From Methanobacteriota archaeon (lineage in GTDB: Archaea > Thermoplasmatota > Poseidoniia > Poseidoniales > Poseidoniaceae): 22,805 nucleotides of DNA. Below, one piece after another: positions 1-22,805 of the stretch (its first letter is position 1; each line of letters begins with the position of its first letter). Where the stretch lies: assembly GCA_018650165.1 (NCBI GenBank), contig JABIGM010000023.1:1-22805 (forward strand). The letters run 5' to 3'. The notes under the pieces were generated by a model. That model ran no database searches. It was not told the origin of the DNA and worked only from the letters and a program-made list of their open reading frames with translations. Position numbers and translations under genes: made by a program.

Positions 1-88
1 GGGGATTTGTGATGGCAAACCGTAGCAAGCAATAACTACTGTTCGCTCATGCTCCGGTTTAGCGGTAAGTTAACTGTTGTAAACAGGG

Positions 89-1744
89 GTGATTGTAATC
101 GATATAAAATCCACAGCCAACAAATTACTGAAAGGTGATGTGAAAGGTGCGGCTAAGGATGTTAGCCATCAATTAGAGCGCACGATTGGTCTTGTTGGTG
201 TAATTATTATTTCACTATCAGCAATGCTAGGTTCTGGTTTGTTCGTATTACCATCTCTTGCTGCAGAGATGATGGGGCCGGGTATTTGGTTAGCATATGT
301 CCTTGCAGCATTAGTCGTCTTGCCTGGTGCGATTTCCAAATCCGAACTCGCTTCAGCAATGCCTACTTCCGGAGGGGATTACATCTACATCGAGCGAACT
401 TATGGTCCACTGTTCGGTACTATCGCAGGATTGGGGCTATGGGCCTCATTCCTCCTGAAAGCAGCATTTGCATTAATTGGCCTTTCAGCATACATGCTTG
501 TAGTAACGATATATTTCGATATAGAAATTGACATGCGTATTGTATCCTTAGTGGTCTTAACATTAGTTGTAATAATCAATATTCTTGGAGTAAAGAAAAT
601 CAAAGCGGTTCAGGCACCAATTGTTGGATTAGCTGTCCTTTTGCTAATGTTCCTATCCTTTAAGGCCCTAATCTTCGCCGATATTGACCTCAGTCTTCCT
701 GCAACCTCTGCATTTGAAGCAACTCCGTATACCTTGGCCGAAACAGCAGCATTCGTATTCGTCGCCTATGCAGGAGTGACAAAAGTCGCAGCAATCGCAG
801 AAGAAGTAAAAAATCCTGGTAGAAATCTCCCTCGTGGAATGATTATTTCATTGGTAGCAGCCACTGTACTATATTCTGCTGTAGCGTACATGTTGATGGC
901 AACCTTAGATGGAGTATGGTGGCAAGTAGATGGTGAAACAGTTGAAGACCCTATTCGACTATTCGCAGAACACCTCGGTGGTAGTACAATCGGCCTAATT
1001 GCAGCAATCCTTGCAATTTTCACGATGGCCTCGATGGCACTTGCAGGAATTTTAGCAGCATCGAGATATCTCTTTGCAATGGCGAGAGATAATTTGTTGC
1101 CACAAGCATTGGAAGATGTAAATGCCAAATTTGAAACTCCACATTGGCCGATAATACTCACTGGATTTATGATGGGGCTTGCGATACTATTCTTGCCGGT
1201 GAAAGATGTAGCAAAACTTGCATCTGGATTTCAAATAATGATTTTCATCGTAGTAAATTCTTGTGTTATTGTCTTGAGACAAGTAAAAACCGGACATGAA
1301 TGGTACCAGCCAACATATACTTCTCCATTTTATCCATTCATCCAAATTTGGGGAATCGTCGGCGGCATCATTCTAGTCATCGTGATCGGTTCCAAGGCAT
1401 ATATGGGCGCAGGTGCCGCAATTGTACTCGGATTAACTTTCTATACACTATATGGACGAAAGCATGCGCATCCAAGAATAACACCATTTACTACATTCTG
1501 TAACGAATTCCGAAATCCTTCAGGAGTTGAACACAACCGACGCGAGGTTGCATTCCATGCTGCAGATATGGGTGGTAAAGGACACTTGACTTTGAAGGAG
1601 TTCCAAGTGGCAATGCGTGCTCTTCACTTCCCATTTAGTGTTGAGGAATGCCGAATTATTTTCCATGAAGCGGACAATGATGAAACCGGTGTAATCGATA
1701 TAGATGATTTCTTGGAAACATTTGAGAAAGCCGAAATTGATTAA
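89..1744 (+). CDS. APC-superfamily amino acid permease with C-terminal EF-hand pair (551 aa)
   Basis: TM1 motif 'LERTIGLVGVIIISLSAMLGSGLFVLP', 'ELASAMPTSGGDYIYIERTYG', 'FVFVAYAG...AEEVKNPGRNLP' and about 12 hydrophobic segments. The C-terminus has loops DMGGKGHLTLKE (nt 1565) and DNDETGVIDIDD (nt 1673). GTG start; the exact start is uncertain. Confidence 0.9.
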   Translation: MIVIDIKSTANKLLKGDVKGAAKDVSHQLERTIGLVGVIIISLSAMLGSGLFVLPSLAAEMMGPGIWLAYVLAALVVLPGAISKSELASAMPTSGGDYIYIERTYGPLFGTIAGLGLWASFLLKAAFALIGLSAYMLVVTIYFDIEIDMRIVSLVVLTLVVIINILGVKKIKAVQAPIVGLAVLLLMFLSFKALIFADIDLSLPATSAFEATPYTLAETAAFVFVAYAGVTKVAAIAEEVKNPGRNLPRGMIISLVAATVLYSAVAYMLMATLDGVWWQVDGETVEDPIRLFAEHLGGSTIGLIAAILAIFTMASMALAGILAASRYLFAMARDNLLPQALEDVNAKFETPHWPIILTGFMMGLAILFLPVKDVAKLASGFQIMIFIVVNSCVIVLRQVKTGHEWYQPTYTSPFYPFIQIWGIVGGIILVIVIGSKAYMGAGAAIVLGLTFYTLYGRKHAHPRITPFTTFCNEFRNPSGVEHNRREVAFHAADMGGKGHLTLKEFQVAMRALHFPFSVEECRIIFHEADNDETGVIDIDDFLETFEKAEID

Positions 1745-4305
1745 GATACTCTTGTCCAATCACCCGATTCACTGACCTGCCATGATGTAAGTTCACCACT
1801 TGAATCGATATACCATCCAGTTTTTCCTTGTTCTGTTCCCGGTGCTGCTTGCATTATTCCAGTGCGCTTTGCCTCAGCAGTCAAACGTTCTCTAAGTTCA
1901 GCTTTCGTTTCTCCCTTCGGGGAAGTATCGTATTCAACAACTTCTTTTGGTACTTCTGAAAAGGCGCCCTTAGTTTTGAGTTCTTCATCTAAATCGTCTG
2001 TGTCATCCAGATAATCATCTTCCCAATATTCATTGGATTCAATTTCACCTTTCATTCTTCGAATGAGTACTAGCATTATTGCAATGAATAATAATATGAT
2101 TATGGAAACCATAGTCAGTGCAGTATTAGAGTCGCCTAAACCACCTCCAAATAAAACCGCATCAACATCAAAGAATCTTTGAGCCACGAGATCATTCCAA
2201 TAGGCATTACAAGATTGTGATTGACCTGCTTGGTCAACATTCACTTGGTAAGTATCACCTGCAAGGTGTGTCACTGTGCCAACAGTACATTGGATATCAA
2301 CTTCATCCGATGGAACATCGACTCTATTTCCTACCTGGTCAATAGCATAGATTCGTACAATCATCTTACTACCTTCTTCAGGATTTTGTTCAGGTATATC
2401 GGCTAGAAGTCTAATCGGTTCTCCCGGTGAAACAGTGACTGTTATGTCACGAGTTGCAGAACCAGTTAGCAATCGAATATTCCATTCACCAACTTCACCT
2501 CCCTCAATCATCCAGTAACCATCTCCTCTAGAGGATTGGTAGACAATCCCCTGAGGGTCATCGAATTCAAATTCAACATTTGTAGCCAAGGCGAGATTTC
2601 CATGTACGTCAAGTGCGGAGATTGTAAGTTCAACCTCTTCACCACTCACAACAGCGACACCTTCATCGTAATCTGTTGAAATGTGCCTCGCAGTACCAGC
2701 GATTACCTCGACGTCAGTAATTGCAAAAACACCTTGCGCCATTGCCCTAATTTCGTGCATTCCAAGAGATGATGGTTCCCACTTATTGTTTGCTAATCGG
2801 ATTTCCATAGTCATGTCATTGCCATCTATAACCCAAGTAAGTAGAACGTTTTCCAAATGATTACCATACTCATCTTCAAAGATAGGTAGAAGTTCAAGCA
2901 CACCATCTGATGGCACACGAGTTCCACTTTCAGGGAGAATTATACGCGCTAATTCACCCGATGTGATATTGAGGACAGAGTCAACACTGTGCACCGTTTG
3001 GGTTTCATTGTCAAACCAAGTGGCAGAAACTGAAAAATTCCCCATTGCCCCCGGTCTCAATTGTTTCCAGCCATCATGGTCTTCTGGACCAAGTTCTGGA
3101 TCAATAGTCCAAGCACCATTCACCGACCGTTGATTTCCAGCAGCATCATATCCTGAAATTGAAGCGACTATCGAGTCTCCTGAGCGAAGAATATCTTCAG
3201 ATAGTAATATGTCGATACCGATAATTACGCCTTGGATTACACTAACTTGCATTGTCGCAGAGAAACCTTGGTCAGAGACACCAATTGTCCATTCCCCAAT
3301 CCGTGAGGGAATCCACACAACGGAATCACCATCCATCGATAGTGAGCCCGTAGGAACCGTCCAATTCGATAGAGGTAAGATTACTTCACCTGTGTTTCCT
3401 AGAACATCAGTACGAATTGCAGAAAGAATTACCTGTGAGCCAGTTCTTGCCTGTCCGACATTCATTTCGAGATCTAGACCTGTTGCTTTAGCAGGTAATA
3501 CACGAATAGTTCCGCTTCCGTTAGCCCCAGATGTGCTATTGACACTAATGTTCCATAAGCCGGGAGCTCCTCCATAGTAAACCCCGGTTGGAGAAATAGA
3601 ACCATTCTCTACAGACCAAGTAAGAACACCTGCCTTAGAAATCCCAACTTCGTTACCCTTTGCATCTTTAGCAACCGGTAGTATCTGGAGTGTACTTCCA
3701 CTCTGAACAGTTTGGCCATATGGTATATCGAGAGTTTTCGGGCTTCCTGGAACCACGTTGAACACAACTTGTGTTTCGAGTTCAAGATGTATGATGCGCA
3801 TTGTAGTATTACCGATATTTTCAGGTGTCCAAGTATGGTTGAGATAGTCAATAATTCCATTTTGACACCTCCATGTTAAATCACCTGTAACTGAATTATT
3901 GGCTCTGTCGATTAGCGTAGCATTGAGTTGAACCACATCGTCAACACTTACCTCTGTGGTATTGAATGCAGTTCGAATTCCAACTGGCCACCCTGCCATT
4001 ACGTTTATCGAAGTAGTTGAGTTTATACTTCCACTCATCGCAGTAATCGTGGTTTGCCCAGCAAGACCTGGCGTGAATAGACCTTCACTATCGATGAAGC
4101 CAGAACTAGTAGACCAAATTACAGGCTCATTGATTGGAGAGCCGGAAGAATCTTTCACTACTGCAGAAAACCGAACTGCTTGATCTGCACTCACACTTTG
4201 AGTGTGAGCATCAATGTCAATACTTGCCGGGGTTGCAGCCGTTGCAGGTGATGCGATATGTGCCACTAATAGAATGACCAAGAAGGGTAGTATCCGATTT
4301 TTCAT
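1741..4305 (-). CDS. Secreted, C-terminally membrane-anchored surface protein with 8 Ig-like repeats (854 aa)
   Basis: Signal peptide MKNRILPFLVILLVAHIASPATA; eight ~90-aa beta-rich repeats each with a D-x-x-G-N-like turn; TM helix LTMVSIIILLFIAIMLVLI; acidic tail; strong SD upstream. Confidence 0.85.
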   Translation of the reverse strand: MKNRILPFLVILLVAHIASPATAATPASIDIDAHTQSVSADQAVRFSAVVKDSSGSPINEPVIWSTSSGFIDSEGLFTPGLAGQTTITAMSGSINSTTSINVMAGWPVGIRTAFNTTEVSVDDVVQLNATLIDRANNSVTGDLTWRCQNGIIDYLNHTWTPENIGNTTMRIIHLELETQVVFNVVPGSPKTLDIPYGQTVQSGSTLQILPVAKDAKGNEVGISKAGVLTWSVENGSISPTGVYYGGAPGLWNISVNSTSGANGSGTIRVLPAKATGLDLEMNVGQARTGSQVILSAIRTDVLGNTGEVILPLSNWTVPTGSLSMDGDSVVWIPSRIGEWTIGVSDQGFSATMQVSVIQGVIIGIDILLSEDILRSGDSIVASISGYDAAGNQRSVNGAWTIDPELGPEDHDGWKQLRPGAMGNFSVSATWFDNETQTVHSVDSVLNITSGELARIILPESGTRVPSDGVLELLPIFEDEYGNHLENVLLTWVIDGNDMTMEIRLANNKWEPSSLGMHEIRAMAQGVFAITDVEVIAGTARHISTDYDEGVAVVSGEEVELTISALDVHGNLALATNVEFEFDDPQGIVYQSSRGDGYWMIEGGEVGEWNIRLLTGSATRDITVTVSPGEPIRLLADIPEQNPEEGSKMIVRIYAIDQVGNRVDVPSDEVDIQCTVGTVTHLAGDTYQVNVDQAGQSQSCNAYWNDLVAQRFFDVDAVLFGGGLGDSNTALTMVSIIILLFIAIMLVLIRRMKGEIESNEYWEDDYLDDTDDLDEELKTKGAFSEVPKEVVEYDTSPKGETKAELRERLTAEAKRTGIMQAAPGTEQGKTGWYIDSSGELTSWQVSESGDWTRVS

Positions 4306-4309
4306 CGCT

Positions 4310-4318
4310 TCACCCTCC
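4310..4318 (-). promoter_or_regulatory. Shine-Dalgarno site GGAGGGTGA for the 854-aa gene
   Basis: Minus strand reads GGAGGGTGA-AGCG-ATG in the 48-bp gap after the giant gene, which suggests co-transcription. Confidence 0.7.
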
Positions 4319-4353
4319 GTTTGGTTCTATTCTTGCATTATCTAAGTTTTCGA

Positions 4354-7300
4354 TTAGTCCGCCCATTCATTCCAATCTGTAGTTCCAGCGTCACGGTACC
4401 ACCAGATTCCATCCTTATCTTCTGCCCATTCGGTACCATCTTCATCAACACGGAAGTCAGACATCCAGTCTTCCTGTTGTGGTTCTGCACTTGGAGGTGG
4501 TCCACCAGGGCCCGGACCTACTGGCCCTGGGCCAACTGGACCAGGTTCCTGAGTCGCTTCAGATTCATCGTAATCATCATCATAGTCGTCATCGTCTTCG
4601 TCATCATATTCTGAGCCGCCAGATCTCAGTACCATTACTACTACTACTAGAAGAACAATGATCACTAGAATTCCAAGAACTCCACCCGCATAGTAGATTG
4701 GTCCACCAGATTCAAAGAATCCCATGATATTACCTTCAACCATTATCGTATCTGATTTTTCAACATTATGTACGGATATAGTTACAGTTTGCTCTTTGTC
4801 ATCGAGTGTAGTGATTGTCCAATGGCCATTTTCTCCAGCCTTTGCAGTCATACGACCAGTTAATTTGACTTGGGTTTCCGGTGGCACAGGTATCTCATTG
4901 CCCCATGCATCGAAGGTTTGAACATCGATTTCAAAAGACTCTAGTTGTGCTACTGAATTATCAACAATCTCAAATTCAATTAGGGAAACTGTTTGGTGCG
5001 GAGTGACAGTCACTGTCCATTCGCTTTCAGCACCACTCGGTGAGCGGAATTTGAAGGTATGATCTCCGGCAACAGATGCACTCCAATTATAGATGCCATC
5101 TCCTCCTTCAATTGTAGAAGCAGGTACAGTCTTCCAAGTGTTTGGAAGAGAAAGTTGAGTCCACAGTACACTCTCCAAGAAGGTATTACCATCAGCATCA
5201 GTTCCAGTGATTGTGAGGGTATACTCATCACCAGCCTTAGCAGAATTTGCAATAACATCAATGTCTACGCTCTCAGCATCTCCATGTGAAACATGAATCA
5301 CACTTGTGTTAGTGATATTGTAACCGTTTTCTGAAATCGCCCAAGCAGTAATTTCCCAATTACCAACAGTACTAGCTTCCCATATGCCACCATTTCCTAC
5401 GATAATTGACGTAATGTTTTGCGTTTCATCTGTGTCTGTATTAGTCAAAGTATACTCTACAATTGAAGGGTCAATTGCATTGTTATCATTGTCAAATAGT
5501 TGCGGTGAGAATTGTAATTGATTATCTGCATCAATATTTTGTTCAGCATCTCCAGGTCCCGGTACTGAGAGTTTCACCAAGCTACCTTGTGATACTGTAA
5601 TATTCAGAGCGACTTCAAGGGTAATGTTTTCATCAGTGTAGGTTGCTAATAATTTGTAAGCGAAATCCGATGAGAAGATTGGAACGAATAGTGTAGTACT
5701 TCCATAAGTCATCTCTTGAAGTACACTTTGGTCAGAGAATTGAATATGCTCGATGGACCAAACTACATTTTCAGTCCAACGATTTCCATCGTAATCTTCA
5801 GCCTTAACCTTAACAGTAAGTTCATCATCAGCAGTAATTGAATTATTTGTCCATGTTGAATCAATAGAATCTATTACCAATACAAGTCCAGTAATTGCAC
5901 CTTCCTCTACTTGGATAATTACACTACTTTCCATTCCTGCATAACTAGCAGTTAGTGTCTTCGAACCGCGTCTTTGAGCATGCCATTCAGCAGGCTGTCC
6001 CGCAACAATCATTCCATCACTAACAGTCCAATTCGCTAATGGTAGTTCAACCGATAAACGGTTGCCCATGACATCGATACGAGTAGTGTTGAGCAGAACT
6101 ATATCATCAGCTGTAACATATGTTTCAGATGCATCTACCTCTAGACTTACCATCATTCCGTGTTCGACTGTGATTGAAATTTGGTGCGCAATACCTCCTG
6201 TTGAAAGCATGTCGATATTGTAATTTCCAACAGTCATTGCAAAGTAAGTTCCGTTAGACTCGGTAAATGTTCCACCACCAGCGGTCCAAGTAATTCCACC
6301 GCCGACTGAAAGATCCAACAGGTTACCGAATTGGTCATGCAATGTCCAATTTAGTTGACAGGTTTCTCCAGCATGTACAACATCTTCACAACCAGTTGTA
6401 ACATAATTAGTTGGCAGACCACCAACAACCTCGATGATTACATCAACAGTTTGACCAATCCATCCCACTGTGACAGTCTGTGTTCCGGAGTTGTATGGGT
6501 AGAATGTTGTTCCAGTCATAGTTCCATTAGATGGTGTATATGTGATTGTCATTCCAGGCACAATATTTCCATGTTGATCATGGATTACTGCAGTAATTGT
6601 AAAAGAATTATCCGCTGTAATAGTTTCTTCAGTATCTTCGACAACAAGCGTATCAGGTTCTCCAGGTGTTACGGTAATAGATTCTGTAGCGCATATGACT
6701 CCAAAGCATGCGGTAATACTGTGAATGCCAACATGTTCAGGAGTAAACAAACCAGCGGCATCGATAGAGCCGCTACTTGAGGACCATACCACTCCTTCAG
6801 AAATCATACCTCCTACTGCATCATTCAAAATATGAGAGAATTGAACCGTAGTATCTGCATCAGTAGTAGAACCTCCCGGAGATACTGAAACCGAATGAAC
6901 ATCAGTGTAATTCATATGGATTACAGGTCGAAGGTTAAGAGCACTTTCACTTGAGAAAAATTCTACCCACGCAGGTGCACCTGCCAGTGAAGTTCCAATG
7001 ATTACCCACGCGTGATCACCGTCAATCAGCATACCCGAATGGCCTAATTCTAACCATACATTTGTCACACCGGCAGTAATTGTAGTGGTTGAAATTGGAT
7101 TTGCATCATACTCTACACCCGGTGCCATTCCACCAGTATTCCATGGGATACCACTTGCAGAATCATTCCATGTTGAGCCGGATTGTGTCCAGGAATTAGT
7201 CAATAATTTGTGGACACTTAATGTCAAAAATCCAGCAGGTGCCGACTCGATATTCAATTGAATCGAAGCGGAGTGTATTTTTGCACCAGGTGGTAATGGG

Positions 7301-10300
7301 ACTTGACCATTATCTAATCCGACAATCATTCGACATTCGGAGTTTGCTCCTTCACAATTTGTTCCAACCATTAGTGACTCAGAGCCATGGTTTTGATTTG
7401 CATATCCGCTGCCTATATACGAATCTCTAACGTTAGTGTGACCTAACTCAGCAACTTCGTTTCCAGTTTGGAACAAGTATGTCCAAGTATTATCAAAATT
7501 GTAAGAATGGTTGACTGGAGAGCCAATCGCAAAGGTTCTACGACTCGATGAAGGTCCAGGAATAGAACCGTTGATGGCTTGTACCCACCAACTGTATACA
7601 TCACCAGCAACTAAATCTTGACTGAAGGTAAATGTGGTTCCATTTATTTCACTGTTTTGCCAAGATTTGTATGTTTGTTGACCGTCTGTTTTTGCAATAG
7701 TAACAACATATCCCGTTGCATTAGTAACACTGTTCCAAGTTAATTGTGGCCTGTCTAGAGATTCCAATACCCACGTGCTTGTGTTGTACAGAATTGCTCC
7801 GTCAGCAGGATATGTCAATACTGGTTGAGCCGGAGGGATTACTCCATCGACATTGTCAACATAATCTAGAACCAATTTAGGTTTCAGGGAACCAGAGTGC
7901 AGGTTATCATAGAACGAATGACCTGACATTGGAGTACCTACAGATTTCAGCATAATTGTCATTGTAGTATTTCCATTAGCAATATTAGATTGTGCAAGGG
8001 ATGTAAGGTCCCACACTTGCCAACCATTTGGTGGAACAATTAGCATCGTAGAGCGAGTAATTTCACTACTCAAACAAGATGGTGCATTATTCCAAGTGAC
8101 CGAGCTTTCACTAAATGTGTCACAAGCATGTGCACTAACCGTTAGCGATGATGTTCCAGTGACATTGACTCTGTATAGCGACAATAAGGCACTAGTCGGA
8201 GTCATTGCGGCTGGGAATGGCAATTCAGAGAGGTCAAATGACAACATTACCATCGATTCACCAGATCCTCCTGATGAAATTCCTAATTCGAGGCGACCAT
8301 TGTTACCTAAGGAATTGCTAGCGCGGTTGGAGTCAATTGTCGCATCAGGTACGCCTGGTAGTGATGTAGTCTCAGAAAATACCGAGCCGTCATACAAAGT
8401 GATTGAATGATTTCCAGCACCATCGTCAGTACCTAATGCGCCGGGGACTCGGAATGAATTAACACCGGACCAAGTACCTAAACGGTGGTCTTGTTCAGCT
8501 CTTACTCTCCAATAAACCCAGTAGTCTCCCCATGTGATATTATCTGGACTGGTGTACGCAAGTTCAGAATAACTCCATGTACCATTGAAGGTTTCATTAT
8601 CGGTCAAATCATATAGCCATGTTTCATTTTCAGCAGTAAACAACGGTGTCTTAGATGATTGAATCACCCAGCGAGTTTCATTTGATTCAACTCCAGACCA
8701 ATTCAGTGTAACATCATCAGCCCCTCTTGGTCGAGAAGCAGTTTGATTCCAAACCGTTGTGCCATCTGCTGGTGTCAAGCCGCTTGGTGAAGACGGAAGC
8801 CATTGTGTACCAGTTCTCCATTCCAATTTCAATTCAGGGCGTTTACTTTTATCGATATTATAATCGCTACTAGCAAAATGCCATTCATCGTCGGTATCAT
8901 CAACTATCCAGAACATCAGGCTAACTTTGTCTAAGCCAGCCGCATGTGCATGCTGCACTGCATAAGTAACATCCAGTGTGACATAATTGTCCTGATAATC
9001 CATCGAGACGATTTCAAATGGAACATCGCATTTTGGATTTGTCCATGCGGAATTATTCCCAGTTGGGCCATTCATTGTTGCATTTTGGTTCCATGCATCC
9101 TGAATTTCACAAACGGCAACACGTACAGTTTCTTGATTAAATTCGCCACCACTGATTTTATGCAACTCAATCTCAGCTCCAATCATCTCATGAGAACCGG
9201 GGATAGGCATTGTTGACCAATCGATCATCATGATACTTTCAGTGTAGTGGTTACGTGATGTTGTCACATTCGAGCGTCCAATAATCAATTCATTTCCGCT
9301 TTCATATGCGGAATTTGATGAACCTGTATCGAGATAAGTATCCATGAAAATTGCAGGGTAATCCAATGCATCGACGATTTGGCCTTCTTGCAAATTGATG
9401 TACGCATCTGTTGAATTGACACTACTGCCTGTGTTTGCAGGAATGTGGAAAATTGTATCGCTACCTCTTGCCCCCAGTATGTCATTAGTAATTGGTTGTA
9501 CAAACCATTCGTATGAGTTTCCGGATGAAAGATTAGATTGTGGGGTCCAGGTCATATTGGTTATATCCCACCCTTCAGCGGAATCTCTACTGTCGTATAC
9601 AGTCCATCCCTCTCTATCATCGGAGTAATCATTCCAAAGGAATATTTTCCAATCATCAACATTGGCTGAGTTTGAATGAGTCCAAGTGAAATTAGGTGTG
9701 TCTCCGGGCAGAAGGGCATGTGTTGATGTATCCCAGATTATTTCATCAATGGTTGGATTGCTATTTGCTCCCGCTATTTCCGGGGAGGCTGCACTGCCAC
9801 TTGTCCATGTCAAATTTAGCCATGGACGGTCACTACTTGTTCCTGCAGTTGATGTAAAGATTGTTTGTCCTTCCCCAATCGAACCAACGATTACGAGCGA
9901 AAGGTGTGTTTCACCATTTGCAAGGGCAGCTTGAACCAACTCAGTCACATCAAAATTCATCCAATCAGCGGAAGCACTACCCTTAATGTCAGACATTTGA
10001 CCCTTGTCAGATGCTCCCATTGCGCCGGGTAAGGACCAATTATTCGAACCATCATATGTTGTTCCATTTGCACTAGTGTTCCACCCTACGAGGGCCGGAT
10101 GAATTGAGACGGCATTTCCGGTATCCGAACCAAACTCTGCATACAAATTGAGCACCGCTTCGGAAACATGAGCGTTTTGTGGGTTGGGCAATTCCGTTAG
10201 CGGGATCTTCAACAAGCCAGTTGCATCTTCGCCAGAACTACTGGTTCCTACTGTGATATTGGTAGATGATGATTGGTCTGCATTAGCGCCTATGCCAGAA

Positions 10301-13300
10301 TCAGCAACCCAGGTATCAATGAAATTAGGAAGATTGAGCGATGGCATTGCCATTCGGTGATGTAACTCTACAGCGGTAGAGTTTGAACTTACATTCCAAG
10401 TCGTTAATTCAGGTAGGAGGAAGTGGAAGGAGTTTGACCAATTTCCAATTTGGTTTGTTGAAGTAGTCGCCCTTACTCGCCAATTCCAAGTATTTCCTGT
10501 TGCTAATTGCGTTGAGAGGTCGAAGGTCATATTTGCAATACTAAATCCAGTATCTGTCCAACTAGTTGCCATAATCAAATTTTGTGAATCAAAATTAGGA
10601 GAGGTGTCTAATTCGACGGACCATCCTCCAACAGTAATTCCGCTTGCACTGAAGTTCCATGAGAGTTGAGGGGTCTGGTCAGGCGCTAGATTCATTCCAG
10701 ATTCAATGGACCAAGAACCATTCAATGGAGAGAATGGAACAGGTTCAGCAGGGAGTGCATTAGAGCCCGGTACATACACAAATGAAATTTCTGGACGCTT
10801 AGTTGCATCAGCATTATTTGGATAGAACAGTGCACTTCGGTCATAACCGCTACCAACGCCTACAACTCCAAGAACCAAATCCACTTCTCGATTTTCTCGC
10901 ATTGCATTCTGTACAGCGAGAGTAATATCCAATTCTACCCAGTCACCGCTTGCATATGAGGTTCCGAGGGTTTCAGAATCGAGCAAACCTGCTCTCTCCC
11001 ATCCTTTAGCACCGGCTGTACCCCACGCGTTAACGCCGTCATATGTCGCCCAAGTTGCGCCATCTTCAGTCCAATTGTGCTGTTGACTTTCCCAGGCACC
11101 AATAATTGGAGATCCTGATGGGTAGTCATAAAGTTTCATTTTCAAGGTTGCTGTTTTCACAGCATATCCTGCAGGAAGTAGATGGCTAGTGAGGTCACAA
11201 CCAAGAAGGATTGCAGTTTCAGCAGGGAATGTATTGTACATGACTTGCATGTCACTTTCGCCATTGTAGTTACTTGTCGATGCTCCGCTGTCAATGTAGG
11301 TGTCCTTACAATTAGGGGCATCTCCGGCAGTAGTTGCATTACCATGGGATAATCGTAATCTGTGTTCATCACCGAGCAAATACTCAGATTCTAAGTTCGA
11401 GACAAGGAATGAAGAAGAATCCCACCACGAATGGTGGCCGTTAGAATTTCTTTGTGCTAATCTCCAGTGATACATTACGCCCTCATCGAGTGAGTTTGAA
11501 CCCGAAATCGACCAATTGCCATCAGATGGGGCAAAGTCATTATCGACAGCAGTATCAAACGAATGGATGATGTTTCTGTACTCAGCATCTGTTGAAATTT
11601 GCATAAGCATATCGCCACTCCATGTGATTGTGCCATCCCAAAGTAAAGTCGGAGTCGTATTACCTGACAAATTATTCACACTTACATTCCAGACTGAATG
11701 CCCATCAAGTGGTGATTGATGATTTGGAATGGTTGGAGGGCCACTACTGCCCCATGCATACATGATGTCGAGAGTTGGTTCACTACAACTTGTTGTTTCA
11801 GTAGAACATATTTTCACCCACTGAGTGGATGATTCGGCTATTCCAGAAGTTGAAGCTACCATCATTAATTCAAGAGACTCGGAAAGACTTGAACCTGCTT
11901 GGTTGGCTAGATTATTTTCGTCAATCCAATGCTGCACAGCCACAGTGATGTCAGAATCTATGCTGGACGACGTTTGGTCACCTACAAATGAACTTACGGA
12001 CATGGACGGTACTCTGCCCCCATCATCCCAGTAATATGAGCCGTTGTGTTTTCTCCATGTGACTCCGTTTTCAGTCCACTTTTCACCATCCATTACGTGG
12101 ACGCTAACCTTGGCCGAGCCGCTGTATGATTCACGAGTCATACCAAATGTAGCCGACATAACAGATGTGTTGCTGTGTAGTCCTATGTCGTCCAAATTCA
12201 ATCTTATCAAGCCGTACTGATCTGTACTCGATGATGAGCCTACAGTGAAATTTTCATCATTACCCATGTTACTATTCTTTGCAGCACCATTCGAATCTAT
12301 GTATGTGTCTTCAATGGTTTCTGCACTTATGCCAAGGTCGCTAAATCCAATAGAAATCGTGGCAGTATTGTTCCCATTGTCCGTGACGCTGTGCTTTGGA
12401 AGGTGGAAATAACCAATATTCCATTCGCCGATAGCATCGGTTGAATCGATAGAACGCATCCTGTAATACATAGTTGTAGCATTATCCAAAGCATCGCCCG
12501 AAGGTACTGTCATTACCCCATTACCGGAACTTAGAGTGAACATAGATGCATTGTCTTGAGTTGTATAGAACCAAGTATCGTCAGCACCAGTAAAGAAATT
12601 CTCGGCTAGTGAAAGTTGAACTTGGGCATTGGTTCCTGTTAGGCCCTCCCATGATAGTTCGGGGGTTGTTGCTGCAGTTAGGATAAATTGGTCTGAATCC
12701 ATTAGAGCCGCACCATCTTCAACGAAATTTGGGGTCAATGAGCCACCATTGGCGTGAGTGCCATTTTGGTGGATAACTTCGAGATATGGCCTGCTGTTAG
12801 TATCACTTGATTCGGACATGTGACACTCATACTCAGAGTCCGTTGCTGCCAAAATTAAATCGAAAGTACTACGATTATTGATTACTGCATCTTGTACCAC
12901 AGCAGTCACATTTATCGAAAATGTATGATTGGCGTACCCCTGGAATGGGGGCTCCCAGTCACTATGGTCGGAGGTTGCATCTGCCCCAGGCAGGCCCCAA
13001 TTGGAGCCGGAATCTGGATTATTCCAATTTGCATTTGATTCACTCCATGACCGTTTCATCTTTGAATTGTAAATACTAATTGTTTCAAGATTAACTGGGT
13101 CAATGCCACACGTTAATTTTAGATTTGCAGAACTTACTGTGTCACCAGTCGAGATTGTATTATTGAACGAAATTAGTATCCTTGATTCACCACTTGTCGA
13201 CGCCCCCAATCCAACAGTCCCTTCATTTCCATAATTCGTGGACGGGTTGGCTGAATCAAGAGCAGTGTCCTTATTAGCATTAGTCGTAGATGTGGTTTGA

Positions 13301-13440
13301 GACATTGTGTCATCATCAAGAAGTATATCATTTGACCAATCTGGTACTGCTTGTGGGAGAGCGATATCGGCAAATAAAAACATCAAAACCATTACTAGTG
13401 AACTTACGATTCTTCGGCGGTCGCGGGTGTTCGATAACAT
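4354..13440 (-). CDS. Giant cell-surface (glyco)protein: 7 DNRLRE/CBM96-like domains alternating with FN3/Ig-like linkers, 8 Ig-like stalk repeats, TM anchor, acidic/Pro-Gly/Trp-rich tail (3028 aa)
   Basis: Signal peptide. Seven repeats begin with D-[TSA]-x-[ILV]-x-[SDT] (DTALDS, DTYIDS, DTYIDS, DTWVADS, DTYLDT, DATIDS, DSYIGS), contain A-x-L-x-L and W-x-[EQ]-x-x-x-[TN]-W cores, and end in [RKE]-P-x-L/I. Many N-x-S/T sequons. TM segment GVLGILVIIVLLVVVVMVL. Confidence 0.85.
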   Translation of the reverse strand: MLSNTRDRRRIVSSLVMVLMFLFADIALPQAVPDWSNDILLDDDTMSQTTSTTNANKDTALDSANPSTNYGNEGTVGLGASTSGESRILISFNNTISTGDTVSSANLKLTCGIDPVNLETISIYNSKMKRSWSESNANWNNPDSGSNWGLPGADATSDHSDWEPPFQGYANHTFSINVTAVVQDAVINNRSTFDLILAATDSEYECHMSESSDTNSRPYLEVIHQNGTHANGGSLTPNFVEDGAALMDSDQFILTAATTPELSWEGLTGTNAQVQLSLAENFFTGADDTWFYTTQDNASMFTLSSGNGVMTVPSGDALDNATTMYYRMRSIDSTDAIGEWNIGYFHLPKHSVTDNGNNTATISIGFSDLGISAETIEDTYIDSNGAAKNSNMGNDENFTVGSSSSTDQYGLIRLNLDDIGLHSNTSVMSATFGMTRESYSGSAKVSVHVMDGEKWTENGVTWRKHNGSYYWDDGGRVPSMSVSSFVGDQTSSSIDSDITVAVQHWIDENNLANQAGSSLSESLELMMVASTSGIAESSTQWVKICSTETTSCSEPTLDIMYAWGSSGPPTIPNHQSPLDGHSVWNVSVNNLSGNTTPTLLWDGTITWSGDMLMQISTDAEYRNIIHSFDTAVDNDFAPSDGNWSISGSNSLDEGVMYHWRLAQRNSNGHHSWWDSSSFLVSNLESEYLLGDEHRLRLSHGNATTAGDAPNCKDTYIDSGASTSNYNGESDMQVMYNTFPAETAILLGCDLTSHLLPAGYAVKTATLKMKLYDYPSGSPIIGAWESQQHNWTEDGATWATYDGVNAWGTAGAKGWERAGLLDSETLGTSYASGDWVELDITLAVQNAMRENREVDLVLGVVGVGSGYDRSALFYPNNADATKRPEISFVYVPGSNALPAEPVPFSPLNGSWSIESGMNLAPDQTPQLSWNFSASGITVGGWSVELDTSPNFDSQNLIMATSWTDTGFSIANMTFDLSTQLATGNTWNWRVRATTSTNQIGNWSNSFHFLLPELTTWNVSSNSTAVELHHRMAMPSLNLPNFIDTWVADSGIGANADQSSSTNITVGTSSSGEDATGLLKIPLTELPNPQNAHVSEAVLNLYAEFGSDTGNAVSIHPALVGWNTSANGTTYDGSNNWSLPGAMGASDKGQMSDIKGSASADWMNFDVTELVQAALANGETHLSLVIVGSIGEGQTIFTSTAGTSSDRPWLNLTWTSGSAASPEIAGANSNPTIDEIIWDTSTHALLPGDTPNFTWTHSNSANVDDWKIFLWNDYSDDREGWTVYDSRDSAEGWDITNMTWTPQSNLSSGNSYEWFVQPITNDILGARGSDTIFHIPANTGSSVNSTDAYINLQEGQIVDALDYPAIFMDTYLDTGSSNSAYESGNELIIGRSNVTTSRNHYTESIMMIDWSTMPIPGSHEMIGAEIELHKISGGEFNQETVRVAVCEIQDAWNQNATMNGPTGNNSAWTNPKCDVPFEIVSMDYQDNYVTLDVTYAVQHAHAAGLDKVSLMFWIVDDTDDEWHFASSDYNIDKSKRPELKLEWRTGTQWLPSSPSGLTPADGTTVWNQTASRPRGADDVTLNWSGVESNETRWVIQSSKTPLFTAENETWLYDLTDNETFNGTWSYSELAYTSPDNITWGDYWVYWRVRAEQDHRLGTWSGVNSFRVPGALGTDDGAGNHSITLYDGSVFSETTSLPGVPDATIDSNRASNSLGNNGRLELGISSGGSGESMVMLSFDLSELPFPAAMTPTSALLSLYRVNVTGTSSLTVSAHACDTFSESSVTWNNAPSCLSSEITRSTMLIVPPNGWQVWDLTSLAQSNIANGNTTMTIMLKSVGTPMSGHSFYDNLHSGSLKPKLVLDYVDNVDGVIPPAQPVLTYPADGAILYNTSTWVLESLDRPQLTWNSVTNATGYVVTIAKTDGQQTYKSWQNSEINGTTFTFSQDLVAGDVYSWWVQAINGSIPGPSSSRRTFAIGSPVNHSYNFDNTWTYLFQTGNEVAELGHTNVRDSYIGSGYANQNHGSESLMVGTNCEGANSECRMIVGLDNGQVPLPPGAKIHSASIQLNIESAPAGFLTLSVHKLLTNSWTQSGSTWNDSASGIPWNTGGMAPGVEYDANPISTTTITAGVTNVWLELGHSGMLIDGDHAWVIIGTSLAGAPAWVEFFSSESALNLRPVIHMNYTDVHSVSVSPGGSTTDADTTVQFSHILNDAVGGMISEGVVWSSSSGSIDAAGLFTPEHVGIHSITACFGVICATESITVTPGEPDTLVVEDTEETITADNSFTITAVIHDQHGNIVPGMTITYTPSNGTMTGTTFYPYNSGTQTVTVGWIGQTVDVIIEVVGGLPTNYVTTGCEDVVHAGETCQLNWTLHDQFGNLLDLSVGGGITWTAGGGTFTESNGTYFAMTVGNYNIDMLSTGGIAHQISITVEHGMMVSLEVDASETYVTADDIVLLNTTRIDVMGNRLSVELPLANWTVSDGMIVAGQPAEWHAQRRGSKTLTASYAGMESSVIIQVEEGAITGLVLVIDSIDSTWTNNSITADDELTVKVKAEDYDGNRWTENVVWSIEHIQFSDQSVLQEMTYGSTTLFVPIFSSDFAYKLLATYTDENITLEVALNITVSQGSLVKLSVPGPGDAEQNIDADNQLQFSPQLFDNDNNAIDPSIVEYTLTNTDTDETQNITSIIVGNGGIWEASTVGNWEITAWAISENGYNITNTSVIHVSHGDAESVDIDVIANSAKAGDEYTLTITGTDADGNTFLESVLWTQLSLPNTWKTVPASTIEGGDGIYNWSASVAGDHTFKFRSPSGAESEWTVTVTPHQTVSLIEFEIVDNSVAQLESFEIDVQTFDAWGNEIPVPPETQVKLTGRMTAKAGENGHWTITTLDDKEQTVTISVHNVEKSDTIMVEGNIMGFFESGGPIYYAGGVLGILVIIVLLVVVVMVLRSGGSEYDDEDDDDYDDDYDESEATQEPGPVGPGPVGPGPGGPPPSAEPQQEDWMSDFRVDEDGTEWAEDKDGIWWYRDAGTTDWNEWAD
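4492..4545 (-). repeat. Pro-Gly low-complexity repeat (PGPVG)2-PGPGG-PPP in the cytoplasmic tail of the giant protein
   Basis: Translation PGPVGPGPVGPGPGGPPP; codons are diversified, so the repeat is at the protein level. Confidence 0.75.
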
Positions 13441-13530
13441 TGGGCTCGGACTACCACTGGAGGAGGGGGTATAGGTTCCTTTCGGCTGGCCACCCGTAGG
13501 GTGGCCGGAGATATTTTCTATTATCTTGGA

Positions 13531-13548
13531 AAAAGCGAAGGTTCAAGG
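13531..13548 (+). promoter_or_regulatory. Putative BRE/TATA-like promoter of rfcS (AAAAGCGAAGGTTCAAGG)
   Basis: TTCAA lies 27 nt upstream of ATG 13574; a similar motif and spacing occur before several other genes in the window. Confidence 0.5.
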
Positions 13549-13573
13549 TCGTCCTACAATGACCTTGGATGGT

Positions 13574-14527
13574 ATGAGCGAACTTTGGGTTGAACGCCAC
13601 CGTCCTCGGACAGTTGGTGACATTCGTGGCCAAGCCTCAGTGGTACAAAGATTAGCCTCGTATGCCAAACTAGCGGACTTCCCCCATCTACTATTCGCAG
13701 GACCTCCGGGTACAGGTAAAACCACGGCTGCAATGGCCCTGACGAGAGATGTTTTTGGTGATGATTTTCGAAATAATTTGCTCGAGATGAATGCGAGCGA
13801 TGAACGCAAACTTGAGAGTATTCGAACAAAAGTCAAACAATTCGCTAGGACCGCTCCTTATGGCGGTGCCGAATTCAAGATAATTTTCCTTGATGAAGCC
13901 GATGCTTTGACCCATGACGCCCAGGGCGCATTGCGAAGAATAATGGAGCAATATGCGCAGACTTGTCGATTTATTCTATCGTGTAATTATTCCAGTAAGA
14001 TCATCGAGCCAATTCAAAGTCGGTGTGCGGTTTTTCGTTTCCGCCCATTAGCAGATGTTGATGTTCTTGACCAAGTTAAATCCGTTGCAAAATTAGAGGG
14101 GGTTGGCCTTGAAGATGAAGCTGCTGATGCATTGGTTAGAATCTCGCAGGGAGATTTACGCAAAGCAATCACTGCTCTTCAGGTGGCAGCAGCACTTGAG
14201 AAGAATATTTCGCGCACTCTGATTTATGAAACCAGTGCAACAGCGCCCCCAGAATCACTTCATCAATACCTGATGGCATGTAAACAGGATGGATTTCACG
14301 CAGCACGACGGAGGCTTCGTGAATTACTAGACCGATACGGACTTGCAGGAACAGACTTCGTTAACCAACTCCACCGCGAATTATATGGTGCAGATTTCCT
14401 TTCTGAAATTCAAAAACTCGAACTTACGGAATTGATGGCTGAAATCGACTTTAGGCTAGTTGAAGGCGGAGGGGAATCAATTCAACTTGATGCCCTAACT
14501 GCTCGTCTTTCAATTCTCCTCAGTTGA
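13574..14527 (+). CDS. rfcS: Replication factor C small subunit (clamp loader), 317 aa, no intein
   Basis: MSELWVERHRP, Walker A GPPGTGKT, LEMNASDER, Walker B IIFLDEADALT, SRC motif (IQSRC), GDLRKAI. Start moved from the track's TTG 13526 to ATG 13574. Confidence 0.96.
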   Translation: MSELWVERHRPRTVGDIRGQASVVQRLASYAKLADFPHLLFAGPPGTGKTTAAMALTRDVFGDDFRNNLLEMNASDERKLESIRTKVKQFARTAPYGGAEFKIIFLDEADALTHDAQGALRRIMEQYAQTCRFILSCNYSSKIIEPIQSRCAVFRFRPLADVDVLDQVKSVAKLEGVGLEDEAADALVRISQGDLRKAITALQVAAALEKNISRTLIYETSATAPPESLHQYLMACKQDGFHAARRRLRELLDRYGLAGTDFVNQLHRELYGADFLSEIQKLELTELMAEIDFRLVEGGGESIQLDALTARLSILLS

Positions 14528-15400
14528 GTCTTCTACTACGGGTGCATCGACAGTTAATGTAAGCTCAACAGTACGTGAGTTTTCCCATGGATCTCCATCT
14601 TCTACAACTTCAATAACCAATGAATATGTACCAACAGGTAATTCTTCTGGTACCTTTATCGCGACTGGATAATCTATGTCTTCATGGGCACGGATTGCAT
14701 CGGAAGCCGCCGTGGCACTTGAGCCTAAATCTGCCCACACATTCACGGGCTTGGAAATTTCAGTATTGGTATCACCAACGATGCTATAAAACGTAAATGT
14801 ATATTCGGAATCTTCTGCTAAATTGTTGTCACTAAACGCGAGAACTACATATTGTTCGCCAGAATATCCCTCTTCTAGTGAAATTGAACCACTCTTCGAT
14901 TTGGAATGGTCAAACTCTTCACCATCAGTCGAGGAAATCATACCCCATCCATTATCCACCTGAGGTGCTACAATATCTGCAAATGGGGCATTTGTTAGTA
15001 GAAAAGTCAGAGCAAGCCATGTGAATATGTGCATAAATGATGCTTTGAACCATGTTCCTTTTGTATAATGTTCAACAAATCGTTCAGGCATAACAGCCCG
15101 ATGAACAGAGGGTAATAGGAAAATCCCGAGCATCGGTATAAACCAAAGCATGTCAACATTATCCTGTGCATTTGGCATAGCTACATATCGCATCAGCAAT
15201 GCCATTGTTGCGGCGAAAGTAATGACTAGCCACATAGACGCAGTATCTGCTTTTTCTTTTGATACATGCTTGACTGGATCGAACGCTTCTATTCCCATAT
15301 TGGCCCCAGTACGGTTCTTCTTCCTCTCTTTACCATCACCCGTACCGCGCTTACGTCGCTCGGCAGCAGCAGCAGCCATAGCAGTATTGATGTCGACCAT
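14510..15400 (-). CDS. Hypothetical membrane protein: basic N-terminus, about 4 TM helices, C-terminal beta-rich (Ig-like) domain (296 aa)
   Basis: Long ORF with hydrophobic segments; TTCAT promoter-like motif 25 nt upstream; 18-bp convergent overlap with rfcS. Confidence 0.75.
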   Translation of the reverse strand: MVDINTAMAAAAAERRKRGTGDGKERKKNRTGANMGIEAFDPVKHVSKEKADTASMWLVITFAATMALLMRYVAMPNAQDNVDMLWFIPMLGIFLLPSVHRAVMPERFVEHYTKGTWFKASFMHIFTWLALTFLLTNAPFADIVAPQVDNGWGMISSTDGEEFDHSKSKSGSISLEEGYSGEQYVVLAFSDNNLAEDSEYTFTFYSIVGDTNTEISKPVNVWADLGSSATAASDAIRAHEDIDYPVAIKVPEELPVGTYSLVIEVVEDGDPWENSRTVELTLTVDAPVVEDSTEEN

Positions 15401-15550
15401 TGGTTTGGCGAACAGTTCCCAGTGAATGAAGGCTGTGGTCGGATTTGGGACGAAATGTTTGCGAACTGTGTTGAAAATAGTTCACATCAAGTGTTTGTGC
15501 TGTGCGAGGCCGCATCCTTCAAAGAGGTGTGGTCGGTGGGCGAACTACTT

Positions 15551-15679
15551 GCCGGGGTGGCGTAGTTGGTGGCGCGTCGGACTCATAGGGCAGCTCTTCG
15601 GAGCTAATTGAGACGTACCAAAGCCCCTTCTCATGTCTGAGACATCCGAAGGTCGCGGGTTCAAGCCCCGCTCCCGGCA
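15551..15679 (+). tRNA. tRNA-Met(CAT), probably elongator, with a canonical 37/38 intron
   Basis: Acceptor GCCGGGG/TCCCGGC, D-arm GCGT/GCGC, anticodon stem TCGGA/TCCGA with CT-CAT-A^A, T-arm GCGGG-TTCAAGC-CCCGC, discriminator A. CCA is not encoded. 73 nt after splicing. Confidence 0.95.
15588..15643 (+). other. 56-nt tRNA intron with bulge-helix-bulge splice motif
   Basis: Central helix CTCA(15582-85)/TGAG(15638-41), 3-nt bulges TA^G and AC^A, outer helix GGCA/TGTC. Confidence 0.9.
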
Positions 15680-15680
15680 C

Positions 15681-15711
15681 TTATTTTCATATAATTTCAC
15701 CAATTTATTTT
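15681..15711 (+). terminator. T-rich stretch after the tRNA, possible archaeal oligo-T terminator
   Basis: TTATTTTCATATAATTTCACCAATTTATTTT immediately 3' of the tRNA. Confidence 0.4.
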
Positions 15712-15780
15712 GATGATACTAACCCTACCTCAAAATGAGAGCACTTGAATAAATACCTTTGAGTGGAGCGAATGGGTTGT

Positions 15781-16143
15781 TCAAACGGACCGGTCTTCCA
15801 GTAGTTCTAAAGGAATAATTTGCAATGCCTTGATGTTTGTAGCTTCAAGGTCAACAGGGCAAGCCATCCCCTGGTTCAGTGCATCTAGCCATGTTCTTGC
15901 ACAAACACACCAAGAGTCTCCTGGTTTCAGTCCGGGGAAATCGAATTGTGGCATTGGTGTGATCAAATCATTGCCTTGTATTTTGGCGAATTCCAGAAAC
16001 TCTTCAGTTACAATACAACAAACAGTATGGGATCCAATATCCCTCTCGTCGGTTTTACAACTACCATCTCTATACCAACCAGTCATAGGTTTGCAAGAGC
16101 ATTCGCCAATTTCTTGACCTAGTACATTTTTTTGTATCGCCAC
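15781..16143 (-). CDS. DUF2237 family protein (120 aa)
   Basis: Family motifs NVLG..L/I..C...PMTGWYRDG.C, G.HTVC, FL.F....GNDLITP.P.F.FPGLKPGD.WC.C; GTG start. Confidence 0.9.
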   Translation of the reverse strand: MAIQKNVLGQEIGECSCKPMTGWYRDGSCKTDERDIGSHTVCCIVTEEFLEFAKIQGNDLITPMPQFDFPGLKPGDSWCVCARTWLDALNQGMACPVDLEATNIKALQIIPLELLEDRSV

Positions 16144-16190
16144 ATTACTTCGTGAGAAATGTCATACTTCAAATTGTGTATTGTTCTTCC

Positions 16191-16349
16191 TCATTCCTCA
16201 CTTGAATCAGTTCTGCGATTTTGGCGAATTGACTTCTTCAGTATGAACTCAATATGAGCATTCAGTGAACGAAAATCGTCTTCAGCCCATCTTCTTAGGT
16301 CCTCGTGAAGTTTTGGGTCGAGCCTCAAAAGAATCTTTTTTTTCTCCAT
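16191..16349 (-). CDS. Arc-like ribbon-helix-helix DNA-binding protein (52 aa), absent from the ORF track
   Basis: Manual translation MEKKKILLRLDPKLHEDLRRWAEDDFRSLNAHIEFILKKSIRQNRRTDSSEE*; Arc pattern LRL-x-x-x-L-x-x-x-L-x-x-x-A-x-x-x-x-RS-x-N-x-x-I; SD GGGGTG 5 nt upstream. Confidence 0.9.
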   Translation of the reverse strand: MEKKKILLRLDPKLHEDLRRWAEDDFRSLNAHIEFILKKSIRQNRRTDSSEE

Positions 16350-16364
16350 TTCGACACCCCAATA

Positions 16365-16601
16365 TTATCTCGCTACTACCGTAAGGAAAATTATTGCTAG
16401 CATGGAACCCCAAATCGAAAGATGGATTAACCACAAATTTCTTTTTTGTTTGGACTTTTCATTTACATCTGGGACATATAGTTCTACGAATCTACATTGT
16501 GTGCATGAAATCATCATCAACCCTTCAGTGCCTTGAATGCGAGCCTTCTTTTCCGGTGTTAAACCGATGCTTCCACACTTGGTACATTTTCCATTCTTCA
16601 T
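16365..16601 (-). CDS. Small Zn-ribbon protein with C-terminal TM helix (78 aa)
   Basis: CTKC...CTQCRFVELY followed by a hydrophobic LWLIHLSIWGSMLAIIFLTVV. ATG 16601 has the SD GAGGT and lies 5 nt after the upstream stop, so the track's 128-aa version is over-extended. Confidence 0.7.
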   Translation of the reverse strand: MKNGKCTKCGSIGLTPEKKARIQGTEGLMMISCTQCRFVELYVPDVNEKSKQKRNLWLIHLSIWGSMLAIIFLTVVAR

Positions 16602-16606
16602 TTCCT

Positions 16607-16816
16607 TTACCTCTTGAAGATTAGACTTGAAGCGATTGTTAGAATACTTAGCCCTACCAATAATATCATCGTAAACCAGAATCCCTTTGGAGATTCTTCT
16701 CTTGTTTTCCAACCCTTTCCTTTGTGATGACAACCCTGGTGTACCCAACAATATCCTACGTAAAGTAGCATAAGGGCAGGTCCAATGAAATTTATCAAAG
16801 ATCTAGGTTCAAGCAT
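16607..16816 (-). CDS. Small two-TM membrane protein (69 aa)
   Basis: Two hydrophobic helices flanking a basic loop (HQGCHHKGKGWKTREESPKG); fits tightly between the SPFH stop (10-nt gap) and the next start (5-nt gap). Confidence 0.7.
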   Translation of the reverse strand: MLEPRSLINFIGPALMLLYVGYCWVHQGCHHKGKGWKTREESPKGFWFTMILLVGLSILTIASSLIFKR

Positions 16817-16826
16817 CTAAATCCGC

Positions 16827-17747
16827 TCACTGGTACAATGTTCCTGTGTTTACTACAGGTGTTGTGTCAGATTCAGAACAAAGGACAACTAGTAGGTTAC
16901 TTACCATTGTAGCTTTCTTATCTTCATCAAATTCGATGATGCCTTTGCTACTTAGTTGGTTAAGTGCCAATTCGACCATTCCAACCGCACCAGCGACAAT
17001 CTCGTGGCGTGCAGCTACAACAGCACTTGCTTGCTGACGGCGTAGCATAGCCTGTGCGATTTCAGTAGAATATGCTAGGTAACTGATTCTTGCTTCAAGA
17101 ACCTGAATTCCTGCTCGTGCTAGGCGTGCCTCAACTGACTTCTGTAATTCCTTAGCAATTACATCCTGGTTACTTGAGAGAGTGATTCCTCCTATGTCCT
17201 TCTCTTCGATTGCATCGTAAGGATATCTTGTTGCCATTTCACGTAGTGCAGCCTCACTTTGAATCTGGACATAGTGACCATAGTTCTCTACTTCGAACAT
17301 GGCCTCTGCAGCATCATACACTCTCCATACTACTACAGCTGCAATGTCGATTGGGTTTGCATTGACATCGTTTACCTTTAGTTTACTAGATTCGAAGTTA
17401 TTGATCTTGAAAGACATCTTTGATTTCTGATAAAGTGGGTTTAGGAAGAATTGGAATCCTTCAGTCTTAATAGTAGATTTGTACTTCCCGAAGAATTGTG
17501 TAACAACGGCTTCGTTCGGATTAACTATGACGTATGAGTTCCACATTACTAGCCACAACGGACCAGTGATTATGAGTAGTGCTGCACCTGGTCCTGTGAA
17601 CAGAAGGCCGATGTTTACAATACTCAATATTAAGTGTAAAAGTAATCCAAGAAAACCATTGATGGCACTCCCTGGTTTGTCTTTGAATTGTGGTTCATTT
17701 GCTGGCATCGAGTTTTGCGCCGGTATTGTTACGGATGTAGGCTGCAT
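16827..17747 (-). CDS. SPFH/Band-7 domain membrane protein (306 aa)
   Basis: Two N-terminal TM helices, VNPNEAVVTQFFGKY, KLKVNDVNANPIDIAAVVVWRV, QSEAALR, AMLRRQQASAVVAAR, MVSNLLVVLC...PVVNTGTLY. Confidence 0.93.
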   Translation of the reverse strand: MQPTSVTIPAQNSMPANEPQFKDKPGSAINGFLGLLLHLILSIVNIGLLFTGPGAALLIITGPLWLVMWNSYVIVNPNEAVVTQFFGKYKSTIKTEGFQFFLNPLYQKSKMSFKINNFESSKLKVNDVNANPIDIAAVVVWRVYDAAEAMFEVENYGHYVQIQSEAALREMATRYPYDAIEEKDIGGITLSSNQDVIAKELQKSVEARLARAGIQVLEARISYLAYSTEIAQAMLRRQQASAVVAARHEIVAGAVGMVELALNQLSSKGIIEFDEDKKATMVSNLLVVLCSESDTTPVVNTGTLYQ

Positions 17748-17774
17748 GTTATGGCCGATGAACCACTCGTACTT

Positions 17775-17797
17775 AGTGATATCTTAATGATATCACT
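17775..17797. promoter_or_regulatory. Perfect 9-bp inverted repeat AGTGATATC-N5-GATATCACT, candidate operator overlapping the SPFH operon promoter
   Basis: Seen directly; lies 28-50 nt upstream of ATG 17747 and overlaps the expected BRE/TATA position. Confidence 0.75.
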
Positions 17798-17838
17798 TTA
17801 ATATCGGATAATGAATCTGTATAAAACCGGTTTCAAAA

Positions 17839-20790
17839 TCATTCAGTTTCCTCAGAACTTTCTTCGGATTTAGAATCGTCTCCGGTATCTTCAGAACCAG
17901 ATTCTGCCGCAATTATTTCTTCCATGGTTTCATCAGTTGAAGGTAAATCATCCATCTTAACCATTGGTTCTGGCTGTGTAAGTTCAGTCCATTTTGTCTT
18001 ACTGCGAGATTCTTCGGAATCCTCTTTGAAGATCAAAGCAGCACCAGCAAATAATGATACGAATCCAAGAGCCCAGAAGCACAATGTAACGTAATCTACC
18101 CAGTGGTCAAAGTTTGTAAAGTAGGCAAAAGAATCTTGATTAGTCACAATTTGTGATTCCATTGTTTCAGCAGTTTCATCATCAAGTTCTCCATCGGTTT
18201 CGATGACGAAAACTTGTGTTAAATCAGCCATTGTTGGTGGAGTCTGCTGCTCCCATGTTGGGCGTGTATCAAGCCAGAATGTGGATTTAGATTCCCCTGC
18301 AATTATCGCTCCACTAAGTTGTTCTACCTTGACCTCAACATCGCTGCCAAAGTATACTGGGAGAGCGCCTGGTGTTGCATCAAGCAGGTCGCCATTATTG
18401 ATTAATTTCGCTTGTATTGGGCGAGTGAGCGGATCCATTGATGCAGTACATATGTCGACAGGGATACCTTTCAGAGTGCCTTCTTTGTCACAGCTCAGTT
18501 CAGCAGTACCATAGCCTGAGAGATCGATTAAATCCCCCTCTCCGGTGATGAAACCGCCAGATGTTTCTCCACGTATTTCAGCGGTGATTAATCCAAATGT
18601 GGCCATTTCTTTTTCGACAGATCTCCATCCAACATACTCACTATCTCCAACCATTACAGTTTCTCCTTTGTCACAGGTATCGGTCTCACCTGTGCAGATG
18701 GTGATAATTCCAGGGTCTCCAGTCGATATGCCTCCATCGACATATGCATCTGAACCGAAATATGTTTCATTAGACTCTAGGCTTGTCCACCCCACGGTCA
18801 TATCTTCAGAATTATCACTTGCGAGGTATGCATTTACTGGGTCATGCCATCCAAGCAACCAATTATCAACTGACTGAGTTAGGTAGCGCGAGGTTCCAAA
18901 GGAATCGATAAGGAACTGTGGGACGAAGTCTTTGAACACGATTTCCATGAGGAGTAACCGAGTTGCATTTGCTGCATTTTCATCTATTCCGTAAATCGAA
19001 GACACAGTTTCAGCGTTCCAAACTTGTGCTTCAGCGCGCTGTCCTGTTGTGAAATTAATTGGGATCGATTTTCCGCTCAACTCGCCGTACAGGAACATTG
19101 CAGCACCTTTTGCGGTTGCCAATCCGTATGGACCAAATAGCATGTTAGAACTTTGATTTTGAGTTAGGTTTACCGATTCACCAGCAGGGAATCCAAGGAT
19201 GCCACTCCCCCACATGCCGCCAGCATTCAGTGAATATTGCATGTATGTATTGTCGATTGGATTTAGTGAACCAAAGGTCTGGTTCACAAATTCTGAGGCT
19301 GTGATGTATCCTTCTCCACCAACCAGAATAAGTGGCAGTGCAGCAATATCTCCTGCCCAATCGCTACATAATGATTTTATTGCAGCGTGTTGGCTTTTGG
19401 TAATGCCGTAGAGTTCCATTGCATCATCTTTCTTCATATCTAGGAATGTAGATAATCCAAAGGAAGTGCCAGATTCACTGACTGCAAGGATTCCTAGCGG
19501 GTCATCAGTTCCGTCCCCTAGATGCAATACATTTCTGGCTACATCATTATCGATTTCTAAATCCATCAACCACCTAAAGCGCTGAGTAAGATTAATCGCA
19601 TCTTCGTCACCGTTTGTTAGGTAATTATCATCGAGAGCCCCATAATCCTGCATTAATTTGCCCATTCCTCCATATAGGGTCCAATCCCTTGCCAGTGTAA
19701 TGTTCAAATCAGTAGGGTGGGTAAAATCCCAAAGTTCAGCACGTTCCAGCGTAACTGAGTTTTCAGGGTCTGCTAGTATCTCTTCAAGAGATTCGGGCTC
19801 ACCCATCGAAGCATAAACCAGTGGTCCCATGTAATTTAGTAAAGAAATATTTTCTCCATCAGGTCCAACCGCATGATTGAATGCATAGTCAAGGTCTAAA
19901 ATCCACCTAAAAGAGGAGGTTTCATTATCTTCTATACCGTTGTTATTTGGATCATATTCGCTCATCCAATTCTCATCAGCTTCAAGTACGCCATCTCCAT
20001 CATCATTCCATTCATGCTGATTCCACTGTGGGTGAACGCCACCCGAACTAAGATAAGTTGCAGTGTCATCGTCAAGGAAATTTTCCCCATAGGCTTCATC
20101 GAGCAAGTCAAACATTCCATCTAGGTAAAATGACTCCGCATTATCTCCTTCTAATGTATTTACAATTGCACCTTCGTATGCTCCTTCGGCAGCAGTTAGA
20201 TTCTGAATGTTTCCTAAATTGTATTGTGCTACATTGTGAGCGGGTGCAACAAGTTGGAAATGAGTGTCAAGGACACCAGATGCAAATCCAATTTTTGTAA
20301 TTTTCATGACCTCAGCAATTGCAGTTCCCGTAGCGCCAACTACTTGTGGCGTAAATGCAATATTCAGTTGGCTGACTTCTGTTGAGCATGCAACAGCGGT
20401 GTCAGTCGCACATGCATATGAAGTGGTTTGTTTGTATGTGAGTAAACCATTTTTGATATCGTAATTATCCACCTCTTTCTTGAGGGTGACATCATAAGTT
20501 ACAGGGCCAATTGTTTCATATTGAGGCTGTGAACCATTTGCAATGACATCATCGACATTCCATATATGCCACGCATAGAAATCACGTTGACTAGTAGATT
20601 CCTTCCAATCATCATTTATCTCGGTGCACAAGACATTTTCACAAATGTCATCTTTTGCTTTCATGGACACCGCATCTTCAACAGCAGCAGGGACCGCACT
20701 GGTTGCCATCGGTCCTAAAACTGCCAAGTTCATTGTAACCATTAGAAGGCCGGCGACTACCATAGTCATGTTCAGTGGCTTGAGACTCAT
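17839..20790 (-). CDS. CD36/SR-BI/LIMP-2 (class B scavenger receptor)-like membrane protein with a large insertion (~983 aa)
   Basis: N- and C-terminal TM helices. Ordered CD36-like motifs W....S.R.F...N...V...P.....GP.TY, LNIA, QSVDNWLLGWHDP, LKGIPV, VEQLSG, ETDGELDDETAETMESQI. Start placed at ATG 20790 because a promoter-like motif lies 24 nt upstream and the track's start at 20871 overlaps pyk. Confidence 0.75.
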   Translation of the reverse strand: MSLKPLNMTMVVAGLLMVTMNLAVLGPMATSAVPAAVEDAVSMKAKDDICENVLCTEINDDWKESTSQRDFYAWHIWNVDDVIANGSQPQYETIGPVTYDVTLKKEVDNYDIKNGLLTYKQTTSYACATDTAVACSTEVSQLNIAFTPQVVGATGTAIAEVMKITKIGFASGVLDTHFQLVAPAHNVAQYNLGNIQNLTAAEGAYEGAIVNTLEGDNAESFYLDGMFDLLDEAYGENFLDDDTATYLSSGGVHPQWNQHEWNDDGDGVLEADENWMSEYDPNNNGIEDNETSSFRWILDLDYAFNHAVGPDGENISLLNYMGPLVYASMGEPESLEEILADPENSVTLERAELWDFTHPTDLNITLARDWTLYGGMGKLMQDYGALDDNYLTNGDEDAINLTQRFRWLMDLEIDNDVARNVLHLGDGTDDPLGILAVSESGTSFGLSTFLDMKKDDAMELYGITKSQHAAIKSLCSDWAGDIAALPLILVGGEGYITASEFVNQTFGSLNPIDNTYMQYSLNAGGMWGSGILGFPAGESVNLTQNQSSNMLFGPYGLATAKGAAMFLYGELSGKSIPINFTTGQRAEAQVWNAETVSSIYGIDENAANATRLLLMEIVFKDFVPQFLIDSFGTSRYLTQSVDNWLLGWHDPVNAYLASDNSEDMTVGWTSLESNETYFGSDAYVDGGISTGDPGIITICTGETDTCDKGETVMVGDSEYVGWRSVEKEMATFGLITAEIRGETSGGFITGEGDLIDLSGYGTAELSCDKEGTLKGIPVDICTASMDPLTRPIQAKLINNGDLLDATPGALPVYFGSDVEVKVEQLSGAIIAGESKSTFWLDTRPTWEQQTPPTMADLTQVFVIETDGELDDETAETMESQIVTNQDSFAYFTNFDHWVDYVTLCFWALGFVSLFAGAALIFKEDSEESRSKTKWTELTQPEPMVKMDDLPSTDETMEEIIAAESGSEDTGDDSKSEESSEETE

Positions 20791-20811
20791 GGTCTGCGAG
20801 ACTACCATTAG

Positions 20812-20826
20812 CCATTGAACCTTGCG
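20812..20826 (-). promoter_or_regulatory. Putative BRE/TATA-like promoter of the CD36-like gene (CGCAAGGTTCAATGG)
   Basis: Shares AAGGTTCAA with the rfcS upstream motif; 24 nt from ATG 20790. Confidence 0.5.
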
Positions 20827-20845
20827 TAGGAATGGGTGGGGGAAA

Positions 20846-22285
20846 TTACTCTGTTCCAGAAATAGTCCCATCTGGTTCTAGCCGGTACAACCGCACAGTA
20901 CTAGTTGCTCCACGCATGGCAAGCGGCGAGCCAGATATTGCTACAATCCTCTCTCCCGATTTCAGGGACCCATTATCAGCAAGCATGCGCACAGCGGCTT
21001 GCATGGTTTGCGACCCTCTTTCATACTCTTCAACCATGACAGATTCAACACCAGGTAACAAATTCATTCGGCGTGCTGCTCTAAGACGATCCGTAACAGC
21101 AGTCACCACAAAATCAGGGCGATAACCTGCGACCAATCTAGGAGCATTACCGTGTTGTGTGGCAACAAGAATGTGCCTAGCCCCAGATATTTTTGCCAAT
21201 TCTACTCCCGCGTGTGCAACTGCGCGAGTTGAACGGAATTTTGAGAGTGCTCCCGGTGTACCACCTGAGGTCTCTAGCCCTTCCTCAGTTGCAGTAACTA
21301 TCCTAACCATTGTTTCAACTGTAGTCACCGGATGATTACCTGATGCAGTCTCTCCAGATAGCATAACTGCGGTGCCACCGTGACGTATAGCCGTTGATAC
21401 ATCACTAACTTCGGCCCTAGTGGGCCTTGGATTAAGAGTCATAGATTCTAGCATTTGAGTAGCAACGATAACAACCATCCCTCTCATCAATCCGGCATCA
21501 ATTATGTTTTGCTGCGCTAAAGGGACCTGCTCTAATGGAATTTCCACTCCCAAATCACCTCTTGCAACCATTACACCATCTGCAGCATCAAGGATAGAAT
21601 GTAGATTTGTTAGCGCCGATGGATGCTCGATTTTAGCAATAATTGGAGTATGCTTTCCTGCAGCTTTAACCGCCTCTTTTGCAGGGCGTAAATCTTCAGC
21701 ATTTCTAACATACGAAACCGCAATCCAGTCGGCACCAGCCTCAAGAGCATGGGCCAGTGCCTTCTCATCTTTTGGACCAATGGCAGGTAAATCGATTGTA
21801 GTGCCTGGAACATTTACTCCTTTCCTACTGGTTAGAGGTCCACCGTCTTCGACAAGACAGTCTACGAACGAACCTACTTTTCCACCTGTAGCAGTTACAG
21901 ATAACCGAATTAATCCATCAGCGAGAAGTACGGAGTCTCCAACTTTCAATTCCGCTGAAAGGCCGGCATATTCTACCGGTATTTCTGGGCCATCATGTTG
22001 AGAAAGGCCGCACAGCAAGCGTAGAGATTCACCATTTCTAGTTAATCGCACTCCGGGAAATTCTCCCAAGCGTAATTTAGGACCCGGTAGATCTGCAAGA
22101 ATACAAGTTGTTCTGCCATCCTTTTCTAGTGAGCGTATACGCTCATACAACTCGGTTTTTTGTTCAGGCTCTCCATGTGAATAATTGAGTCGGAAAACAT
22201 TAGCTCCTGCATCAAACATTGAATTTAGATTATCTAAATCCCAAGATGCTGGGCCGATTGTGGCAACCACCCGAGTTCTTCTCAT
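20846..22285 (-). CDS. pyk: Pyruvate kinase (479 aa)
   Basis: TRVVATIGPAS, FRLNYSHG, ILADLPGPKLR, RKGVNVP, IIAKIE, GVMVARGDLGVE, ATQMLESM, PTRAEVSDV, MLSGETA. Confidence 0.97.
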   Translation of the reverse strand: MRRTRVVATIGPASWDLDNLNSMFDAGANVFRLNYSHGEPEQKTELYERIRSLEKDGRTTCILADLPGPKLRLGEFPGVRLTRNGESLRLLCGLSQHDGPEIPVEYAGLSAELKVGDSVLLADGLIRLSVTATGGKVGSFVDCLVEDGGPLTSRKGVNVPGTTIDLPAIGPKDEKALAHALEAGADWIAVSYVRNAEDLRPAKEAVKAAGKHTPIIAKIEHPSALTNLHSILDAADGVMVARGDLGVEIPLEQVPLAQQNIIDAGLMRGMVVIVATQMLESMTLNPRPTRAEVSDVSTAIRHGGTAVMLSGETASGNHPVTTVETMVRIVTATEEGLETSGGTPGALSKFRSTRAVAHAGVELAKISGARHILVATQHGNAPRLVAGYRPDFVVTAVTDRLRAARRMNLLPGVESVMVEEYERGSQTMQAAVRMLADNGSLKSGERIVAISGSPLAMRGATSTVRLYRLEPDGTISGTE

Positions 22286-22536
22286 GTACTAAACTCGGAG
22301 CACCGAGCACTAAAGCACTCTCTATGTATTCTCCTTATTTCACCCGATTCTGGCTCCACAGGCAATAAAGGAGGGACCCTTTGCACACCCGTCCTTTCAA
22401 TGGGTAGCGACGAATAGCACCCACTAAGAGCCCATAGATTCGCAAATATTGTACACATGGGTTTGAGCATAGACCCTTGCGAATTATCTATATTCGATTA
22501 TTCTATTCTCAAACTTGTTTCTAAACACTAAGATGT

Positions 22537-22797
22537 TCAACTGCAAGCGGTCATACACCCCATTTGCCCCATAAGCCAGACATAGAATATCACCGATAAG
22601 AGTAGAACACTACCGACGATTCCGATTCCAATTTTTACCCCGCTAATCACTGGAGGATTGGTTGTGTGCCCGTTTGAAATATCTTCATCATCTTCCCAGG
22701 AGAATTCTTCATCACAATGTGGGCAATCAAATAATCCAAAAACGTCATCTTCTAATTCAATGCCTTCATCACAATGAGGGCATTCAATTTCAACCAT
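22537..22797 (-). CDS. Small CPHC-CPHC Zn-finger protein with C-terminal TM helix (86 aa)
   Basis: IECPHC...FDCPHCDEEF, acidic linker, hydrophobic IGIGIVGSVLLLSVIFYVWL. Confidence 0.75.
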   Translation of the reverse strand: MVEIECPHCDEGIELEDDVFGLFDCPHCDEEFSWEDDEDISNGHTTNPPVISGVKIGIGIVGSVLLLSVIFYVWLMGQMGCMTACS

Positions 22798-22805
22798 AGC
22801 ACTAC

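Follow-up and report, generated by a model that had tools for sequence, protein, structure and literature searches.

Does one gene in the 22.8-kb stretch of Poseidoniales DNA analysed here (the window) encode an archaeal member of the CD36 receptor family, and what would such a receptor do in a marine archaeon? The family, also termed class B scavenger receptors (SR-Bs), has been surveyed across Eukarya only, with its history followed back as far as the last eukaryotic common ancestor, and is defined operationally by an ectodomain lying between one transmembrane helix at either end (PMC10715195). An earlier note had proposed a CD36 homolog from a series of CD36-like motifs, and all of these are present in the translation and in order, at aa 60-101, 139-144, 639-651, 771-779, 822-828 and 864-881. 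The gene and the parts of its product are located as follows.

17839..20790, minus strand: complete coding sequence of the CD36-family membrane protein (P0001), 983 aa plus stop, from the ORF list and translation
20701..20769, minus strand: N-terminal hydrophobic helix, aa ~8-30 (hydropathy window 1.5-2.0; AF2 helix 5-42)
20356..20664, minus strand: CD36 beta-barrel core, N-terminal part, aa ~43-145 (Pfam, hhalign, AF2 strands)
18886..20355, minus strand: apex "head", aa 146-635, ~490 residues, mostly helical
19912..20004, minus strand: acidic low-confidence loop inside the head, aa 263-293 (pLDDT <50 at 263-267 and 273-293)
18103..18885, minus strand: CD36 beta-barrel core, C-terminal part, aa 636-896 (includes C699/C706 and C767/C781)
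18025..18102, minus strand: C-terminal transmembrane helix, aa ~897-922 (hydropathy up to 2.23; AF2 helix 897-921)
17842..18024, minus strand: acidic disordered tail, aa 923-983, predicted cytoplasmic (pLDDT 29-38; E/D/S-rich)

The start was placed at 20790 because homologue alignments favour it, and an alternative upstream start at 20871 would run into the pyruvate kinase gene (20846-22285). A profile built on the protein's own family (A3) matches 17995-20790 at 1449 bits.

Membership of the CD36 family was assessed at the level of profiles, of single sequences and of predicted structure. A search with the Pfam CD36 profile PF01130, one of the checks suggested in the earlier note, scored 45.6 bits (cut-off 26.5; E 4.7e-12), with profile positions 37-134 aligning to aa 56-156; all 41 of 41 diverse homologues matched the same profile (best E 1.3e-19) and there were no PF01130 matches in 14 control genomes. 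Searching the single protein against PDB sequences with phmmer produced chance matches only and was uninformative, therefore a family profile was needed, and when the archaeal family profile was run against 177,635 PDB sequences LIMP-2 and CD36 were the sole matches. HMMER aligns the N-terminal motif with LIMP-2 and also pairs the C-terminal 'ELDDETAE..ESQI' with LIMP-2 'HIDKETASRLKSMI', the latter below threshold. A phmmer search of 1.84 billion proteins returned one eukaryotic match, a dictyostelid Lmp/LIMP-2 protein (E 2.3e-5), and the profile-profile check by hhalign against the dictyostelid family gave a probability of 98.6% (E 7.6e-16), with E 1.9e-22 for the N-terminal core against the N-terminal part of dictyostelid Lmp. 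Eukaryotic returns from word-indexed sequence searches were limited to dictyostelids and one other protist protein. The half that follows the insert is weak when taken alone (Pfam E 0.049, hhalign E 0.002) and its putative assignment to the CD36 core draws on the AF2 model and on the stronger matches that paralogues give.

The best 12 Foldseek matches to the AlphaFold model were all LIMP-2 or CD36, and the asymmetric antiparallel beta-barrel fold of the ectodomain is present in the model, with 14-16% identity to CD36 and LIMP-2 structures across the aligned core. The homology first suggested by the motifs is thus borne out by a PF01130 score that exceeds the gathering threshold, by PDB profile matches confined to LIMP-2 and CD36 and by the dictyostelid phmmer and hhalign results, and the archaeal protein almost certainly belongs to the CD36 / class B scavenger receptor family. 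The further claim that the family is regarded as eukaryotic stands insofar as its members are otherwise known from eukaryotes, but has to be tempered by a relative in actinobacteria, LmcA, and by the PF01130 tag that public pipelines and databases already place on Poseidoniales proteins; we found no paper in the literature that discusses these tagged archaeal proteins. The CD36 receptor family thereby reaches beyond eukaryotes.

The predicted architecture is that of the family with one large elaboration. Hydropathy peaks are confined to aa 8-30 and 900-922 and AF2 places helices at 5-42 and 897-921, both predictions agreeing with one transmembrane segment per end as originally proposed. In the AF2 model (whole protein pLDDT 81, pTM 0.70) the N-terminal helix pairs with the C-terminal helix as a hairpin, and helical-hairpin matches cover residues 1..927; the N-terminal helix may hold the protein in the membrane, as in CD36, or act as a signal anchor that stays uncleaved, and cleavage as a signal peptide is also conceivable. 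Strands of the N-terminal core lie at 64-76, 91-111, 116-127 and 138-142, after which two long stalk helices (aa 146-200 and 604-631) bear the head, which interrupts the CD36 profile between positions ~134 and ~144. In CD36 and other SR-Bs ligands are recognised by three bundled helices at the apex, the end of the ectodomain farthest from the membrane. On the predicted structure, the Poseidoniales protein is a two-pass membrane protein with an asymmetric CD36 beta-barrel outside the cell and a 490-residue head in the place of that three-helix apex; the helices at this position may be counterparts of alpha4, alpha5 and alpha7 of the apex.

The ectodomain is very acidic and contains 8 cysteines, invariant in 27 homologues and at least 90% conserved in 125, which by position form 4 close pairs (C50/C55, C127/C135, C699/C706 and C767/C781) and are candidates for ectodomain disulfide bridges; these features, like the two terminal helices, fit an extracellular location. 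The barrel core is strongly conserved among homologues and so is the head, in which numerous Trp, Gly and Pro positions do not vary; the acidic loop at aa 263-293 is mostly missing from remoter homologues and is lost from the majority consensus of the alignments. Comparison with solved and predicted structures gave no match to the head outside its own family, and sequence and structure comparison revealed no recognisable ligand-binding fold in it, making the 490-residue head a structural target in its own right.

Compared with the vertebrate receptors CD36 (PDB 5LGD), LIMP-2/SCARB2 (4F7B, 4Q4B, 4TW0, 5UPH) and SR-B1, which are animal proteins with the three-helix apex, the homolog from this archaeal host is twice as long and carries a 490-aa head without a known fold relative. 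The nearest eukaryotic sequences found were the dictyostelid LmpA/B/C proteins (~745-790 aa; P0255, P0284-P0298), which share 27% identity with the Poseidoniales protein over 154 N-terminal residues. These too are interrupted by a long insert where the archaeal protein is, at position 134/135 of the CD36 profile, but of ~280 aa as against ~490 aa, and their C-terminal half fits the Pfam CD36 profile far better than the archaeal one (162 bits overall for the dictyostelid protein). Homology between the head and the dictyostelid apex insert was considered and rejected, the hhalign match (E 0.098) being no better than off-diagonal controls. Lineage-specific apex expansions at this same position occur in SR-Bs across Eukarya, where the apex is the ligand-sensing region and ectodomains range from 413 to 2,294 aa (PMC10715195).

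We then come to what such a protein would be for. Marine Group II archaea have not been cultured; they abound worldwide and outnumber all other archaea in surface seawater, and their genomes point to a diet of proteins and lipids. To our knowledge no machinery for taking up lipids has been named in this group. Members of the CD36 family bind or transfer lipids such as fatty acids and cholesteryl esters, with a continuous hydrophobic tunnel running through the barrel. CD36-family proteins also serve as adhesion or recognition receptors, and for this reason the fold alone does not settle function. The source genome encodes 4 acyl-CoA dehydrogenases and 4 3-hydroxyacyl-CoA dehydrogenase proteins, and fatty-acid degradation genes are found in every Poseidoniales genus (Rinke et al., PMC6461757). 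By analogy with CD36, SR-B1 and LIMP-2, the best explanation is probably a native archaeal CD36-family receptor acting in lipid uptake. At the cell surface the head would catch a hydrophobic ligand or a particle laden with lipid; fatty acids or other lipids would then travel through an internal tunnel of the barrel to the cell membrane, and the lipids so delivered would feed the beta-oxidation pathway carried by these heterotrophs. For the function by itself, homology and the beta-oxidation genes of the genome tip the balance only slightly towards lipid uptake, and a tunnel, its ligand and an inward direction of transport are each proposed by analogy. More tentatively, and with chances we would put a little short of even, the CD36-type protein could be the missing surface lipid route in Marine Group II, with the head capturing phytoplankton-derived fatty acids and lipids, and with either an ancient transfer between a eukaryote and the Poseidoniales ancestor or a prokaryotic, DUF3068/PorA-linked root of CD36 behind it. 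A CD36-family protein conserved over the order is a concrete, testable candidate for lipid uptake in Marine Group II.

A recognition or adhesion receptor is unlikely. On that reading the head would attach to another protein, to a polysaccharide or to the surface of a cell or particle (phytoplankton debris or vesicles, for instance), and lipid tunnelling would be secondary or absent. LIMP-2 binds glucocerebrosidase and the Dictyostelium Lmp proteins act in phagocytosis. The apex, which is the family's ligand-recognition site (PMC10715195), is precisely the part elaborated in the archaeal protein, and the conservation of the head with its invariant residues fits such a role, as do the very large CBM96-repeat surface proteins also encoded in the window and the attachment to particles that is an inferred trait of MGII (PMC6336850). 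However, the head is unlike any known adhesion or carbohydrate-binding fold and the strong conservation of the barrel core suggests that it is more than a stalk; furthermore adhesion and lipid roles can coexist in known CD36-family members.

The actinobacterial LmcA/PgfA is a proposed outward mover of cell-wall lipids, and the Poseidoniales protein could by the same token carry lipids of the cell itself, or precursors linked to lipid, out of the membrane and into an outer layer during envelope biogenesis. We consider this improbable. The gene was not found by Pfam search in the 9 genomes of genera g5 and g22, nor by the family's own profile in 7 genomes of these genera (80-94% complete) in which positive controls were detected, and is therefore dispensable for at least some Poseidoniales, which would be unexpected of an essential envelope function. 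In addition no envelope-synthesis genes are linked to the CD36-like gene and no sequence-level link to archaeal PorA proteins was detected.

The animal proteins NinaD, SR-B1 and CD36 take up carotenoids, and a scavenger of carotenoid or retinal feeding the proteorhodopsin chromophore would suit the reported absence of beta-carotene dioxygenase from most MGII (Tully 2019, PMC6336850), an absence also apparent here, with the dioxygenase PF15461 in 21 of 201 genomes, 0/99 of family f3 and 0/10 of the source genus. Rhodopsin (PF01036) is present in 121/201 Poseidoniales genomes, but its distribution makes this reading very improbable. The CD36-like gene occurs in genera in which no rhodopsin was found (g6 2/2, g12 2/2, g13 3/3, g20 8/8 and g21 8/10), whereas the rhodopsin-bearing g5 (rhodopsin in 5/6) and g22 (3/3) have it in 0/6 and 0/3 genomes respectively, and the source genome, which is 80% complete, has no rhodopsin match. 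Carotenoid or retinal scavenging was rejected as PF01130, PF01036 and PF15461 show no co-occurrence at genus level.

Eukaryotic contamination, or a likeness that arose by chance or convergence with no homology behind it, might be suspected given the otherwise eukaryotic family and a single GTDB match in a 'Yoonia sp.' MAG on a 6-kb contig, yet the chance of such an artefact is negligible, as the gene is intronless, lies on a 22.8-kb contig of even GC in which it is unremarkable, adjoins archaeal genes for the RFC small subunit, pyruvate kinase and an SPFH protein and is present in complete single-contig Poseidoniales genomes, while the Pfam, profile-profile and structural tests concur; the artefact reading is refuted by context, distribution and the agreement of the homology tests. 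The PF01130 gene was found in 159/201 Poseidoniales genomes, covering both large families and including single-contig genomes, and in 0 of ~307 other Thermoplasmatota genomes sampled. GTDB genomes hold 308 relatives of the protein, and 79 of 80 named GTDB loci are from Poseidoniales or from unclassified Methanobacteriota, Euryarchaeota or Thermoplasmatota, the Yoonia MAG being the sole exception; a match in a bacterial MAG indicates that binning errors do happen. The gene tree mostly tracks the two organismal families (4 label changes vs 15.9 when shuffled). The gene is native to Poseidoniales and long resident there, and the earlier view that it is not eukaryotic contamination holds on both gene context and distribution. 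A viral vector was rejected, with no relative in IMG/VR and no BFVD structural match at E 0.001 or better.

The DUF3068/PorA family bears on the deeper origin of CD36-type proteins. It has been described as exclusive to actinobacteria (PMC9678360), and its member LmcA has been known since 2022 as a distant structural relative of CD36 (PMC8972800). LmcA/PgfA (MSMEG_0317; PF11271; PDB 7N3V/7SHW) differs from the Poseidoniales protein in having a lone protruding helix without an apex bundle or head, and the structural score of the Poseidoniales protein to LmcA is half its score to CD36. Against PF11271 the protein scored 14.2 bits (E 0.028) and 17.3 bits (E 0.0019), below the cut-off of 29.5, in a match confined to aa 812-917, and 2/41 homologues reached E 0.01. 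Other Thermoplasmatota lineages carry the LmcA-type PF11271 family instead of the CD36-like gene and the two distributions are complementary, PF11271 being found in 58/301 genomes and only 1/63 within Poseidoniales. The Thermoplasmatota PorA/DUF3068 proteins (loci L016-L025) resemble the CD36-like protein in that they too are anchored in the membrane, come from related archaea and belong to one structural superfamily with it; in those of the same class the PorA profile is interrupted by a large insert, and many carry 2-4 PorA domains in tandem. Orthology with the insert-bearing PorA proteins of the sister family f4 was rejected, with BLASTP and hhalign matches limited to the TM helix. Given PorA proteins in sister lineages and the likeness of LmcA to CD36, phylogeny can directly address how the CD36 superfold arose in the deep past and which way any transfer between domains went.

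At the locus itself the CD36-like gene begins 55 nt after the pyruvate kinase stop. The archaeal-type promoter that had been proposed was not evident, there being no clear TATA-like box in these 55 nt, and the gene may be co-transcribed with that of pyruvate kinase. Comparison between genera showed that the neighbourhood varies by genus, with no conserved operon partner and no lipid-metabolism gene as a conserved neighbour. The gene is found next to Trm1, an AIR-synthase-related protein and an esterase in genome G003, TctA in G027, Fpg in G014, and pyruvate kinase and SPFH in the source window. The same window encodes very large surface proteins with CBM96 repeats.

The gene under study is a single uninterrupted frame on the minus strand:

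17839-20790, minus strand: CD36-like open reading frame, 983 codons

Homologue alignments favour the start at 20790, which lies 55 nt past the pyruvate kinase stop; an alternative longer frame from 20871 would run into this upstream gene. The archaeal-type promoter proposed in the earlier note could not be confirmed, as no obvious TATA-like box was seen in those 55 nt. The CD36-like motifs it had listed were all found in the translation and in the order claimed, and hydropathy analysis bore out the topology, with one hydrophobic segment at each end (aa ~8-30 and ~900-922) and no others. An acidic tail of 61 residues follows the second segment, and the whole protein carries 163 acidic versus 45 basic residues. 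Its eight ectodomain cysteines, arranged as four close pairs, do not vary across 27 homologues and show almost no variation across 125.

The Pfam profile PF01130 recovered the proposed relationship to CD36 with a score of 45.6 bits (E 4.7e-12), the cut-off being 26.5; the strongest segment of the match pairs aa 56-156 with profile positions 37-134. Past a large insert, aa 618-711 align with positions 144-228, weakly in the window protein (E 0.049) and at E 9.9e-7 and 3e-4 in relatives, while a whole-genome search independently matched positions 133-261 in some paralogues. PF01130 matched 41/41 diverse homologues. When all PDB sequences were searched with a profile built from 27 archaeal homologues, only LIMP-2 and CD36 were matched (E 0.02-0.07), with alignments colinear at both ends. 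An exhaustive phmmer search over 1.84 billion cluster representatives returned only 150 relatives, one of them eukaryotic, a dictyostelid LIMP-2/Lmp protein (E 2.3e-5). Comparing the archaeal with the dictyostelid family, profile against profile, gave a probability of 98.6% (E 7.6e-16); when the profiles were split, E was 1.9e-22 for the N-terminal cores and 0.002 for the C-terminal ones, with controls at 0.055 to 0.94, and the inserts did not match.

An AlphaFold2 model built from 125 sequences (mean pLDDT 81, pTM 0.70) places the N- and C-terminal helices in a hairpin. The Foldseek search suggested in the earlier note returned LIMP-2 or CD36 for all of the best 12 matches (E 1.5e-6 to 2.5e-4), and in structure comparison no unrelated protein scored above 6.6. 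Given these Pfam, profile and structure matches, membership of the CD36 family is well supported on sequence and predicted structure. The insert, here called the head (residues 146-635), falls between profile positions ~134 and ~144, that is, at the apex, and folded alone it had no detectable structural relative. In human CD36 the apex is a ligand-binding three-helix bundle. The head occupies the same position in the fold as the lineage-specific SR-B apex expansions of diverse protists, in a family whose ectodomains in eukaryotes span 413 to 2,294 aa (PMC10715195).

PF01130 was found in 159/201 genomes of the order Poseidoniales (71/99, 87/99 and 0/2 by family). In a phylum-wide sample it occurred in 77/94 genomes of the two large Poseidoniales families and in none of ~307 genomes from 48 other families. 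PF11271 (PorA/DUF3068), the family of the actinobacterial LmcA, a distant structural relative of CD36, and described as exclusive to actinobacteria (PMC9678360), was present in 58/301 Thermoplasmatota genomes, nearly all outside Poseidoniales (1/63 inside). On these counts the two distributions are complementary within the phylum. Lengths of 700-1100 aa and 2-4 domains in tandem are common among the archaeal PorA proteins, and in a sister lineage within the window's class a large insert splits the profile. Examples of PF11271 matches from the archaeal PorA loci (L016-L025) are:

G409:C1:87154-89373
G226:C7:7556-9424
G399:C22:4246-7278

We favour, with some reservation, transfer of the CD36-like gene from a eukaryote to the ancestor of Poseidoniales, where it may have displaced a PorA-type protein. 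An older prokaryotic origin appears less likely. Descent in situ of one archaeal group from the other is unsupported, since sequence comparison found no link between them. No viral relatives were found.

A GTDB-wide pattern scan gave 308 relatives. Archaeal labels were carried by 79 of the 80 listed (Poseidoniales, Poseidoniaceae, Poseidonia, Thalassarchaeaceae, or unclassified Methanobacteriota/Euryarchaeota/Thermoplasmatota). The sole non-archaeal label among these 80 belongs to CAXRJJ010000082.1, a 6,099-bp contig of a 'Yoonia sp.' alphaproteobacterial MAG; it encodes a full-length homologue, 39% identical, and is most likely a mis-binned Poseidoniales contig. A family-specific profile, which recovered its positive controls, had no match in seven genomes (80-94% complete) from two genera; gene loss is the probable explanation. 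When 28 archaeal copies were placed in a quick maximum-likelihood tree with seven eukaryotic sequences as the root, they largely split by the two organismal families (4 label changes versus 15.9 with shuffled labels). The window's protein sits in a genus-specific clade, and its genus also has a second paralogue. In genus g20, on the Thalassarchaeaceae side, two paralogues lie back to back and divergent (locus L014, 5849-8461 minus and 8515-11124 plus; also locus L042). One g20 copy nests among sequences of the other family with 100% branch support, which suggests transfer within the order. In a complete single-contig genome a second copy (G003:C1:1135615-1138217) matches the family profile as three pieces over two frames (581 + 346 aa) and may be frameshifted or decaying.

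By homology, the protein would most likely capture fatty acids or other lipids and tunnel them to the membrane. The window's genome encodes four acyl-CoA dehydrogenases, four 3-hydroxyacyl-CoA dehydrogenase proteins and one AMP-binding enzyme, and fatty-acid degradation genes are reported for all Poseidoniales genera (PMC6461757; PMC6336850). We also considered a carotenoid or retinal scavenger serving proteorhodopsin, an idea prompted by the reported absence of carotene dioxygenase in most MGII and by the carotenoid role known for animal members of the family. Beta-carotene 15,15'-dioxygenase (PF15461) is indeed rare (21/201 Poseidoniales genomes, 0/99 in one of two families) and rhodopsin (PF01036) common (121/201), and neither was found in the window's own genome (80% complete). 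However, the CD36-like gene occurs in genera without detected rhodopsin and two rhodopsin-bearing genera are without it; given this mismatch the retinal idea is not supported.

Public pipelines already place the PF01130 tag on these archaeal proteins. Our literature search found no paper naming CD36 together with Poseidoniales, and the wide-ranging survey of how this family evolved covered eukaryotes only (PMC10715195). New here are the direct sequence bridge to dictyostelids, the complementary archaeal PorA/DUF3068 distribution, the pattern of paralogues and losses, the negative outcome for retinal and a head lacking detectable structural kin.

Gene neighbourhoods showed no conservation among the genomes compared. 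The contig also encodes DUF2237, an archaeal RFC small subunit, an SPFH protein and pyruvate kinase, together with a permease and two very large surface proteins. Of the genes listed here, the two on the minus strand lie a few kb away from the CD36-like one:

89-1744, plus strand: amino-acid permease (APC family) with a fused C-terminal EF-hand pair (EF-hand_7, E 2e-9)
1741-4305, minus strand: 854-aa protein, next after the 3028-aa protein, weak Big_1 match
4354-13440, minus strand: surface protein, 3028 aa, seven CBM96 domains

GC is even over the whole window, and the 1.75 Mb genome holds a single copy of the CD36-like gene.
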